64,000 nucleotides of DNA from Nitrosopumilus sp. (GTDB taxonomy: Archaea; Thermoproteota; Nitrososphaeria; Nitrososphaerales; Nitrosopumilaceae), in NCBI GenBank assembly GCA_965197525.1, contig OZ240211.1, positions 1,728,001 through 1,792,000 on the forward strand, written 5' to 3'. Made by a program: the position numbers and the translations under genes. Numbering within the stretch: the first letter of the stretch is position 1; each line of letters opens with the position of its first letter. This document shows positions 1 through 64,000 of this stretch, piece by piece. Below the pieces are notes generated by a model, which did not search any database, was not told the DNA's origin, and saw only the letters and a program-made list of their open reading frames with translations.

Positions 1-312
1 AGTATCTGGCTTTTCAAGATATGGATCAAGTCCATATTTGTCATCAAATATTATATCGCCTATTTCTGTGCTGACCATAGTCGTGTTTGCACCAGAACCA
101 CATGCTTCCATTATCTTGTTTGCACGTCCCCAGAATTTTATTGCTCGAACCATGTTTTTTCCAACACCTAGTTTTACTGTGGTATCCTCACGTTTGAATA
201 TTGAAGGATCGTCTTGTATCTGATCATATGCTTTTTTGAGCCATCCGTATCTGAGATGAAACGATTCGTGGTTTGCAAATGTAGGTTTTGGTATGGCCTC
301 TGTAACTAACAT
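1..312 (-). CDS. sspB: DUF4007 family protein, SspB-like (N-terminal part; runs off the window edge)
   Basis: Not in the ORF track. Manual translation from ATG at 312: MLVTEAIPKPTFANHESFHLRYGWLKKAYDQIQDDPSIFKREDTTVKLGVGKNMVRAIKFWGRANKI...GLDPYLEKPDT. It carries the DUF4007 motifs F-x-x-HE-x-F-x-LRYGWLKK, LGVGKNMVRAI-x-FW and DPYLE. The start abuts the desulfurase stop (TAG-ATG). Confidence 0.85.
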   Translation of the reverse strand, partial: MLVTEAIPKPTFANHESFHLRYGWLKKAYDQIQDDPSIFKREDTTVKLGVGKNMVRAIKFWGRANKIMEACGSGANTTMVSTEIGDIIFDDKYGLDPYLEKPDT

Positions 313-1473
313 CTATCTCAGATTCTCCGTAATCTCTGCCTCTTTTTTTCGTACAAACTCTGCTGCTTGTGCAATGTCTATTGCAGCAGTTTCAATGTCT
401 TTCATCTCCGTATGTCTTCCAACAGATACGCGGATTGATTCGTCTGCTGCAGTACGATCTAGTCCCATTGCGGTAAGTACATGTGATGGTTCCATCGTAT
501 TAGAAGAGCATGCACTTCCTGATGAGATTTCAATATGTTTAGTATTAACAATCACTGCGTCTGATTGTGCACCGTGTATTCTTATACTTGATGTATTTGG
601 AAGGCGTTCTGTATTCTCGCCGTTTATCGTTACATTTGAAATGAGAGATTTTATTCTTGATTCTAAATTATCGCGCAGTACCAACAGTTTTGCTGACTCT
701 TTTGGAATTATCTCGTATGCAATCTGGCATGCCTTGCCGAATCCCACGATTCCAGAAACATTTTGTGTGCCACTGCGCAGGCCTTTTTCCTGTCCTCCCC
801 CATAAATCAACGGAGTCATGCTTTTCCGTATATGACGTGATGCCACAAATGCGCCTACTCCCTTGGGACCATACATCTTGTGGCTACTGCAGGTGGAAAT
901 ATCTATTCCAAGGTCATGAATGTCGACTGGAATCTTACCTGCAGCTTGTGTAATATCGCTGTGAAGTATGGCGCCTGCATCATGGACAATCTTGGATATC
1001 TCCTTTATGGGGTTTATCACTCCGGTCTCGCTGTTTGCAAGCATTATGGATACCACGTCAGTTTCTGGCTCTATCTTTTCGCTTAATACATCAAGGTCTA
1101 TTACTCCATCAGATTTTACGGGAATTACAAATATTTCTGATCCGAATCGTTTCATAAAGTTGCATGGCTCAATGACAGACTTGTGTTCTGTAGCACCATA
1201 TAATATGCGGTGATTGTTTTCTATGTTCAGTCCAATTCCGGCTATTGCCATGTTGTTGGCCTCTGTAGCTCCGGATGTAAAGATGACGTCCTCCTTGTCC
1301 GCACCAATTAATATCGCTAACTTCTCTCTTGCGTCATCTATCAAATCCATTGCGTCCATTCCTGAGTCATGTGTGCTAGATGGGTTTCCAAATTTTTTTT
1401 TGAACACTGGAATCATTTCATCAATTACTCTTTGGTCTACTGGAGTTGTGGAATTGTAATCTAGATATACCAT
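313..1473 (-). CDS. sspA: IscS/NifS-type cysteine desulfurase, probable SspA of a DNA phosphorothioation cluster
   Basis: MVYLDYNSTTP N-terminus (ATG at 1473), FTSGATE, PLP lysine motif SSHKMYGPKG, catalytic Cys in SSGSACSS. The sspA label is inferred from the adjacent DUF4007 gene. Confidence 0.85.
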   Translation of the reverse strand: MVYLDYNSTTPVDQRVIDEMIPVFKKKFGNPSSTHDSGMDAMDLIDDAREKLAILIGADKEDVIFTSGATEANNMAIAGIGLNIENNHRILYGATEHKSVIEPCNFMKRFGSEIFVIPVKSDGVIDLDVLSEKIEPETDVVSIMLANSETGVINPIKEISKIVHDAGAILHSDITQAAGKIPVDIHDLGIDISTCSSHKMYGPKGVGAFVASRHIRKSMTPLIYGGGQEKGLRSGTQNVSGIVGFGKACQIAYEIIPKESAKLLVLRDNLESRIKSLISNVTINGENTERLPNTSSIRIHGAQSDAVIVNTKHIEISSGSACSSNTMEPSHVLTAMGLDRTAADESIRVSVGRHTEMKDIETAAIDIAQAAEFVRKKEAEITENLR

Positions 1474-1876
1474 TACATATGTTCTAAACCCGTCACAATT
1501 AAAGTATTTGAGATTTTCAGCTAAGCAAAATATACTTTGATTTAGGCCAAATCTGACAAGAATGAAGCAGATCAGTAAGGGTACGACCCTCCTGGTTTTT
1601 GTTGTCGAGACATAAAACCAAGCCGGGCCGTGACCTATCGAACAATTCCGAAATATATACGGTCTCGTATTTTTATCACGTTTTTTACTCATTAAGCCAG
1701 CGCGAGATCCGTGATCTTTAAGTTTTTCACTGATTTTGAATCAAAAATTTGGACAACGCCATCCAAAGCAACTGAAAAGTAGTTGTCTGGATCAATTTCT
1801 GATCTTTACTCTTCTTGGTTCCAGCTCTAAATGTCAAGATTTGAACACTTGATTCTTGTTTCAAGTCTTATGAACT

Positions 1877-2386
1877 TTATTTGGTTGGCATGGTATGCAA
1901 CACATCCTTGTTGATTCGCCTCATGGTAAACGGCAACGAGTCAAACCAAGGATCTTCGTTTATGAACAGTTCTGCCGTGTTCAGTACGGCATTCAAATCT
2001 GCACGACATCCCCAGACATATCTATCCCAACCTCGTCCGTAGGCTATAGGCACGTCGGCATACCATAGGTCCGGTTCGAATCGAAGGAACTGGAGTAGTT
2101 CGTGTGTTTTCAAATTATTAAACCCTATGAAATGGTTGTCCTCCCCGCATCCGAGAGACTCCATCTCCGCTTTTGCCTTGGGAAAGTCGACGGGCTCGTT
2201 TTTTACACTTGTTTGCCCATCCTGCTTGAAGTAGACGATCCCGTGTTCAGTCGCTGCCTGTTCTTGGTCTTGGACGGTTACTTCCTTGGACTTTTCATAC
2301 CAGACGCGCTGTTGGGGTTTTTCATCTTCAAACTGAAGTCCGGAAGCTTTGAGCGTGGGCATGGAAATTATTCTGGTGGAATTCAT
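1877..2386 (-). CDS. hypothetical protein
   Basis: 169-aa ORF with protein-like composition and no recognised motif; lies in the accessory island. Confidence 0.6.
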   Translation of the reverse strand: MNSTRIISMPTLKASGLQFEDEKPQQRVWYEKSKEVTVQDQEQAATEHGIVYFKQDGQTSVKNEPVDFPKAKAEMESLGCGEDNHFIGFNNLKTHELLQFLRFEPDLWYADVPIAYGRGWDRYVWGCRADLNAVLNTAELFINEDPWFDSLPFTMRRINKDVLHTMPTK

Positions 2387-2458
2387 TTAAAGTTTACGAG
2401 GTATGGGGTGTTGATTATCTGGACACGTCAGTGTTCTGATGTTACTTTACCGCCGAGA

Positions 2459-2970
2459 TTAATCCTTATCATGTTCATTTATCTTATCATAAAGCGGTTT
2501 CATTCTCGCGTACTCCTGCTCTCCAACGTACGAGAGGAATTCTTCATCGTCTAGGTGCTGCTCCATCTCTTCTGGGGTATTGATCATGTTGGAGACGGCG
2601 TATATATCCTTCCAAAGATCTCCATTACCAGCGGGCTGTTTACAGACATTGCCACGAACAGCTCCTCGGCACGCATGGATGAAAAGATCTCGGAATTCTC
2701 TACAAGTGTTTTTCTGTGCCGGTCCACACTCTCTTTGATGTCCCACAGATCTATGACTACCTTGTCTTGCATCTTCTGCGGATCCGGGTCTATCAAAGTG
2801 TAATGTTTTCCCAACTTGCCTGAAACCTCGTCAAACTCGTACATGGAGACCATCTCTTTGATTTTGAAACCCATGGAAATCATGCTCATAGTTCCAATTC
2901 CTTGGATTTAAGTCATGAGATGTACAAGAGCTCTCAGATCCAACTGATTCAACATCTCATTTAGTTCCAT
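2459..2970 (-). pseudogene. disrupted hypothetical gene (in-frame TAA plus 1-nt frameshift)
   Basis: ATG at 2970 reads MELNEMLNQLDLRALVHLMT*IQGIGT into ORF 2584-2889. Near 2610 the reading shifts into ORF 2459-2746 (..MEIFG/KDIYAVSNMINTPEE..). Confidence 0.5.
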
Positions 2971-3037
2971 CAACCCAAGTTTTGTGCTACAGACACATTT
3001 CTATTCCTTATATGTAACTACAATACACAATTACGAA

Positions 3038-3295
3038 ATGGCAAAAGCCTTTGGCTACCTTGAAACGTTAGATGATGGTGAAATAAGAATGCGTCAAAAA
3101 CATTTTGCAAAGGCACTCAAGACATCAGATGAAAGCAAGCAAATAACAGTTGAATACTATGGTGGATGCGAGGAGCTTGTGAACCTGTCGGACGATCTGA
3201 ACATTGTTTCTGATGTTACTGTCGCAGCTGATGAATTGGAAATGGATGACGGGAAGATGCACGAGGATGAGATTTATGCGGGGGAAAGAAGATGA
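3038..3295 (+). CDS. small acidic hypothetical protein
   Basis: ORF 2984-3295 with a likely ATG at 3038 (MAKAFGYLETLDDGEIR); acidic C-terminus. Confidence 0.5.
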   Translation: MAKAFGYLETLDDGEIRMRQKHFAKALKTSDESKQITVEYYGGCEELVNLSDDLNIVSDVTVAADELEMDDGKMHEDEIYAGERR

Positions 3296-3382
3296 TGATA
3301 CCAAGTTACAGTTGTAGTATGCAATACTCAAACAGTCACTTGCATTTAGCTTCTAAAAGTTTGTAATCAATCACATAACATT

Positions 3383-4810
3383 TGTGGGATCCCGAAAGTA
3401 GTTCGCCCCTCTTCAAAACTTGGAGATGTTTGCATGTATGATGTTCTAGAGTGTTGTATAACTCTCTTGCGCTAAATTCCACTATACAATTCATGAATTT
3501 TATTCATTTCCACTCCACGCATGGCAACTATTCAAAAAATTATGTATAGTATCCACTAAGGATAACATCTGTTTTGATATCATAATGTTACTCTACACTG
3601 TACTCTTGACCTGTTTGACTATCTGTCACCGTCTTGCCAGCAGGTGGCATCTTTCTCTTAAATGCCTGTACCGGAGTCTCTAGATTGTCCCAGTCAAGTG
3701 ACATATGCGGTCTGTTGTAGTTGTACCATTCCATGAACCGTTCCACGGGATCCTTTGCAGATGCGGTGTAAAACGGTCCTCCTACACTAGAGTTCTCTGT
3801 TGTACCACGTCGAGTCTTGCCAGCTGAGGCACCTTCAAAGTGGCCTAGTTTGCGCTGTATCTCTCCGTGCAGACGTTCTAGTTTACCATTTGTCTGTGGA
3901 TGTCGTACACGTGCCAATATGTGTTTGATGTCAAGTTCCACCAGTCTTTGTTCAAATTTGGAGGCACCCTTCTTCTTGGCCTCAGACTCTGTGGCATAGA
4001 ACTGGGTACCGCGATCTGTCAGGATTGATGCAGGCTTGCCGTGATTTTTTATGGCCTCATCAAGTACCTTTAGGGCGTTTTCTGTAGTTGCCTCTGCAAA
4101 TACCCCAAAACCAGTCACAAAACGTGAAGCGTCATCCTGGTAACATATGAGCCATCTGCCATCGTCAAGCTGTTTGAAATCAGTATGCCACAGGGAATTG
4201 GAGTAAGTTCGTTCCCACCTAACCCACTTGCGCCTCTTGCTCTTGTTTGGACTGGCATCTACATAATCTGCATCTTTCAATACTTTGTGTATAAAGTTGT
4301 GCGCAATATACATTCCTACAGATGATCTTATGACGCGCTCCAAGGTTGCAGCTCCTCGAATCTCGTTTGCTATTGCTGAGAGAATCACAGAGTGTTCTAG
4401 TCGTCCGGGCGCACTCTTTTTGGGTCTTCCCATTGGGGCAGGATACACTATCTTGTCTGCATCTTTGTATCTCTTGTGCAGCTTTTGAACCCATCTGACA
4501 GAGACGTTCATCTTTGCTGCAATCTCTCTGTTACTGGCAGTATTCTTGCGTTTTTCTCTGATAATCCATTCCACTTTGGACAAGTCAAGTTTTTTCATTA
4601 CTCGTACTCTCCGTCTTCCTATATAACGCCACACAGTAGAGCGTCTCCATCTGCGGACCCACACACCGCTGTTTCCAGTAATGGACAAGTTGACTGTGTC
4701 TTTCATAGATTTTACATGGGATGCCATGCCGCTGAAAAAATCGGTCATGGAACACGCCCACCTAGGCTATGAGCCTGATGTGAGGGGTGAACTACTTTCG
4801 GGACAATACA
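3383..4810 (-). mobile_element. IS481-family insertion sequence, intact, 29-bp TIRs, 15-bp TSD
   Basis: Left IR TGTGGGATCCCGAAAGTAGTTCGCCCCTC (3383-3411); reverse complement of right IR TGTATTGTCCCGAAAGTAGTTCACCCCTC (4782-4810). TGT...ACA ends. Identical CAATCACATAACATT at 3368-3382 and 4811-4825. Confidence 0.92.
3588..4598 (-). CDS. IS481-family DDE (rve) transposase
   Basis: N-terminal HTH (EIAAKMNVSVRWVQKL). DDE triad in WHTDFK, ILTDRGTQF and NGKLERLH. Probable ATG at 4598; an in-frame ATG also exists at 4748. Confidence 0.92.
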   Translation of the reverse strand: MKKLDLSKVEWIIREKRKNTASNREIAAKMNVSVRWVQKLHKRYKDADKIVYPAPMGRPKKSAPGRLEHSVILSAIANEIRGAATLERVIRSSVGMYIAHNFIHKVLKDADYVDASPNKSKRRKWVRWERTYSNSLWHTDFKQLDDGRWLICYQDDASRFVTGFGVFAEATTENALKVLDEAIKNHGKPASILTDRGTQFYATESEAKKKGASKFEQRLVELDIKHILARVRHPQTNGKLERLHGEIQRKLGHFEGASAGKTRRGTTENSSVGGPFYTASAKDPVERFMEWYNYNRPHMSLDWDNLETPVQAFKRKMPPAGKTVTDSQTGQEYSVE

Positions 4811-4941
4811 CAATCACATAACATTTAATCATCTTATATTGCATCAAATCTCTGATTATCTTGCTTGTTACGTGCTCTGTATTCATTCCAAAACAATAAT
4901 TATTCCTAATACGCCTGTTATCCTGCTATTATTATTATTGG

Positions 4942-5433
4942 TCACCCAATCTTGCAACAACTCTTACTTTGCAACCCTCTTGTAATCCAATAGATTGAAA
5001 AAATCAAGACACCAACTGAAATGAACTTTAACTCTAACCCCTGCATAGGAAATAACGATAAACCTCCTACTGCACCTAAAATTACTGCTAGAGGTGCAGT
5101 GCATGCAGGACATCCTGGAGTAAAGGCTGCAAACGCTCCCCCTAACACCGCTGACGAGTTTGATTTTACAGAGTTCATCATCTTTACTCTTTTTATCTTA
5201 AATGCCATCATTGCAAAATTAATTCCGGCAAGTGCTGAGATTGCAATCGTTAGCCCAATTGACGTAGCAATATACCATGGTGCCATCTCTGACACCACAC
5301 CAAAATGTGTTGGCAGCATTGACATTGTCAAATAATAGTAGATTATTCCCAGTCCTACACTGCTAACTATTGCAATACTTGCATATTTTTTGATGGTTAA
5401 CACGTTTGAGACTAGCTGTAATTTGCTTACCAT
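4942..5433 (-). CDS. membrane protein with CxxC motif
   Basis: About 4 hydrophobic segments; PGCPACTAP motif. Confidence 0.75.
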   Translation of the reverse strand: MVSKLQLVSNVLTIKKYASIAIVSSVGLGIIYYYLTMSMLPTHFGVVSEMAPWYIATSIGLTIAISALAGINFAMMAFKIKRVKMMNSVKSNSSAVLGGAFAAFTPGCPACTAPLAVILGAVGGLSLFPMQGLELKFISVGVLIFSIYWITRGLQSKSCCKIG

Positions 5434-5517
5434 GTAACAGTTATTGGAATTTATTGTATTTTAACTATCTTACCATCATTATCAAAGATTATTATTCGTA
5501 GACTTGTAATGATACAT

Positions 5518-5769
5518 ATGAGTGATTTCACACTAGTTGAAAAAACGATACTTGTCCAATATGCTATAAAAAAATACGAAGACGAGCAACTAGTCATCCA
5601 AAAACTTGCCTCCATACTATCTGAAAAAGACATTCAAAGAAACATCGACACTCTCATTGGCACACAACGCGTTAGACGAATCGGCCCTGAAATTCTTCAA
5701 AACAACGAAAGTCACACTGAACTACCAGAACTACCAGATAATCTCAAATCTATCATTGATGCCATTTAG
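5518..5769 (+). CDS. small hypothetical protein (winged-helix-like)
   Basis: ORF 5509-5769, likely start MSDFTLVEK. Confidence 0.7.
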   Translation: MSDFTLVEKTILVQYAIKKYEDEQLVIQKLASILSEKDIQRNIDTLIGTQRVRRIGPEILQNNESHTELPELPDNLKSIIDAI

Positions 5770-5917
5770 CCTCCTGTTCTTTACGTGGATCATATCGTCT
5801 TCTAACCTGCCTTTACTCTGCGATTAACTGCAAATCCATATTTTTGTATGTACAATAAAATCTAAATCTGCTAGTAATGTACATACTATCACACCAATTA
5901 TTTTATTCGTTCCATGT

Positions 5918-6799
5918 TTAGAATCCGCGTAATCCTTGGGGACGTACAACTTCTGGATGCTGTCTCATCCAATCTACCTTTGCAAGCATTGCCTGTTTGT
6001 CTTGGGGGAATGTTCCCTTTATTGTATATGCGTTTGAGCCATGATTTACCCTAAAAATAATCTCATTACTGGTCTCGATTTGATCAACTAAATCATACAA
6101 CTCTTCTAATGATTCATCATCATTGATTCTCTCAAACTGTCCCTGATATTTTTCAAGAAATTCTTCTTTTATCCCATTCTCAAGGTATAGTGTTAATGCA
6201 CCAACATAGTTAGGCGAACATGCGCTGATTACTTGGGCTGTTCCCTTTATGTGATCTTTTGAATATTTTTTACCACCTAGTCCCAAAATTACCATACATG
6301 ACATAATGTATCCTGCATCCTTTGCCTTGTTGACTGATTTAATGATGGTTTTTGCAACAGCGCCCTTTGTTACTTTTTTTAAGACAGTATCAGAGCCGCT
6401 CTCAATCCCTAAATAAAACATGTCAAGCCCCGCCTGATTCATCTTTTTTAACTCGTCAGGTGTCTTTTTTAGAATGTTCATGGGCATGGCATAACATGAG
6501 ATTCGTTGAATGTTTGCAAACTTTTCTTTGATGTATCTTACAATCTTTATCATATATTCAGAATCTAAATTCAACGCATCTCCGTCTGCAAGAAAAACGC
6601 GTTCTGTTTCTGGCATATATTTTGCCATCATATCAATCTCTGATTTTACCTCGTCCCACGATCTTTCAGAATATTCTTTGGAACGATACATGTCACAAAA
6701 GGAACATTCGTTAAATGAACAACCCAGCGTAACCTGAAATATCAGCGATTTGGCCTCTGATGGCGGTCTATACAGCGGAGCGTCATAATTTAACATCAT
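5918..6799 (-). CDS. radical SAM protein
   Basis: CxxxCxxC motif (CSFNECSFC); FLADGDA and GIESGSD segments. Confidence 0.9.
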   Translation of the reverse strand: MMLNYDAPLYRPPSEAKSLIFQVTLGCSFNECSFCDMYRSKEYSERSWDEVKSEIDMMAKYMPETERVFLADGDALNLDSEYMIKIVRYIKEKFANIQRISCYAMPMNILKKTPDELKKMNQAGLDMFYLGIESGSDTVLKKVTKGAVAKTIIKSVNKAKDAGYIMSCMVILGLGGKKYSKDHIKGTAQVISACSPNYVGALTLYLENGIKEEFLEKYQGQFERINDDESLEELYDLVDQIETSNEIIFRVNHGSNAYTIKGTFPQDKQAMLAKVDWMRQHPEVVRPQGLRGF

Positions 6800-7274
6800 C
6801 TAACTTGAATAGTTTTTACCATCTTTTTTATACTTTGCATTGCCATACACGTTTCCTATCCTCTAAATTGAATCACGTTTTAAGTGCAGTTATATCACTA
6901 CTATTATTCAGGTAGAACTCCTGATACAGGTCTTATTGGAAGGTGGATTTGTCAGTGATACTATTCTGTTAGAAACAACAAGTCATATCAAAAAACAAAA
7001 ACAAAAACAAAAAAAAAAACAACTTTGAACACAAATACCAAATGATACCATAGGGTTGTAACGGATTGGAACTTGATTGAGACATGATGTCTACTGAACG
7101 TGTATGTTTATAGAGTTGTTGAATCTGTATGTGTTTACATATTTTTAATCATGCGTTCATTTCAGGGATTTTCAACTACGGTTTGTGACATTTATCCAAC
7201 TCTGATCATAATTCCAATACATGTATCTTTGTAATACGTAAAAATACCACATCATTTTTAACAAACTGGTTCTA

Positions 7275-8024
7275 ATGATTCACATGCATGCCATAGACAT
7301 CGAAAACTTATCTGGGAGATATGAGGGCGGTTCTCCACTACCTGTATTTGAAGATCTAAATCTACAGATAAACAGTGGCGAGTTCGTTTGTTTGACTGGT
7401 CCAAGCGGTTGTGGTAAATCAACTCTGATACGCATGATATGTGGTTTTTTAAAACCAGATAGTGGTACAATATACTCATACGGCAAACAGATTAGCGAAC
7501 CTACACCCACATGTGTGATGGTGTTCCAAGAAGACTCTACATTCCCGTGGATGACTGTGCGTGAAAATGTGGAATTTGGCCTCAAGATGGCAAAAATTCC
7601 TGCTGAAAAAAGACACGAGATTGCCAGCATGTATTTGAATATGGTAAATATGCACATGTATGCTGATCAATACGTCAAAAAACTATCAGTTGGCCAACGA
7701 CAACGCGTATCCATAGCAAGGGCTCTTGCACTAGACCCTAACATGTTACTTATGGATGAACCCTTCTCTGCCTTGGATGCAAAAACAAAGGGTGAGCTCA
7801 TGTTTGAACTTCAGATGATTTGGCAAAAAACGAAAAAGACAATCTTGTTTGTTACACATGATCCTCTAGAAGCTGCTACTTTGGGTACTAGGATTCTTCG
7901 CTTCACTGCACGTCCAGGCAAGATAGTCGAAGACATCCCAAATGACTTGCCTATGCCGCGTACACCTGATGCCAAAGAAGTTATTGCCATGGCCACCCAT
8001 ATAAAAAAAGGAATTACAAGATGA
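7275..8024 (+). CDS. ABC transporter ATP-binding subunit (TauB/SsuB/NrtD-like)
   Basis: Walker A GPSGCGKST, Q-loop VFQE, signature LSVGQRQR, Walker B LLMDEPFSALD, H-loop FVTHD. Confidence 0.9.
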   Translation: MIHMHAIDIENLSGRYEGGSPLPVFEDLNLQINSGEFVCLTGPSGCGKSTLIRMICGFLKPDSGTIYSYGKQISEPTPTCVMVFQEDSTFPWMTVRENVEFGLKMAKIPAEKRHEIASMYLNMVNMHMYADQYVKKLSVGQRQRVSIARALALDPNMLLMDEPFSALDAKTKGELMFELQMIWQKTKKTILFVTHDPLEAATLGTRILRFTARPGKIVEDIPNDLPMPRTPDAKEVIAMATHIKKGITR

Positions 8025-8336
8025 TGATGATGATGATGAGTAAACACAATACACAATATACCAAATATGTACTAGTGTTACAAATCTCCAAAAATTCGTG
8101 AAAAGAAAAATACATTCTAGTTGTGACTTGATAATAGATGTAGAATCTAGGGCGTTTACCTTTCTGAATGAGAGAGGGAAGGAGGGATGGGATGTATCTA
8201 GTTTACTATATTCTTATCATACTCGTCGTATCTTATTACTCATCTCAGCACCGAACATTATACTGGAACACCGTACAGCTTTTTTGTATGAAACGCCGTA
8301 CTATTTTATACTAAAAACGTGTATAGCTTGTATCTT

Positions 8337-8639
8337 ATGCCAAATGATCCATATGCTAAAAAACTTCTATGGTTTGTGTTTGCAGGTTCACGAGGTGGAC
8401 TAAATCGATTAAAGATTGTCTCTCACTTGCAAACAAATCCTTCAAACATCAACCAACTAGCAAACAAGATGAATCTTGATTATAAGGGAATCCAGCATCA
8501 TGTTAGAGTGCTTGAAAAAAATAATCTGATAACCAAAGTTGGAGCAAAGTACGCAGTCACATATTTTATCTCTGCTTTTCTTGACATCAACATGGAATCA
8601 TTTGAAGAGATTAAAACCAAGTTGGATAAAAGTACATAA
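8337..8639 (+). CDS. ArsR-like winged-helix transcriptional regulator
   Basis: GSRGGLNRLKI...NINQLANKMNLDYKGIQHHVRVLEKNNLI helix-turn-helix pattern. Confidence 0.85.
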   Translation: MPNDPYAKKLLWFVFAGSRGGLNRLKIVSHLQTNPSNINQLANKMNLDYKGIQHHVRVLEKNNLITKVGAKYAVTYFISAFLDINMESFEEIKTKLDKST

Positions 8640-8664
8640 AAGATTAGACGCATTTTATACTAAT

Positions 8665-8949
8665 ATGGAAGCTACTTCTCTTGTGCTGTCTCTTGTATCA
8701 ATTGCAAATATGAGCATATTGGGAATTTTGATTGCCATATTTGGAAAGATGTATGGTAAAACCAAAGCACAGCTTCCACTAGGCATGATTGTTGTTGCAG
8801 GAATGCTGCTACTTCATAATGTTATTGGCGCATTAGCATATTTCTCAATGGAGGAGATCTTCTCTCATGACATATTCCCATACATGTTAGGGGTTGGAAT
8901 TGCTGAGTTGGCAGGCCTGATAATATTCCTTAAAATCACATTAGACTAG
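8665..8949 (+). CDS. small 3-TM membrane protein
   Basis: ATG at 8665 (MEATSLVLSLVS); three hydrophobic helices; follows the ArsR-like gene. Confidence 0.75.
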   Translation: MEATSLVLSLVSIANMSILGILIAIFGKMYGKTKAQLPLGMIVVAGMLLLHNVIGALAYFSMEEIFSHDIFPYMLGVGIAELAGLIIFLKITLD

Positions 8950-9122
8950 TTACTGCATTCATTACGAGTGGGGGGCATGCAACTGTAATCCGACTGAATC
9001 CATTTTCCCAAGGTCTGCTCAAAACATCTAACAAAAATTCAAAATAATAATAGTAATAATGGCAAATCCATCTGTGATGCCCTGCATACCTTAAATTAAC
9101 CGTACACCCAAAATCATCTAAC

Positions 9123-9482
9123 ATGACACTTACCATTTACGTTGATGGTTCTGGCGGTCCTAGCAGCGGATATGGCTATTTCATAAAAGAGACCAATGAT
9201 TCATTTTATGAAAAGAAACCGGATCTTACAAACAATCAGGCAGAATACCACGCTATAATATCTGCACTAAAAGAATATTCAGGTTCAAAAGACAATGTCA
9301 TAATTTACAGCGACTCTAAAATCGTAGTCAATCAGCTAAATCACGAGTTTGCAATAAATAACGACACACTTCGCAGATTGGCGCAGGAAGCTTGGGCTAT
9401 CATGAATACATACTCTTCTTCTATTACCATAAAATGGATTCGGCGAAACGAGAACTTGGCAGGAAAGATGCTTGGAAGTTGA
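9123..9482 (+). CDS. rnhA: ribonuclease HI
   Basis: IYVDGSG, TNNQAEYHA, IYSDSKIVVNQ and WIRRNEN motifs. Confidence 0.9.
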   Translation: MTLTIYVDGSGGPSSGYGYFIKETNDSFYEKKPDLTNNQAEYHAIISALKEYSGSKDNVIIYSDSKIVVNQLNHEFAINNDTLRRLAQEAWAIMNTYSSSITIKWIRRNENLAGKMLGS

Positions 9483-9531
9483 CCCAACTATAGATAATAA
9501 CTTTATTATGTAAAATTTATCAAATACCTGT

Positions 9532-11628
9532 ATGACAGAGTCAGTCTTTCTATCTCCAAAATCAATTGCAATCATTGGGGCATCTGATAAAAGAGGAAGC
9601 GTTGGTGCTACCATCACCTCAAACATTATGAACGGTTTTCAGGGTATCGTCTATCCGATTAGTCCCTCACGGGACACTGTATTTTACAAAAAAGCATACA
9701 AAACGGTCCTTGACGTTCCAAAACCCATAGATCTTGCAGTAATTGTTATTAAAAATACCCTAGTCGCACACGTTCTAGAAGAATGTGGCAAGAAAAAGAT
9801 CAAAGGTGTCATCATAATCACTGCTGGTTTCAAGGAGGTCGATGACGAGGGCGCAAAGCGTGAAGAAGAGTTAAAAGCCATATCCAAAAAATATGGCATT
9901 CAAATTATCGGGCCAAACTGTCTTGGCGTCATGAATCTTGCCCCAAAGACCATGATGAACTCTACTTTTCTTAAAATTACTCCAAAGTCAGGCGCCATTG
10001 CCTTGGTGTCCCAAAGCGGCGCAATATGTGCAGCGCTAGTTGAGGATGCTAGCGCACAAGGAATTGGTTTTTCAGCAGTTGTCAGTCTTGGAAACAAGGC
10101 TGCAATGAGCGAGGTTGATATTTTGAAGATACTTGCAAAACACAACCAGACCAAAGTTATCGTAATGTATCTTGAAGACATGGGTGATGGCCAGGAATTC
10201 CTCAAGGTCTGCAAACATATTACCAAAAAACTAAAGAAACCTGTTCTGGTTCTCAAATCAGGACGCAGCCCTGAAGGTGCCAAGGCTGCAATGTCTCATA
10301 CGGGAGCGTTGATGGGATCTGATGAGATTTATGACGCATTACTCAAACAATCAGGTGCAATCAGAGTAGATACCATGGAGGAGCTATTCGATTATGCAAC
10401 TGCCTTCTCAAAACAGCCCCTGCCTGTAACAGGCGATCTTGTGATTGTTTCAAACGCCGGCGGCCCTGCTATTATCTCAACTGATGCCTGTTCTAAAATG
10501 AACATCAAGATGGCAAACATCTCTAGTATTAGCAAAAAAATTGATTCTGTGATTCCGCCTTGGGGAAGTTCTAGAAACCCCGTTGACATTGTAGGCGATG
10601 CTGATTTTAACAGATTCCATAATGTTTTAGACAGAGTGCTGGCGCATCCCAAAGTGGGTTCTGTAGTGTCAATGTGTACACCTTCTGGAACCCTAGACTA
10701 CGACAAACTAGCAGAAGTCATCGTTGCCATGTCTAAAAAATACAAAAAGACAATGCTTGCAAGCTTGATGGGACTAGACGAGGGCATAACCAATCGTGAA
10801 ATTCTGGCCAAGGGCAACATCCCGTATTATAATTATGCAGAAGGTGCAATCAGAACACTTGCAGCCATGATAAGATTTGCCAATTGGACTACGGCACCTG
10901 CAGGTAACATTACAAAGTTCACAGTCAAAAAAGCAAAGGTACGCAGGATACTCAATAAAGCCAAATCTGAAAATAGGCCAAATCTTTTAGAAGAGGAAGG
11001 TCTGCAAATCCTCCAAGCATACGGGTTCCCATTACCATCTAGTGCATTGGCCTCTAATGCTAATCAAGCAGTCACCATTGCCAAGAATATCGGCTATCCT
11101 GTTGTAATGAAGATAGCCTCTCCTCAAATTATTCACAAATCCGATGCAGGCGGGGTTATGGTAAATCTGCAAAACGATTCTCAAGTCAAATCCGCGTTTG
11201 AGACAATTATTGCCAATGCGAAAAAATATGATTCCAAGGCTGAGATCAAGGGTGTCTTGATAGTTGAGATGGTAAAGGGAGGCAAGGAACTGATTATCGG
11301 CTCAAAGCATGAACCTGGATTCGGCCCTGTAATCATGCTAGGGATGGGCGGAATATACGTAGAGGTTCTCAAAGATGTCACATTCAAACTAGCACCCGTG
11401 ACTGATAATGAGGCAGATGACATGATAGCCTCAATTAAGACACAAAAACTCCTTCAAGGCGTTAGAGGCGAGAAACCCTCTGATATTGCAATGCTCTCAG
11501 AATGTATCCAGAGATTATCTCAACTAGTTTCAGACTTTGATGAGATAAAAGAGCTTGACATGAATCCTGTTCTAGTCATGGAGAAAGGCAAGGGATGTCG
11601 TATTCTTGATGTCCGAATCGGTCTTTAA
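9532..11628 (+). CDS. ADP-forming acyl-CoA synthetase, probable 4-hydroxybutyrate-CoA ligase of the HP/HB cycle
   Basis: CoA-binding domain (IAIIGAS), GPNCLG, SQSGA, SHTGAL phospho-His, C-terminal ATP-grasp (HKSDAGGV). Adjacent to 4-hydroxybutyryl-CoA dehydratase as in Nitrosopumilus. Confidence 0.88.
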   Translation: MTESVFLSPKSIAIIGASDKRGSVGATITSNIMNGFQGIVYPISPSRDTVFYKKAYKTVLDVPKPIDLAVIVIKNTLVAHVLEECGKKKIKGVIIITAGFKEVDDEGAKREEELKAISKKYGIQIIGPNCLGVMNLAPKTMMNSTFLKITPKSGAIALVSQSGAICAALVEDASAQGIGFSAVVSLGNKAAMSEVDILKILAKHNQTKVIVMYLEDMGDGQEFLKVCKHITKKLKKPVLVLKSGRSPEGAKAAMSHTGALMGSDEIYDALLKQSGAIRVDTMEELFDYATAFSKQPLPVTGDLVIVSNAGGPAIISTDACSKMNIKMANISSISKKIDSVIPPWGSSRNPVDIVGDADFNRFHNVLDRVLAHPKVGSVVSMCTPSGTLDYDKLAEVIVAMSKKYKKTMLASLMGLDEGITNREILAKGNIPYYNYAEGAIRTLAAMIRFANWTTAPAGNITKFTVKKAKVRRILNKAKSENRPNLLEEEGLQILQAYGFPLPSSALASNANQAVTIAKNIGYPVVMKIASPQIIHKSDAGGVMVNLQNDSQVKSAFETIIANAKKYDSKAEIKGVLIVEMVKGGKELIIGSKHEPGFGPVIMLGMGGIYVEVLKDVTFKLAPVTDNEADDMIASIKTQKLLQGVRGEKPSDIAMLSECIQRLSQLVSDFDEIKELDMNPVLVMEKGKGCRILDVRIGL

Positions 11629-11717
11629 TTGTTTTGTACCTAGATTTATCTTTAAATTACTCTATAGACTATTTATACAACGTATGGTTAGTAATACTAT
11701 AGGAGTGATGCATACTT

Positions 11718-13247
11718 TTGATGAATGATCTAATAAAACCCATCAGAACAGGTGATGATTACATTCAAAGCCTTCGAGGACGTGATCTTAAGATTTACCT
11801 CTTCGGCGAGTTGGTAAAAGAGCCAGTAGACCATCCTATGATTCGACCGTCAATCAATGCAGTTGCAGAGACGTATGATCTTGCAGTACGTGAAGAGTCT
11901 TTGGCCTCTGCTGATTCATCCATTACCGGACTGCGAGTCAACAGATTTTTGCATATTGCCGAGAGTGCACAGGATTTGGTTTTACAAAACAAGATGCAGA
12001 GAAAGTTAGGACAAAACACTGGTACATGTTTTCAGAGATGTGTTGGCATGGATGCACTAAATTCTCTACATTCTACTACATTTGAGATTGATGAGAAACA
12101 TGGTACCAATTACCATAAGCGATTCTTGGACTTTGTAAAGATGGTCCAAGAGCAAAATCTTGTAATTGGAGGTGCTATGACTGATCCAAAAGGTGATAGA
12201 AGCAAGGGACCTGCTCAACAAGATGATCCTGATTTGTTTACACGTATTGTAGCCACTGACGACAAGGGTGTTTATGTCTCTGGGGCAAAGGCGCATCAAA
12301 CTGGTTGTATTAACTCACACTGGATAATTTTAATGCCTACGGTAAGACTAACAGAAGATGATAGAGATTGGGCCATCGTAGGTGCAGTTCCTGCAGATGT
12401 AAATGGCATCACATACATTTACGGTAGACAGTCATGTGATACCAGAAGCATGGAGGAAGGTGACATTGATGCAGGTAACGCAAAATTTGGTGGACAGGAG
12501 GCTTTGATGATTTTGGATAGAGTGTTTATTCCATGGGATAAAATTTTCATGCACGGTGAATATGAATTTGCATCAATGCTAATTGAACGATTCACGTGTT
12601 ATCATAGACGAAGCTATGTCTGTAAAACCGGATTGGGTGACGTCCTGATTGGTGCAGCAGCTACCATATCTGATTACAATGGCGTTCCAAAAGTGTCACA
12701 CATCAAAGACAAGATTATAGAGATGACTCATCTAAATGAAACAATATTTGCTGCAGGAATTGCATCATCTCATCAGGGACATCAGATGAAATCAGGAGTA
12801 TATCTTAATGATGATATGCTTGCCCAAGTTTGTAAACACAACGTTACGCGATTTCCGTATGAGATTAGTAGACTGGCCCAAGACATTGCAGGCGGATTGG
12901 TAGTAACACTACCCTCTGAAAAGGACTTTAAGCATCCTGAAGCAGGTCCATTACTAAAAAAATATCTTGTTGGAAGGAAAGGTGTTGATGTTGAAAACAG
13001 GATGCGAATTTTAAGGCTAATTGAGAATATGACCCTTGGCAGAAATGCAGTCGGATACCTGACTGAATCAATGCATGGCGCCGGCTCACCTCAGGCACAA
13101 AGAATTCAGATTCAGAGACAGATGCAGTTAGGATACAAAAAGAATTTGGCCAAAAATTTGGCTGGAATCAAAAATGATGTTGAGGAACCCAAGGAGAACT
13201 CTGAGTATTTTAAACGAGTCTTTAAGACAAAAGATTCAGTCTTGTAG
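11718..13247 (+). CDS. abfD: 4-hydroxybutyryl-CoA dehydratase
   Basis: TCFQRCVGMDA cluster-binding motif, GAMTDPKGDRS, GAKAHQTG, YHRRSYVCK, HGAGSPQAQ. Confidence 0.96.
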   Translation: MMNDLIKPIRTGDDYIQSLRGRDLKIYLFGELVKEPVDHPMIRPSINAVAETYDLAVREESLASADSSITGLRVNRFLHIAESAQDLVLQNKMQRKLGQNTGTCFQRCVGMDALNSLHSTTFEIDEKHGTNYHKRFLDFVKMVQEQNLVIGGAMTDPKGDRSKGPAQQDDPDLFTRIVATDDKGVYVSGAKAHQTGCINSHWIILMPTVRLTEDDRDWAIVGAVPADVNGITYIYGRQSCDTRSMEEGDIDAGNAKFGGQEALMILDRVFIPWDKIFMHGEYEFASMLIERFTCYHRRSYVCKTGLGDVLIGAAATISDYNGVPKVSHIKDKIIEMTHLNETIFAAGIASSHQGHQMKSGVYLNDDMLAQVCKHNVTRFPYEISRLAQDIAGGLVVTLPSEKDFKHPEAGPLLKKYLVGRKGVDVENRMRILRLIENMTLGRNAVGYLTESMHGAGSPQAQRIQIQRQMQLGYKKNLAKNLAGIKNDVEEPKENSEYFKRVFKTKDSVL

Positions 13248-13498
13248 TTAAAAACAAAAGCAAAAACAAAAAAAAATCTAACTATTCGTAGACGATGCCA
13301 ATGTTTTGATTGTGGCATGCAGTACGACTGTTCTCAAAGTTCCTGTGTCATTTACACTCTAAACTCTTAAACACTCTCTAGGCGTTTTGACATGCTTGAA
13401 TCAAATATTTTTTATACATATACTGAAGATTAGAATTTGTACAGCGATGTAATTTTTTTATCTATTATCTGTTAATTGCTATCTTTTTTTGATTCTTC

Positions 13499-14245
13499 TT
13501 ATTTTACTGTTTTATCCAGTGTCGAGTCGTCGTCATCTTCATCGTCGTCATCTACTTCTTCGTCTACTTCTACTTCCTCTTTTACTGTTTTATCCAGTGT
13601 CGAGTCATCATCTTTTTTTACCATCTCTTCATCTGATATCTCTTCATTATCTATGTATGCTGGTTCTGGTTGGATGCTGTCTATGCTACTCATATCTTCA
13701 GTTGCATCTGAATTGTCTGACTCTAAATAATCTATTTTTCTTTCTCTCTTCTTTCTTATCTGCCATTTTAAAATCATAATCCCTATAACAACCGCAATTA
13801 TGATATAGTTGACAGGCGGTTTTATCACCTGGGTCGCATATCCTACTTGTGGGATTACATGTTCCACTTTTCCAATATACTCATCTACTGTAATCGGATA
13901 GTCAGTTCCCGGAATCGATGCTGAATTTGCATCACCTTGTGTTCTTATTGTTCTAGGATCGTCTTCTATAATTGACACAACTCTATGCACAATTACTCTA
14001 TTATGATCTGATGGTCGATTAAATACAATTATGTCTCCTACTTCGATATTTTCAAACGGTTCGTGACCTTGAACCACCAAAACATCATATACCTGTAAAA
14101 CCGGAATCATGCTTCCGCTAGCCACAACATAAAATGGATTTGGCGTTCCAAAGATTATGTTAATCCCTACCATAATTATCAAAAGACCAACGACTACAAT
14201 TAGGATAGTCTTGATCGTTTCTTTTGGAATTGTTTTACCAGCCAA
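13499..14245 (-). CDS. signal peptidase I (archaeal S26B type) with acidic repetitive tail
   Basis: N-terminal TM, VVASGSMIP catalytic Ser, IVHRVV, TQGDAN, second TM, Asp/Glu-rich C-terminus. Confidence 0.9.
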   Translation of the reverse strand: MAGKTIPKETIKTILIVVVGLLIIMVGINIIFGTPNPFYVVASGSMIPVLQVYDVLVVQGHEPFENIEVGDIIVFNRPSDHNRVIVHRVVSIIEDDPRTIRTQGDANSASIPGTDYPITVDEYIGKVEHVIPQVGYATQVIKPPVNYIIIAVVIGIMILKWQIRKKRERKIDYLESDNSDATEDMSSIDSIQPEPAYIDNEEISDEEMVKKDDDSTLDKTVKEEVEVDEEVDDDDEDDDDSTLDKTVK

Positions 14246-14282
14246 TTATTTTATCGCCAAAATTATTCCTTGTTTACATTTA

Positions 14283-15098
14283 CTAGGTTATCTTATTTCC
14301 ACATTCTTCACAAAACTTTGAACCTGCTTTGTTGGCAAATCCGCAATTCACGCATTTTGATGACGATGCAGTATCTTCTTGTTGCAGCTGCTGTTGTGTT
14401 TTATCTTCCGGTCTTCCTAAAAGAACTACTTCTCCAATTTTTCTGATATTTGTCCATGGTACACTGAACTCTGTATTGTTGTCTGTTCCAACCATTACTA
14501 GTACCATAGTCTGTGTGGAATCAATCCCAACTTGTTTTGCCGTCCCAATTTTGTTTGCGTTTTCATCATATACTGTTTTTCCTTCAATTAATGTAACTGG
14601 ATTTACCTCTGTTGATTCAGGTTGCACAACCGTCTCTTGGGGTGATGCAATTTCAGCAACAACAGCAGCAGTATCTTCCTTCTGCTCTTCAGGTTGCACA
14701 GCCGTTTCTTGCGGTGCAACAACACTCTCTGTATGTGAATCATCAAGTGGTTTTGCACTACCAATATCTTCTAACTCGTTTTGTTTTTTGAACTCTCTAT
14801 ACTCTGCAATTGAGGCACTACATGCACTGCAAATGTATTGACCTTTTTCAGCTAGTATTAGGTTTTCTGCAACTTCTTCATTCGGATTCTCAAATTCTAT
14901 CTTTGGAGGACCTTCAAATTCTTTCTCACAAGTATTGCAAAAATATTTAGTAATTTTTTCAGCGTCTAATCTTCCAATAGGTGCTAAAAATAGATCAGGA
15001 CCTCCTAGATTTCCTTTTGTCTGCTGTTCATCATTTACCGTAGCCATAACATAACCTCCTGACCCTCTTAATTTTTTTAGTCGAAGTTCAGAACTCAT
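14283..15098 (-). CDS. zinc-ribbon / PRC-barrel domain protein
   Basis: CxxC pairs (CNTC, CSAC), PRC-like segment GKTVYDENANKIG, C-terminal CVNCG..KFCEECG. Confidence 0.8.
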   Translation of the reverse strand: MSSELRLKKLRGSGGYVMATVNDEQQTKGNLGGPDLFLAPIGRLDAEKITKYFCNTCEKEFEGPPKIEFENPNEEVAENLILAEKGQYICSACSASIAEYREFKKQNELEDIGSAKPLDDSHTESVVAPQETAVQPEEQKEDTAAVVAEIASPQETVVQPESTEVNPVTLIEGKTVYDENANKIGTAKQVGIDSTQTMVLVMVGTDNNTEFSVPWTNIRKIGEVVLLGRPEDKTQQQLQQEDTASSSKCVNCGFANKAGSKFCEECGNKIT

Positions 15099-15208
15099 GT
15101 TAGATTTTAATTAAAACGTCATTTAAGTATATATCAAAACTAACAATCTTGCTGAAAATAAATATAATTTTGGTGAACATTTTTAGGTGTGTTAGTTTGA
15201 AATATCTT

Positions 15209-15535
15209 ATGCCAGTTACAAAAATTTCGGATGCAAAAACATGGGAGATCGACGTTATAAATTCTGACCTTCCGGTATTTGTAGACTTTTGGGCTGAATG
15301 GTGTGGTCCATGTAGGATGGTAGGTCCTGTAGTTGAAGAATTAGCAAACGACTATGATGGTAAAGTAAAATTTGTCAAAGTCAATGTTGATGAGGCCAAC
15401 GAGTTGGCATCAAAATACAACGTCTTTAGCATACCAACACTCGTACTTCTTAACAAGGGTGAAATCGTTAGTCAACAAGTAGGTGCCGCTTCTAAAGACT
15501 CGTACAAAAATATGATCGATAGAGCTTTGGCATAA
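15209..15535 (+). CDS. trxA: thioredoxin
   Basis: DFWAEWCGPC active site, SIPT cis-Pro; ATG at 15209. Confidence 0.95.
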   Translation: MPVTKISDAKTWEIDVINSDLPVFVDFWAEWCGPCRMVGPVVEELANDYDGKVKFVKVNVDEANELASKYNVFSIPTLVLLNKGEIVSQQVGAASKDSYKNMIDRALA

Positions 15536-15744
15536 TTACCTAACACGTCTTTATTTTTCATTCTCCCTTATAGCACGCTGCTGATCTTTTTAATGTCTTG
15601 TTGGAATTTTTATAATTTTGTGCTTGAATTAATCTGGTACTTCTCACTCTCAACAATTTAGCATCTCGTCATTTAGACAAACAAGCATATACTCTAATTG
15701 TTTGAATTCTAAAGTAATTAATATTACAAAATCTCACACAAATC

Positions 15745-16272
15745 ATGTCATTTGGTGAAGTAGACACGCTAAACATGTTATTTGATAAACTCTCCAGTCT
15801 GTTTGATGACTCTCAGGGTTACTATGAATCATTTCTTGATACCAACAATATGTACAAAAAAGGTTTGATCAGTGACAAGGAATTTTTTCAAAAATTAGGT
15901 GATTATACCGTAGCATACTCTGCATTAGAATTTTTAGCAATCAAAGTAATGTTTGAGATGAGAAAGTCATTGGGCCCTGCTTCTGGAAATACCCAATCAC
16001 CCGGATTGATGCCAGGAATGGGAAATCCTTCAATGATGGCTGCAGGTGGTGCGAGTGTACCACCAAGATCTGGCACTGCTGCAAATCCTGTAGGTGGCAG
16101 TCCGCCAGGAATTGTCTCTGCACAAGAAGCGTTTGGAGATGTTGGAACATTACCCTCACCTAATCCTGCACTAGTCCCAAGACAATCTACACCTCAAAAC
16201 GGATGTTCTTCCTGTGGTGCAGCTTTACGGGCAAACGCAAAATTTTGCACAAAGTGTGGCACTAAAGCCTAG
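15745..16272 (+). CDS. zinc-ribbon domain protein
   Basis: Helical N-terminus, Pro/Gly-rich linker, C-terminal CSSCG..AKFCTKCG. Confidence 0.8.
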   Translation: MSFGEVDTLNMLFDKLSSLFDDSQGYYESFLDTNNMYKKGLISDKEFFQKLGDYTVAYSALEFLAIKVMFEMRKSLGPASGNTQSPGLMPGMGNPSMMAAGGASVPPRSGTAANPVGGSPPGIVSAQEAFGDVGTLPSPNPALVPRQSTPQNGCSSCGAALRANAKFCTKCGTKA

Positions 16273-16321
16273 TCATAACTAAACGATTCTCTGTTACTAG
16301 GTATATTATAATAAAAATCGC

Positions 16322-16681
16322 TTACTCTTGAGTTGACCCACATTCAGGGCAGAATTTTGCAGTTGCTGAAATATTTGCTCCACATTCAGAACAGAACTTG
16401 CCGTCTGCTTGTTGTTCATTGTACGCATTTCCAATAACTGCTGTGCTTCTAACTGCTCCTGATGGTTCATACTTGTCGTCATCAATTAAGACTGGTTCAA
16501 AGTCCTGCTCTGTCAAGAATGTCATCATTCTTGGAATTCCTTTTTCACTGTTGTTTGGATCTGGGACTGAATCACCTAGCCAAAAAGCGAATCTCATAAG
16601 AGTCAATTCCGGAGTAGAAAATGCCAACGTATGTTTTGACATGTACTCTTGTGCCGCTTTTTTACCATCAAAAACTTCCAT
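16322..16681 (-). CDS. zinc-ribbon domain protein
   Basis: C-terminal CSECG..AKFCPECG. Confidence 0.8.
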   Translation of the reverse strand: MEVFDGKKAAQEYMSKHTLAFSTPELTLMRFAFWLGDSVPDPNNSEKGIPRMMTFLTEQDFEPVLIDDDKYEPSGAVRSTAVIGNAYNEQQADGKFCSECGANISATAKFCPECGSTQE

Positions 16682-16725
16682 AATGGTGAATATGTTTTTT
16701 ATTTATTATAATAGTTACTAAAAAA

Positions 16726-16797
16726 TGGACCGGGAGGGAATCGAACCCTCGACAGCCTCGTTGCGAACGAGGTATTATACCCCTAAATCACCGGCCC
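16726..16797 (-). tRNA. tRNA-Ala(CGC)
   Basis: Cloverleaf GGGCCGG/CCGGTCC-A; anticodon arm CCTCG-TTCGCAA-CGAGG; T arm GAGGG-TTCGATT-CCCTC. Confidence 0.95.
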
Positions 16798-17064
16798 ACT
16801 AATCATTGGATTTTGTCTCTTCTTTTATTCATTCTCAACGTAGATTCTGTAACTGGTAGGATTTTTTATTTTATCAAGCTCTTGAGTCTGATGCATCAAG
16901 GCTGTAATCGTCTATAGTTGTGCCAATCTCAATAGCAAAGCATCTTAGATCCTGAGAATCTAGCACACTTCTCTGTCATCTGAGAAGTCATCCTTGTCTG
17001 CTATGAAGATGCATACGTCCATAACCCTCAACGCATAAAAACCCGAACCGCCTAAAATTTTTAG

Positions 17065-18468
17065 ATGACATATGATTCCATAATCACTGATTCCCATATA
17101 GTGCTCCCACAAGGAATACTGGAAAAAAACATCCTAATTGATGAGGGAAAGATTGTAGGGTTTACAAACGATACTCCGTCTTGTGATAATAAAATAAATG
17201 GCAACAACCTGATCTCAATACCCGGTCCTATTGACACACATACTCATTATGGTGTATACTCTCCAATTAATCAAGCAGCAAAGACTGAATCGCATGCTGC
17301 TGCAATCGGTGGAATAACTACCATGATGAGAATGCTTCGATTGGGTACAAGTTTTACCACATCACTGCAGTCTCAACTTGACGCTGCATCTCTTAATCAT
17401 TATATTGACTATGCCATTCATGCTTCTATCTTTACTTTACAACAGATAAGTGAGATGACATTTTGCATCAAAAAAGGGGTAACATCTTTTAAAATCTATA
17501 TGAATCTTGGGGGTAAAGTCGGTCATGTGTATATGGATATGCCTCCCAATTCATCTGCACTTGTTGCCGCCCAAGTTGACGTTACTGATGATATAGTACG
17601 GGAGACCGTAAAAACAGCTGCTGCACTTGGCTGTCCCGTATTGGTACATGCAGAAGACTATGAATCATGTGGATGTGGCATGCAGACTGCAAAAGAAAAA
17701 AATCAGGATGGTTTGTCTGCATGGTCTTCTAGTCGTTCTCCTGAATCTGAAGTCAAGGCGATAAAGACTGTATCTAAGTTCGGACGAGATTATAACTGTG
17801 TCATTTATTTTGTTCATATTGGTTCTAGACGTGCATTAGAGCAAATCACAAAAGAGAAGAAACTAGGGACAAAAATCTTTGTAGAGACATGTCCACATTA
17901 TCTTACATTATCTTATGATACGCAGTCAGGCTATCTTGCCAAGGTTATGCCTCCAATTCGTACATCTGATGACTGTCAGGCAGTATGGAGTGCCTTGTCT
18001 GAAAACCGTATTGACACGATAGGTACTGACCATGTGGCAAATCAGCTCAAACTAAAACTAGACGGCAATGATGTCTGGAGCGCTCTTGCAGGATTCCCTG
18101 GAATTGGAACCGTGTTGCCGTTATTACTGCACTATGGAGTTAATCAGCACAAGATTACACTTGAGCAGTTTGTAAAGTTTACAAGCCAAAATGCTGCCCA
18201 AATTTTTGGAATGTACCCTCAAAAAGGTATGTTGTCTATACATTCTGATGCAGATATTACAATGATCGATTTGAAAAAAGAACAAAAAGTTACATCTGAT
18301 CTGTTTGGTGGATTTTCTGACTATATTGTATATGAGGGAAGGAATCTGAAAGGATGGCCTGTTAAGACAATTGTTCGCGGCGAGCTGGTCGCAGATGATT
18401 TTGAGATTGTTGGAAGATTGGGTCACGGCAGGCTTGTTGAGCGAAAAATCAACTCTTTGTCTAATTAA
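17065..18468 (+). CDS. cyclic amidohydrolase (dihydropyrimidinase/hydantoinase/dihydroorotase family)
   Basis: PGPIDTHTH metal motif, SFKIY carboxy-Lys, VHAE, ETCPHYL, IGTDH, GFPG. Confidence 0.88.
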   Translation: MTYDSIITDSHIVLPQGILEKNILIDEGKIVGFTNDTPSCDNKINGNNLISIPGPIDTHTHYGVYSPINQAAKTESHAAAIGGITTMMRMLRLGTSFTTSLQSQLDAASLNHYIDYAIHASIFTLQQISEMTFCIKKGVTSFKIYMNLGGKVGHVYMDMPPNSSALVAAQVDVTDDIVRETVKTAAALGCPVLVHAEDYESCGCGMQTAKEKNQDGLSAWSSSRSPESEVKAIKTVSKFGRDYNCVIYFVHIGSRRALEQITKEKKLGTKIFVETCPHYLTLSYDTQSGYLAKVMPPIRTSDDCQAVWSALSENRIDTIGTDHVANQLKLKLDGNDVWSALAGFPGIGTVLPLLLHYGVNQHKITLEQFVKFTSQNAAQIFGMYPQKGMLSIHSDADITMIDLKKEQKVTSDLFGGFSDYIVYEGRNLKGWPVKTIVRGELVADDFEIVGRLGHGRLVERKINSLSN

Positions 18469-18550
18469 TTGTAAATGATGTTATGCGCAAATAATTTTTT
18501 ATAATCTGGCAATACGTACATACATACCGAATCTTCTATTCTCACGAATT

Positions 18551-19237
18551 TCAAAGAATATCATATTTACCATTGGCTCTTGCCTTGTAAATAACATCAG
18601 GTCTTTTGAGAAATATTCCTGATTCTAATACTCCTCCGGTCTGTTTGATCTTTTTGGTCAGTGCTTTTGGATTCTTTATTGCTCCAAAGTCGCAATCTAA
18701 AATTATATTTCCATTTTCTGTAAAGAATGGATATCCATTTTGAAGTGTACGTATGCGTGCTCTTCCGCCCATCTTGCTAATGGCATCCGTAACGGGATTT
18801 CTCGCAAGTGTGTGCACTTCTACTGGAACGGCCATTGTAAAGTTTTTTACAAATTTTGTTTTATCTGCCATTACTACAATTTTTTTGGCATGGTTGAACA
18901 AAATATTCTCTTGAAGCAATGCGCCACCGCCACCCTTGATCAGATATCTCTCTGAATTGATCTGATCTGCACCGTCAAAGATTACATCAATGTGTTCTAC
19001 TTGGTTTGTCTCTACTAGCGGTATTTTGTATTTTTCTGCAATTAATCTAATCTGTAATGATGTTGGCACTCCTCGAATATTGTATCTCTTTGACTTTATC
19101 ATCGTTGCAAGTGATTCTGTAAATGCTCTGGCCGCTCGTCCACTGCCTAATCCTATTATGTCACCGTCTTTTACAAATTTTAACGCATCATTTGCTACTG
19201 ATTTTATGGCATCGTCATAACTGCTGCGACTTACCAG
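18551..19237 (-). CDS. rpiA: ribose-5-phosphate isomerase A (start probably non-canonical, upstream of the track ATG at 19102)
   Basis: FDGADQ, KGGGGALLQE, NGNIILD. The conserved IIGLGSG lies in frame upstream of 19102, and the frame is open to CTG at 19237. Confidence 0.88.
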   Translation of the reverse strand: MVSRSSYDDAIKSVANDALKFVKDGDIIGLGSGRAARAFTESLATMIKSKRYNIRGVPTSLQIRLIAEKYKIPLVETNQVEHIDVIFDGADQINSERYLIKGGGGALLQENILFNHAKKIVVMADKTKFVKNFTMAVPVEVHTLARNPVTDAISKMGGRARIRTLQNGYPFFTENGNIILDCDFGAIKNPKALTKKIKQTGGVLESGIFLKRPDVIYKARANGKYDIL

Positions 19238-20407
19238 TCACTCCACCTCTGCTTGGTCAAGTTTTGTCATTATCTTTACAATATCTTTTTTTATCTCATC
19301 TAAATCTTGTATATCGCCATCACCATCATCAAATTCTACATCTGTTGTAACTGGGTTTTCTTCTAAAGATAATTTAGAGCTCGTGTCTGTTTTATCGGGA
19401 TCTATCACTGCTACAGGTTTAGGCATCGCTATTGAGGTGCGTGTTTTTTCAAGTTGATTTTCTGGTTTTTGTACCATTGCTTGCATTATCTGAATTTTGT
19501 CTTCTGTACTTTGTATTGGTACTTTTCCATCTATCTCTTCTTCTATTGGTAATATCTTGCCTGTTTGCACGGATTCTGATATTGCCAGTGCCGATTTTTT
19601 TGTACTAGCTGTTTCTGGTAACGTTCCGACCTCTGTTTGGCTATCCACTTTTGGTAACACCGGCGCTACTACTGCCGTAACCGATGCTGCAGGTGCTGCT
19701 ACTGCCGTAACCGATGCGGTAGGTGCTGCCGTAACCGATGCTGCAGCTGCTGTTACCGCCTTTCCAACCTCTGTTTGGTTATCCACTTTTGGTAGCACAG
19801 GTGCTGCTGTTACCGCCGTTCCAACTTTAGTTTCAATGTTTTTTGATTGTGGTACTGACTCTTTCGTCAGCGTTGGCTCTTTTTGGCCTATCGATATCTT
19901 TGATTTTTCACTAATTCCATCTTTTAATTCCTGTGTCTTCTCTGAACTGTTCTCTACTGTTTTTGTAATGTCTGGTTGCTTTATTTTTGGCAATTCTTGT
20001 TTTGATGCCTCTTGCATCTTTGCTGATATCTCGTCTAACCTGCCATCCAATTTTGATAATTTCTTATCCATTAGCGCAGCCAAACTGTTGCTTACTAGAT
20101 TAAAGTCTGGATGTTCTCTTGCCTGTTCTAGTCTGTCTAATTTTTCTGTTACAATCTTTAATTGATACTGGTATTTTGCTAGTAGTTTGTCTTTTTGGGC
20201 ATTGGTAATATCCGGGCTGTCTTTGTATAGTCTTGTAATTATTTTATTGAGAATATCTCTTTCAACTTTTAGGGACGTGATCTGATTTTTAACGTGGGTG
20301 TTTACTGTGGTTTTACCTGCTTGATTCTTTTCTTTTGGAATTCGTCGCACAATGGCAGCTGTTGCAACTCCTGCTAGCGAACTAAGAATAATAGCAATTT
20401 CTTGCAT
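19238..20407 (-). CDS. membrane-anchored coiled-coil protein with low-complexity Ala/Val/Thr repeats
   Basis: N-terminal hydrophobic helix, coiled coil, internal repeats AVTAA / APVLPKVDxQTEVG, acidic C-terminus. Confidence 0.75.
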   Translation of the reverse strand: MQEIAIILSSLAGVATAAIVRRIPKEKNQAGKTTVNTHVKNQITSLKVERDILNKIITRLYKDSPDITNAQKDKLLAKYQYQLKIVTEKLDRLEQAREHPDFNLVSNSLAALMDKKLSKLDGRLDEISAKMQEASKQELPKIKQPDITKTVENSSEKTQELKDGISEKSKISIGQKEPTLTKESVPQSKNIETKVGTAVTAAPVLPKVDNQTEVGKAVTAAAASVTAAPTASVTAVAAPAASVTAVVAPVLPKVDSQTEVGTLPETASTKKSALAISESVQTGKILPIEEEIDGKVPIQSTEDKIQIMQAMVQKPENQLEKTRTSIAMPKPVAVIDPDKTDTSSKLSLEENPVTTDVEFDDGDGDIQDLDEIKKDIVKIMTKLDQAEVE

Positions 20408-20575
20408 CTATGTATACCATTTGATCCAAGAGTACTTTCTGCGTTTAGCATCTGGAAATCCACAACTGGCACACTGATAATGACGTTTATGAAGCGAATT
20501 CTTGCCACATCTTCTACACCTGATGTGAACCTTTTTCTTTGTAAAACCACCCATGGAAGTTGTGCCTTTTGTCAT
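20408..20575 (-). CDS. rpl37e: 50S ribosomal protein L37e
   Basis: Not in the track. [55 protein letters not shown]; canonical position downstream of Lsm. Confidence 0.96.
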
Positions 20576-20587
20576 CTATGATCACAC

Positions 20588-20824
20588 CTAATGGGCCACT
20601 GGCGGTGGTGATATCATAACCACGTTGTCTCCTCTGACCACAATGCTTCCAAGACTTTTAGTATCTCCTTGAGCAGAAATTTCCTCTGATGCGTCTAGTA
20701 GCAGATTCATGTGTTGGTCAAAACCTAGTAAATTACCTCTAATGGTCTTACTGCCTTTGAGTTTTATCAATACTATTTGATCAATACTTTCGTCTAATAC
20801 CTTTACTGCCATATCAACGGACAT
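20588..20824 (-). CDS. Sm-like archaeal protein (SmAP/Lsm)
   Basis: Sm1 IRGNLLGFDQHMNLLL; Sm2 IVVRGDNV. Confidence 0.95.
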   Translation of the reverse strand: MSVDMAVKVLDESIDQIVLIKLKGSKTIRGNLLGFDQHMNLLLDASEEISAQGDTKSLGSIVVRGDNVVMISPPPVAH

Positions 20825-20872
20825 CTATATCACTCACTTTATGTGGTGTAAAAGGATTATATTAAAATTTCA

Positions 20873-21625
20873 TTAGCGCACTTGTGATATATCGTTATTT
20901 AGGCACACTTGCAATATTTTTTTTCTAATATTTTGAACAATCTGCGATAAAATCCTTTCTCCATCTACCTTGGTTGCTTTCCTTGGATCTCCCCAAACCC
21001 CGTTCTCAGTAACTTGGATAAACGACTTGTTTGCAATCTTGTTAATCTTTGCTACCTCCCTCTTTGACATCTTATCTGTTATCAGTCCTTTTTTTGCCAA
21101 TCTCATCTTTACATTCTTTGAGATTGCAAGCATTAGCGATGTTTCTACAAACCCTGCATGATCAAACTCCCTTGTCATAAAATGCCAGTAAGACAGCACA
21201 GATACCCTGAGTCTACCTTTTGATCTCTCTTTGAGTTTTGCATCCAAATTCTTTATTGCCTTGAGATTTCCATGATGGCCGTTAATTATGAAGACTGTTC
21301 TGATATTATTTGATAAAAGCGACAGGCACAAGTCAATTAAAACACTGCGTAGCGTTGATTCCCTGATGCTTAGATTGAAAAATGGCGCATGCTCAAATGA
21401 TACTCCGTAGTTTATTGTTGGCAACAACATATATCTGTCCTTCTCTGAGACTTGTCTTGCAATCTCTGTAACAATATCTGAATCGACTGATACCGGTAAG
21501 TGTGGTCCGTGCTGTTCAATGGCGCCTATTGGAATTATTGCAACTTGGTGATTCTTCTTCTTCTTTGCTATATCTTCTCGTATCTTGGGATCAAACTGCT
21601 CTCTGATCTCTGTCATCTGAATCAC
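20873..21625 (-). CDS. creatininase/ArfB-family amidohydrolase
   Basis: PIGAIEQHGPHLP, D-S-D, GVSFEH, INGHHGN, DHAGFVETS. Confidence 0.88.
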   Translation of the reverse strand: MIQMTEIREQFDPKIREDIAKKKKNHQVAIIPIGAIEQHGPHLPVSVDSDIVTEIARQVSEKDRYMLLPTINYGVSFEHAPFFNLSIRESTLRSVLIDLCLSLLSNNIRTVFIINGHHGNLKAIKNLDAKLKERSKGRLRVSVLSYWHFMTREFDHAGFVETSLMLAISKNVKMRLAKKGLITDKMSKREVAKINKIANKSFIQVTENGVWGDPRKATKVDGERILSQIVQNIRKKILQVCLNNDISQVR

Positions 21626-22464
21626 TTTGATTTAATGTGGACTTTTCTCCAACGAACTTCAAGTTTGTTTTGGAGGTGCATCTTTATTGCCTTGAGCAGT
21701 GTCTCTGCTTCAAGCTTCTGCCCCTTTTCTTTTATCTCTTTTAGTGTATTCTTTGGATCTACCTTGAAGGAATCCTGAAGTATGATGGGTCCTTGATCTA
21801 GATTTTCTGTCACGTAATGTGTTGTAACTCCTACAATCTTTGTTCCTCTTTCATATGCTTGTGCATAAGCTAAAGCACCTGGAAACGCAGGCAGCACTGA
21901 TGGATGTATGTTTATAATTCTATTTGGGTACCTCCAAACAAAATTTGGTGTTAGAATTCTCATATACCTTGCAAGAACGATCAGATCAATGTCATATTTT
22001 TTACATATCTTTATGATCTTCTCTTCTGCATCTGTTTGAATTTTTTCATTTATTGTGACAAACGGAATATTTGCTTTTTTAGCCAACGCTTCTAATGTTT
22101 TTTCAGTACCTATAACTACCGATATATTTCCTTTTAGGGTTTTTGCGTTATTGAGGATCTTTTCAAGACAAAGCGGTTCTTTTGTTACTAGTACTGCAAT
22201 ATTTTTCTGTGAGTTAGTCTCATAATGTACACTTGCATCCATGCTCTCTTTTTTAGCTAGATTCTGGATTTCGGTATCGAATTTTTTGACGTTGATCTTT
22301 TTTGAGAAAGATATTTCCAGATACATTCCAAAAACTCCTTCTATTACATTTTGATTTACTTTCTCAATATTTCCGTTTTGAGCGAATGCGAAATTTGTAA
22401 ATGACGCCACTATTCCTTCTCTGTCTTTTCCCACTATGGTAATTCCAATCGTTGTCTTTTTCAT
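21622..22464 (-). CDS. purU: formyltetrahydrofolate deformylase
   Basis: N-terminal ACT domain (GKDREGIVA), LARYMRIL, INIHPSVLPAFPG, LDQGPII. Confidence 0.95.
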   Translation of the reverse strand: MKKTTIGITIVGKDREGIVASFTNFAFAQNGNIEKVNQNVIEGVFGMYLEISFSKKINVKKFDTEIQNLAKKESMDASVHYETNSQKNIAVLVTKEPLCLEKILNNAKTLKGNISVVIGTEKTLEALAKKANIPFVTINEKIQTDAEEKIIKICKKYDIDLIVLARYMRILTPNFVWRYPNRIINIHPSVLPAFPGALAYAQAYERGTKIVGVTTHYVTENLDQGPIILQDSFKVDPKNTLKEIKEKGQKLEAETLLKAIKMHLQNKLEVRWRKVHIKSK

Positions 22465-23607
22465 GATCTTTTACCATGTCTTCTTTTTATTAACCATTCA
22501 CTAAGGATCAGTGTCTCGTGTTATCGTATTGTAAGGCATTTGTATCTGAAAATATTCTATCTCTAATTGTTTTGAGCATTTTATTATCTGTAATCTCAGT
22601 CTCGTTTGTGTGCCTGCTACCGATATAGTGAGAAGGAAATAATGGCGTAGAAACATCAAAAACCTTAGACACACGATTTCATCTCAGCGTACTAAAAAAC
22701 TTCATGGCACATGAGACCATCCTGACCTTGTATTGATCGCTTGCAGGTTTTGCAATCTAGATGCTGGCATTTGACATCATCTATTCATTATAATAATCAT
22801 GGATATATGCCGCATAAAGTACTTGGCATTTAAAACAATGGGTTTTGACCCAGATTTTCAATGCCATTTTAAAGAAACTGAGGACGCTTGTTTGATGAAA
22901 ACCGTGTCTGTTAGCGGAGTTATCTGATTGCATATAACGCAAATTCTTTTGTTGCAAATCTGCAATGAATTTGCCAAATGCGGGTTCGTGGGACACGTAC
23001 ACATTATCTATTTCCTGCAAAGATCCTGTCATGATTCTGCGCCGTTTAACCTTGCCTCTGACTGAATAATGCGTGATCTCTATAATCAAAAACTTGGATT
23101 CCATCAAGGGATCTAACCACATACTGGTATCTGCCTCAAACAAATCATTCTTAGGCAAAATCCTCAAACGAGAAAACAATACTATTGAGCGTGTATTTGG
23201 CTCTATTGCAGTAAAGGCAATCTCTGTTTTGTATATCTAACTGTTTACTCATTTGTGTCTGCTTTGACGAATACTTCAATATGAGAACTTCCAGTGATCC
23301 CTGCTGCAGCAATTATTGCGATCGGGATTGCCAAGGCAGATAATTCAATCAATTCTAATAAACTCAACCCAAAGATGGAGCTTATCTCTGTTATCATTTG
23401 GAATTACCGTTCACCGTATCTCTCCACAGCTCCTGATAATCTGACATAACCATTAAAAATAGTTTAATATCTATGAATGATAGAGTCGTGTAATGTTTTT
23501 TAAACTACAAGGTACTTGCAGGACCGGTGCGTAATTCTGCCCGTCATATCGTACGCACTCTCAGATGTATATGCGATAAACTATGTACCAGTTTTGGTGC
23601 TGTCAAA

Positions 23608-26100
23608 ATGATATCTGTCCAAAGATTGGTAGTTATATCGTCATTATTATTGCTTTTTGTTGTGACTGTATCGTATGTATCATATGAGGCGTACGTCGAT
23701 ACAAATCCCTTCATAACTATCTGGAAAACGACCGAAACTAACGAATCCATAACTATCCCGGTGGGCGGCGCATCCGACACATACACAGTCAACTGGGGTG
23801 ATGGAACTATGTCTGCCGGTGTTACAGGAGATCAAATACACCAGTACACTACTGCAGGAAATTATACAGTCAGTATATCGGGCAACTTTGAACGAATTTA
23901 TCTTGGCGGTAACTCGGTTAATGCAAAAAAACTACAGTCAATTGAGCAGTGGGGCGATATCACGTGGTCTACGATGAACTTGGCGTTCCATACCACTTCA
24001 AACATGGTCTACAACGCTGTCGATTTACCAAACCTCTCAAGTGTGACTGACATGTCAGGCATGTTCAGTAGTTCCTCCTTCAACGGCGACATCTCCGGGT
24101 GGGACGTCTCGTCTGTAACTAACATGTCCTACATGTTCAGTGATTCTTACTTCAACGGCGACATCTCCGGGTGGGACGTCTCGTCTGTAACTAACATGTC
24201 CTACATGTTCATGAACTCAGATTACAAAGACTACACCGTCATTTGGGACGTCTCGTCGGTAAGCGACATGATAGATGTGTTCTGGCGAAATGATTTTAGC
24301 AGTACTTTCAAGTACGATTACGCCTTCAACGGCGACATCTCCGGGTGGGACGTCTCGTCGGTAACTGACATGTCAGGCATGTTCTGGCTTTCCGCCTTCA
24401 ACGGCGACATCTCCGGGTGGGACGTCTCGTCGGTAACTGACATGTCAGGCATGTTCGGAGATGCATCCTTCAACGGCGACATCTCCGGGTGGGACGTCTC
24501 GTCTGTAACTAACATGTCCTACATGTTCAGTGATTCTTACTTCAACGGCGACATCTCCGGGTGGGACGTCTCGTCGGTAACTAACATGTCAGGCATATTC
24601 TTGCGTTCATTCTTCAACGGCGACATCTCCGGGTGGGACGTCTCGTCGGTAACTAACATGTCAGGCATATTCTTGCGTTCATTCTTCAACGGCGACATCT
24701 CCGGGTGGGACGTCTCGTCTGTAACTAACATGTCCTACATGTTAAGTGATTCTTACTCCATAGACGACATCTCCGGGTGGGACGTCTCGTCTGTAACTAA
24801 CATGTCCTACATGTTCGGAAGAGCATTCTTCAACGGCGACATCTCCGGGTGGGACGTCTCGTCGGTAAATGACATCTCCTACATGTTCTTGCGTTCCTCC
24901 TTCAACGGCGACATCTCCGAGTGGGACGTCTCGTCGGTAACTAACATGTCAGGCATGTTCAGAGATACATCCTTCAACGGCGACATCTCCGAGTGGGACG
25001 TCTCGTCGGTAACTAACATGTACGGCATGTTCCTAGACTCATCCTTCAACGGCGACATCTCCGGGTGGGACGTCTCGTCGGTAACTAACATGTCTGAAAT
25101 GTTAAGTAGCCCATCCTTCAACGGCGACATCTCCGAGTGGGACGTCTCGTCGGTAACTAACATGTCTCACGTGTTCAGTAACTCAGCTTTCAACGGCGAC
25201 ATCTCCGAGTGGGACGTCTCGTCGGTAACTAACATGTCCTACATGTTCAATAATTCTCACTTCAACGGCGACATCTCCGGGTGGGACGTCTCGTCTGTAA
25301 CTAACATGTCCGCCATGTTCGCTAATTCTCACTTCAACGGCGACATCTCCGGATGGGATGTCTCGTCGGTAACTAGCATGACTGCCATGTTCTTGTACTC
25401 CTCTTTCAACGGCGACATCTCCGAGTGGGACGTCTCGTCTGTAACTAACATGTCTCACGTGTTCAGTAACTCAGCTTTCAACGGCGACATCTCCGGATGG
25501 GACGTCTCGTCTGTAACTAGCATGTATCGCATGTTCTCGTCCTCCTCCTTCAACGGCGACATCTCCGAGTGGGACGTCTCGTCTGTAACTAGCATGACCT
25601 CCCTGTTCTCATACTCCTCCTTCAACGGCGACATCTCCGAGTGGGACGTCTCGTCTGTAACTAACATGTCCTACATGTTCAATAATTCTCACTTCAACGG
25701 CGACATCTCCGGATGGGATGTCTCGTCGGTAAATGACATGTTTCACGTGTTCAGTAACTCAGCTTTCAACGGCGACCTCGGCAACTGGTACATTACGCTT
25801 GATAACACATCGATTGCCAAAATTCCAGGGACAGTCATAAACATCATAGCGCAGAACAGATTCCTTGTAGACCAAAGACTCGTATACGGTATTGGATCCG
25901 GTGACGGCTCGGAATATTTTGACATAAACGGTACCGAATTGATCCTGATGGCTACTCCAGATGACAGTCCGGTCACCGTTAACATAACCTCTACCATAAG
26001 CAGTCGCATCTACGACGTAAACAACAGCGTCTACAACATAGGCATTAGTGGGACCCATTCTCGCATATTTGAGATAACTTTCACACCAATACCACCTTGA
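23608..26100 (+). CDS. BspA/DUF285-family surface protein with 24-aa repeat array
   Basis: N-terminal TM/signal (ATG 23608), PKD-like FITIWKTT...VNWGDG, about 22 FNGDISxWDVSSVTxMxxMF units, C-terminal beta-rich domain. Confidence 0.9.
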   Translation: MISVQRLVVISSLLLLFVVTVSYVSYEAYVDTNPFITIWKTTETNESITIPVGGASDTYTVNWGDGTMSAGVTGDQIHQYTTAGNYTVSISGNFERIYLGGNSVNAKKLQSIEQWGDITWSTMNLAFHTTSNMVYNAVDLPNLSSVTDMSGMFSSSSFNGDISGWDVSSVTNMSYMFSDSYFNGDISGWDVSSVTNMSYMFMNSDYKDYTVIWDVSSVSDMIDVFWRNDFSSTFKYDYAFNGDISGWDVSSVTDMSGMFWLSAFNGDISGWDVSSVTDMSGMFGDASFNGDISGWDVSSVTNMSYMFSDSYFNGDISGWDVSSVTNMSGIFLRSFFNGDISGWDVSSVTNMSGIFLRSFFNGDISGWDVSSVTNMSYMLSDSYSIDDISGWDVSSVTNMSYMFGRAFFNGDISGWDVSSVNDISYMFLRSSFNGDISEWDVSSVTNMSGMFRDTSFNGDISEWDVSSVTNMYGMFLDSSFNGDISGWDVSSVTNMSEMLSSPSFNGDISEWDVSSVTNMSHVFSNSAFNGDISEWDVSSVTNMSYMFNNSHFNGDISGWDVSSVTNMSAMFANSHFNGDISGWDVSSVTSMTAMFLYSSFNGDISEWDVSSVTNMSHVFSNSAFNGDISGWDVSSVTSMYRMFSSSSFNGDISEWDVSSVTSMTSLFSYSSFNGDISEWDVSSVTNMSYMFNNSHFNGDISGWDVSSVNDMFHVFSNSAFNGDLGNWYITLDNTSIAKIPGTVINIIAQNRFLVDQRLVYGIGSGDGSEYFDINGTELILMATPDDSPVTVNITSTISSRIYDVNNSVYNIGISGTHSRIFEITFTPIPP
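24079..25790 (+). repeat. coding tandem array of about 22 full 72-nt units plus degenerate units
   Basis: Consensus TTCAACGGCGACATCTCCGRRTGGGAYGTCTCGTCKGTAA followed by a variable segment; 24541-24612 equals 24613-24684, and 24079-24150 equals 24469-24540. Confidence 0.95.
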
Positions 26101-26650
26101 CAACATACCTCTGGGCTACATCGATCGAGAGACGTAGTTTTGTAGCTCAAATCACATACAACCAGATCTAGTCTATCGCGCGATTTTTTGTCCTTTAGAA
26201 AGTTGTTTAGTGTGTTCAATAATACACAATCATAAATTACATTTAAAGATAAAAAAATCCCAAATTCAGTTGTTAAAAAAAATAGATATTTTAAAAAACA
26301 AGTACATCCATATAATCATGATATCTCAAATGATGCATAATGATTTACTATTTTTGTTAAAAGATTCTATGAAAATCAAAGTTAAAAAATCATTTAGGTG
26401 AACTTGAACCGTACAACTAATTAATTACCATATACTGTACTGTCAACTTTGTATTTGTACCAATGTAATGTTAGATGATCTTACATGCAGCAGCAGCAGT
26501 ATCTAATAAACACATGTGCACAAACGCAGAGGTCATCCAAGTCCAAACAAAAGATAAATCTATAATTACACAAATCACATCTTTGAAGTTTTTTTTCTGA
26601 GAATTGTATTATATATCAAGTGTCATGTCTCACACCATCTATAGCTGTTT

Positions 26651-27124
26651 CTACTCTTTTAGCCATCTTACCAAGGCCTTGTTTGGATCTGCAATCTCGT
26701 CTATATTTGTATAATACCAGTCCTTCCAATCTTTTTTTGGCAGACCGGTAAACAACATTAGGTTAAGGGGGTATGTATCACTGTCAGTACACCTGCGAAA
26801 ATCATCACGAAACAAAAAAATCTCTTTGCCCCACGCGATTGCCATACCAAGCTCAACCATCACACCCTCGTCAGGTGGTGTTCCATTGACTACTGCAAAT
26901 ATGCCATCTGCGTCTCTGACATCCTGCATGTCAGATCGGCCTATCTCATAAGGGCTGTTGCTTTTTGGCCCATCATTTTGGTTGTTTCGCTCAAAAGGTT
27001 CCCATACCTCTGCTCCGAGTCCGCTTAACATCTTTACAAGATCCTGAAGCGGTCCTGTTTTTTGCTGTAAAGAAAATCCATACTGGTTTGCAAGATAAAG
27101 TGTTTTTTTTGCCACTATCTGCAT
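26651..27124 (-). CDS. nucleoside 2-deoxyribosyltransferase-family protein (N-glycosidase fold)
   Basis: LYLANQYGFS, VWEPF, D-x-x-D-x-x-x-AD, DEGVMVELGMAIAWGK, NLML. Confidence 0.85.
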   Translation of the reverse strand: MQIVAKKTLYLANQYGFSLQQKTGPLQDLVKMLSGLGAEVWEPFERNNQNDGPKSNSPYEIGRSDMQDVRDADGIFAVVNGTPPDEGVMVELGMAIAWGKEIFLFRDDFRRCTDSDTYPLNLMLFTGLPKKDWKDWYYTNIDEIADPNKALVRWLKE

Positions 27125-27157
27125 CTCTTTGCATTTTATTTGTATTTATCTAAACTG

Positions 27158-27245
27158 TGGTGCGGGAGGTGGGATTCGAACCCACGAACTCCTAAGAGAT
27201 AGGGTCCTAAACCCTACGCCTTTGGCCAGGCTGGGCGACTCCCGC
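27158..27245 (-). tRNA. tRNA-Leu(TAG), CCA encoded
   Basis: GCGGGAG/CTCCCGC-A-CCA; anticodon arm TAGGG-TTTAGGA-CCCTA; long variable arm; GGTTCGAATCC. Confidence 0.96.
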
Positions 27246-27292
27246 AACAAATCTGCCGCTAGACACAAATTTATCTATTATTACCAAGTATT

Positions 27293-28663
27293 GTGGCAAA
27301 ATTCTTTGGAACAAACGGAATCCGTGGTGTATTTCCAGACGATCTAACCTTGGAATTTATTCATGATATGACATTGTCCATTGGCACTTTCTTTAAACGA
27401 GGACCGATACTTGTTGGCTATGATGGACGTGAGTCAAGTCCTGCCATGTGCAAAATTGTCACCTCTGCTTTAAATTCCATAGGTATCGACTGTGGCGTTG
27501 CACCCGGGGTTATACCTACACCATGTCTTGAATTTGCAGCAAAAACTTTGGGATACTCTGGAGGATTGATGATTACGGCATCCCATAATCCTCCACAATA
27601 TAACGGAATCAAACCTGCAGCAAGTGATGGAGTTGAAATCTCACGCGAGGACGAACTAGTAATTGAAGACATCTACCTGCAAAAAAATTGGCTCAAATCC
27701 CAACAACAATGGGGCGTCACAAAAGCAGAATCCAGATCCATATCCACATATTTGGAAGGCGTACTATTCCACGTTGATTCGAAATCAATACAATCAAAAC
27801 AGCTTTGCATAGTTTTAGATTTGGGCAATGGCGCCCAGGCAGTCACTGCACCTGATCTATGTAAGATGTTACATTGCAAAACATTTCTCATAAATGAAAG
27901 TATTGATGGTAAATTTCCAGGACGTGGGCCAGAACCAACTCCTGAGAATCTCTCAGAGCTATCAAAAGCTGTAATTAGTCACAAAGCGGATTTGGGAATT
28001 GCATTTGATGGTGATGGAGATCGTAGTATCTTTTGTGATAATAAAGGCAACATACTGACTGGCGACAAGTCTGCATTGTTGCTATCTGATCACATCCTGC
28101 AAAAAAACCCCAACTCCTTGATAGTCACTTGTCTGAACTCTGGATCAAACATCGAAGTCTTGGCAGATTCGTTTCATTCCAAAGTCATTCGTACACGCGT
28201 TGGAAGTGTAGAGGTTTCAAGAAAGATGGTATCAACTGATGCTTTAATCGGATTTGAAGAAAACGGTGGATTTATGTACGGTAGACATAACCCGGTACGA
28301 GATGGATGTATGGCATTGGCATTGATGCTCGAGCTTTTGGCAACAACTGCAAATAAACCGCTATCTGATCATAGCAATGATGTTATTGCACGTTTGCCAT
28401 CGTCGTTTACAACAAAGACCAAGGTTGCATGCCCGCAGAATGTCGTAGTTGATGATGTTATCGCCCTTCTACAAAAAGAGCATCCTGATTCTGACATGTC
28501 TGATGGTATAAAAATTACAATTGATTCTAAAAACTGGGTCATGGTAAGACCCAGCGGCACGGAACCAATTCTTAGAATTTATGCCGAATCAGACAGTCAA
28601 TCCGGATTAGATAATATAATTTCAGAATACACTCAGAAAATCGTTGGCTTCATTTCCAGATAA
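27293..28663 (+). CDS. phosphohexomutase (PMM/PGM/GlmM)
   Basis: FFGTNGIRG, ITASHNP, FDGDGDR, GFEENGG, VRPSGTEP. Confidence 0.93.
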   Translation: MAKFFGTNGIRGVFPDDLTLEFIHDMTLSIGTFFKRGPILVGYDGRESSPAMCKIVTSALNSIGIDCGVAPGVIPTPCLEFAAKTLGYSGGLMITASHNPPQYNGIKPAASDGVEISREDELVIEDIYLQKNWLKSQQQWGVTKAESRSISTYLEGVLFHVDSKSIQSKQLCIVLDLGNGAQAVTAPDLCKMLHCKTFLINESIDGKFPGRGPEPTPENLSELSKAVISHKADLGIAFDGDGDRSIFCDNKGNILTGDKSALLLSDHILQKNPNSLIVTCLNSGSNIEVLADSFHSKVIRTRVGSVEVSRKMVSTDALIGFEENGGFMYGRHNPVRDGCMALALMLELLATTANKPLSDHSNDVIARLPSSFTTKTKVACPQNVVVDDVIALLQKEHPDSDMSDGIKITIDSKNWVMVRPSGTEPILRIYAESDSQSGLDNIISEYTQKIVGFISR

Positions 28664-28725
28664 CACTTTTAAAACCAACTACATGGATAATTATAATGGA
28701 GTCTCAACTATTAAAGTGATTAGAT

Positions 28726-29112
28726 ATGGCAAAAGGATATTATGTTAAATTTGCAACTCCTGAAGATCTTGTAAACCCAATTCTCGAGGCAGTTAGAGTC
28801 GCATCAACTAGCGGCAAAGTAAAAAAAGGAACAAATGAAGCAACCAAAGCAATTGAGCGTGGCACAAGCAAATTAATTGTTATAGCTGAAGATGTTGAGC
28901 CTCCTGAGATAGTAGCACACCTCCCAATTCTATGTGAAGAGCAAGGTACTGCATATGCATTTGTACCTAGTAAACAAGAGTTGGGCAATTCATTGGGTAT
29001 TGATATTACTTCTGCGGCTGCTGCAATTTTGGATGCTGGTGATGCACAACACATTATAGATCAGGTTGTATCGACCATTGCTAAAATTAAGGGCGGTAAG
29101 ACTGAACAATGA
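28726..29112 (+). CDS. rpl7ae: 50S ribosomal protein L7Ae
   Basis: [14 protein letters not shown]...[15 protein letters not shown]. Confidence 0.97.
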
Positions 29113-29324
29113 GCAGTACAACATCTGAAGAAGTAGTCCAATCTGAAATTATTCAAATTGTTGGCAGAACAGGCATTGCAGGCGAGGTTATTCAAGTTAG
29201 AGTCAAAGTTCTTACTGGTAAGGATAAGGGAAGAATTCTCACAAGGAATGTAAAGGGTTCTGTTAGATTGGGTGAAATTCTCATGCTCAGAGAAACCGAA
29301 CGAGAGGCAAAAAAGATCAAATAG
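29109..29324 (+). CDS. rps28e: 30S ribosomal protein S28e
   Basis: [14 protein letters not shown]...[18 protein letters not shown]. Confidence 0.97.
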
Positions 29325-29342
29325 AGGTAGGTTGTTGTTTTT

Positions 29343-29543
29343 ATGAGTCTTTTAGTTAAACCATGCACTTTTTGTGATAGACCAGTTGCCAAAGGTTCAG
29401 GTACCATGCTTGCCAAAAACGATGGAACTGTGCTCTGGTTTTGTTCTTCTAAATGCAAGAAAAATGCCTTGGTTCTCAGACGTGATCCACGAAAATTAAA
29501 GTGGACCAAAAAATACGTCAAGGGTGGAATTAGGAAGAAATAG
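29343..29543 (+). CDS. rpl24e: 50S ribosomal protein L24e
   Basis: CTFC...G.G.M...DG....FCSSKC...PRKLKWT. Confidence 0.97.
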   Translation: MSLLVKPCTFCDRPVAKGSGTMLAKNDGTVLWFCSSKCKKNALVLRRDPRKLKWTKKYVKGGIRKK

Positions 29544-29549
29544 TAAAAA

Positions 29550-29951
29550 TTGACTGAACAATCATTATTCATTGTAAAGCCCGATGCTGTATCCAGAGGA
29601 TTAGTAGGCCAAATTATATCACGGTTTGAGAATAAGGGATTTAAAATCTTAAAACTAAAAATGCTCACGTTTACGCAAGAACAAGCTGAATCATTTTACG
29701 CCATACACAAAACCAAACCGTTCTTTGACGAACTGATATCATTTATGAGATCAGGTCCTATAGTTGTGGCAGTCATCGAAGGCGATCATGCAATTGCTAC
29801 CACACGTATAATGGTTGGTGCAACAAAATCATTTGAGGCAGCCTCTGGTTCAATAAGGGGTGACTTTGGATTGGATGTAGGCGAGAATATCATTCATGCA
29901 TCAGACTCACAAGAAAGTTTTGAATATGAATCGAGGGTAGCATTTGAGTGA
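29550..29951 (+). CDS. ndk: nucleoside diphosphate kinase
   Basis: IVKPDAV, SGPIV, GSIRGDF, NIIHASDS. Confidence 0.97.
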   Translation: MTEQSLFIVKPDAVSRGLVGQIISRFENKGFKILKLKMLTFTQEQAESFYAIHKTKPFFDELISFMRSGPIVVAVIEGDHAIATTRIMVGATKSFEAASGSIRGDFGLDVGENIIHASDSQESFEYESRVAFE

Positions 29952-29957
29952 TCTGAT

Positions 29958-31742
29958 TTGCATATTCGTCAGCCCATAGTGGCAGTTTTAGGTCATGTAG
30001 ACTCTGGAAAGACGTCCCTTCTTGACCGTATTCGCGGCACAGGTGTTCAAGGCAGGGAAGCGGGAGGAATTACACAGCACATTGGCGCAAGTTTTCTTCC
30101 AACATCTGTAATTCAAGAGACCTGCGGCGTACTGTACAAAAAACTTGAACAGAATTCAGTCAACCAAGTTCCAGGACTGCTAGTCATTGATACGCCAGGC
30201 CACGAGGTATTTACAAATCTTCGTACACGTGGCGGATCTGCTGCTGATATTGCCATTCTTGTAGTCGATGTCAATCGTGGGTTTCAACCTCAGACAAATG
30301 AGAGTTTGTCCATACTTCAGAACAGAAAGGTGCCGTTTGTTGTTGCATTAAACAAATGCGATCAGATATCCGGATGGCGCAAATCAGAGACACAGTTTAT
30401 CTCACAGGCAATAAAAGAGCAGGATGCATCAGTACAAGCTGATTTAGACCAAAAAATTTATGATGTTGTAGGCACCTTGTCGATTTTGGGATACAAGTCA
30501 GAGGCATTCTTTCGTATCAAGGATTTCAAGTCCGAGATTGCCATAGTTCCAATCTCTGCAAGATCTGGTGTTGGTATCCCTGAATTATTAAGCGTACTTG
30601 TGGGTCTGACACAGCAATATCTTCAAAAACGACTAAACCAAGAGGAGAAGGAGCCGCGTGGCATAGTGCTTGAGGTAAAAGACGAGACTGGTATGGGGCA
30701 GACTGCAAACGTCATCTTAATTGACGGCACTATAAAAAGAGAGAATAGTGTTGTTGTTGCAAAGCGTGATACGGTTGTATCTGCGAAACTCAAAGCTATA
30801 CTCCTCCCAAAACCTCTTGATGAGATGCGTGACCCTCGTGACAAGTTTAAACCTGTATCTCAAGTAGATGCAGCAGCAGGCCTGAAACTTGTGTCAAATG
30901 AACTTGACGGTGTTCTCCCTGGGAGTACGTTGTATGTAGCGCAAAATGATTCAGAAGTTCAAAGATTCACAAAACTAATTGAATCAGAGATGAAGTCCGT
31001 ATTTCTTGATACACAGACAACTGGAGTCATTATCAAATGCGACACTATTGGGTCACTTGAGGCAGTAACTGAGATGCTCAAACGTTCTCAGGTTCCCATC
31101 GCCAAGGCAGACATTGGTTTTGTTACTAGGAGAGATGTAATCGATGCTAAAGCAATAAAAGAGAAGGACAGACACCGTGGCGTTATACTGGCCTTTAACG
31201 TAAAGGTGCTCCCTGATGCCAAAGATGAAGCAGAGATGAGTCACATCAAACTCTTTGAGGAAAAGGTGATTTACAACTTGATTGACACATATAACCAATG
31301 GGTGATAGATGACTCTACACATGAAGAAGATGCAATATTTGCAGAATTGACTCCGATATCCAAATTTACTTTTCTCAAAGGGATGGTGTTTCGAAATAAT
31401 AATCCTGCAGTATTTGGCATACATGTGGATGTAGGGACTTTGAGACATAAGATTCCGTTTATGAACATGTCCGGACGCAAAGTAGGTTACATCCATCAAC
31501 TTCAGTTAGATAAAAAGACCGTCTCCTCTGCCCAAGCGGGAGACGAGGTTGCATGTTCTGTCAAGGACGTTACAATTGGAAGACAAATCTATGAAGAAGA
31601 AGTCTACTATACGTTTCCTCCATCGCACGAAGCAAAAGCCTTACTCTCCAAATTCATGCACAAGTTAACATCAGAGGAGCAATTAATCCTGACTGAGATA
31701 GTGCGAATTCAACGAGCAATAGAACCCGTGTATGCTTATTGA
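29958..31742 (+). CDS. infB: translation initiation factor aIF5B (IF2)
   Basis: RQPIVAVLGHVDSGKT, GGITQHIGA, DTPGHE, NKCD. Confidence 0.97.
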   Translation: MHIRQPIVAVLGHVDSGKTSLLDRIRGTGVQGREAGGITQHIGASFLPTSVIQETCGVLYKKLEQNSVNQVPGLLVIDTPGHEVFTNLRTRGGSAADIAILVVDVNRGFQPQTNESLSILQNRKVPFVVALNKCDQISGWRKSETQFISQAIKEQDASVQADLDQKIYDVVGTLSILGYKSEAFFRIKDFKSEIAIVPISARSGVGIPELLSVLVGLTQQYLQKRLNQEEKEPRGIVLEVKDETGMGQTANVILIDGTIKRENSVVVAKRDTVVSAKLKAILLPKPLDEMRDPRDKFKPVSQVDAAAGLKLVSNELDGVLPGSTLYVAQNDSEVQRFTKLIESEMKSVFLDTQTTGVIIKCDTIGSLEAVTEMLKRSQVPIAKADIGFVTRRDVIDAKAIKEKDRHRGVILAFNVKVLPDAKDEAEMSHIKLFEEKVIYNLIDTYNQWVIDDSTHEEDAIFAELTPISKFTFLKGMVFRNNNPAVFGIHVDVGTLRHKIPFMNMSGRKVGYIHQLQLDKKTVSSAQAGDEVACSVKDVTIGRQIYEEEVYYTFPPSHEAKALLSKFMHKLTSEEQLILTEIVRIQRAIEPVYAY

Positions 31743-32173
31743 TTTGAATGCTTTTTACATATCATATGTATTCCGGGCGCCCCTACAGCTCCCATCATCT
31801 TGTCTACTATCTGTCCTGATTTGAACATGATAAATGTAGGAATTGACTGTACTGCAAATCTCTGTGCAATATCTTGGTTTTGGTCTACGTTGACCTTGGC
31901 AAATCTTACGTTTGAGTATTTTTTTGAGAGACTTTCAAATATTGGATGCATGGATTTGCATGGACCGCACCATTCTGCCCAAAAATCTACTAGGGTGGGA
32001 TTTTCAGCCGATATGGTTTGATCAAAATTCATCTTATCTAGTTCCACAACTCCAAGTGGAATTTTGAATTTCTGTTTTTGTTTTAGCATCTCTGTTAGCT
32101 TTTCTTGCATCAATCTTGCAATCTCTGGGTCCTCTCTATTTTCTTTAAAATTTTCATCCCAGTTAGTTGACAA
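31736..32173 (-). CDS. thioredoxin with N-terminal extension
   Basis: DFWAEWCGPC, SIPT. Confidence 0.92.
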   Translation of the reverse strand: MSTNWDENFKENREDPEIARLMQEKLTEMLKQKQKFKIPLGVVELDKMNFDQTISAENPTLVDFWAEWCGPCKSMHPIFESLSKKYSNVRFAKVNVDQNQDIAQRFAVQSIPTFIMFKSGQIVDKMMGAVGAPGIHMICKKHSNQ

Positions 32174-32221
32174 CGCATATTTGAGATGCAGTCTATTAAA
32201 AAAATCTATGCTGCTATTGTG

Positions 32222-32368
32222 TTATTTGTCATCTGTATTTATTGGAACTTCTTCAAATCTTCTTGATTTACAGATTGGGCATTGATCAATATATTTTGTA
32301 AAACTGACTGAGGTATATGCAATCCCACATTCACCGCAAATCCTGAGATTTTTACTCATCTTGCTCAT
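32222..32368 (-). CDS. small zinc-finger protein (48 aa)
   Basis: Not in the track. MSKMSKNLRICGECGIAYTSVSFTKYIDQCPICKSRRFEEVPINTDDK has two CxxC pairs. Confidence 0.7.
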   Translation of the reverse strand: MSKMSKNLRICGECGIAYTSVSFTKYIDQCPICKSRRFEEVPINTDDK

Positions 32369-32413
32369 GCTATATACCCTCAAAATTTATTGGGATTAAA
32401 ACTTTACAATGAG

Positions 32414-35400
32414 TTACCACCATTGCCATATCGATTTCTCCTCTTGTATATCAATAATTATGGTACATACTCCTTCAATCAGTTTTGTTCCTGGGCCGCA
32501 GATTCCAATTTTTTTGCCAGTATCTGCTGAATTTGCTGTTGTTCCTGGCGTCTCTAACCCGACTGCCTGATAAATGGACTTGTACTCTGGGAAATTCTCA
32601 TCAAACCACGCCTTGTAGGTTGGCTCGCTGTTATACCTGTCTACATAGGTCTGTGGGTCTATTGTTACATCTACAAACACTGCTAGCGGAACCGGCGTCT
32701 CTAACCCGACTGCCTGATAAATGGACTTGTACTCTGGGAAATTCTCATCAAACCACGCCTTGTAGGTTGGCTCGCTGTTATACCTGTCTACATAGGTCTG
32801 TGGGTCTATTGTTACATCTACAAACACTGCTAGCGGAACCGGCGTCTCTAACCCGACTGCCTGATAAATGGACTTGTACTCTGGGAAATTCTCATCAAAC
32901 CACGCCTTGTAGGTTGGCTCGCTGTTATACCTGTCTACATAGGTCTGTGGGGCTGCGGTTTTATCGACAAATATTGCAATCCCCAACTCGTTTGATTTTG
33001 GTGATTGTGGTGATGGTGGCTGAGATGATGATGATGTTACTGACGATGATGACGATGTTGTTGTTGATGACACCTCTTCAACATCATTGACTGTAACTGT
33101 TACTGACTCTCTATCTATGAGATCATTTCTTTTTGCAACTATGTCAAATGTGTATGTTTCTCCTCCATTAGAGTCTCTTGGAGTCCATGAAAATACGCCT
33201 CCTCTTTCTGTGATTTCTGCGCCTGCTGGCACGTTCCCTTCCAGATTATATTTTACATTTTGTGTAACTGAATTAGATGATAATTTTACTGTGAATGATA
33301 ATCTTCTATCAGCATCTATCGTCTTTGTATTTATTGATATAATCTGTATAATTGGGAGTTTTGGCGTTACTGATGTTTCATTTGACGCCACGCTTGTTCC
33401 TATACTGTTTATAGCTGAGACTTTATATGTGTATTCTGTGTCTGCCGTACGTCCGGTATGAGTGTACTCTCTTGTAGTATTATCTGTATCCTCAACTAGT
33501 ATCCTGTAAGATCTATTGCCTTCTTTTATTTCAATCTTGTAACCTGTGATTGCAGAATTTCCATCGTTTGCTGGCAAACTCCATGTTAGTTTAATCTCAG
33601 TTGATGATGCTGCAGTAGCTGTTAATCTTGTAGGAGCTGATGGTTCTGTTGTTGGAGTTATAGTTACAGTTGTTGGTTTTACGTACGTATCTTCATCCGA
33701 ATCACTTCTAGGCGTTGCTGTTGCTTCATTTGATGACTGGGTTGTTCCGAATCCAACTTTTGCATTAACACTATACGTGTATGATGTATCAGTTGTTAGG
33801 CCTGTTATCACAAACGTTAGTGTGTTACTGTTGTTTGTCTCTCCCACCATATGCGTTTTTTCAGAAGAAAACACCCTTACAATTTCGTAACCATCTATTG
33901 TTTGCCCATATGTGTTGGATGGTGGAAGCCATGTTAGTCTTATCTCGGTAGGTGAGATTGCAGTGGCAGTTAAGGCGTTAGGTGTTTCTGTATCTGCTGG
34001 TTGTACTGCCTGTGTTGTTACTTTGTTGCTTTCCCCTTGAGAGTTAACTGAGTAGACGCGATATGTATACTTGGTATTTTCATCAAGTCCGTCATGGATG
34101 AATGACGTTGCAGCACTTTTAGTATTCTCTGTAATTGTTACATAATTTTCAGAACCTGTTTTGTATTCGATATAATATCCTGAGATTTTAGGAGTATTCT
34201 TAGCTTGTGTTGGCTCGTCCCATGTGAGTACTATCGCGGTTTTAGAAATTGGTAGTGCTTTTAGGTTGATTGGTTTTGCTGGCAGATTGGATGACGAAGA
34301 CGAAGATGATGACGACGAAGATGATGACGACGAAGATGACGAAGACGAGGATGATTCTCCTAAACTAAACACTTGAATCCTATCATTGTTTGAATCTGCT
34401 ACAAACAGTTTTTCATTTTCTGGATCTAATGCAATTCCAGTTGGAGTATTAAATCTCCCATCTCCCGTTCCAGTTCTTCCAAACTCTTCTACAAAGCAGA
34501 CTCCGTTGATTATCTCATCAGTTCCAGTTGGACAAGTATTGCCATTGATCATTTCAAATATTTGAATCCTGTCATTAGCTGAATCTGCAACATACAATAA
34601 ATTACTAGTAGAATCAAATGCTAATCCTCGTGGCACGTCAAATTCCCCTATATCGTCACCTCTATCTCCAAAAGCATCTACAAAGCAGACTCCGCTAACC
34701 ACTTCTTCAGTATCGCTTGGACATGACCCCCTTACCAATTCAAATATGACAATTCTGTTGTTTCCTGTATCTGAGACGTATAATCTATCCTCTGTGCTAT
34801 CAATTATCATATTTGTTGGTCCATCAAGTCTGTCTCTATCGAATCGCTTTACTTCAACTTCACTTTGAAATTCTCCATCTCTATCTTCATCAAATATTGA
34901 TATAGTGTCTTTCTCGCTGTCTGATACTAGAATTTTATCCGGGCTTGAATTGTACCATACAATTCCACTTGCTGAATCAAAATATCCATCATCTCCGTTA
35001 TTTGAACCCCACTTTGCATCAAATCTCCAGCTACGCTCATCAAATTTTTGAATTCTGTCATTCCCTGAATCTACAACAAAAAATGCGCGTGAGTTATCTC
35101 TTGTGATGCTAATTGGGTTGTTAAACTCTCCATCTCCGTTCTCTTTTGCTCTGGGAGCATCAGTACTGCAGTCATCGGGATTACTCTCAATCTCACAAAG
35201 CTTTCCATAATTGGCCTCGTGTTGTCCTTCATTGTTAAATACACTAATTCTATGATTATTTCTATCTACTACATAGATCTTTTCTCCGTCTTTATCTAAT
35301 ATTACATCTACAGGATAGTCCAATGAATCTCTTCTTTCAGTTGTGCTAAATTCTAGCAGAAATTCTGGCTCTGCATATGCAAATTGTATGAATAATGTTA

Positions 35401-35443
35401 TACAAAATATGAATATAACACCGCCAATTATTTTATTTTCCAA
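32414..35443 (-). CDS. secreted NHL beta-propeller + FN3 + cadherin-like protein with C-terminal tandem repeats
   Basis: Signal peptide, NHL repeats (YVADSANDRIQIF), 22-Ser linker, three FN3 domains (LTW...Y.I...YTY.V), SWTP cadherin-like domain, three YVDRYNSEP repeats. Confidence 0.9.
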   Translation of the reverse strand: MENKIIGGVIFIFCITLFIQFAYAEPEFLLEFSTTERRDSLDYPVDVILDKDGEKIYVVDRNNHRISVFNNEGQHEANYGKLCEIESNPDDCSTDAPRAKENGDGEFNNPISITRDNSRAFFVVDSGNDRIQKFDERSWRFDAKWGSNNGDDGYFDSASGIVWYNSSPDKILVSDSEKDTISIFDEDRDGEFQSEVEVKRFDRDRLDGPTNMIIDSTEDRLYVSDTGNNRIVIFELVRGSCPSDTEEVVSGVCFVDAFGDRGDDIGEFDVPRGLAFDSTSNLLYVADSANDRIQIFEMINGNTCPTGTDEIINGVCFVEEFGRTGTGDGRFNTPTGIALDPENEKLFVADSNNDRIQVFSLGESSSSSSSSSSSSSSSSSSSSSSNLPAKPINLKALPISKTAIVLTWDEPTQAKNTPKISGYYIEYKTGSENYVTITENTKSAATSFIHDGLDENTKYTYRVYSVNSQGESNKVTTQAVQPADTETPNALTATAISPTEIRLTWLPPSNTYGQTIDGYEIVRVFSSEKTHMVGETNNSNTLTFVITGLTTDTSYTYSVNAKVGFGTTQSSNEATATPRSDSDEDTYVKPTTVTITPTTEPSAPTRLTATAASSTEIKLTWSLPANDGNSAITGYKIEIKEGNRSYRILVEDTDNTTREYTHTGRTADTEYTYKVSAINSIGTSVASNETSVTPKLPIIQIISINTKTIDADRRLSFTVKLSSNSVTQNVKYNLEGNVPAGAEITERGGVFSWTPRDSNGGETYTFDIVAKRNDLIDRESVTVTVNDVEEVSSTTTSSSSSVTSSSSQPPSPQSPKSNELGIAIFVDKTAAPQTYVDRYNSEPTYKAWFDENFPEYKSIYQAVGLETPVPLAVFVDVTIDPQTYVDRYNSEPTYKAWFDENFPEYKSIYQAVGLETPVPLAVFVDVTIDPQTYVDRYNSEPTYKAWFDENFPEYKSIYQAVGLETPGTTANSADTGKKIGICGPGTKLIEGVCTIIIDIQEEKSIWQWW
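32550..32955 (-). repeat. 147-bp tandem repeat (49 aa), about 2.8 copies
   Basis: GTCTCTAACCCGACTGCC begins at 32550, 32697 and 32844. Confidence 0.92.
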
Positions 35444-35534
35444 TTAACTAGTTTGTTTTTTAAATCTAATAAACAAAATAGTAAATATCATTGTCCATTT
35501 GATTAATTGTACTTTACAATATTTTATGATTTTA

Positions 35535-37439
35535 TTACATCTTGATGTATTTTTTGGCCTTGAAGATTATAACTGCAGGTGCTGCTATATACATTCCAAC
35601 ATTCATTAGGATTACTCCGATTCCGTATCCTAATACCTCTGTTTCAGATTCTGCATGTGACATTATGGCCAATGATGACAATAGTGGAGTTATTGTTACT
35701 TTTATCATCTCTTTGAATACCGGGTTTGCTCTTTCCATATCTGCAATTGTTGGTGAGAATGAATAGTACAATTGATTAAAACCAGTCATAAATAATGTTC
35801 CTGAATCTGTATCCATTAACTGATTGTCTCTAATCTCTCTGAGAAGTTGAACTTGTGGTGCTAACTCTGAACCGTATGCGGCAGTTGCAATTAGACAACC
35901 CCCGCTTTTAGGTTGTTCTACAATCAGACAATATCCATCAACAAGGTCTGTCCCTTCTCCACATTCTCCAATCTCTAGTTCTCCGGCTCCATCCTTTGCA
36001 GTCATCGCTGCGGGGTCTTCTAATCCCACTGCTTCATAAATTGATTCATACTCTGGATAATTCTCATCAAACCATTCTTTGTATGCCGGTTCACTGTTAT
36101 ATCTATCCACATAACTCTGTGGATCTACTGCCTCATCTACAAACGCCGCTAATGGAACTGGTGTTTTTAACCCTACTGCTTCATAAATTGATTCATACTC
36201 TGGAAAGTTCTCATCAAACCACTCTTTGTATGCAGGCTCGCTGTTATATCTATCCACATAACTCTGTGGATCTACTGCCTCATCTACAAACACTGCTACC
36301 GGAGCTGATGGTTCGACTTCTGCTACCGGAGCTGATGGTTCGACTTTTGCTACTGGAGACGGTGTTTCTAACCCTACTGCTTCATAAATTGATTCATACT
36401 CTGGAAAGTTCTCATCAAACCACTCTTTGTATGCAGGCTCACTGTTATATCTATCCACATAACTCTGTGGATCTACTGCCTCATCTACAAACACTGCTAC
36501 TGAGGCTGCTGCTCTGACTTCTGCTACTGGAGTTGGTGTTTCTAACCCCACTGCCTCATAAATTGATTCATACTCTGGATAATTCTCATCAAACCATTCT
36601 TTGTATGCCGGTTCACTGTTATATCTATCCACATAGCTCTGCGGATCTGCCGTCTTGTCAACAAATGCTGCAACACCTAATTCTCTTGGTTTTTGCGGTT
36701 CTGTTGACTCGACTGGTTTTTGCCTCTCTTCTACTGGTTCAACTTGTCCCTGATTAACCGTTACTTGAATAGTCTCTCTATCCTCAACAGGTCCTACATT
36801 TACAACTATGTCAAATATGTGTCCGCCTACTTGTGAACTAGTTGGAGTCCAAGAAAACACTCCTGTATTGCTGTTAATTGTTGCACCTTTTGGCTCGTTA
36901 ACTAAACTATATGTCTCACTGATCTCTGACTCTGTTATGCTTGCTGTAAACGTTAGTCTTTCTGTTGCATCTATCTGCTTGCTTCCAATTGGTTCTAAGA
37001 TCACATCAAAATTTCCTAGTGTTGTAAGTTTCTTGCCATCATTTATTACTTCAATGATTATGGCGTCATCTTTTTGTGATGTGAACACGTCAATTGTATA
37101 TGTACCCTTGTCATCAAAATATTCAGATGCTGTTAGAAGTATTGAAAATTTTTTACTATCATCGGTTTGTACTCGTTTTTGTTCAGGCGCTTTGATGCCG
37201 GGGCCATCAATAAATACATTAACCCATACTCTATCTTCCTCTGTAACTGTTCCTGAAACAGTGAAACTGCCGTCAATTAAAAACACATCTTTGTCAATCT
37301 CTGCATGACTAACTACTGCAAAAGCTGGAACATTTATCATGATTCCCAACCCCATTATAATTACCAAAGAACAAACTGTAATGGTTGTTATTTTTCTACC
37401 CACAATGATTTCTTGCGAGCTGAGACTTTTAAAAAACAC
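35535..37439 (-). CDS. secreted cadherin-like protein with four YVDRYNSEP repeats and CFI-box-CTERM anchor
   Basis: Signal peptide, NTGVFSWTP domain, four DPQSYVDRYNSEPAYKEWFDEN repeats, C-terminal GGCLIATAAYGSELAPQVQLLREIRD plus TM. Confidence 0.9.
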   Translation of the reverse strand: MFFKSLSSQEIIVGRKITTITVCSLVIIMGLGIMINVPAFAVVSHAEIDKDVFLIDGSFTVSGTVTEEDRVWVNVFIDGPGIKAPEQKRVQTDDSKKFSILLTASEYFDDKGTYTIDVFTSQKDDAIIIEVINDGKKLTTLGNFDVILEPIGSKQIDATERLTFTASITESEISETYSLVNEPKGATINSNTGVFSWTPTSSQVGGHIFDIVVNVGPVEDRETIQVTVNQGQVEPVEERQKPVESTEPQKPRELGVAAFVDKTADPQSYVDRYNSEPAYKEWFDENYPEYESIYEAVGLETPTPVAEVRAAASVAVFVDEAVDPQSYVDRYNSEPAYKEWFDENFPEYESIYEAVGLETPSPVAKVEPSAPVAEVEPSAPVAVFVDEAVDPQSYVDRYNSEPAYKEWFDENFPEYESIYEAVGLKTPVPLAAFVDEAVDPQSYVDRYNSEPAYKEWFDENYPEYESIYEAVGLEDPAAMTAKDGAGELEIGECGEGTDLVDGYCLIVEQPKSGGCLIATAAYGSELAPQVQLLREIRDNQLMDTDSGTLFMTGFNQLYYSFSPTIADMERANPVFKEMIKVTITPLLSSLAIMSHAESETEVLGYGIGVILMNVGMYIAAPAVIIFKAKKYIKM

Positions 37440-37482
37440 GTATAATTTTTTCTATTAGTTTGCTAATAAATATTCACAAACT

Positions 37483-37905
37483 CTACAGATCCAGCAAAAA
37501 TCTCATGTATACTTTTGCTTTATCTTGTTTTATCTCCATATCATAAAATGTAGGAGCTTTGATCTCTACCTTGAAATTATGTTTTTTAATGTCAAGTGGT
37601 TCTCCAAATGCTTTTGCATTGATTTGATAACCTTTTGTATTATTTTGAATATCACACTCTATCCTCTTTATTGCAAATCCTCTGGTAATTAGAATAAATG
37701 GTATCTCTTCGAGCCAGCTGAACAAAAGATATCGCAGATCTTTTCCATTAGCAGAAAACTCTATCTGATCCTTCTCTTCTACCGTATCTTTATCTAATGT
37801 GATGTTAATTTCTGCGTCAGCTGCAACTAAAAACGCTTCTTTGAGATCTTTTGCCGTGATCTCTACTATGGCATCAGTTGCATGATCTAAAAACTTGTAA
37901 CTCAT
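37483..37905 (-). CDS. archease
   Basis: YKFLDHATD, LFSWLEE, VEIKAPTFY, RFLLDL. Confidence 0.95.
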   Translation of the reverse strand: MSYKFLDHATDAIVEITAKDLKEAFLVAADAEINITLDKDTVEEKDQIEFSANGKDLRYLLFSWLEEIPFILITRGFAIKRIECDIQNNTKGYQINAKAFGEPLDIKKHNFKVEIKAPTFYDMEIKQDKAKVYMRFLLDL

Positions 37906-37944
37906 CTAAATATTGCCATCATTTGATTAATGTAAATGGTTCTT

Positions 37945-38310
37945 TTACTGCGCTTTCTCATCTGTCTCGATAATACCAAACATGTTTCCTTCTGTGTCTG
38001 CACATTGGGCATACCATCCTACTTTTGGAATTGGTACTTTTGGAACAATTATTTCTCCACCTTGAGCAATAATTTTCTTTGAAAATTCATCAACTGATGA
38101 AACAGAGATGGTGGTGGTTATTCCTAGATGTCCCGGAGTTCTGTTTGTTAACCCTCCGTCAATTCCAGGTTCTTTGTCTCCAGTCTTTATCATCCAGTAA
38201 TTTGTAGGTCCGTCCCATTTTGTAAACTCCCAATCAAAGACTTTGCTGTAGAATTTTTGTGTTCGTTGTATATCATCAGATGGAATCTGAAAATGTGTTA
38301 TTCTTGGCAA
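37945..38310 (-). CDS. VOC/glyoxalase-family protein
   Basis: HFQIPSDD..R..KFYSKVFDW...DTEGNMFGI. Confidence 0.92.
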   Translation of the reverse strand: MPRITHFQIPSDDIQRTQKFYSKVFDWEFTKWDGPTNYWMIKTGDKEPGIDGGLTNRTPGHLGITTTISVSSVDEFSKKIIAQGGEIIVPKVPIPKVGWYAQCADTEGNMFGIIETDEKAQ

Positions 38311-38469
38311 TATCTGTTTTATCTACATTGATTATTTAAAAGTACAATATACGGTTGTACGTTTTGTTATTTTCACTTTTGATAAAGCAATTTAATTTAC
38401 GGGGCACTGTGTTCTAAATCAATCCACCTGTAAGATCATCTGCTGGTATCTTTGTGAACATTTTTAGTC

Positions 38470-39126
38470 TCACTGTGTTGATAGCGCAGCGCTTCCAAAC
38501 AATACACTAAATGGTTCACACCACACTAAAACTTTGTTGTATTTGTCTAGATCAGTACCGTCCGGAATCACGTAGTTCTGATTTCCTTGATTTGCCTTGA
38601 GTTTCCCTAGACTAATGTAATCTGTTGCTCTGGTATCTGTTGAAAGGTATAGATACAAACCGGGACCGTTGGTAGATCTAAACTCTTCTAATCTTAGTAC
38701 ACTGCTCCCGTCTTCTAATGGTATTGTGTATACAGTTCCTTCTGCATTATGAATTCCGTCATTAACTCCAACAAAGTCGCCTACATATGATCTTACCGTC
38801 ATCTCAAATTCACTTGATGGATCAGTTATCATCTGATCTGCCATTGTATCACTCATTACTGACTCATCACCCTCCATCATCATCTCCTCATCACCCTCCA
38901 TCATCATCTCCTCATCACCCTCCATCATCATCTCCTCATCACCCTCCATCATCATCTCCTCATCACCCATCATGGCATCATCGGTTTTTGACTCAATAAT
39001 GGCACCTTCTGGTATTGCCTCATCAATAGTTGATTCTGTAAAATATGGTGATACTGCATACACTGTAATTCCTCCAATAATTATAATTGCTATAATTGCA
39101 ATAGGTAATCCCTTACTCATAATCAC
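38470..39126 (-). CDS. DM13 domain membrane-anchored protein with Met-rich repeat
   Basis: N-terminal TM; GDFVGV..HNAEG, GPGLYLYL, LKANQGNQNY, VWCEPF (DM13). Confidence 0.88.
   Translation of the reverse strand: MIMSKGLPIAIIAIIIIGGITVYAVSPYFTESTIDEAIPEGAIIESKTDDAMMGDEEMMMEGDEEMMMEGDEEMMMEGDEEMMMEGDESVMSDTMADQMITDPSSEFEMTVRSYVGDFVGVNDGIHNAEGTVYTIPLEDGSSVLRLEEFRSTNGPGLYLYLSTDTRATDYISLGKLKANQGNQNYVIPDGTDLDKYNKVLVWCEPFSVLFGSAALSTQ
38863..38968 (-). repeat. 24-bp coding minisatellite x4.4 (MMMEGDEE)
   Basis: CTCATCACCCTCCATCATCATCTC repeated four times perfectly, plus a partial copy. Confidence 0.95.
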
Positions 39127-39316
39127 AATTTGTAATATTACTATAAAACCTGTTCTCCAATTTTGACTCTAATTCCGTATGTGGTATATGTGCAGTTTTA
39201 CCTTTTTATGTCAAAATAATGCCTCAATAATTTCTAGATTCGTAGAGCCTACAATCCTTCATAGTCATTATAATTACTCGTAAGGTAATTTAATAAGATC
39301 TTCTTGTCTGAATTAA

Positions 39317-39865
39317 TTGGAATTCTTTGATTCTCTTCTAGTATGGATTGCAGATCTGCTAGGCTCCCACTTGTATGAGGGTATATTTCTTGCAGCCTTG
39401 CTTGAAACAGTCGTTACACCTATTCCGACTCTGGCAGTATTTCCTGCAGCTGGCTTTCTAGCATCTCAACAGGGGATCACTTTGCTTGGCGTCATACCTA
39501 TGATTATACTTGCTGCTACGGGTGCCACTATTGGAACTTCCATAAGTTATATCATTGCGTTAAAATTTGGACGACTTGTTTTACTACGTTATCTAAAATA
39601 TATCAAAGTATCTGAAAAAAAATTGGAACGAGTTGAGATTTGGTTTGCGAAATATGGTGATAAAGCAGTATTTTTAGGAAGGATGGTCCCATTAGTGAGA
39701 GAATTAATTTCGATTCCTGCCGGTCTATTAAAAATGAGATTCTTAAAATTTTTAATATACACTTTTGCAGGATCCTGTATTTGGTCTAGTATTACTATTT
39801 TATCCGGATATTATTTTGGTGAAGTACTGGGACTTGGCATGGAAATATCTAATACACTGACATAG
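39317..39865 (+). CDS. DedA-family membrane protein
   Basis: LETVVTPIP, AGFLA, FLGRMVPLVRELISIPAG. Confidence 0.92.
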   Translation: MEFFDSLLVWIADLLGSHLYEGIFLAALLETVVTPIPTLAVFPAAGFLASQQGITLLGVIPMIILAATGATIGTSISYIIALKFGRLVLLRYLKYIKVSEKKLERVEIWFAKYGDKAVFLGRMVPLVRELISIPAGLLKMRFLKFLIYTFAGSCIWSSITILSGYYFGEVLGLGMEISNTLT

Positions 39866-39889
39866 ACATAGGAGCCTTGTTTTTGTGTG

Positions 39890-40288
39890 CGGAATCCCGG
39901 TACCTTTGGAGTAAAGTTATGACGACGCAATGTGTCATGTATTCCAGATTCGGTGTATTTTACTCCTGAATCTTTTTTTATTTTATGTACAAGCTGCTTT
40001 GGGAAAATACTGTTTTTGACACCTACAAAAAAATTCTCTAATCTTGTGATTTACTATTTTTGTCGGGCGTCTGGATCTTGGTTTTTCATACAATCCTGCA
40101 AATTCAAATTCTTTAAATCACACAACTCCATTTTTAATTGCGTTGTAAGATTTGTAAAACATCTGTGCGATTGTTGAAATCGTTTTATCTTTCTTTACGA
40201 CATTTAACATTGCAAGCATCCGTTCTTTTGCTTTTGGGTTTAATTCCTTCTCGTATACATACATTAATTCCACATTCTGGTTTTCCAT
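39890..40288 (-). pseudogene. IS630-family transposase remnant (HTH part only, premature stop)
   Basis: MENQ...KAKERMLAML...IAQMFYKSYNAIKNGVV*FKEFEFAGLYEKPRSRRPTK...KKDSGVKYTESGIHDTLRRHNFTPKVP. TGA at 40118-40120; no DDE domain follows. Confidence 0.75.
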
Positions 40289-40631
40289 GATGGGCGATAA
40301 ATGTTTCAAGCTATAAATGTTTCTAGTGTTTTTGAAAATTGCAAAGACTTTTTGACTCCACTCTATGGAAAACGCCTCCCAACCTACAATTCACATCTGC
40401 ACGTTTTTTTGCCTCCTATGGGAGTCGTATGTGACACACTATACTGTTCTGACATTCAGATGGCGTATGATCGTATAGAATGATCTTCGTCTTAGTTTTA
40501 AACGTGTGATCTGCCAGATTCTCCATCTTACAGGTGTCTAAATTTCATCTACTTCTGAACTAACTGGAGAGGGTGTGAACTTTTTGTACAAGATAGAACT
40601 AAAACACGTGGCAAAATGACTGCCGAGATGT

Positions 40632-40886
40632 TTATCCATAGATGCGTCTTCTGTGGTCAACTTCTACCACAAAAATTATCATCTTTCCTTGCTGTAAATC
40701 CATAATGACCCTGTAACTTCCGACCCGCATTCTAAAAAATGCAGAATCTGCCAGCTTTCTTACGGCAGTAAACGGGTTGTCTGTTATTTCAAGAACACCT
40801 TCTCTTACCATTCGGGCCTGTTTTTTGTCTAATTTTTTTAGCTGCTTTACTGATCTCAAAGACCACAAGACATCCCAAGCCATCAT
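40632..40886 (-). CDS. RelE/ParE-family type II toxin
   Basis: KQLKKLD...VRKL....FRMRVGSYRVI....VDHRRRIY. Confidence 0.92.
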   Translation of the reverse strand: MMAWDVLWSLRSVKQLKKLDKKQARMVREGVLEITDNPFTAVRKLADSAFFRMRVGSYRVIMDLQQGKMIIFVVEVDHRRRIYG

Positions 40887-41116
40887 TATAGTCCTAGTTC
40901 TTTGTTTAGATGTGCAGTAGTATACACCCTGCCTGCCTTGATGTCTTTTATCCCATCTTCGATGTTTTTTATCGTCTTAGGGGAGAGATCATCATCATAA
41001 TCTCTTTTTTCTACCAGTCTTTGAATTATTTGATCAAATGTCTCATTTGGGTATATCTTTTGTTTTTCCAGGGCATCTTTTGTTCTTTTATTTAGCTGGA
41101 TTGTAGTTCTTACCAT
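40886..41116 (-). CDS. cognate antitoxin (RHH-like N-terminus)
   Basis: TTIQL...KDAL...K....ETFDQII.RL; acidic C-terminal half; overlaps the toxin start. Confidence 0.88.
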   Translation of the reverse strand: MVRTTIQLNKRTKDALEKQKIYPNETFDQIIQRLVEKRDYDDDLSPKTIKNIEDGIKDIKAGRVYTTAHLNKELGL

Positions 41117-41118
41117 GT

Positions 41119-41142
41119 TATACTATGGTATGCCATGGTATA
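41119..41142. promoter_or_regulatory. probable TA operator (imperfect palindrome)
   Basis: TATACTATGGTATGCCATGGTATA, 20/24 self-complementary, 2 nt upstream of the antitoxin ATG. Confidence 0.6.
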
Positions 41143-41390
41143 AAAATCATATGAGCGACTTCGTCTGTTGCATAATCATGCCTAAAACCTGACTGGTCTC
41201 ATCAATTTTTGCCATCAGGATCAGGTGCTGTACCACCAAAAGGCACTTGGATCAAGCACGCATTATGCCTATTGATGGTCTTAAAATATCATGTACAGAA
41301 ACTTGTGCACGTTGCTATATCCAACGATTTGTGTGTTCTATGATCCGGTATAGAAATATCTAAATCACTACTCATCTGATATTAGTCATC

Positions 41391-42674
41391 TTGGAACTAC
41401 CACGAGGCATGAAAGATTTTCAAGCAGACGAGAATGCAAACATTGCATATGTTCGCAGCCATTTCGAGCGGCTATCCATTCTGTATGGGTTCTCGTTTAT
41501 GGATCCCTCCCCAATTGAGTTATTGTCAACTCTGGAGACCAAGTCAGGTCCTGGAATCAGAGATGAAATATATTATTTCAAAGACAAAAAAGACCGAGAG
41601 GTAGCGCTACGTTTTGACTTTACGATGGGATTGACACGATATGTTGCTGCTCAAAAATCCCTAAAACTGCCTGCTAAAATATCAGCATTCGGCGGTGTGT
41701 TCCGATACGACGAACCACAAAAAGGCAGATATCGCTACTTTCATCAATGGAATCTTGAGGTATATGGAAAAAAGAGTCTAGAGACTGAAGCTGAGCTAGT
41801 GGAGATGACATCTCGATTATTTGATTCATTACAAATTAAAAATATCACAATTGACATCAATCACAGAAACCTTGTAGAGTCGTACATTAACCAAGTATTT
41901 GATTCAAAAGAGCCAGAGCTGGTAACAGATATTTTACGGGCAATAGACAAAATTGCAAAAAAATCAAAAAAAGATATTCTCGAAGAATTTCAAAAGAAAG
42001 GCTATGATGCAGAAAAACTAGAAAAAATTCTGGCATTCTCTCAGATACACGGAAGTATCTCAGATGTAGAAAGAATGTTCGATACGACACAGCTAGAGTC
42101 TTGGGATCATTTGCGCTCTCTTTTTGATTCCTTGAAGAATCGGCAGGTGTCCAATGTACGGATCAATTTTGGTATTGTACGCGGACTCGATTACTATTCT
42201 GGTATGGTCTTTGAAGTCTTTGAGAATGGCTCTACACTTGGTGCCTTAGCAGGTGGAGGCAGATATGATTCACTGACCAAGGCATTTGACAGAGATGATA
42301 TCAGTGCTGCAGGAGTTGCAGGTGGTGTAGAGAGAATGATTCTTACAATGCAAGAGCAAAAAGTCATTCCAGATACAATGCTAAGACGTGTTGCAGTGTT
42401 GTATGTTAACGAAGAGATGCAAAAAATTGCGCATTCTATTGCATCTGTACTTCGACTACATGGTATCCCCGCTGATATTGACCTGGCAGGACGTAGTATG
42501 AAAAAACAGATGGATATTGCATCTGATGCGCACATGTCAATCATTGTAGGTCCTCAAGAAGTTCAGCATGGAAATGTATTACTACGAGATATGAATAATA
42601 GAACTGAAAGCCCTGTATCATTAAAACAGCTGACAGATGATCCGAGCACCGTTCTTAATTTAAAAAGGCTCTAG
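41391..42674 (+). CDS. hisS: histidyl-tRNA synthetase
   Basis: PRGMKDF, LRFDFT, FRYDEPQKGRYRYFHQ, VRGLDYYSG, GGGRYD. Confidence 0.97.
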   Translation: MELPRGMKDFQADENANIAYVRSHFERLSILYGFSFMDPSPIELLSTLETKSGPGIRDEIYYFKDKKDREVALRFDFTMGLTRYVAAQKSLKLPAKISAFGGVFRYDEPQKGRYRYFHQWNLEVYGKKSLETEAELVEMTSRLFDSLQIKNITIDINHRNLVESYINQVFDSKEPELVTDILRAIDKIAKKSKKDILEEFQKKGYDAEKLEKILAFSQIHGSISDVERMFDTTQLESWDHLRSLFDSLKNRQVSNVRINFGIVRGLDYYSGMVFEVFENGSTLGALAGGGRYDSLTKAFDRDDISAAGVAGGVERMILTMQEQKVIPDTMLRRVAVLYVNEEMQKIAHSIASVLRLHGIPADIDLAGRSMKKQMDIASDAHMSIIVGPQEVQHGNVLLRDMNNRTESPVSLKQLTDDPSTVLNLKRL

Positions 42675-43320
42675 TTAACATCATGATTTCAGGACCTGTA
42701 GTAAGTGAACCTACTACCAAATTATGATTATTTGCTAATATTCCTGATGACACATACGGAATTCCATTGTTAATTGAACTTTGCTCTATCTGTACATCCA
42801 ATAAATTTGCAATAACCTTCATATCTTCCTCGTCTGCCTCTGGATGAATTGCAGCACCCCTGTTATTTGCAACTAGAACCACACCTGTCTGGTTAAACCC
42901 TGCAATCTTTTTTTGAATTACCTCTACTCCTAATACATCTGATATGTTCTGACAATCTTGCTTTGATAACCACGGTGATACAACTGCTCCTTTGTCATTT
43001 GCACATATTACATTTCCCAATGCATTAAATTTGGTGTCCAGCACTCCGATCTCTAAATCTGTTGACTTTTTTAAATAATCATATTCGTTTTGATACGCAG
43101 TGGTAGGCAGTAAAATTCCCTTGTTGTTCATTACAGATAACGCACCAATTAATCGTGTGTTGGCAATTGCTATATAATGAATATCTACCTCAAGGTATTC
43201 TGCCAGCTTGTCTGCCTTGGTCTCTGCAAAGCCCATCGGTACAAGCCCTATGGTATCGTTGACACTTATGTATACCCCAAGATTTGGTCCTCGATACACG
43301 TCGTATTTGATAATATCCAT
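42655..43320 (-). CDS. eif6: translation initiation factor aIF6
   Basis: GPNLGVY..VND, ALGNVICANDKGA, SSGILANN...VGSLTTGPE. Confidence 0.95.
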   Translation of the reverse strand: MDIIKYDVYRGPNLGVYISVNDTIGLVPMGFAETKADKLAEYLEVDIHYIAIANTRLIGALSVMNNKGILLPTTAYQNEYDYLKKSTDLEIGVLDTKFNALGNVICANDKGAVVSPWLSKQDCQNISDVLGVEVIQKKIAGFNQTGVVLVANNRGAAIHPEADEEDMKVIANLLDVQIEQSSINNGIPYVSSGILANNHNLVVGSLTTGPEIMMLTRAFLN

Positions 43321-43433
43321 ACCATGAATCATAATCCTTTAGCGTTATGAACGTAAGGGATGTGTTGTCTCTACTAATGATGTATCAATATAATATAGAT
43401 ACGACACTGCCTAACTTTAAATAATAACACTGA

Positions 43434-43955
<522 letters not shown>

Positions 43956-44070
43956 TGAAACGACCTCTAATCTAGAGAAATTTTTACCATCTTTATTTTT
44001 TACCTTGTCTTTTACTTTAGTCTCAACTAATTTTCTCTAGATTTAAATAATATTCGAAAATAAGTAAGCC

Positions 44071-44616
44071 ATGGTAGATCTAGTAATACCTGAAGATTTT
44101 TGTCAGCATGACGATCCTAAAGGAAAGACAAGCCACTCCGATGGCGAGAATTTCCATTATATCTGGGGTGACGGAAATCCTGAAGGTGCAGCATTCTCAA
44201 ATGAAGATGTAAAGGCAGCCTATGAAGAAAGAGGCGAAGAACAAGTTCCTCTTGGTATTCACGGCACTACAGTTGCCGTCGACTGGGATTCATGCGTTGC
44301 AGCTGGTTCATGTATGAGTGTATGCCCTGTTCAGACATTCCAATGGTTCAGAACCGAAAAAGATATTCCTGCAGCAGATTGTATGGGGGAGACTTTTGAT
44401 GGTACTGGCTTGACAGAACAAGACGAAAGATTAGATTATACAGACAAATCACAACCAATCAGAGAACACGATTGTACTGTTTGTATGGCTTGTCAAGAAA
44501 TCTGTCCTGAAGGAGCTATTCTTATTGAATCAGCCAACCAGGAATGGCACGAGAAAGCAGCCGGAACATATGTACTTATGCCATCTGGTTCTTCAAATCC
44601 ACACGCACACGATTAA
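44071..44616 (+). CDS. dicluster ferredoxin, tandem paralogue
   Basis: CVAAGSCMSVCP and CTVCMACQEICP; shares [19 protein letters not shown] with the upstream gene. Confidence 0.93.
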   Translation: MVDLVIPEDFCQHDDPKGKTSHSDGENFHYIWGDGNPEGAAFSNEDVKAAYEERGEEQVPLGIHGTTVAVDWDSCVAAGSCMSVCPVQTFQWFRTEKDIPAADCMGETFDGTGLTEQDERLDYTDKSQPIREHDCTVCMACQEICPEGAILIESANQEWHEKAAGTYVLMPSGSSNPHAHD

Positions 44617-44689
44617 AGAATTTTTTCTTTTTTCTCATTTTTTTGTTCCATGTCAACAAATTTTAATCACATCATTATCCAGTAATATT

Positions 44690-44773
44690 GCAGAGGTCGC
44701 CTAGCTCGGTAGGGCGCGGGCCTTGAGAGCCTGTGTGCGCAAGCATACGGGGGTTCAAATCCCTCTCTCTGCG
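44690..44773 (+). tRNA. tRNA-Ser(TGA)
   Basis: GCAGAGG/TCTCTGC-G; anticodon arm CGGGC-CTTGAGA-GCCTG; long variable arm. Confidence 0.95.
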
Positions 44774-44774
44774 T

Positions 44775-45728
44775 TTAATCTTTAATATTTGCAATCTCAG
44801 CTAACATTGCAGATAACTGAATCTCGTAGTTTGCGCCAACTAAAATTCTATAGTCATACTTTGCAATTACTTGGAGCATATCTGACGTCCTGTTATCTTT
44901 TAGTTTGAAAACTGCCGCATTAACATACTTGAGAAAATCAGATTCTGACATTCCATACACTCTGATTAATTCTATCATCTTCTCTCTTGCATCTGATACC
45001 TTTCCTTCTAGCGCCATCTTGAGAATATTGTCCACATCACCGGTCTTTGTCAATCCAGCTGACGCTTGTACATTTGCTTGTGTAATTTCACCAAGACTTG
45101 CCACTGCCTGCATCAGGTTAATTGCATGCCTTAGATCACCTTGGGAGTAGTTGTAGACTGCCTTCATACCCTTCTTGTCAAATTTTACCTTTTCTTTTTT
45201 GGCAATAGTCTCTAATCTGCTAATGACGTCCTCTTCTGAAATTGATGTAAATTTGAATGTGGCACATCTGCTCTGGATGGGGTCGATAATCTTTGCTATA
45301 TTATTTGCAATAAAGATAAATCTGCAGATTTTTGCAGTATCCTCTATTATCCGTCTTAGGGCAGTCTGTGCATCTGATGTCATCTCATCTGCCTCATCTA
45401 AAATAATTATCTTGAATGGAATTTTACTCATTCCTGCAAACCTTGAGAATTTTTTTACCTTTTCTCTGACCATTCCAATTCCTCTGTCATCTGATGCGTT
45501 CAGTTCCAGTGTGTAATCTCGTGCGTGCTCGCCTAAAATCTGTCTAGTTATACATAATGCAGTGGTGGTTTTTCCTACTCCTGCAGAACCTGAGAACATC
45601 AGATGTGGCATATCTGATGGGTCTTTGATTAGAGCCTCCAAACTACCAATTATCTCTCCTTGGTTTACAACGTCTGCAAGTTTCTGTGGTCTGTACTTTT
45701 CTACCCACATACCTGTCTTAACTGACAT
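44775..45728 (-). CDS. rfcS: replication factor C small subunit
   Basis: WVEKYRP, GSAGVGKTT, ELNASDDRGI, IILDEADEM, IQSRC; no intein. Confidence 0.97.
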   Translation of the reverse strand: MSVKTGMWVEKYRPQKLADVVNQGEIIGSLEALIKDPSDMPHLMFSGSAGVGKTTTALCITRQILGEHARDYTLELNASDDRGIGMVREKVKKFSRFAGMSKIPFKIIILDEADEMTSDAQTALRRIIEDTAKICRFIFIANNIAKIIDPIQSRCATFKFTSISEEDVISRLETIAKKEKVKFDKKGMKAVYNYSQGDLRHAINLMQAVASLGEITQANVQASAGLTKTGDVDNILKMALEGKVSDAREKMIELIRVYGMSESDFLKYVNAAVFKLKDNRTSDMLQVIAKYDYRILVGANYEIQLSAMLAEIANIKD

Positions 45729-46099
45729 GTTTTTCTAGGTATACTACCCATTAATAAATCCGAATTGGGTATTTGCCATGTAAAATAACAATCTCAAATT
45801 CGTCTTCTTGTAATGATCCTTTCTTGCTTTGTTTTTTCATGCTGTTGCTGCTGTTTCAAGGTTTTTTTACACCTCGCACAAATCTGAATTTTAACTTGGT
45901 AGTGGCAGATGCCTTTTTGCAAATCCTTTATGTTACCGTATAGCATTGTACCGTATAGTACGGTACCTTTATAGTATATGTTGGTATAATAAAGTTATGA
46001 CATCCGCTATAACTTTTGATATTCAAATTCAAAATTACCTAGTAGTTTGTTTACTAAAATTGATTGTGTCGTTGTTTTATTCATCACAGGAAATAGACC

Positions 46100-46633
46100 A
46101 TGGATATTGAGAAGACAGAAAAGATCCATTCTATTGGATATCACCTAAAGGATGCCAAAGTTACAGTTAATCAGGATTTCAAATACGATGTTGCAGGAAC
46201 AAAGATTGAGGGCAAACAAGGTGAGGTAAATAATATGCCTCAATGGATAGGCAAAATTCTCCATGATAATAATCTAGGGGTATTATCATCGCCTGACATG
46301 ATAACTGAATTAAAACAAGCACTGCAAAAAGAAAAGATGGTAGGCGAATACCAAATATCTACACTTGATCCACATTTTTACATCAAGCTGCGAGAGACCC
46401 TAAAAGAACTACATCGTGATGATTTTGATAAAGTTGAAAGTATGATGTTAGAGCTCTTTCGAATGCGAAGAGGTAAACTAGTAAAGCTGGCAGATACCCT
46501 TAAACTAAATTCCGAGTTGTACAGGAAACTAACTGTTGAGGAGAGTATATTTTACAAAACAATGCATGATAACAGTACAGAATTTGAAAAACAAATAAGA
46601 GGAGATCTAAATGAGCACCGTTCAAGTAAGTGA
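46100..46633 (+). CDS. GINS subunit (Gins23-like)
   Basis: Directly upstream of and overlapping mcm; MPQWIGKIL, LDPHFY, FRMRRGKL. Confidence 0.75.
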   Translation: MDIEKTEKIHSIGYHLKDAKVTVNQDFKYDVAGTKIEGKQGEVNNMPQWIGKILHDNNLGVLSSPDMITELKQALQKEKMVGEYQISTLDPHFYIKLRETLKELHRDDFDKVESMMLELFRMRRGKLVKLADTLKLNSELYRKLTVEESIFYKTMHDNSTEFEKQIRGDLNEHRSSK

Positions 46634-48713
46634 CAACAACAACAATAACTTTACTGATTCTGCATTATCTGATAGAGTAAAAGAGTTTCTTACCAGATTC
46701 AAAGACAAAGACGGTAACTACAAGTATGTGGATGCAATCGATAGGATGATGCCAAATAATGCAAAATTCATCATTGTTGATTACAACGATCTAATCATAG
46801 AACCACAAATTGAGACTATATTTTCTGAAGATCCTGATAGAATGTTCAATGCTTTCTCAAGGGCAATCAAAGAAGCGTTGCAGATTCGATTTCCTGACTA
46901 TGCCAAAAAGGTCAAAGACGAGATTCGTGTAAGATTAATCAACTTTCCACTAGAGCGTAGTTTGCGGCAAATAACTGCTGATACTATAGGCCACATCACT
47001 AGTGTTTCAGGAATGGTAGTCAGGGCATCAGAGGTAAAACCACTTGCAAAGGAACTGATCTATGTATGTCCTGATCAACATCCGACCAAAGTTGTTCAGA
47101 TCAAAGGCATGGATGTAAAAATCCCATTAATCTGTGATAATCCTAACTGTAAGCACAGGGATTTTGAATTAAAACCAGAGGCAAGCAAGTTTATCGACTT
47201 TCAAATACTCAGATTGCAAGAACTGCCTGAAGACTTGCCTCCTGGACAACTGCCTCATTATATCGATGTTACAATAAGACAGGACTTGGTTGATAACTCT
47301 AGGCCTGGTGATAGAATCATTCTTACAGGCGTGGTACGAGTAGAGCAAGAGTCAGTCCAAGGAGTTCAACGAGGCCATAGTGGGTTATATCGATTAAGGA
47401 TTGAGGGGAACAATATCGAATTTCTTAGTGGACGTGGCCTGAAGACTGGTAAAAAGATAGGCAGAGAGGAGATCTCACCTGAAGAAGAGAAAGCAATTCG
47501 TACTCTGGCTCAAAGTCCAGAGGTCTATCAAAAACTAGTTGACTCATTTGCTCCTCACATCAGAGGCCAAGAACTTATCAAAGAATCAATCTTGTTACTG
47601 ATTGTTGGCTCAAATCAGAGACTGCTGGGTGACGGCAGCAAGATTCGAGGTGATATCAACATATTTCTAGTAGGAGATCCCGGTACTGCAAAAAGTGAGA
47701 TGCTGAAATTCTGTGCAAGAATTGCTCCTCGAGGTTTGTACACTTCTGGTAGGGGTTCGACTGCAGCCGGACTGACTGCTGCTGTGGTTCGAGACAAAAC
47801 AGGAATTATGATGCTTGAGGCAGGTGCAGTAGTGTTAGGCGATCAAGGTCTAGTAAGTATAGATGAATTTGACAAGATGAAACCAGAAGACAGAAGTGCA
47901 CTCCATGAAGTTATGGAGCAACAGTCAGCTAGTATTGCAAAAGGAGGCATCGTGGCCACTCTGAATGCACGAACATCCATTTTAGCAGCTGCCAATCCGA
48001 TGTATGGAAAATATGATCCGTTTAAAAATATCACAGAGAATGTAAATCTGCCAATTCCACTGCTTACGAGATTTGACTTGATCTTTGTTGTCAGAGATAT
48101 TCCCTCCAGAGAGAAGGATGAGAACATTGCAAGACACATAATAGCACTACACACACCTCAAGGCACCGACAGAAAATCCATAATCGATATAGATATGCTA
48201 ACCAAATATCTTGCATACGCAAAACGTTCTACTCCTTCATTGACCAAAGAAGCTGAAGAGAAGATATTGGATTATTATTTGAAGATGAGAAAGGTTGATG
48301 AAGAATCAATGATTACAGTTACCCCTAGACAGTTAGAGGGAATAATTCGTCTATCCACTGCAAGGGCACGATTACTGATGAAAGACAAAGTCGAAGAAGA
48401 GGATGCAGAGCGCGCAATATTCCTAATTCAAAGCATGCTCAATGATGCTGGTGTTGATGTTAATACTGGAAAAGTTGATCTCGGAGTATTACAAGGAAGA
48501 CCACACAGTGAGGTCACAAAGATACAGCTATTCATGAATATCCTCCAAGGCCTTGAAGGAGATCACAAGGCACCGGTAGATGAGAAAGTACTTGTAAAAG
48601 AACTTGTAAAGAGCGAAAAATTCACAGAGGACCAAGCTCGTGAATACATTAGGCGAATTCATAAAGACGGAACTATTTATGAGTCAAAACCAAACCACTA
48701 TAACAGAACATGA
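46611..48713 (+). CDS. mcm: MCM replicative helicase
   Basis: GDPGTAKS, IDEFDKM, SILAAANP, LLTRFDL, TPRQLEG; no intein. Confidence 0.98.
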   Translation: MSTVQVSDNNNNNFTDSALSDRVKEFLTRFKDKDGNYKYVDAIDRMMPNNAKFIIVDYNDLIIEPQIETIFSEDPDRMFNAFSRAIKEALQIRFPDYAKKVKDEIRVRLINFPLERSLRQITADTIGHITSVSGMVVRASEVKPLAKELIYVCPDQHPTKVVQIKGMDVKIPLICDNPNCKHRDFELKPEASKFIDFQILRLQELPEDLPPGQLPHYIDVTIRQDLVDNSRPGDRIILTGVVRVEQESVQGVQRGHSGLYRLRIEGNNIEFLSGRGLKTGKKIGREEISPEEEKAIRTLAQSPEVYQKLVDSFAPHIRGQELIKESILLLIVGSNQRLLGDGSKIRGDINIFLVGDPGTAKSEMLKFCARIAPRGLYTSGRGSTAAGLTAAVVRDKTGIMMLEAGAVVLGDQGLVSIDEFDKMKPEDRSALHEVMEQQSASIAKGGIVATLNARTSILAAANPMYGKYDPFKNITENVNLPIPLLTRFDLIFVVRDIPSREKDENIARHIIALHTPQGTDRKSIIDIDMLTKYLAYAKRSTPSLTKEAEEKILDYYLKMRKVDEESMITVTPRQLEGIIRLSTARARLLMKDKVEEEDAERAIFLIQSMLNDAGVDVNTGKVDLGVLQGRPHSEVTKIQLFMNILQGLEGDHKAPVDEKVLVKELVKSEKFTEDQAREYIRRIHKDGTIYESKPNHYNRT

Positions 48714-50866
48714 AAATAAAGAGACTAGCACTACCTAGTACGGCAGTTGATTTTTTACTATCGCAAGGTTTTCAAGAGTTGTATCCTCCTCAGGCAGACA
48801 GTGTCAAGTCTGGACTTTTAAATGGACAGAGTCTCATGGTGTCTGCTCCTACTGCAAGCGGAAAGACGCTGATTGCAATGCTTGCAATACTTGGTTTTTT
48901 GTCAGGGCGTTCCTCAAAAAAGGACTCTGATGGAAACTATGGCAAAGTTGTTTATCTTAGCCCATTACGCGCGCTAGCTGCTGAAAAGTTTGCCGAGTTT
49001 AAAAAATTAGAGAAACTTGATTTAAAAAACAAGGCCAAAGTTGCAATCTCAACTGGTGATTTTGAGAATATTGAAAGAAAGTTACAAAATAGCAACATAT
49101 TGGTTTTAACCAATGAAAAAATGGACTCTATTATCAGGCATAACACTTCATGGATTGAAGATATCAGGCTTGTGATCTCAGATGAGATACATCTCATAGG
49201 GGACGAGACTCGAGGCCCTACACTTGAGATGATACTCACACAACTCAAACTACTAGATACAAGACCTCAGATCGTAGGTCTTAGTGCAACAATTACCAAC
49301 TCTAACAAGATAGCTACATGGCTTGGCTGTAAACTAGTCAAAAGTGATTGGAGACCTGTCCCGCTATTTGAAGGCGTATGTAGCGGAGGTACAGTCAAGA
49401 TGAGTGATGGCACCACATTTCCAGTAAAATCCACACTGCAAGGCATGCCTGTTGATTTGGGAGTGCAATCAGTAAAACAAGGAGGCCAATCCCTGATCTT
49501 TGCATCGACTCGACCCAGATCTAAATCTCTTGCAACCAAGGCATCTAGTGGGATATCCTCTACACTTGACGAAAACGAAACTGTTCTGCTATCTAACATC
49601 TCTAAAAAAATCCTTGCTGATAATGAACATACAGAGACTGTTAAAACTCTGGCATTACTTGTAACAAAGGGAGTTGCATTTCATCATGCAGGATTAAATC
49701 AAAAATGCAGGGAAATAATTGAGATAGAATTTCGTAAAGGAACACTAAAATTGTTAGCATCTACACCTACTTTGGCTGCAGGTGTAAATCTTCCTGCAAG
49801 ACGGGTTGTTATATCTACCATTAGTAGATACGATGTCAAAGCTGGCATAAATGCCCCTATCAGTGTTCTAGAATACAAGCAATTGTGTGGACGTGCGGGC
49901 AGGCCACAATATGATGATTATGGAGAATCAATCATTGTTGCAGGAACAAGACCTGTAAGCCATTTAATGAAATACTACATTAACGGAAAAGCAGAGCCAG
50001 TCGAATCTAAAATTTTTGAGGATAAATCCCTGCGCACTCACACACTCAGTGTAATAGTCACACACCCCGGAATTAAAAAAGATGAAATTTTGGAATTTTT
50101 TTTGCAGACATTTGGTGGTACTCAATCACGCAAATCTACACTAAAGTTTGCAGTCAACTTGTCCTTGCGTTTTTTGTCTTCTTCTGGCTTAATACTTGAA
50201 AAAGGTTCAAGGTACGCTGCCACCAGATTTGGAAAAAAGACATCCATGCTGTACATTGATCCCTTGACAGCTACCGAGTTCCGAGATGCCCTGAGTACGG
50301 TATCCTCAAAACAAAGACATACGCTGGGATTCTTGCACCTCATTACAGGATGTAGTGAGTTTTTTCCTAAATTTGGACTCAGAGAACGAGATTATGATAC
50401 TGCTAGTGTCCTCATAGAGAATCATCGCATAGAACAGATAGGACTCATATCAGAGTATGACTGTTCTCGAAGTCTGTTGGCTCTATATGCGTGGATTACT
50501 GAATCAAGTGAGGTATTCCTTGCCGATACCTTGGGTATCGAGTCAGGTGACATGCATAGAATGACTGAAAACGCTAACTGGCTTTTATACTGTCTTCGAG
50601 AGATAGCAAAATACACCAAAAAAACAGAGTTGCTTGACGAGTTTGATGATTTACAGAAACGGGTATCTTATGGCGTCAAAGAAGAGCTAGTTGATCTAGT
50701 ACGAGTCAAAGGGATAGGAAGGGTTAGGTCTAGGATTCTCTTCAAACACGGAATACGTGATCTTGATATTTTACGAAAAGTTCCTGTCAGCAGGTTGGCC
50801 AAGATTGACAAAATTGGCTCGACTATTGCAGCTAATATAAAAGCAGAATTACGAAAGGTTAGGTAA
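48710..50866 (+). CDS. hel308: Hel308/Ski2-like SF2 helicase
   Basis: APTASGKT, DEIH, GLSAT, FHHAGL, TLAAGVNLP, GRAGRP, C-terminal HhH (VKGIG). Confidence 0.95.
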   Translation: MKIKRLALPSTAVDFLLSQGFQELYPPQADSVKSGLLNGQSLMVSAPTASGKTLIAMLAILGFLSGRSSKKDSDGNYGKVVYLSPLRALAAEKFAEFKKLEKLDLKNKAKVAISTGDFENIERKLQNSNILVLTNEKMDSIIRHNTSWIEDIRLVISDEIHLIGDETRGPTLEMILTQLKLLDTRPQIVGLSATITNSNKIATWLGCKLVKSDWRPVPLFEGVCSGGTVKMSDGTTFPVKSTLQGMPVDLGVQSVKQGGQSLIFASTRPRSKSLATKASSGISSTLDENETVLLSNISKKILADNEHTETVKTLALLVTKGVAFHHAGLNQKCREIIEIEFRKGTLKLLASTPTLAAGVNLPARRVVISTISRYDVKAGINAPISVLEYKQLCGRAGRPQYDDYGESIIVAGTRPVSHLMKYYINGKAEPVESKIFEDKSLRTHTLSVIVTHPGIKKDEILEFFLQTFGGTQSRKSTLKFAVNLSLRFLSSSGLILEKGSRYAATRFGKKTSMLYIDPLTATEFRDALSTVSSKQRHTLGFLHLITGCSEFFPKFGLRERDYDTASVLIENHRIEQIGLISEYDCSRSLLALYAWITESSEVFLADTLGIESGDMHRMTENANWLLYCLREIAKYTKKTELLDEFDDLQKRVSYGVKEELVDLVRVKGIGRVRSRILFKHGIRDLDILRKVPVSRLAKIDKIGSTIAANIKAELRKVR

Positions 50867-51859
50867 TTGACCGAGCTCATAATCCCTGCTGTAGTCTCAT
50901 GCACTGTTGCATTTGTTCTAGTATTCTTGATGACACCCAAACTAATCACATTTTTAGAGCAAAGAAATTTTACAGTCAAAGATATAAACAAGAAAGGAGA
51001 CGTCATGGTTGCAAGGCCGGGCGGCCTATCTATCATTGCAGGAATAGTCGCATCAGAGATAGCACTGTATGTGTTTTTACCACTAACTGAAATACTGGCA
51101 GTGACTGCTACAACTTTTGGTGCGTTTGTAGTTGGGTATATTGACGATAGACGAGTAATGGGCGGCTGGTTCAAACCCATTGCATTGGCAATTACTGCAT
51201 TTCCAATCATGCTACTTGGTACATATGACACCAATCTTGCGTTTCCGTTATTTGGAACGGTACAAATTCCTGTGTTGTATATTGGATTGATAGTCGCAAT
51301 GATAGTAATTACTGGAAATACGATTAACTCTATTGATGTTCTAAATGGTGTCGCTAGTAGCTTTATGGTAGTTGCAAGTTTTACTTTATCTATCTGTTTA
51401 TTTATTGTACAAAACTACGAAATTGCAATAATCAGTCTACCGCTTGGTTTTGTCTCACTTGCTTTTTACCGGTATCACAAGAACCCCAGTAGAATCTTCC
51501 CTGGTGATTCAGGAGCGCTGGCATTGGGTGCCATGTATGGTGCCATAGCTATTGTAGGTGGTGTGGAAGTTATTGCAGCTGTGGCTTTGCTACCTGCCAT
51601 CATCAACTCTTTTTTATTTTTGGCAAGTGTCAAAAAAATTGTAGAACATCGACAACTAAAAGTAAAACCAGTAGAACATACTGCAGATTTTAAATTAAAG
51701 GCAACAAACCAAAAGACGCGTGTTACTCTACTTAGATTAATCCTTGCAATATCTGGATCATTAACTGAAAGTCAGGCATGTTATGCGATCTTTCGACTGG
51801 CAATATTTTCTGGAATCTTGGCAGTGATTACCGCATTTATGATAGGTGTGCGCATTTGA
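50867..51859 (+). CDS. glycosyltransferase family 4 (MraY/GPT-like UDP-GlcNAc:polyprenyl-phosphate transferase)
   Basis: Multi-TM; GYIDD, NTINSIDVLNG, IFPGDSG. Confidence 0.92.
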   Translation: MTELIIPAVVSCTVAFVLVFLMTPKLITFLEQRNFTVKDINKKGDVMVARPGGLSIIAGIVASEIALYVFLPLTEILAVTATTFGAFVVGYIDDRRVMGGWFKPIALAITAFPIMLLGTYDTNLAFPLFGTVQIPVLYIGLIVAMIVITGNTINSIDVLNGVASSFMVVASFTLSICLFIVQNYEIAIISLPLGFVSLAFYRYHKNPSRIFPGDSGALALGAMYGAIAIVGGVEVIAAVALLPAIINSFLFLASVKKIVEHRQLKVKPVEHTADFKLKATNQKTRVTLLRLILAISGSLTESQACYAIFRLAIFSGILAVITAFMIGVRI

Positions 51860-52092
51860 AGGCTCGTATCTATCTATTTCTCTTTGCAATGTGGATTCTG
51901 ATACTTTTAGGTGGTGGTATTGCAGTCATGATTCTTGGTCCTATATCATTTTCTGGATTCGGATCTGATTCTGTTGATTTGTATGTTACATCAGTTATCA
52001 AAGCAGTCATAGCTATAGTTCTAGTTATAATCTGGATCTTGATTTTATCGAAACTAAAGAACTGGATCTTTAGAAGAGAGATTGGACACTAA
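51856..52092 (+). CDS. small 2-TM membrane protein
   Basis: TTG at 51856 overlaps the upstream stop; two hydrophobic helices. Confidence 0.75.
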   Translation: MKARIYLFLFAMWILILLGGGIAVMILGPISFSGFGSDSVDLYVTSVIKAVIAIVLVIIWILILSKLKNWIFRREIGH

Positions 52093-52160
52093 CTGCCATA
52101 CATGAATATCTGTTTCTTATCGTAGTCTTCCCTACTGATCTCTGTGCTATCGTCTGCAAC

Positions 52161-53610
52161 GGTTCTGTAACATCTTCGAGTGGTTCTATTACCATTTAAT
52201 CTCAACCCTGTTTCACCTGCGGGCAAAGAATACCTCGATCACTTGACTTTGACATATCGACTATTCGGATTACCGGTGTGCTAGGTTCCGTCATCGCCGG
52301 CTCAAAAGTGCCAGACTGCGCTTCATCTATGTCACCTCTACTACCCCTAAACCTAGGGGGCAGCTTGCGTGATATGTTCATGGCAGCGATGATATCCCTG
52401 TCCATAAACAAACCGCAATTATTACACGACAATTTACGATGTTGTTGCATGTCCTCTTGGAGTCTCTTTCCGCATTGCGGACACTGCGTGCTCGTGTTTC
52501 TTGGGTCTACAAATTTGACTGGTAGCCCGACCCATTGGGCTTTGTATTCTATTTGGCGTTGTAATTCAAAGAATTGCCAGCCGTTCAATCTACGTCTGTA
52601 CTTGTTACCTTGACCGTTTCCTTTCTTGTAGAGTTTCCTGATTCCTTTTAGGTTTTCTAAAACGATCACGGCTTTGTTCTTGACTGCGTTGTCTACTATA
52701 TCCTTTGAGATTCTGTGTATGTACTGCTTTGTACGGTTTTGTATTCTTCTCTGTTTTTGTTTCCAGAATTGACTTTTTTTTCTGCGATCATTTCTGCAGA
52801 AACCGGATCTGGCGTGTATTGTATTCTCTTTGATTGACAGTAACTTGTTTGTCTTGTAGACTGTCACCTCTTCCTCGTTCCCACACGTGACGTTTCTGAG
52901 GTTTCTGTCTATTCCTAATTTCTTGGTGCACTCTATCTCTTTTACTTCCTTGGAAATACAAAGACTGATGTTCAAGGCAGTCAATGAAAACGAACGCACT
53001 GCCAAGGCGGGATCAGACAGTATTTTTTGGGTGTGTGAGTTTAACAGGATGTTTATGGGGTTTCTGTTTTTGTATGGGATTGTAAGTAGTGTACCGTTGT
53101 GTTTTATGCCGTAACAGTTTGTCATAAAGGGATTTTTGACTTTTGGGTCTCTTACTCTGACACCACGTTTTACTGACTGTTTTCTGTTTGCCAATACTCC
53201 AGCAGCCCGTGATATTGCATTGAGTTTGTATGAAGATAGGATGTCATAGTCTATTAGTTCATGATAACACAACATAGACAACTGCTTCATATTGTGAGTG
53301 TCTTCCTTTAACCCTATCTTGATACACCGGTTAACCATATCCGTGAATACGCTCATCATATCCATCAGGTCAGAGTTTGGTGTGTATTTTTGTGCTATTG
53401 ACTTTGTTGCCTTCAACAGCTATCCTATGATTTAGAAGTAATTAATTCTAGTGGCTGTCTGACAGTATGCACTCAGGTCTGGTGTCTGCGTAGGTGCAAA
53501 AAACGTAGCATCCTGTAAAATCACATCTAGAAACGAATGAGATCTGAGTGCTTACGTCTGACGATTGAGACTTAATATCTTGTTTTACCACTCGAAGATG
53601 TTATAGAACC
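52161..53610 (-). mobile_element. non-autonomous tnpB-carrying element with 24-bp TIRs
   Basis: GGTTCTGTAACATCTTCGAGTGGT (52161-52184) versus ACCACTCGAAGATGTTATAGAACC (53587-53610): 23/24 inverted match. Flanks TCTGCAAC (52153-52160) and TCTACAAC (53611-53618). Confidence 0.8.
52202..53416 (-). CDS. tnpB: TnpB RNA-guided endonuclease
   Basis: RuvC-I LGIDRNL, RuvC-II IVLENLKGI, Zn finger CPQC/CNNC, RuvC-III DRDIIAAMNI; full length, 404 aa. Confidence 0.95.
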   Translation of the reverse strand: MKATKSIAQKYTPNSDLMDMMSVFTDMVNRCIKIGLKEDTHNMKQLSMLCYHELIDYDILSSYKLNAISRAAGVLANRKQSVKRGVRVRDPKVKNPFMTNCYGIKHNGTLLTIPYKNRNPINILLNSHTQKILSDPALAVRSFSLTALNISLCISKEVKEIECTKKLGIDRNLRNVTCGNEEEVTVYKTNKLLSIKENTIHARSGFCRNDRRKKSQFWKQKQRRIQNRTKQYIHRISKDIVDNAVKNKAVIVLENLKGIRKLYKKGNGQGNKYRRRLNGWQFFELQRQIEYKAQWVGLPVKFVDPRNTSTQCPQCGKRLQEDMQQHRKLSCNNCGLFMDRDIIAAMNISRKLPPRFRGSRGDIDEAQSGTFEPAMTEPSTPVIRIVDMSKSSDRGILCPQVKQG

Positions 53611-53690
53611 TCTACAACTAAGAGATCCCGCATCTTTGCATTCTCTCTAATCCTTGTTCTATCAAACATCAAACTAATGACTCTCATCAC

Positions 53691-53960
53691 TTACAAGTGC
53701 CACGGTTTCCCGCTTTTGACTATCTTTTCAGGCAGCTTTGCTTTATTATTTTTTAAAAATTCCATCTCTTGCCTCTTGTCTCGTAGCTCGTCTGGTAGCA
53801 TGATTGGGATCTCTTCAATAATTGGATAAAATCTGGAACACTTTGTACAAAACAATGAACCCGTTGATATCGTATCCTTGTTCTCATTTATGGCAAATAG
53901 TTCTAATGGATGATTTTTGTCAATCGGGCATGCCAAGATATCAATCATTGTTTTGTTCAT
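53691..53960 (-). CDS. Trm112-like protein
   Basis: DILACPIDK...LFCTKCSRFYPIIEEIPIML. Confidence 0.9.
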   Translation of the reverse strand: MNKTMIDILACPIDKNHPLELFAINENKDTISTGSLFCTKCSRFYPIIEEIPIMLPDELRDKRQEMEFLKNNKAKLPEKIVKSGKPWHL

Positions 53961-54934
53961 TTCAGACTCAGATAAATTGGACTTCCTTTCTGACTAGATA
54001 AAAGTGCAGCTTCGGCAATTTTTATGACGTTTAGCGCTTCTTGTGGTTTTACTATACCATCATGCTCTTTTCTCTGTTCTTTCTCTTTTATTGCATCAAG
54101 AAAATTCTGTATCTGTGATAGTAGCGATTCTTGCTGTTTGGCACCGTCATCATCCTCTGTTACCTCTATTGTATAATCACTATCTTTGCCTTTTTTTTCT
54201 ACAGTTATTTTTTGACTGATAAGATCAGATGATATTACTGCATCAGTGCACACTGCCCTCAACTTGCTAGTTTTTTTTGGCGCAATCCAGTTTGATGATA
54301 TCACTGCGATTCTGTCATCTTTGTATCCCAACATGATGCTTGACAGATCTTCACTTGTGTGTTTTATCTTGCCAGTCCTTGCAAATACCACGTATGGCAT
54401 ATCCCCAAAGAGCCAATTTGCAGTATCAATGTCCTGGCCTGATGTATCATGGATGATTCTTGCATCTTTTATGTGCAAAGGCGCCTTCTCTTCTCGATGA
54501 AATTCTAACATGACTAGACTGCCAAATCCCTCTTCTGCGATAATCTTTTTTACAGTGTTTACTGCAGGGTTGAACCGTTCAATATACCCGCATGTTAAAA
54601 TCACCTTGTTTTTTTCTGCTAGTTTGACTAGTCTTTGGCCTTGGTTTGGTTGATATGTCATTGGCTTTTCTACAAAGACATGTTTTCTTGCATAGAGCAA
54701 CTCTTCGACAACGTCCGCATGCGTTGTTGTGGAAGTTACTACAAATGCAGCGTCAAACTCCTCTGATCTTTGCAATTCTTCTAATGAATTGTAATGATTT
54801 ACAGAATATCTTTCTCCACACTCTTTGCTTTTTTGAGAATCAATATCACAAACAGCGCTTAAAACACCCAATTGTGACAAAATTCTTGCATGATTTTCCC
54901 CACATTGCCCAACTCCAATTTGCACTATATTCAT
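53957..54934 (-). CDS. Gfo/Idh/MocA-family oxidoreductase
   Basis: IGVGQCGENH, HVFVEKP, GYIERFNP. Confidence 0.92.
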   Translation of the reverse strand: MNIVQIGVGQCGENHARILSQLGVLSAVCDIDSQKSKECGERYSVNHYNSLEELQRSEEFDAAFVVTSTTTHADVVEELLYARKHVFVEKPMTYQPNQGQRLVKLAEKNKVILTCGYIERFNPAVNTVKKIIAEEGFGSLVMLEFHREEKAPLHIKDARIIHDTSGQDIDTANWLFGDMPYVVFARTGKIKHTSEDLSSIMLGYKDDRIAVISSNWIAPKKTSKLRAVCTDAVISSDLISQKITVEKKGKDSDYTIEVTEDDDGAKQQESLLSQIQNFLDAIKEKEQRKEHDGIVKPQEALNVIKIAEAALLSSQKGSPIYLSLK

Positions 54935-55846
54935 CTAATACACCTGAGTTAACCAATGCGCATAGTCATCGTTTTTACCCATTACAATTTCTGTGTATAT
55001 ATCCATCAGTCTTTTCGTCACACTTCCTACTTTGCCATTATTTATAGTCAAACCATCCACTGAAATTACGGGGACTATCTCTGCTGCCGTTCCTGTCAAA
55101 AATATCTCATCTGCAATTCCCAATTCACTTCGTGAGATATCTCTTTCAACCATATCAATATCCAAATCTTTTGCAATCTTAGTTACAGCATCCTTTGTAA
55201 TTCCTTGTAGGGCAGACGATGCTAATGTGGGTGTTATCATCTGCGTATCGCTTACAACAAAAATATTCTCACCTGACGCTTCACTGACATTTCCGTTATG
55301 GTCTAGTAAAATTGCCTCATCGACGCCATTTCTCTTTGCTTCTTGGGTGGCTATGACAGAATTTAGATAATTTCCTCCCATCTTTGCTTGTGTAGGGGCA
55401 GAACTATCTGAAAATTTTCTCCATGAACTAACTGCCGTTGTTATTCCTCTCTTGTCAAACAAATCTCCAAGCAACATAACCGTAATTACAACATTTATTG
55501 GCGATTTGCCAGTTACATGTAGACTTATTCCATTATCCCCTACAAAATAAAATGGCCTGATGTAGCATGATTCTACAATCTTGTTTTTTTTACAAGTGTT
55601 TATTATTGCACTAGCCATTTGTTGATCTGAATATTGTAACTCCATATCGTAATACTGCCCTGATCTTCTGAATCTTTTTAGGTGCTCATCTAATCTGAAT
55701 ATGTTGAGGTTTTCCCCATTCCAATATCCTCTTATCCCCTCAAACGCTGATGTTCCATACTGGATTGCGTGCGTTGTAACTGGAACTCTAGCTTTTTCTG
55801 CCAAGATAAATTTCCCGTTAAACCACACATATTTTGAGAGTTTCAC
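54935..55846 (-). CDS. ilvE: branched-chain amino acid aminotransferase
   Basis: YGTSAFEGIR, AKMGGNY, EASGENIF, LQGIT, FLTGTAAE. Confidence 0.95.
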   Translation of the reverse strand: MKLSKYVWFNGKFILAEKARVPVTTHAIQYGTSAFEGIRGYWNGENLNIFRLDEHLKRFRRSGQYYDMELQYSDQQMASAIINTCKKNKIVESCYIRPFYFVGDNGISLHVTGKSPINVVITVMLLGDLFDKRGITTAVSSWRKFSDSSAPTQAKMGGNYLNSVIATQEAKRNGVDEAILLDHNGNVSEASGENIFVVSDTQMITPTLASSALQGITKDAVTKIAKDLDIDMVERDISRSELGIADEIFLTGTAAEIVPVISVDGLTINNGKVGSVTKRLMDIYTEIVMGKNDDYAHWLTQVY

Positions 55847-56052
55847 AGAAAACTTTTATGAACCGTCTATTAATCTATTTTCAATTATTATTATTCATAT
55901 TCTTAGCTACTAGTAATACGGAAAAATTATTCTGTCATTTGCATATCATAATTAATAAAATTAAAACAAAAACTCTGAAATTAGTTATTTCTATAATTTA
56001 TCTTCTCTTTCTCTCTTTAACCTAGATGTTTTCTACTAACCACAATTCAAAA

Positions 56053-56658
56053 TTAATCCTTTGACCATCCTTCTTTGGGGAACTTCATTCCTATCACTCT
56101 TCTAGTTCTATCCTCAATCTTTGCAAATTTTTCTACCGTCTTCCAGTCTTCTTCGATTATCTTTACAATCTTTTCAGGCACATCTTCTCTCCAAGTAGAC
56201 TCTTTTTGAAGTGCAGCCTCGTACAATTTTCCTTTAACTGATGCTGCAGACAGTGATTTTCTCTCTCCTATTTTTGGTTTTAGGCCATATGCCTTTAGCA
56301 TATATCCTTCTGCTTTGTCTCCTGTGTATGAGAAGAATTCCCCTTTTACTCCCTGAAGAATCTGCTTTCTTAATTTCCATGATTTAGGCGCAATCAGCGG
56401 AGGCAAATATCTTTTAAACGGTGCCATGAATGCGTAATCGTCTGTAATCTCTATCGAATCTTCAAATACTGCCACTAGCATCTTTTTTCTAGTTTCAAAA
56501 TTAAATGGAAAGCTTTTACTGTTAATCTCTCTTTGACCATCTCTGAATACTACCGGCATTACTTTTACGGTATCTGCTTGTTTCTTTAGCTCAGAGATAA
56601 TCTCAACATGTGCATTGGTTAATGGGTTTAGGTGTGCAAGGTATAGTGCTGTAGTCAA
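56053..56658 (-). CDS. HIGH-superfamily nucleotidyltransferase (NMNAT/cytidylyltransferase-like)
   Basis: HLNPLTNAH motif, FPFNFETR, SAASVK. Confidence 0.75.
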   Translation of the reverse strand: MTTALYLAHLNPLTNAHVEIISELKKQADTVKVMPVVFRDGQREINSKSFPFNFETRKKMLVAVFEDSIEITDDYAFMAPFKRYLPPLIAPKSWKLRKQILQGVKGEFFSYTGDKAEGYMLKAYGLKPKIGERKSLSAASVKGKLYEAALQKESTWREDVPEKIVKIIEEDWKTVEKFAKIEDRTRRVIGMKFPKEGWSKD

Positions 56659-56737
56659 TTACATCAACTAGAATATATCATCTATTTCAATGGTTAATTT
56701 TCTTTCTGAGACGATGTGATAATAGCAATCATCATCA

Positions 56738-57583
56738 TCATCCATACGATTCATCTTTGACTTCAAAACTACCATCTTCGCGTTTGTTGTGTTCTGTGAT
56801 AAATCCTTTTGGATTCAAAAAGTCCATTACACCATCAATTGTTCCCTGCCAACCACAAACATAGAATATTGTATTCTCTTTTGTTATCTTGTCTCCAATT
56901 AACTCTTCAAGTGGGGTTACTCCGCCATCTCTTGGCCTGAGGAATGTTTCAACTCTTCCTACTTGACCTGCCCATGATCTGTTAAACCATTCTTGAGGTC
57001 TGCTAATTGCAGCCCTATACTTAAAGTTCCATTCATCTTTACCTCTAGCAATACTCTCATTCTCAAGCTCCGTCAGCAAGTCTTTGTAACTTAGCTCATC
57101 AACATAACTTGCACCATGCAAAACTATTATCTCCCGCTTGTCATTTATAGCATGAAGGTGTTGAGCAAAGCTTACAAATGGTGCAAGGCCTGTTCCCCCT
57201 CCGATACAGATCATTCGTCTGTCGTCTTTTTTGCCATTTGGTAACTCTTCATTAATTAATAATGCCCTGCCAGTAGGCTTTAGCCAAAGAATCTCGTCTC
57301 CTTCTTTTGCATTAAATATCTGTGTAGTCAGTCTACCTGGAAGTGGTTTTCTTACCCATCTGATTACCAGCTCTACGTAATCCCTATTTTCTGGATGGGA
57401 TGCAATTGAATACGCACGTCTGACTATCTTTCCGCCCTCTTCAGGATTTGGTAGTCCCAGTGTGATGAATTGTCCTGCCTTGTACTCTGGAACCGGACCG
57501 TCCTTTGGGACAATTCGTATAATTACGAGATCTTCCTTTAACAGTTGAACATAAGTGACAGTTGCCTTGTTATCTACTACCAT
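56738..57583 (-). CDS. ferredoxin-NADP+ reductase
   Basis: YKAGQF, RRAYSIAS, GGTGLAPF, FYVCG, ESYG end. Confidence 0.92.
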   Translation of the reverse strand: MVVDNKATVTYVQLLKEDLVIIRIVPKDGPVPEYKAGQFITLGLPNPEEGGKIVRRAYSIASHPENRDYVELVIRWVRKPLPGRLTTQIFNAKEGDEILWLKPTGRALLINEELPNGKKDDRRMICIGGGTGLAPFVSFAQHLHAINDKREIIVLHGASYVDELSYKDLLTELENESIARGKDEWNFKYRAAISRPQEWFNRSWAGQVGRVETFLRPRDGGVTPLEELIGDKITKENTIFYVCGWQGTIDGVMDFLNPKGFITEHNKREDGSFEVKDESYG

Positions 57584-58648
57584 AACGATTGAATCAATCT
57601 ATTCACGTTTAAATATATTGTGTTAGCTGATGTCATGACCTTTTCTTGTCTTGGCGATTCTTTTATCAATTGAACGTAGCAAAATCTGACAGTATTTGAT
57701 CATTTTAACGTTTTAGTGGCATCTATTTGAGGCATTGTGGGTTAATGTCATCTAGTCAACTACATCTTCATTTGACTGCGTTTGATTCTAGGAATTGTTT
57801 GCTGTTCTATGTGAGAAATGCCGGTAAGAGATCCCATCACCATCACCATACAATAAATTATTCTCGATAATTTCAGGTATTTAGATCAACCTAAACTACG
57901 TTATCACAAATTAAGACATGCCAAATAATCGCTTTATGGTGATGGTTATTTCACAAACCTCGAATAGTTCAAAATTATTGAGTAGTTGTTGACGTCATAA
58001 ACAATGTTAACGCAACTTGCACACAGTTGATTTAAATTTACTTGTAAATGCTGATAAAATCTGTCAAGGAATATTAATGATAAATCTCATTATCCTACCA
58101 TTTGAATATTTCATATGCAAATATGTCAATCTGTGAACAACTATACACCAATGCATTCTTTTAGAATTAAATCCCTATACACAAATTGTTTACAACATAT
58201 CAAATAGTCTATGCACTGTCTAAAAAACAGAGTTTGATAATCTGAATAAAAACATCATCATCTTCAATCAAATCATTTCAGAGCTCGTATAACAATCAAA
58301 TAACTTTTTGTACATTTTATTCTGAGATTTGATTATTGTAATATTCGTGTATATCTTCACTGTTCTTGGTTGTACAACTTTTTTTTTTGCCTTTACATCC
58401 ATTTTGACGAAAACTCCAAAAAATCCATACATGTTACATATTACTTTATATCTAAAAACTAGTCAGTTCATATAATGATGTCTACTACTCATCATCCTAA
58501 AAACTGTTTGACGTATCGTTAATTTAATAAAACAAACTATTCTGCAAATTTGACTAGCATCTTGTCACGTTATCCTATGTTTTCCCATGATCGCTAAACG
58601 TTAATAACCAATTTTGAGCACTTTAATTTAATCAGAATTCTGATTATT

Positions 58649-58722
58649 GGGCCGGTCGTCTAGTCTGGTAGGATAGGTGCATGGCATGCATCGGATCGAG
58701 GGTTCAAATCCCTTCCGGTCCA
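58649..58722 (+). tRNA. tRNA-Ala(GGC)
   Basis: GGGCCGG/CCGGTCC-A; anticodon arm GGTGC-ATGGCAT-GCATC; GGTTCAAATCC. Confidence 0.95.
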
Positions 58723-58977
58723 TTTTCAACAATATTCTTTTATGGTTATGCTGTTTCTAGAACATTATTCACATATTCAAATAGAATAACTGTGTGGCAG
58801 GCATGAGTCAACTTGAAACTACAACACTCAAAGATGTTCGGTGCATTCACTGTATAACGTTAAGACACTGACTAGAGATTCTGACGGTCTAATTCTATAA
58901 CCTATGTTTGGATGGATTTTTGGTGCTTATCTTTTTTTATGTGCAATTTAATATATAAATAGATAAATTTGTCTAAA

Positions 58978-59010
58978 ATATAAATATACTGCATACAAGT
59001 ATATTTATAT
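58978..59010. promoter_or_regulatory. perfect 13-bp inverted repeat over the promoter/start of the AbiE-like operon
   Basis: ATATAAATATACT-GCATACA-AGTATATTTATAT, overlapping the ATG at 59009. Confidence 0.65.
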
Positions 59011-59698
59011 GAATACGCGCGAATCGATATCAATACTAGAGCAAGCAAAACATGCGATTGCATTTGCTCAAGAATTGCCCTCTAGTCCTGTCTATAATAT
59101 AAAGAATTTAGCAAACAATGTTGTACGTCTGTCTGCTAGAACAATCAAAAGACGGATTAACAGTCTGGAAGAATTAGGATTAGCCTACTGCAATCGAGGA
59201 GTCTTTACAATTAAAAGAGAAGTAATATCTCAACCTTATACTGTTTTGCAGGACTTGATTCCTTCATTAATTGCACTCAAAAGAGCCAGAAGGTTTGGCA
59301 AGTACTACAAACCCACAGATGTCAATTTTATGAGAAAAAATCTTCCACCCCATTCCATTATAACGCTTGATTACAGATCTCATGAATTAACTCAATTCCA
59401 AACTCCGCTCAACTTGTATGTCTACGTTGACGATATAGAGGATACCTCCAAATTCCTGAAAGGTCATGGGTTCAGAGAGGGAAAGAGAGGCAATGTAATA
59501 CTACTTCCAAAGATCGGTTATTTTGAAAATCAAATAGAACGAGTTTTTCTTGACTGTGTTGCAAATGGCGGCAGAAGTTTTTTGGATGCTGCTGCTATCA
59601 TGCTTACTCACAACGATATGCTAAAGACAAGAGTTCGATTCACTGGTAGTATCATATTAAAAGTTCAGGAGGATACATTCAATGAACCCATTGATTAG
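59009..59698 (+). CDS. winged-helix protein, probable AbiEi-like type IV antitoxin
   Basis: N-terminal wHTH (LSARTIKRRINSLEELGL); C-terminal LYVYV...ERVFLDC; overlaps a nucleotidyltransferase gene. Confidence 0.65.
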   Translation: MNTRESISILEQAKHAIAFAQELPSSPVYNIKNLANNVVRLSARTIKRRINSLEELGLAYCNRGVFTIKREVISQPYTVLQDLIPSLIALKRARRFGKYYKPTDVNFMRKNLPPHSIITLDYRSHELTQFQTPLNLYVYVDDIEDTSKFLKGHGFREGKRGNVILLPKIGYFENQIERVFLDCVANGGRSFLDAAAIMLTHNDMLKTRVRFTGSIILKVQEDTFNEPID

Positions 59699-60188
59699 AG
59701 AAGCTGTATACATTACTCGCGATTTTAAAACTGCGACATTTGTTGGAGCAGTTGCAGTTATGTTACACGTTGGCTTACAACGTCAATCACTAGATTTGGA
59801 TTTTGTTGTAGCCGAGCAGATTACTTTTAATCAGTTTTTAGATAAAGGATATAAAATAGATAGTAAAAATGATAGAAAATTTACTCCACGAGGATATAAA
59901 ATTGATGTATATGACAAACGAGAACTAAATGATATTTCATTAAAATACATCATCAATACTGCTACAGCCATCAGAGTCAATAAAAAAGGAACCACTGTCA
60001 ATGTCATATCTTTGGAAGGATTGATCGTTACAAAATTTAGAGCTGGACGTGATCACGATATCGAAGACCTCATACAATTATCCATCTACTGCAGTTCTAA
60101 AATAAATTGGGACGAAATTCAAAATCTTGTCAAAGACGACGTCGAATACTCTAATATAAAACAGACAATTCATCTTTATACTGATTGA
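59682..60188 (+). CDS. Pol-beta-superfamily nucleotidyltransferase, AbiEii/DUF6036-like toxin
   Basis: FVGAVAVMLH...RQSLDLDF, IDVY, LEGLIVTKFRAGRDHDIED. Confidence 0.78.
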   Translation: MNPLIREAVYITRDFKTATFVGAVAVMLHVGLQRQSLDLDFVVAEQITFNQFLDKGYKIDSKNDRKFTPRGYKIDVYDKRELNDISLKYIINTATAIRVNKKGTTVNVISLEGLIVTKFRAGRDHDIEDLIQLSIYCSSKINWDEIQNLVKDDVEYSNIKQTIHLYTD

Positions 60189-60470
60189 TAATCAACGTGA
60201 AAGTAAGCGTAAATGATCTCATATCTTTGTGAAATGGTATCTCTGCTCCTATTCTAAAGCCCAATGTCGCTTATGAAACAATCTGTGCTGAACATATGTC
60301 AAATTATATCCTATTTTCTACTCTTCTAATTCTGAAATCTTTGAAACATTTTCTTGGTTTTAATTATATTTTTTATCTTTAATTAACAACTGTTCAAATT
60401 TTTTGTTTTTTTCTATTCAATCTCTAAAAACTCATTTAACTTTAAATTATCCATAAATACAAGCCTTTAC

Positions 60471-60758
60471 ATGTCAAATGAAACCCGAGACACCGTCTTC
60501 ATTGGTAAGAAACCATTGATGGCATATGTAACATCAGCGCTAATTCAATTGGCTAACATACCAACCGTGAGTATCAAAGCTAGGGGACTCAGTATAGGAC
60601 GTGCTGTGGATGTGGCCCAGATTATCGCAAGGAAGACCGAAAATGCAGGTTACACTATTGGCGATATTACAATCGGTTCTGAGGCACTAGAGTCCCAAGA
60701 CGGTAGAACAAGAAATGTTTCCACAATAGAAATTGAAGTAAAGAGAGTCGCACCTTAA
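60471..60758 (+). CDS. albA: Alba chromatin protein
   Basis: FIGKKPLMAYV, IKARGLSIGRAVDVA, RNVSTIEI. Confidence 0.97.
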   Translation: MSNETRDTVFIGKKPLMAYVTSALIQLANIPTVSIKARGLSIGRAVDVAQIIARKTENAGYTIGDITIGSEALESQDGRTRNVSTIEIEVKRVAP

Positions 60759-60774
60759 CTGCACTTGACACCTT

Positions 60775-61641
60775 TTATTCTCTTTTTATATTTCCATATT
60801 TTTTTTCCATGTTGCTAAACTTGTCTAATTCCACTAGATCATTGAACTGATCAAAATTTACAATTTTTTGTTTATATCTTGCAGTACTTCCAGTTTTTTT
60901 AAGCTCCGCAAGTATTTTCATACTTGCAAATGTATTTGCATACAGAACTGACAGTGGATAGAGAACTATCTTGAATCCCATCTTGTTTAACGACTCAGAT
61001 GATCTCAATGGTGTTGCACCACCTTCGATCATGTTTGCAACTAGCGGTCCTTTGATCTCTCTTGTTATTTGTTTCATCTCATCTAACGTTTTTGGCGCTT
61101 CTACAAATATTGCATCAGCTCCCGTTTTTTTATTCTCTTTACTGCGACTAATTGCTTCATCTAATCCCCTAGTTGCTCTTGCATCTGTTCTTGCCACTAT
61201 AAAAAAATCTTTACTCTCTCTTGCATCAATTGCAGCAGCTAGTTTTTCTGTATATTCTTCTTGTGAAATTACCTCTTTACCTTGCATATGTCCACATCTT
61301 TTAGGCCATCGCTGATCTTCCAAAAACATGCCTGCAGCACCTGCTGATTCTAACTCTTTTACCAGTTTCCATACACTTAATGCATTTCCGTATCCTGTAT
61401 CTGAATCAACAATCACCGGTACTGACGTTGCCCTGCATATCCTTCTGGCATTATCAACTGTATCTGCTGCCCCAATGAATCCGTAGTCTGGCATCCCAAG
61501 TAATGTTGCCGATGTCCCATACCCTGTCTGAAACATTGCATCAAATCCGGTTTTTTGAACAATCTTTGCACCTAGTGCATCATAAACGCCTGGAATTACA
61601 AGCGGCTCTTTTGATTTTAATATGTTTTTCATAGTCTTCAT
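60775..61641 (-). CDS. isocitrate lyase/PEP mutase family (methylisocitrate lyase-like)
   Basis: PGVYDA, DSDTGYG, LEDQRWPKRCGH, ARTDA, FVEA, ANM. Confidence 0.9.
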   Translation of the reverse strand: MKTMKNILKSKEPLVIPGVYDALGAKIVQKTGFDAMFQTGYGTSATLLGMPDYGFIGAADTVDNARRICRATSVPVIVDSDTGYGNALSVWKLVKELESAGAAGMFLEDQRWPKRCGHMQGKEVISQEEYTEKLAAAIDARESKDFFIVARTDARATRGLDEAISRSKENKKTGADAIFVEAPKTLDEMKQITREIKGPLVANMIEGGATPLRSSESLNKMGFKIVLYPLSVLYANTFASMKILAELKKTGSTARYKQKIVNFDQFNDLVELDKFSNMEKKYGNIKRE

Positions 61642-61732
61642 AGCAGTTCTCTTTTCACGAAATATTTATAATTTTTAACTACTGTTGTATCTTCCTGTAT
61701 TGGCTGAATCGACTAGTTCTTTGCTTTGTTGA

Positions 61733-62242
61733 CTATTCTATCTTTATCTCTTTACCATTTTTCTCTGCAGTCTTTTCTTTAATTTTTTCAAGCTCTGACT
61801 CTAGGAACTGTCTGTACTTTTGAGTCTCTTCTTTAGTCATGTTGGCAAAATTAGAGTTTAGAATAGAGCACATATCTGTGATCTTTTCTAGCAAATCCAT
61901 TGCAACGAACCTTCCTACATTGCCTAGTCTGAGCATAACCTCTAGCTGTTTTTTTACAATATCGTTTATCTTGTCTATGTCTTCTGCAGTGTCTGTACCT
62001 TTCTTTGTCAGTTTATACCTGCCATCTTCTACTTCCTCAATTAATCCCTCATCAAGTAATCTGCCTAACAATGGATAGATTAGCCCCGGTGATGGTTTCC
62101 AAACTCCGTTACTTTGTTCTACTGCATAGTCGATTATCTCTTTTCCTGTACGTGGTGCCTCTTTTATCAACTCCAAGATAAAGTATCTTGAAAATCCTCT
62201 AGGCACTGAGCTTCCTACTCTTCTGAACCATTCTGAGATCAT
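61733..62242 (-). CDS. PadR-family transcriptional regulator
   Basis: YFILELI..PRTGKEI...WKPSPGLIYPLL..L...GLI...Y.LT.KG. Confidence 0.92.
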   Translation of the reverse strand: MISEWFRRVGSSVPRGFSRYFILELIKEAPRTGKEIIDYAVEQSNGVWKPSPGLIYPLLGRLLDEGLIEEVEDGRYKLTKKGTDTAEDIDKINDIVKKQLEVMLRLGNVGRFVAMDLLEKITDMCSILNSNFANMTKEETQKYRQFLESELEKIKEKTAEKNGKEIKIE

Positions 62243-63609
62243 CACTAGTAATATCACTAGTGATATATTTTAATATTTCGATTTGAACCATGTCTGACTC
62301 AGTTGCCTTGTCTAATAACATAGGTCTTGTGCATTATGGGTCTGAATAGTAGAGTTGCAGATAATGGGGCATTGGACTTTCTCTAGTTTTTTTGAACTAG
62401 TCTTGCCTGCTTTTTGTTTTACAATTTCATATCATCATCATTCTTTATTTCAGTGTGATCAAAATGTCTAAAATGATATGGACTGTGTTATAAAATTCAC
62501 ATTTTAAAGTAATTTTGCGTATTCTTGTGGATTTACAATTATCTAGTTTAGCTGTTCTTGATTTATGATATGTGGTCTGTTCATGTCTAGGAAACTATGA
62601 CCTGTGCCTTTATGTTGTTTTTCTTCAATTATAGTAGAATTTGATAATGTTGTACTTTTCTTGAATTCTTTAGTTTAACTCGTTTGATTTCTTTTTACCA
62701 TGTTTCTCAATATTTTTTTTATACATTAATGTCTCTGTTATGAGTTCTTTTTGTATTTTTTGCTAGTCATGTTAAATCAAAACATGTTATTTTGCACATG
62801 TTTGTAATACAAGACAAGTTTCATACATAGATCTAGATTTGTTATCTAACATGCTTTTTATCAAAAGAATTTATACTGCCTTTTATCATTTTTTAACAAT
62901 TGTTTTCGTTATTTTACAACAGTTGCAGATAAACCTGGTCATCGATTCTCATATCATGATTTTTTGTAGAACCCGCTCAAATTCTTTTATCGACTAGATC
63001 TATTCTTCCATATTCTTTTTTTAATTTTCATAATTTCGGTTTGTCTTTGATAGTTGAAGTATTTTTGCTTGGCTATGCATTAATTATTTTTAGATATCCA
63101 CTCATCATAACCATCCAGTATTTTATATGACACTTAATTCATGGTTAATACTCTACGTTTAATGTCTCTGTATTACATTATCTGTTTGTCTTTAACGGCC
63201 AAATAATTTTAGACACTCATTCTACTATTCATTGTTGTTAACATTATTATCCGAGACTCATTTTCTGCCTCTTCTATAGGATTTTGTTAGTTTACTAGAA
63301 TCGTTCTCTATAGTATTTTATTACCTTTGAGAATAATTTTGATTTGTCTTGATATATTATCAGAGCACAATAGCATGCATATCGTATGATCATCGGCTGG
63401 AAAATAAAACATATAAAATTTCATCTAAATATTCGATTTTCCCTTAAAAATTCAGTAGAATATTTGAAAATGCCATATATTCTGGTTTGTTAGCATGTAT
63501 CAGTATCATCATCTGCTGTCAATTCAGTTATATGCTATCTTGACAGTCCTCGATTAATTTCTAACAATTACTACATATTTAACCTACATTAAACAAGTTT
63601 GACTACAAA

Positions 63610-64000
63610 ATGACTGACTCTATTGAATTTGATCTAATTATCTGCGGTTCTGGGCTTGCTGGCTTGCGGGCTGCAATATCTGCTGCAAAGAAAGCACCAA
63701 ATCTCAAAATCGGCATTGTCTCAAAATTACAGGTAATGCGCTCACACTCTGTTTCAGCTGAAGGTGGAACTGCTGCCGTTTTATTTGATAATGAAGGTGA
63801 CACAGTTGAATCCCACATTTATGACACAGTCAAGGGAAGCGACTTTCTCGCAGACCAAGATGTTGCAGAACGATTGTGTGTTGAGATGCCAAAGGAGATC
63901 CGTCAGCTAGATCAATGGGGGATGCCATGGTCTAGACGTCCTGATGGACGAATTGATCAGAGAAACTTCGGCGGTTACAGTTTTCCAAGGGCTACATATG
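63610..64000 (+). CDS. sdhA: succinate dehydrogenase flavoprotein subunit (partial, runs off the window)
   Basis: Not in the track. MTDSIEFDLIICGSGLAGLRAA...RSHSVSAEGG (FAD-His)...DTVKGSDFLADQD...RNFGG. Confidence 0.95.
   Translation, partial: MTDSIEFDLIICGSGLAGLRAAISAAKKAPNLKIGIVSKLQVMRSHSVSAEGGTAAVLFDNEGDTVESHIYDTVKGSDFLADQDVAERLCVEMPKEIRQLDQWGMPWSRRPDGRIDQRNFGGYSFPRATY

What the first reader, a model, noticed from the sequence alone, without database searches (positions are those of the whole stretch)
1..1473. Probable SspA-SspB DNA phosphorothioation locus in an ammonia-oxidising archaeon
Seen: a complete cysteine desulfurase whose TAG is immediately followed by the ATG of a DUF4007 gene that the ORF track missed. 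Established: SspABCD systems use a desulfurase (SspA), a DUF4007 nickase (SspB), an ATPase (SspC) and a PAPS reductase (SspD) to make single-strand phosphorothioate marks, with SspE as the antiphage effector. The archaeal PT system I know as characterised is Dnd/Pbe, not Ssp. DUF4007 also occurs in type 4 BREX. Inference: sspC and sspD (possibly sspE) lie just left of the window.
Basis: partly seen in the sequence, partly recalled or inferred. Interest (0 to 1): 0.75.

Follow-up and report, generated by a model that had tools for sequence, protein, structure and literature searches.

The report
Broken archaeal Ssp phosphorothioation operon
The window's left edge holds the start of a real sspABCD DNA-sulfur-marking operon in an ammonia-oxidising archaeon, but sspB and a neighbouring ATPase gene are both knocked out by small insertions, so the system is probably dead in this strain.

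Summary
A 386-aa cysteine desulfurase (window 313-1473, minus strand) ends in TAG directly before the ATG of a DUF4007 gene that runs off the window.

In the genome, sspC (1108 aa), a 190-aa unknown gene and sspD follow on the same strand. No PglZ and no SspE were found. The desulfurase groups with ssp-linked enzymes, not with the housekeeping IscS-like paralogue.

New points:
- **sspB is broken.** A net 69-nt in-frame insertion carries a TGA. It is a patchwork of three colinear pieces copied from a transposase gene 200 kb away.
- **A GHKL ATPase gene after sspD is broken.** A 33-nt insertion adds TAA-TGA inside its ATP-binding motif.
- **The locus sits in a 32-kb variable island.** Congeners carry ssp at other chromosomal positions.
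- **The likely partner is a GHKL ATPase plus SF2 helicase pair**, often with a PLD nuclease and a YwbE-Schlafen protein. Among 301 related genomes, 17 of 21 with DUF4007 have this GHKL, against 3 of 280 without. The pair also flanks ssp in 29 of 75 bacterial loci.

Earlier first-stage notes of this scan on overlapping windows of the same genome flagged the same cluster and both insertions.

Verdict: a known kind of system with an apparently undescribed partner, decayed here.

The parts
313..1473 (-). sspA, an ssp-linked cysteine desulfurase (386 aa). It is intact, with the PLP lysine (SSHKMYG) and the catalytic cysteine (SSGSAC) kept.
   Evidence: It is 39% identical to the genome's housekeeping IscS-like paralogue. 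It lies in the ssp-linked clade (support 0.98), apart from the housekeeping clade.
1..312 (-). The first 104 codons of sspB (DUF4007). The gene continues left of the window to genome position 1727293. An in-frame TGA lies at genome 1727818-1727820, inside a net 69-nt insertion.
   Evidence: An intact congener orthologue matches solved SspB (PDB 6JUF/6LB9) at 5.5e-49.
1474..1876 (.). Region upstream of sspA, with short dispersed repeats (about 1662-1760, five further copies in the genome; about 1520-1630, one further copy).
3588..4748 (-). IS transposase (rve integrase core, 386 aa) at the right edge of the variable island. Conserved core synteny with congeners resumes near window 4946.

Best explanation
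This is the 5' end of a genuine Ssp-type DNA phosphorothioation operon, sspA-sspB-sspC-(190-aa ORF)-sspD. It lies in a 32-kb variable defence island of a Nitrosopumilaceae ammonia oxidiser.

By analogy with the characterised bacterial system, the intact version should work as follows (inferred, not shown). SspA takes sulfur from cysteine. SspD, a PAPS-reductase-fold ATP pyrophosphatase with an SGGKDS motif, together with SspB (triple-wHTH DNA binder and nickase) and the large SspC ATPase, places sulfur on one DNA strand at a short motif.

The restriction partner is not SspE or SspFGH. The best candidate is the adjacent module of a GHKL (MORC-like) ATPase and an SF2 helicase, usually joined by a single-HKD PLD-like nuclease and a YwbE-Schlafen protein. 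This module co-occurs with ssp across archaea and bacteria.

In this genome the system is most likely inactive. sspB carries an in-frame TGA inside a templated insertion copied from a transposase gene. The GHKL gene carries TAA-TGA inside a 33-nt insertion that splits its GRFGVGM ATP-binding motif. One gene of each half is broken while every other gene stays open. That pattern is what recent joint decay of a modification-restriction pair would leave.
For: - **Operon identity.** PADLOC SspA, SspB, SspC and SspD score 3e-135, 1.6e-53 (N-terminal half) plus 1.6e-23 (C-terminal half), 1.6e-296 and 5.6e-109. Pfam gives DUF4007 and PAPS_reduct. SspC has the Walker A motif GPYGSGKST. SspD has SGGKDS. 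A congener SspB matches PDB SspB at 5.5e-49.
- **SspA is accessory.** It is 39% identical to the genome's own IscS-like gene. That gene is 76% conserved in congeners, including ssp-less G013. Trees place AOA ssp-linked SspA and SspC in one clade next to ssp-linked bacterial proteins.
- **sspB break.** The gene reads as 164 codons, TGA, then 174 codons in one frame. There is a 23-codon insert relative to two congeners. The insert consists of exact 23-nt, 12-nt and 41-nt colinear copies of the transposase gene at genome 1926928-1928241.
- **GHKL break.** An 11-codon insert with TAA TGA sits at the conserved GRFGVGM motif.
- **Island.** Core synteny with G013, G299 and G274 stops at about genome 1,700,600 and resumes at about 1,732,950. 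The ssp loci of G299 and G274 sit elsewhere in their chromosomes.
- **Partner module.** It is adjacent in most of the 17 AOA loci surveyed. In 301 family genomes the counts are DUF4007 plus GHKL 17, DUF4007 only 4, GHKL only 3, neither 277. Helicase plus GHKL lie within 10 kb of ssp in 29 of 75 bacterial loci.
Against: - No chemistry was done. Phosphorothioate marks are not shown in any of these archaea.
- The breaks rest on a single assembly. Both sspB halves are singletons in the protein collection and reads could not be inspected.
- The C-terminal sspB piece begins with its own ATG, so two half-proteins could in principle be made.
- Linkage of the GHKL-helicase module to ssp is correlative, and related genomes are not independent samples.
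- The SspA sequence alone does not separate SspA from DndA, IscS or NifS. NCBIfam scores are all below cut-off. The closest solved structures are IscS-type enzymes rather than Vibrio SspA.
Confidence: 0.8

Rival explanations
1. The locus is still functional. Possible routes: the TGA in sspB is read through; the two SspB halves are made separately and assemble; the assembly shows an error or a minority variant; or modification proceeds without the GHKL protein.
For: All other genes are open and full length. The insertion is in frame. The distal half starts with ATG. The breaks are seen in a single assembly only.
Against: No recoding signal was found. The RNA fold of the insert is no more stable than shuffles (z = 0.35). 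The insert is foreign DNA copied from a transposase gene. It sits inside the conserved DUF4007 body, between profile positions 143 and 169. A second gene of the same island has an independent stop-bearing insertion in a catalytic motif.
Confidence: 0.18
2. The GHKL-helicase-PLD genes are an independent defence system that merely shares defence islands with ssp. The archaeal sspABCD would then be an orphan epigenetic modification module with no restriction partner.
For: 83.9% of bacterial sspBCD clusters lack SspE or SspFGH, and orphan modules were proposed (PMC8092258). Three AOA genomes have the GHKL without DUF4007 and four have DUF4007 without it. MORC-like GHKL plus SFII helicase modules pair with methylases elsewhere (PMC2292703).
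Against: Co-occurrence is 17 of 21 against 3 of 280 across at least nine genera. The genes are physically adjacent in varied orders and orientations in archaea, Actinomycetota, Poribacteria and Acidimicrobiia. No methylase gene was identified among the G000 cluster ORFs scanned.
Confidence: 0.25
3. This is a type 4 BREX system, which also uses DUF4007, a BrxC-like ATPase and a PAPS reductase, rather than Ssp.
For: SspC also hits BrxC (4.8e-99) and SspD hits BrxP (6.7e-11). The components are homologous (PMC12839542).
Against: No PglZ match was found in the 99%-complete genome, while the control genomes rang. No ORF of PglZ or BrxL size is in the island. The SspC and SspD models score far higher than the BREX models. 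DUF4007 is a separate gene, not fused to the PAPS reductase.
Confidence: 0.02
4. The desulfurase is the housekeeping Fe-S enzyme and only happens to lie next to DUF4007.
For: The best NCBIfam and PDB matches are NifS and IscS types.
Against: A separate IscS-like gene (76% conserved in congeners) and a SufS-like gene exist elsewhere in the genome. The ssp-linked copy was found in the four ssp-bearing genomes searched and not in ssp-less G013. It forms its own clade with bacterial ssp-linked enzymes. Stop and start codons abut or overlap in all loci.
Confidence: 0.02

Closest known systems
SspABCD-SspE of Vibrio cyclitrophicus, E. coli 3234/A and Streptomyces (Xiong et al. 2020, cited in PMC8092258 and PMC9646914)
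   Same: The four modification genes are the same and in the same order. SspB matches the solved SspB. SspC is a roughly 1100-aa ATPase. SspD is a PAPS-reductase-fold protein with SGGKDS.
   Different: There is no SspE (DUF262 plus DUF1524) in the locus or the genome. An extra 190-aa ORF lies between sspC and sspD. The host is archaeal. sspB is disrupted here.
SspBCD-SspFGH of Vibrio anguillarum (PMC8092258)
   Same: A modification module is paired with a multi-gene ATPase-containing partner that, in that system, damages unmodified DNA. Joint loss of both halves here would fit that logic.
   Different: The paper describes SspF with a Walker A motif and SspH with an FtsK-like C-terminus. Here the neighbours are a GHKL ATPase, an SF2 helicase, a PLD-like protein and YwbE-Schlafen. 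No SspFGH sequences were available for direct comparison.
DndCDEA-PbeABCD of haloarchaea (PMC6459918)
   Same: It is an archaeal phosphorothioate-based defence. PbeA combines PLD, ResIII and helicase domains. The helicase here hits the PbeA helicase region (1.5e-20) and a PLD-like gene is adjacent.
   Different: The modification module is Ssp, not Dnd. PLD and helicase are separate genes. The partner is a GHKL ATPase instead of the SMC-like PbeC. No PbeB or PbeD equivalents were identified.
MORC/paraMORC restriction-modification operons (Iyer, Abhiman and Aravind 2008, PMC2292703)
   Same: A GHKL ATPase, an SFII helicase and an HKD (PLD) nuclease occur together as a predicted restriction unit.
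   Different: Those operons pair with DNA methylases. Here and in many bacteria the neighbour is the phosphorothioation module. The family assignment among MORC and paraMORC1-5 was not tested.

Membership tests
SspABCD phosphorothioation module | Cysteine desulfurase (SspA) with PLP lysine and catalytic cysteine, encoded next to sspB | tested here: met
   (HK and GSAC motifs kept). The stop and start codons abut. The protein lies in the ssp-linked clade.
SspABCD phosphorothioation module | SspB: a DUF4007 protein homologous to solved SspB | tested here: met
   Pfam DUF4007 scores 6.9e-48 and 9.6e-20 on the two halves. An intact congener orthologue (67-69% identical) hits PDB 6JUF/6LB9 at 5.5e-49.
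SspABCD phosphorothioation module | All four genes intact, so that a functional system is possible | tested here: not met
   sspB has an in-frame TGA within a 69-nt insertion. sspA, sspC and sspD are full length.
SspABCD phosphorothioation module | SspC: a large ATPase with a Walker A motif | tested here: met
   PADLOC SspC scores 1.6e-296 over the full length. The GPYGSGKST motif is present.
SspABCD phosphorothioation module | SspD: a PAPS-reductase-fold protein | tested here: met
   PADLOC SspD scores 5.6e-109 and Pfam PAPS_reduct 3.7e-10. The SGGKDS motif is present.
SspABCD phosphorothioation module | Single-strand phosphorothioate at a short motif in genomic DNA | not testable with these tools
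   Needs LC-MS/MS or iodine-cleavage sequencing.
SspE effector | A DUF262 (GmrSD_N) plus DUF1524 protein of about 750 aa next to sspBCD | tested here: not met
   No PADLOC SspE hit among the neighbours. The only DUF262 protein in the genome is a 359-aa DUF262-HNH next to an EcoRI-like methylase, 1.15 Mb away. tblastn with S. yokosukanensis SspE finds nothing in the genome. Positive control: that SspE scores 3.3e-297.
SspFGH effector | A three-gene module: SspF with Walker A, SspG, and SspH with an FtsK-like C-terminus | tested here: inconclusive
   The domain content of the neighbours differs from the published description (PMC8092258). No SspFGH sequences or models were compared directly.
BREX type 4 | PglZ (and BrxL) alongside BrxC, PAPS reductase and DUF4007 | tested here: not met
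   There is no PglZ match in the genome. No ORF of suitable size lies in the island.
PbeABCD | A PbeA fusion of PLD, ResIII and helicase, with an SMC-like PbeC | tested here: not met
   The helicase matches only PbeA profile positions 248-602. The PLD-like gene is separate. The partner ATPase is GHKL, not SMC-like.
MORC/paraMORC-type restriction operon | A GHKL ATPase linked to an SFII helicase and a nuclease | tested here: met
   HATPase_c_3 scores 5.2e-19 on the intact orthologue, with a weak PLDc_2/DrmC signal and an HxK...GNVSN motif. ResIII plus Helicase_C are found, with motifs I, II (DEAH), III and VI. The S5 domain and subfamily were not tested.

The most novel reading that the evidence does not exclude
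The SF2 helicase plus GHKL ATPase pair, with PLD nuclease and in archaea and Poribacteria a YwbE-Schlafen protein, may be an undescribed phosphorothioate-dependent restriction partner of SspABCD. It would be shared by ammonia-oxidising archaea, sponge-associated bacteria and many Actinomycetota. That would account for a sizeable share of the 'orphan' sspBCD clusters. The paired knock-outs of sspB and the GHKL gene in this genome would then be the footprint of losing an addictive modification-restriction pair. Both lesions carry the signature of templated-insertion break repair, a mutational mode little documented in archaea.
Probability: 0.45. Interest if true: 0.7.

Novelty: new variant of a known kind. 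Interest (0 to 1): 0.5.

Why it matters
Phosphorothioation in ammonia-oxidising archaea has so far been discussed as Dnd-type (PMC7848895, PMC12780485, PMC6459918). I found no paper in the held library that reports Ssp-type systems in this group.

This locus shows that a distinct Ssp lineage has spread within Nitrosopumilaceae. Many of its closest relatives carry names of sponge-associated lineages, and one Poribacteria copy nests inside the archaeal clade.

More generally, Wang et al. (PMC8092258) left open what the 84% of sspBCD clusters without SspE or SspFGH pair with. The helicase-GHKL module found here next to ssp in both domains is a concrete, testable candidate. It could be tested in Streptomyces yokosukanensis DSM 40224 (named in the record title), which carries ssp, SspE and this pair.

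The two lesions also give a clean natural example of templated insertions as a gene-inactivating mechanism in an archaeon.

Tried and rejected
- **Selenocysteine, readthrough or archaeal intron for the sspB TGA.** Rejected. The insert is a copy of transposase-gene pieces and its RNA fold is no better than shuffles.
- **IS insertion or MITE as the source of the insert.** The pieces come from inside the transposase ORF, not from element ends, and only one full-length donor copy exists. Insertion followed by several deletions cannot be excluded but needs more steps.
- **BREX-4.** Rejected.
- **Housekeeping IscS.** Rejected.
- **SspE elsewhere in the genome.** Not found.
- **The 190-aa ORF between sspC and sspD.** The ESM Atlas call failed. 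Homologues sit at the same place in three other archaeal loci.
- **tRNA or integrase at the island borders.** No tRNA lies within 20 kb to the left, and the nearest is 16.7 kb into the window.
- **G013's side of the hotspot as a way to find the left border.** It shares nothing with this genome. The border was then found from the core side.
- **Inverted repeats around the apparently inverted sspC segment in L045.** None convincing.
- **Failed scripts.** Two script calls failed for machine reasons and were rerun.
- **Literature.** Ahlgren et al. 2017 and Xiong et al. 2020 are not held, so their gene maps could not be checked.

Full report
**1. What is at the coordinates**

All of the following is on the minus strand.

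- Window 313-1473 encodes a 386-aa class-V PLP enzyme. It scores Pfam Aminotran_5 1.5e-80, PADLOC SspA 3.4e-135 and DndA 2e-134. NCBIfam NifS, IscS and DndA models all score below their cut-offs.
- Its TAG (313-315) is followed at once by ATG (310-312).
- That ATG opens a frame that runs to base 1. It matches the first third of DUF4007 (2.1e-32) and PADLOC SspB (1.1e-36).
- The genome has archaeal amoA. It is a single 2.21-Mb contig, 99% complete, and the window is positions 1,728,001-1,792,000.

**2. What lies beyond the window edge**

I fetched the 18 kb to the left as L002, where L002 position minus 18,000 equals the window position. On the same strand follow, in order:

- The rest of sspB.
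- sspC: 1108 aa, PADLOC SspC 1.6e-296, Walker A GPYGSGKST. Its ATG overlaps the sspB stop.
- A 190-aa ORF with no family match.
- sspD: 279 aa, PADLOC SspD 5.6e-109, Pfam PAPS_reduct, SGGKDS motif.
- A GHKL ATPase gene (HATPase_c_3).
- An SF2 helicase: ResIII plus Helicase_C, with motifs I, DEAH, III and VI intact.

Converging on these from the other strand are two more genes. One is a YwbE(DUF2196)-Schlafen/AlbA_2 fusion. The other is a PLD-like protein with one HxK...GNVSN motif and weak PLDc_2 and DrmC matches.

**3. Tests of the rival readings**

*BREX type 4.* There is no PglZ match in the genome, although the control genomes rang. No ORF of PglZ or BrxL size lies in the island.

*SspE.* None of the neighbours hits the PADLOC SspE models. 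The genome's only DUF262 protein is a 359-aa DUF262-HNH beside an EcoRI-type methylase 1.15 Mb away. tblastn with a bona fide SspE finds nothing in the genome. That query SspE scores 3.3e-297 against the SspE model.

*Housekeeping desulfurase.*
- The genome has a separate IscS-like gene at 794,719-795,909, only 39% identical to SspA, and a SufS-like gene.
- The IscS-like gene is 76% conserved in congeners, including G013, which has no ssp.
- The ssp-linked copy was found in the four ssp-bearing genomes searched and not in G013.
- In a FastTree phylogeny the ssp-linked desulfurases of 15 archaeal loci form one clade (support 0.98). A Poribacteria sequence nests inside it. This clade sits next to ssp-linked enzymes of marine bacteria and away from the housekeeping clade (support 1.0).
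- An SspC tree is congruent.
- The PLP lysine and catalytic cysteine are kept.

**4. sspB is broken**

The frame runs 164 codons, then TGA, then 174 codons. Two congeners have uninterrupted 318-aa proteins that are 68-69% identical. Against them, this gene has 23 extra codons exactly around the TGA, between DUF4007 profile positions 143 and 169.

The extra DNA is not random. It contains:
- 23 nt identical to genome 1,928,183-1,928,161;
- 12 nt (GCAGTTTTGAGC) identical to 1,927,739-1,927,728, overlapping the first piece by GCA;
- four unmatched bases (TAGC);
- 41 nt identical to 1,927,705-1,927,665.

All three pieces have the same order and orientation as in the coding strand of a 437-aa DDE transposase gene. 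Only one full-length copy of that gene exists.

The pieces are internal to the ORF, not element ends. I therefore read this as a templated (template-switching) insertion at a repaired break, replacing about 8 nt. This is an inference. An IS insertion followed by several deletions is a less economical alternative.

An intron or recoding reading is not supported. The RNA fold has z = 0.35 against shuffles.

Both halves are singletons in the 15-billion-protein collection, so there is no independent assembly to confirm the lesion.

**5. The GHKL gene is broken too**

Its frame reads ...GIGRFGVV-TAA-TGA-LWVQSIYPRMTMGAINV.... Orthologues from another archaeal genus, another archaeal MAG and a Poribacteria MAG all read GRFGVGMTMGAI. 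The lesion is therefore an 11-codon insertion in the glycine-rich ATP-binding motif.

The 33 nt consist of TTT, a 22-nt copy of the sequence immediately downstream, and 8 further bases. This is again a templated-insertion signature.

All other genes of the cluster are open and of orthologue length. One gene of the modification half and one of the presumed restriction half are hit. I take this as recent joint decay. It rests on a single case, so it is only circumstantial support for functional coupling.

**6. Genomic setting**

Core synteny with three congeners ends near genome 1,700,600 and resumes near 1,732,950, which is window position about 4946. The 32 kb between holds:
- the ssp cluster;
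- the helicase, GHKL, PLD and Schlafen genes;
- an MBL-fold protein;
- an HNH protein;
- an rve-type IS at window 3588-4748;
- short dispersed repeats upstream of sspA.

The same hotspot holds 6.6-12.5 kb of other DNA in G299 and G013; the G013 fill shares nothing with this genome. G299 and G274 carry ssp at quite different chromosomal positions. The cluster is therefore mobile accessory DNA.

**7. Distribution and the partner module**

DUF4007 passes the Pfam cut-off in 21 of 301 sampled genomes of the family, in a minority of the 27 genera sampled. I fetched 17 archaeal loci. Most have a GHKL ATPase and an SF2 helicase beside ssp, in two sequence variants with either gene order. About half also have the PLD and YwbE-Schlafen pair.

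A search of the same 301 genomes with the intact GHKL protein, cross-tabulated with DUF4007, gives:

| DUF4007 | GHKL | Genomes |
|---|---|---|
| yes | yes | 17 |
| yes | no | 4 |
| no | yes | 3 |
| no | no | 277 |

Relatives are not independent, but the pattern spans many genera. Three of the four genomes with DUF4007 but no GHKL have visibly damaged ssp genes: split sspD in L039, and part of sspC on the opposite strand in L045 and L048.

A scan of one genome per species with SspD returned 80 loci.
- The nearest non-archaeal relatives are Poribacteria (77%), Acidimicrobiia, Latescibacterota, Gemmatimonadota and Poriferisocius/Poriferisodalis MAGs. Many of these are names of sponge-associated lineages.
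- Actinomycetota follow.
- In 29 of 75 bacterial loci, helicase and GHKL homologues lie within 10 kb of ssp. In 7 more only the helicase is seen, at the locus edge.
- In Streptomyces yokosukanensis DSM 40224 the pair lies divergently upstream of sspA, while a canonical SspE follows sspD.
- The archaeal loci show at most weak SspE-like fragments.

**8. Comparison with what is known**

- The modification half is a member of the SspABCD family by every sequence criterion I could test. The chemistry is untested.
- The partner is not SspE.
- It does not fit the published description of SspFGH (Walker A protein plus an FtsK-like protein; PMC8092258).
- It is not PbeABCD. PbeA is a PLD-ResIII-helicase fusion and PbeC is SMC-like (PMC6459918). 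The helicase here matches only the PbeA helicase region.
- Architecturally it is the GHKL plus SFII helicase plus HKD nuclease type of predicted restriction operon described by Iyer et al. 2008 (PMC2292703). Here it is paired with phosphorothioation instead of methylation.

Literature searches found Dnd-type phosphorothioation discussed for Thaumarchaeota (PMC6459918, PMC7848895, PMC12780485, and citations of Ahlgren et al. 2017). They found no report of Ssp in this group and none of a GHKL-helicase partner for Ssp. The library lacks the two key subscription papers, so this absence is weak evidence.

**9. Verdict**

This is an ordinary family in a new host group, so on its own it is of modest novelty.
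- Added value: the system is decayed in this genome by two unusual templated insertions, and the source of one was traced.
- Added value: ssp in these archaea and in many bacteria travels with an apparently undescribed helicase-GHKL(-PLD-Schlafen) module, which is a testable candidate for the missing restriction partner of 'orphan' Ssp systems.

No claim in this report rests on the unpublished genome G093. It gave only a sub-threshold DUF4007 match.

Noticed in passing
G000:C1:1926928-1928241 (L025:764-2077, minus strand), outside the window: A 437-aa DDE_Tnp_1 transposase gene that is the donor of the three pieces inserted in sspB. It is the only full-length copy. Partial copies at 85-91% identity lie at about 574.4-575.4 kb and 1967.2-1967.8 kb, and diverged paralogues elsewhere.
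   Followed up: partly
L002:11740-11800 (genome about 1721740-1721800), outside the window: Both lesions (sspB and GHKL) are in-frame insertions built from copied sequence plus a few unmatched bases, and both contain the string ATCCACGA. Whether they share a mechanism or a cause, for example self-inflicted breaks, is open.
   Followed up: partly
window 1520-1760: Short dispersed repeats lie upstream of sspA. One of about 95 nt (window about 1662-1760) has five other copies in the genome. Similar elements are multi-copy in congener G110.
   Followed up: partly
L045:4941-8667 and L048:4629-8784: In two large-genome relatives (G071, G089) the C-terminal third or so of sspC matches on the opposite strand to the N-terminal part. 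This suggests an inversion inside the gene. No clear flanking inverted repeats were found, and both genomes lack the GHKL homologue.
   Followed up: partly
L044 (G239:C14): A same-genus genome carries a second, very divergent ssp lineage. SspB and SspC are about 25% identical, the gene order is sspB-C-D with sspA on the opposite strand, and it falls outside the main archaeal clade in the SspC tree.
   Followed up: no
L053 (Candidatus Poribacteria MAG, CBDAOT010000007.1): This locus has the full archaeal-type arrangement: sspABCD, GHKL, helicase, PLD and YwbE-Schlafen. Its SspA and SspC nest inside the archaeal clade, which suggests archaeon-to-bacterium transfer.
   Followed up: partly
L034:8557-10242 (G001) and L002:3835-4923: A 561-aa HNH_2 protein is inserted on the opposite strand between the 190-aa ORF and sspD in G001. 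A distant 362-aa HNH relative lies elsewhere in this genome's island.
   Followed up: no
L115 (Streptomyces yokosukanensis DSM 40224, NZ_KQ948230.1): This sspABCD-sspE locus also has the helicase-GHKL pair divergently upstream of sspA.
   Followed up: partly
L130:883-2930 (genome about 581.5-583.6 kb): A DUF262-HNH protein is translationally coupled to an EcoRI-type adenine methyltransferase. This is a separate restriction-modification-like pair.
   Followed up: no
L049:17193-18983 and L034:12816-13169: Weak SspE-like similarity (28-31% over about 90-130 residues) occurs inside two archaeal ssp loci. These may be remnants or distant DUF262/DUF1524 relatives.
   Followed up: no

What the first reader, a model, noticed from the sequence alone, without database searches (positions are those of the whole stretch)
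52153..53618. tnpB packaged in IS6-like terminal inverted repeats with an 8-bp target duplication
Seen: a catalytically intact tnpB is the only gene between 24-bp inverted repeats (23/24 identical, GGTTCT...AGAACC ends), flanked by TCTGCAAC and TCTACAAC (7/8). No transposase is present. Established: IS200/IS605 and IS607, the usual TnpB carriers, have no long TIRs and make no TSD. IS6-family DDE elements have GG-starting TIRs (IS257/IS1216 begin GGTTCTG) and 8-bp TSDs. Inference: this is a non-autonomous element in which an RNA-guided nuclease rides a DDE-type transposon mobilised in trans, a prokaryotic parallel to Fanzor capture by TIR transposons. I cannot verify whether this lineage has already been described.
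Basis: partly seen in the sequence, partly recalled or inferred. Interest (0 to 1): 0.88.

Follow-up and report, generated by a model that had tools for sequence, protein, structure and literature searches.

The report
TnpB cargo in IS6-type transposon
A 1.45-kb mobile element in a sponge-associated Nitrosopumilus archaeon carries only the RNA-guided nuclease TnpB and its guide RNA, yet has the inverted-repeat ends and 8-bp target duplications of IS6-type DDE transposons; its ~40 sister copies all sit beside a one-sided TTR motif, exactly where the nuclease would need its recognition motif to cut the empty site.

Summary
Window 52161-53610 has 24-bp TIRs (23/24) and 8-bp flanks matching 7/8.

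The exact 24-mer is unique in this genome, but the element belongs to a large family. There are 34 full-length tnpB copies and about 10 deletion derivatives, in several subfamilies. Each subfamily has its own TIR that starts GGTTCTGT, and each copy has its own variable 8-bp TSD.

The complete genome has no Y1 TnpA and no serine recombinase. It has seven IS6-type (DDE_Tnp_IS240) transposase genes, in elements with the same TIR tips and 8-bp TSDs. A contig from a ~95%-identical strain lacks the element at this site.

New here:
- The omegaRNA scaffold shows compensatory base changes, and its last hairpin uses the inner TIR as its 3' arm.
- A strictly one-sided TTR motif lies just 5' of the upstream TSD (36/41 copies, p about 3e-33). 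It is essentially absent from transposase-bearing IS6 elements (1 of 8).
- This geometry fits TAM plus (TSD and flank) as the target in the empty site.

TnpB in DDE/TIR transposons is already known in general (Altae-Tran 2023). I found no report of an IS6 link or of this TAM geometry. This scan has already flagged the same family in other windows of this genome.

The parts
53619..53621 (-). TAM-like motif: TTA in tnpB sense, immediately 5' of the upstream TSD
   Evidence: Across 41 oriented omega-bearing copies, position -3 is T in 32, -2 is T in 38, and -1 is A or G in 39. WTR occurs in 36/41 against a background of 0.087 (p 3e-33). The mirror side shows no signal. That it is the TAM is inferred.
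53611..53618 (.). Target-site duplication, copy on the tnpB 5' side (TCTACAAC)
   Evidence: Matches 52153-52160 at 7 of 8 positions. Sister copies have perfect, variable 8-bp TSDs.
53587..53610 (.). Terminal inverted repeat at the tnpB 5' end
   Evidence: The first 7 bases (GGTTCTA here, GGTTCTG at the other end) fit the IS6/IS26 TIR consensus start GGTTCTG (PMC6807381).
53457..53563 (.). Nested 92-bp MITE (53465-53555) with its own 8-bp TSD (GTCTGACA/GTCTGACG)
   Evidence: Five other copies in the genome have 15-bp TIRs (GTATGCACTCAGGTC) and their own 8-bp TSDs. It is a later insertion, not part of the tnpB element.
53434..53447 (-). AT-rich TATA-like box about 20-30 nt upstream of the TTG start of tnpB
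   Evidence: Position only. Sister subfamilies have TATAAA at the same distance. Inferred promoter, not tested.
52202..53416 (-). tnpB, 404 aa, intact RuvC D-E-D motifs and zinc finger
   Evidence: dN/dS against other subfamilies is 0.11-0.14.
52241..52364 (-). Conserved omegaRNA scaffold overlapping the 3' end of tnpB
   Evidence: More conserved than the coding average. RNAalifold on 29 sequences gives four helices with compensatory changes. Rfam has no family for it.
52161..52249 (-). Terminal hairpin of the predicted omegaRNA. The 5' arm is the scaffold end (AAGUCAAGU...). The 3' arm is the inner part of the TIR. The last 6 nt (AGAACC) are unpaired.
   Evidence: RNAfold finds this arrangement in most subfamilies and in distant relatives. 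A fixed-register pairing count gave 165/240 paired cells against 152.7 +/- 3.9 for shuffled partners; 7 of 2000 shuffles reached the observed value.
52161..52184 (.). Terminal inverted repeat at the tnpB 3' end
52153..52160 (.). Target-site duplication, copy on the tnpB 3' side (TCTGCAAC)
52141..52160 (-). Predicted guide template: TSD plus 12 nt of flank, read out of the element in tnpB sense
   Evidence: Inferred from the canonical TnpB arrangement and from the position of the TTR motif. No RNA ends were available.

Best explanation
Window 52161-53610 is a non-autonomous derivative of an IS6-type DDE transposon. Its only cargo is a TnpB/omegaRNA module.

**Shown:**
- It inserted into the 59-bp gap between two convergent genes, a small membrane-protein gene and trm112, and duplicated 8 bp.
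- It belongs to a family of about 45 copies with GGTTCTGT-type TIRs and variable 8-bp TSDs.
- The genome encodes IS6-type transposases in elements with the same TIR tips, and it has no IS200/IS605 or IS607 transposase.
- The TnpB genes are under purifying selection.
- The RNA scaffold at the 3' end of the gene is conserved with compensatory changes.
- Insertion sites carry a one-sided TTR three bases wide, directly 5' of the upstream TSD.

**Inferred:**
- The IS6-type transposases move these elements in trans.
- The omegaRNA runs through a terminal hairpin whose 3' arm is the inner TIR, then through AGAACC, into the flank. The guide is therefore the 3' TSD plus downstream DNA.
- In an allele without the element, TTR sits directly 5' of that same sequence. 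TnpB can then cut the empty site and have it repaired from a filled copy. This is homing or gene drive rather than repair of an excision, because IS6-type transposition is copy-in.
- In the filled allele the same sequence is preceded by ACC, so the element does not cut itself.

My odds: about 0.9 for the architecture, 0.75 for trans-mobilisation by IS6-type enzymes, and 0.55 for the TAM/homing step.
For: - **TIRs, TSD and gene:**
- **Family size:** 34 full-length paralogs, 77-88% identical in protein.
- **Subfamily ends:** every subfamily has its own TIR starting GGTTCTGT and clean, variable 8-bp TSDs. At least 25 of 41 copies have perfect TSDs.
- **Recent activity:** one subfamily has 9 copies that are 97.7-99.2% identical.
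- **Transposase-bearing partners:** G000 746475-748444 has a 28-bp perfect TIR with the same tip, TSD CTATTGTG, and a 378-aa DDE_Tnp_IS240 protein. 699962-703151 carries a 383-aa IS6-type transposase plus a DNA methylase.
- **TIR matches:** subfamily D shares 18 tip bases with the first of these. This copy matches the second at 18/24.
- **Transposase census of the complete genome:** 0 Y1_Tnp, 0 Resolvase, 7 DDE_Tnp_IS240 above cut-off.
- **Empty site** in a ~95%-identical strain.
- **Selection on TnpB:** dN/dS is 0.09-0.16, and 32 of 34 copies are intact with their motifs.
- **omegaRNA:** compensatory changes in the scaffold and a terminal hairpin.
- **TTR motif:** 36/41 copies, p 3e-33, with nothing on the mirror side (6/41, p 0.17). 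All 9 of the near-identical young copies have it.
- **Independent genomes:** it is also present in two other Nitrosopumilus MAGs.
- **Contrast with transposase-bearing elements:** only 1 of 8 IS6 transposase elements with a TSD shows it on either side (Fisher p 7e-5).
- **Published IS6 criteria:** 8-bp repeats, GG tips, TIR consensus starting GGTTCTG (PMC7986276, PMC6807381).
Against: - No transposase in this genome has this copy's exact TIR. The best match is 18/24, and only the 8 tip bases and the inner CGAGTGGT are shared.
- This copy looks old: one TIR mismatch, one TSD mismatch and a nested MITE. It may no longer move.
- The transposases score below NCBIfam's IS6 equivalog cut-off (103 and 121 bits against 125).
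- Harmer and Hall argue that archaeal IS6-like elements may be a family of their own (PMC6807381).
- No RNA ends are available, so the guide start is inferred.
- The terminal-hairpin covariation is modest, and a DNA-level palindrome could explain it as well.
- The comparison set of transposase-bearing elements is small (8), and most come from other species.
- A copy-in transposon does not leave an excised donor site, so the benefit of homing is less obvious than in IS605.
- A second TnpB family in this genome, with other TIRs and 8-bp TSDs, shows no motif at the same place (n=4).
Confidence: 0.8

Rival explanations
1. The one-sided TTR is a target preference of the transposition complex itself, for example because the two ends differ in their subterminal sequence. 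It has nothing to do with TnpB.
For: DDE transposases can have target preferences. The two ends do differ inside the TIR. The control set of transposase-bearing elements is small and comes mostly from other species.
Against: - The motif lies on one side only, although the TIRs are near-symmetric.
- Elements with the same TIR tips that carry the transposase instead of tnpB lack it (1 of 8).
- Its position is exactly the one a TAM must have if the guide starts after the TIR.
Confidence: 0.25
2. TnpB takes part in choosing the insertion site. It binds TTR and recruits the IS6-type transpososome, so that every new copy lands next to a usable TAM.
For: The motif is already present in all 9 near-identical, young copies. 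This is easier to explain by targeting at insertion than by slow selection afterwards.
Against: No known TnpB recruits a transposase. No tnpB gene is linked to an IS6 transposase gene in 30 loci examined. A strong drive step acting right after insertion would give the same pattern.
Confidence: 0.12
3. An ordinary IS1341-type (IS200/IS605) tnpB element happened to insert into an unrelated inverted-repeat MITE.
For: The exact 24-mer TIR is unique in this genome. A different MITE really is nested in this copy.
Against: - All subfamilies, and homologs at 37-47% identity in Nitrososphaera, Bathyarchaeia and Sysuiplasma, have the same layout.
- The TIR forms the 3' arm of the omegaRNA terminal hairpin.
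- TSDs are variable and 8 bp long.
- The genome has no Y1 transposase.
Confidence: 0.03
4. The tnpB copies are domesticated, guide-RNA-directed regulators (TldR-like) or decaying relics with no nuclease role.
For: This copy is single in its subfamily and carries small scars.
Against: The catalytic D-E-D motifs and zinc finger are intact in 32 of 34 copies. dN/dS is about 0.1. The genes are multi-copy with recent bursts. Exapted TnpBs are usually single-copy and inactivated (PMC10691335).
Confidence: 0.04

Closest known systems
DDE-transposase-associated TnpB branches (DDE-1 to DDE-6) and solo TnpBs with matching ends (Altae-Tran et al. 2023, PMC10691335)
   Same: A prokaryotic TnpB sits inside inverted terminal repeats. 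The tnpB 3' end lies within 250 bp of the transposon end. Solo copies share ends with transposase-carrying elements, which suggests mobilisation in trans.
   Different: The DDE families named in the literature I could read are IS630, ISL2 and IS1031 (PMC13565253), not IS6. Here no copy was found with tnpB and the transposase in one element. The paper's supplement was not on hand, so I could not place this lineage in their tree.
IS6/IS26 family insertion sequences
   Same: TIRs start GGTTCTG with GG tips and G at position 7. TSDs are 8 bp. Partner elements encode a DDE_Tnp_IS240 transposase. MITE derivatives exist (PMC7986276, PMC6807381).
   Different: Classical members are about 800 bp and carry only the transposase. 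Only one passenger-gene case was listed in 2021 (PMC7986276). The transposases here are long (378-383 aa), have N-terminal zinc-binding domains and score below NCBIfam's IS6 cut-off. TIRs are 24-28 bp.
IS200/IS605 and IS607 TnpB elements, including the tnpB-only IS1341 group (ISDra2, IS608)
   Same: The protein is from the same family. The omegaRNA overlaps the 3' end of the gene. The guide is presumably read from the flank. A 5' T-rich TAM lies on the opposite flank. ω-only derivatives exist.
   Different: Those elements have no TIRs and no TSD. They insert 3' of a fixed tetra- or pentanucleotide that doubles as the TAM, and they are moved by Y1 or serine TnpA. Here there are TIRs, an 8-bp TSD between TAM and element, and no TnpA in the genome.
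Fanzor (eukaryotic TnpB homologs) inside TIR transposons
   Same: An RNA-guided nuclease is carried as cargo of DDE transposons with TIRs and TSDs.
   Different: In solved Fanzor complexes the 5' TSD is part of the TAM and the 3' TSD lies in the RNA scaffold (PMC13565253). Here the TSD is variable, and the motif lies outside it, so the TSD would be the first 8 nt of the guide.

Membership tests
TnpB (OMEGA effector) | Matches curated TnpB models above their cut-offs | tested here: met
   NCBIfam NF040570 scores 136.5 bits (cut-off 100). Pfam PF07282 scores 78 bits (cut-off 26.3). PDB hits are to TnpB and Cas12f.
TnpB (OMEGA effector) | RuvC D-E-D catalytic motifs and zinc finger | tested here: met
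   D170, E254, D341 and CPQCG...CNNCG are present. These were read from motifs and from the PDB alignment, not from a structure.
TnpB (OMEGA effector) | Structured omegaRNA overlapping the 3' end of the gene | tested here: met
   Four helices show compensatory changes across 29 sequences.
TnpB (OMEGA effector) | Guide read from the flank, with a TAM on the other flank | tested here: inconclusive
   A one-sided TTR lies at the predicted place. No RNA ends were available, because the RNA run holds contigs only.
IS200/IS605 (IS1341 group) | No TIRs, no TSD, and a Y1 TnpA available | tested here: not met
   The element has 24-bp TIRs and 8-bp TSDs. PF01797 is absent from the complete genome.
IS607 | No TIRs, no TSD, and a serine recombinase TnpA | tested here: not met
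   PF00239 is absent from the genome. TIRs and TSDs are present.
IS6/IS26 family | TIRs with GG tips and G7; consensus start GGTTCTG | tested here: met
   All subfamilies start GGTTCTGT. The consensus is taken from PMC6807381.
IS6/IS26 family | 8-bp target-site duplication | tested here: met
   At least 25 copies have perfect, variable 8-bp TSDs.
IS6/IS26 family | Encodes an IS6 DDE transposase | tested here: not met
   There is none inside this element. Partner elements with the same tips encode DDE_Tnp_IS240 proteins (42-53 bits, cut-off 27). Their NCBIfam IS6 scores are 103 and 121 bits, below the cut-off of 125. I therefore call it a non-autonomous, IS6-like element.
IS6/IS26 family | Copy-in transposition through cointegrates | not testable with these tools
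   About a third of copies lack matching TSDs. A swapped-TSD pair was seen in a related MAG. Both fit recombination between copies but do not show the mechanism.
DDE-associated TnpB branches (Altae-Tran 2023) | Placement in one of the branches DDE-1 to DDE-6 | not testable with these tools
   The supplement and tree are not held. The main text does not name an IS6-linked branch.

The most novel reading that the evidence does not exclude
The one-sided TTR is the TnpB TAM, and the variable 8-bp TSD forms the first 8 nt of the guide. A replicative, TSD-making DDE transposon would then depend on an RNA-guided nuclease to fix or choose its insertion sites, either by homing or gene drive into empty alleles or by TAM-directed integration. 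This would be the first prokaryotic case in which a TnpB TAM is imprinted on the insertion sites of a DDE transposon, and in a family (IS6) not reported to carry TnpB.
Probability: 0.5. Interest if true: 0.8.

Novelty: new variant of a known kind. Interest (0 to 1): 0.66.

Why it matters
TnpB is thought to serve IS605 and IS607 elements by re-cutting the scarless site left after excision. It is an open question why it should help DDE transposons at all, and why it so rarely rides them in prokaryotes (PMC13565253).

This family gives a natural data set of about 45 independent insertions in one complete genome. Transposase-bearing relatives in the same and related genomes serve as an internal control. 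The insertions show a TAM-like imprint only where the TnpB/omegaRNA module is present. That makes the question testable with a simple TAM screen and a two-plasmid transposition assay.

It also offers compact archaeal TnpBs (about 400 aa) with a predicted short TTR TAM as candidates for genome editing. In addition, it documents an IS burst in a sponge-associated ammonia oxidiser.

Tried and rejected
- **Rfam scan of the element:** no omegaRNA family matched, only a chance lncRNA hit at E 0.49.
- **Pattern search of JGI metagenome contigs for an empty site:** 0 hits.
- **Genus-level genomes for a nucleotide-level empty site:** they are only 70-74% identical in the flanks. They keep the neighbouring genes without the element, but with about 390-470 bp between them, so they cannot give a clean empty site.
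- **Sponge metatranscriptome run:** it holds contigs only over 52244-52660. These cannot show RNA ends, strand or level, so I do not use them as evidence of expression.
- **Supplement of PMC10691335:** not held.
- **The two exact copies of the 24-mer in another species:** they lie at degraded ends without long ORFs and were uninformative.
- **The transposase copy at G000 2002343-2003476:** it has no detectable TIR pair.
- **The second TnpB family** (GGGAATTAYATAC ends, 8-bp TSDs, 5 copies): no motif 5' of the TSD with n=4.
- **Alternative guide model:** I considered that the guide might be the variable stretch right after the conserved scaffold, so that TnpB would target its own TIR. I rejected this because that stretch pairs with the inner TIR, and because the idea does not explain the TTR position.
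Full report
**1. The observation**

- The region reads as described. GGTTCTGTAACATCTTCGAGTGGT lies at 52161-52184, and its reverse complement with one mismatch lies at 53587-53610. No other match occurs in the window, and none in 100 shuffles.
- The flanking octamers TCTGCAAC and TCTACAAC differ at one base.
- The only long ORF inside is 52202-53416 on the minus strand, 404 aa with a TTG start. It is a TnpB by Pfam, NCBIfam and PDB sequence matches.
- It keeps the motifs GIDRN, VLENL and MDRDII and a four-cysteine zinc finger.
- The neighbours are a GT4 glycosyltransferase and a 104-aa ORF on the plus strand, and trm112 and a GFO/IDH/MocA oxidoreductase on the minus strand. The element therefore lies between two convergent genes.
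Five other copies in the genome each have their own TSD. This explains why this copy is 1450 bp long when its relatives are 1280-1350 bp.

**2. A large family**

- The window is part of a complete 2.21-Mb, single-contig genome with 39.6% GC. Record titles of relatives place it in Nitrosopumilus. The runs that hold it include a sponge metatranscriptome.
- The exact 24-mer is unique in the genome. However, blastn and tblastn find 34 full-length paralogs of the tnpB, 77-88% identical in protein, plus about 20 fragments.
- Aligned with their flanks, the copies fall into several subfamilies. Each subfamily has its own 24-28-bp TIR. All start GGTTCTGT and end ACAGAACC.
- A genome-wide scan for such TIR pairs finds about 45 simple elements. 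Most have perfect 8-bp direct repeats of unrelated sequence, such as GGATTTAG, CGTGCTTG, TTCCGACA and CCTACTCA.
- About ten are 170-500-bp deletion derivatives. These keep both ends and the 3' part of tnpB.
- One subfamily has nine copies that are 97.7-99.2% identical, so it expanded recently.
- 32 of 34 genes are intact. dN/dS between subfamilies is 0.09-0.16.

**3. Who moves them**

- Larger elements with the same TIR tips exist.
  - G000 746475-748444 is 1970 bp, with a 28-bp perfect TIR and TSD CTATTGTG. It encodes a 378-aa protein with a DDE_Tnp_IS240 domain and N-terminal zinc-binding motifs.
  - 699962-703151 encodes a 383-aa homolog plus an N6/N4 DNA methylase.
  - 1956395-1960520 (TSD TTTAATAG) holds a broken copy.
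- NCBIfam's best family for both proteins is IS6, at 103 and 121 bits. This is under the equivalog cut-off of 125.
- The whole genome has seven DDE_Tnp_IS240 genes above the Pfam cut-off. It has no Y1 transposase and no serine recombinase, while the control genomes did give hits.
- TIRs of tnpB subfamily D are identical to those of the first transposase element over the 18 tip bases. Subfamily E matches the second at 20/24, and the copy in this window matches it at 18/24: the 8 tip bases, the inner CGAGTGGT and two bases between them.
- In 61 Nitrosopumilus species genomes the transposase family occurs in 20 and the tnpB family in 6.
- None of 30 transposase loci has a tnpB or an omega core beside it.
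- Published descriptions of IS6/IS26 give 8-bp duplications, GG tips, G at position 7 and a TIR consensus that starts GGTTCTG. They list only one passenger-gene case and do not mention TnpB (PMC7986276, PMC6807381).

**4. The empty site**

- A 6.7-kb contig from a run of another study aligns to 51700-52107 and to 53625-54000 at about 95% identity. It has 54 letters in between and skips 1517.
- Removing the element and one TSD from the window would leave 59 letters there.
- More distant species of the genus keep the flanking genes without the element, but they are too diverged for a base-level comparison.

**5. The RNA**

- The last ~125 nt of the gene region, 52241-52364, are more conserved than the rest of the gene.
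- RNAalifold on 29 sequences predicts four helices. The sequences come from all subfamilies, other Nitrosopumilus genomes, and homologs from Nitrososphaera, Bathyarchaeia and Sysuiplasma. Several base pairs in these helices change on both sides, for example CCCC/GGGG to GGUG/CACC and GACAUA/UAUGUC to GAUACA/UGUAUC.
- Downstream of the conserved AAGUCRAGU the sequence differs by subfamily and is 25-107 nt long. In most of them it folds into a hairpin whose 3' arm is the inner part of the TIR. The last six bases, AGAACC, are left single-stranded just before the flank.
- In a fixed register, 165 of 240 cells pair, against 152.7 +/- 3.9 with shuffled partners. Seven of 2000 shuffles reached the observed value. 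This support is modest.
- The transposon end is thus built into the RNA, much as the right-end hairpin is in IS605 elements. That comparison rests on established knowledge, not on a test here.

**6. A one-sided motif**

- I oriented 41 omega-bearing copies by tnpB sense. The three bases just 5' of the upstream TSD are T (32/41), T (38/41) and A or G (39/41).
- WTR occurs in 36 of 41, against 8.7% in the genome (p 3e-33).
- The mirror position after the downstream TSD shows nothing: YAW in 6/41 (p 0.17) and YA in 8/41 (p 0.37).
- The copy in this window has TTA, at 53619-53621 on the minus strand.
- All nine copies of the young subfamily have the motif.
- So do copies in two other Nitrosopumilus MAGs, for example TTG|CTAGTATC, TTG|CTACAGGA and TTG|AAACCTAA.
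- Of eight transposase-bearing elements with TSDs, two in this genome and six in relatives, one shows WTR on either side. About 17% would be expected by chance (Fisher p 7e-5).
- The position is the one a TAM must have if the guide begins right after the TIR:
  - In the empty allele, TTR is followed by the TSD and the downstream flank, which is the predicted guide sequence.
  - In the filled allele, that sequence is preceded by ACC.
  - The upstream TSD is followed by TIR bases, which would mismatch the guide after 8 nt.
- That TTR is the TAM is an inference.

**7. Comparison with what is known**

- Altae-Tran et al. 2023 (PMC10691335) described six TnpB branches linked to DDE transposases. 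All have inverted terminal repeats, and some solo TnpBs share their ends, which suggested mobilisation in trans.
- A 2026 review names the DDE families as ISL2, IS630 and IS1031. It notes that such associations are rare in prokaryotes (PMC13565253).
- No paper in the searchable library links TnpB with the IS6 family or with Nitrosopumilus.
- For Fanzors, the 5' TSD is part of the TAM and the 3' TSD lies in the scaffold. Here the TSD is variable and the motif lies outside it.
- I therefore rate this a new variant of a known kind.
- This scan has already flagged the same family in other windows of this genome. One earlier follow-up reached the same architecture, and a later check on it upheld only part. 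I did not see which part fell.

**8. Limits**

- There are no RNA ends and no biochemical data.
- The cognate transposase of this particular copy is not identified.
- The control set for the motif is small.
- Whether the archaeal long transposases belong to IS6 in the strict sense is debated.
- This copy carries one TIR mismatch, one TSD mismatch and a nested MITE, so it may be an old, immobile member. Its gene is still intact.

Noticed in passing
window 53457-53563: A 92-bp MITE (TIR GTATGCACTCAGGTC, 8-bp TSD) is nested in the tnpB element. Five more copies are in the genome (about 750.5, 1101.7, 1458.3, 1835.4 and 1904.3 kb), and partial matches are in two other species.
   Followed up: partly
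G000:C1 545572-547209, 874690-876315, 879513-881141, 1029190-1030824, 50588-52165: A second, unrelated TnpB family (about 22% identity) has TIRs GGGAATTAYATAC and 8-bp A/T-rich TSDs. It shows no TTR-like motif 5' of the TSD in four copies.
   Followed up: partly
L005 (G000:C1 699962-703151): An IS6-type element carries an N6/N4 DNA methyltransferase gene as cargo beside the transposase. Its flanks show no matching TSD.
   Followed up: no
L055 and L056 (OZ245003.1, about 1.32 and 1.45 Mb): Two inverted tnpB copies have exactly swapped TSDs (TAGAAACT/TTATGTTA and the reverse). This is the signature of a ~130-kb inversion by recombination between copies.
   Followed up: no
L119 (G052) and L133 (G060): IS6-type transposase elements in two species share the same TSD, TGTTTTAG, and similar TIRs. 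A third has TGTTTCGA. This could mean an orthologous insertion or a site preference of that subfamily.
   Followed up: no
window about 3591-4748 (-): A copy of an rve-type integrase/transposase gene, 95% identical to the one in L006, lies in this window. Three near-identical copies are in the genome.
   Followed up: no
L020 and L021 (G017:C1 about 1400.0 and 365.0 kb): The exact 24-mer TIR of this copy occurs at two single ends in another Nitrosopumilus species. The adjacent inner sequence is alike at both, but there is no long ORF and no partner end. They are probably remnants split by a rearrangement.
   Followed up: partly
L068, L073, L076: tnpB homologs at 37-47% identity in Nitrososphaera, Bathyarchaeia and Sysuiplasma (Thermoplasmatota) MAGs are also bounded by ...CAGAACC-type TIRs, two of them with 8-bp TSDs (AGCGTTAG, GGGCGACA). 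The layout therefore spans archaeal phyla. The bases 5' of their TSDs are GTA and GAT.
   Followed up: partly
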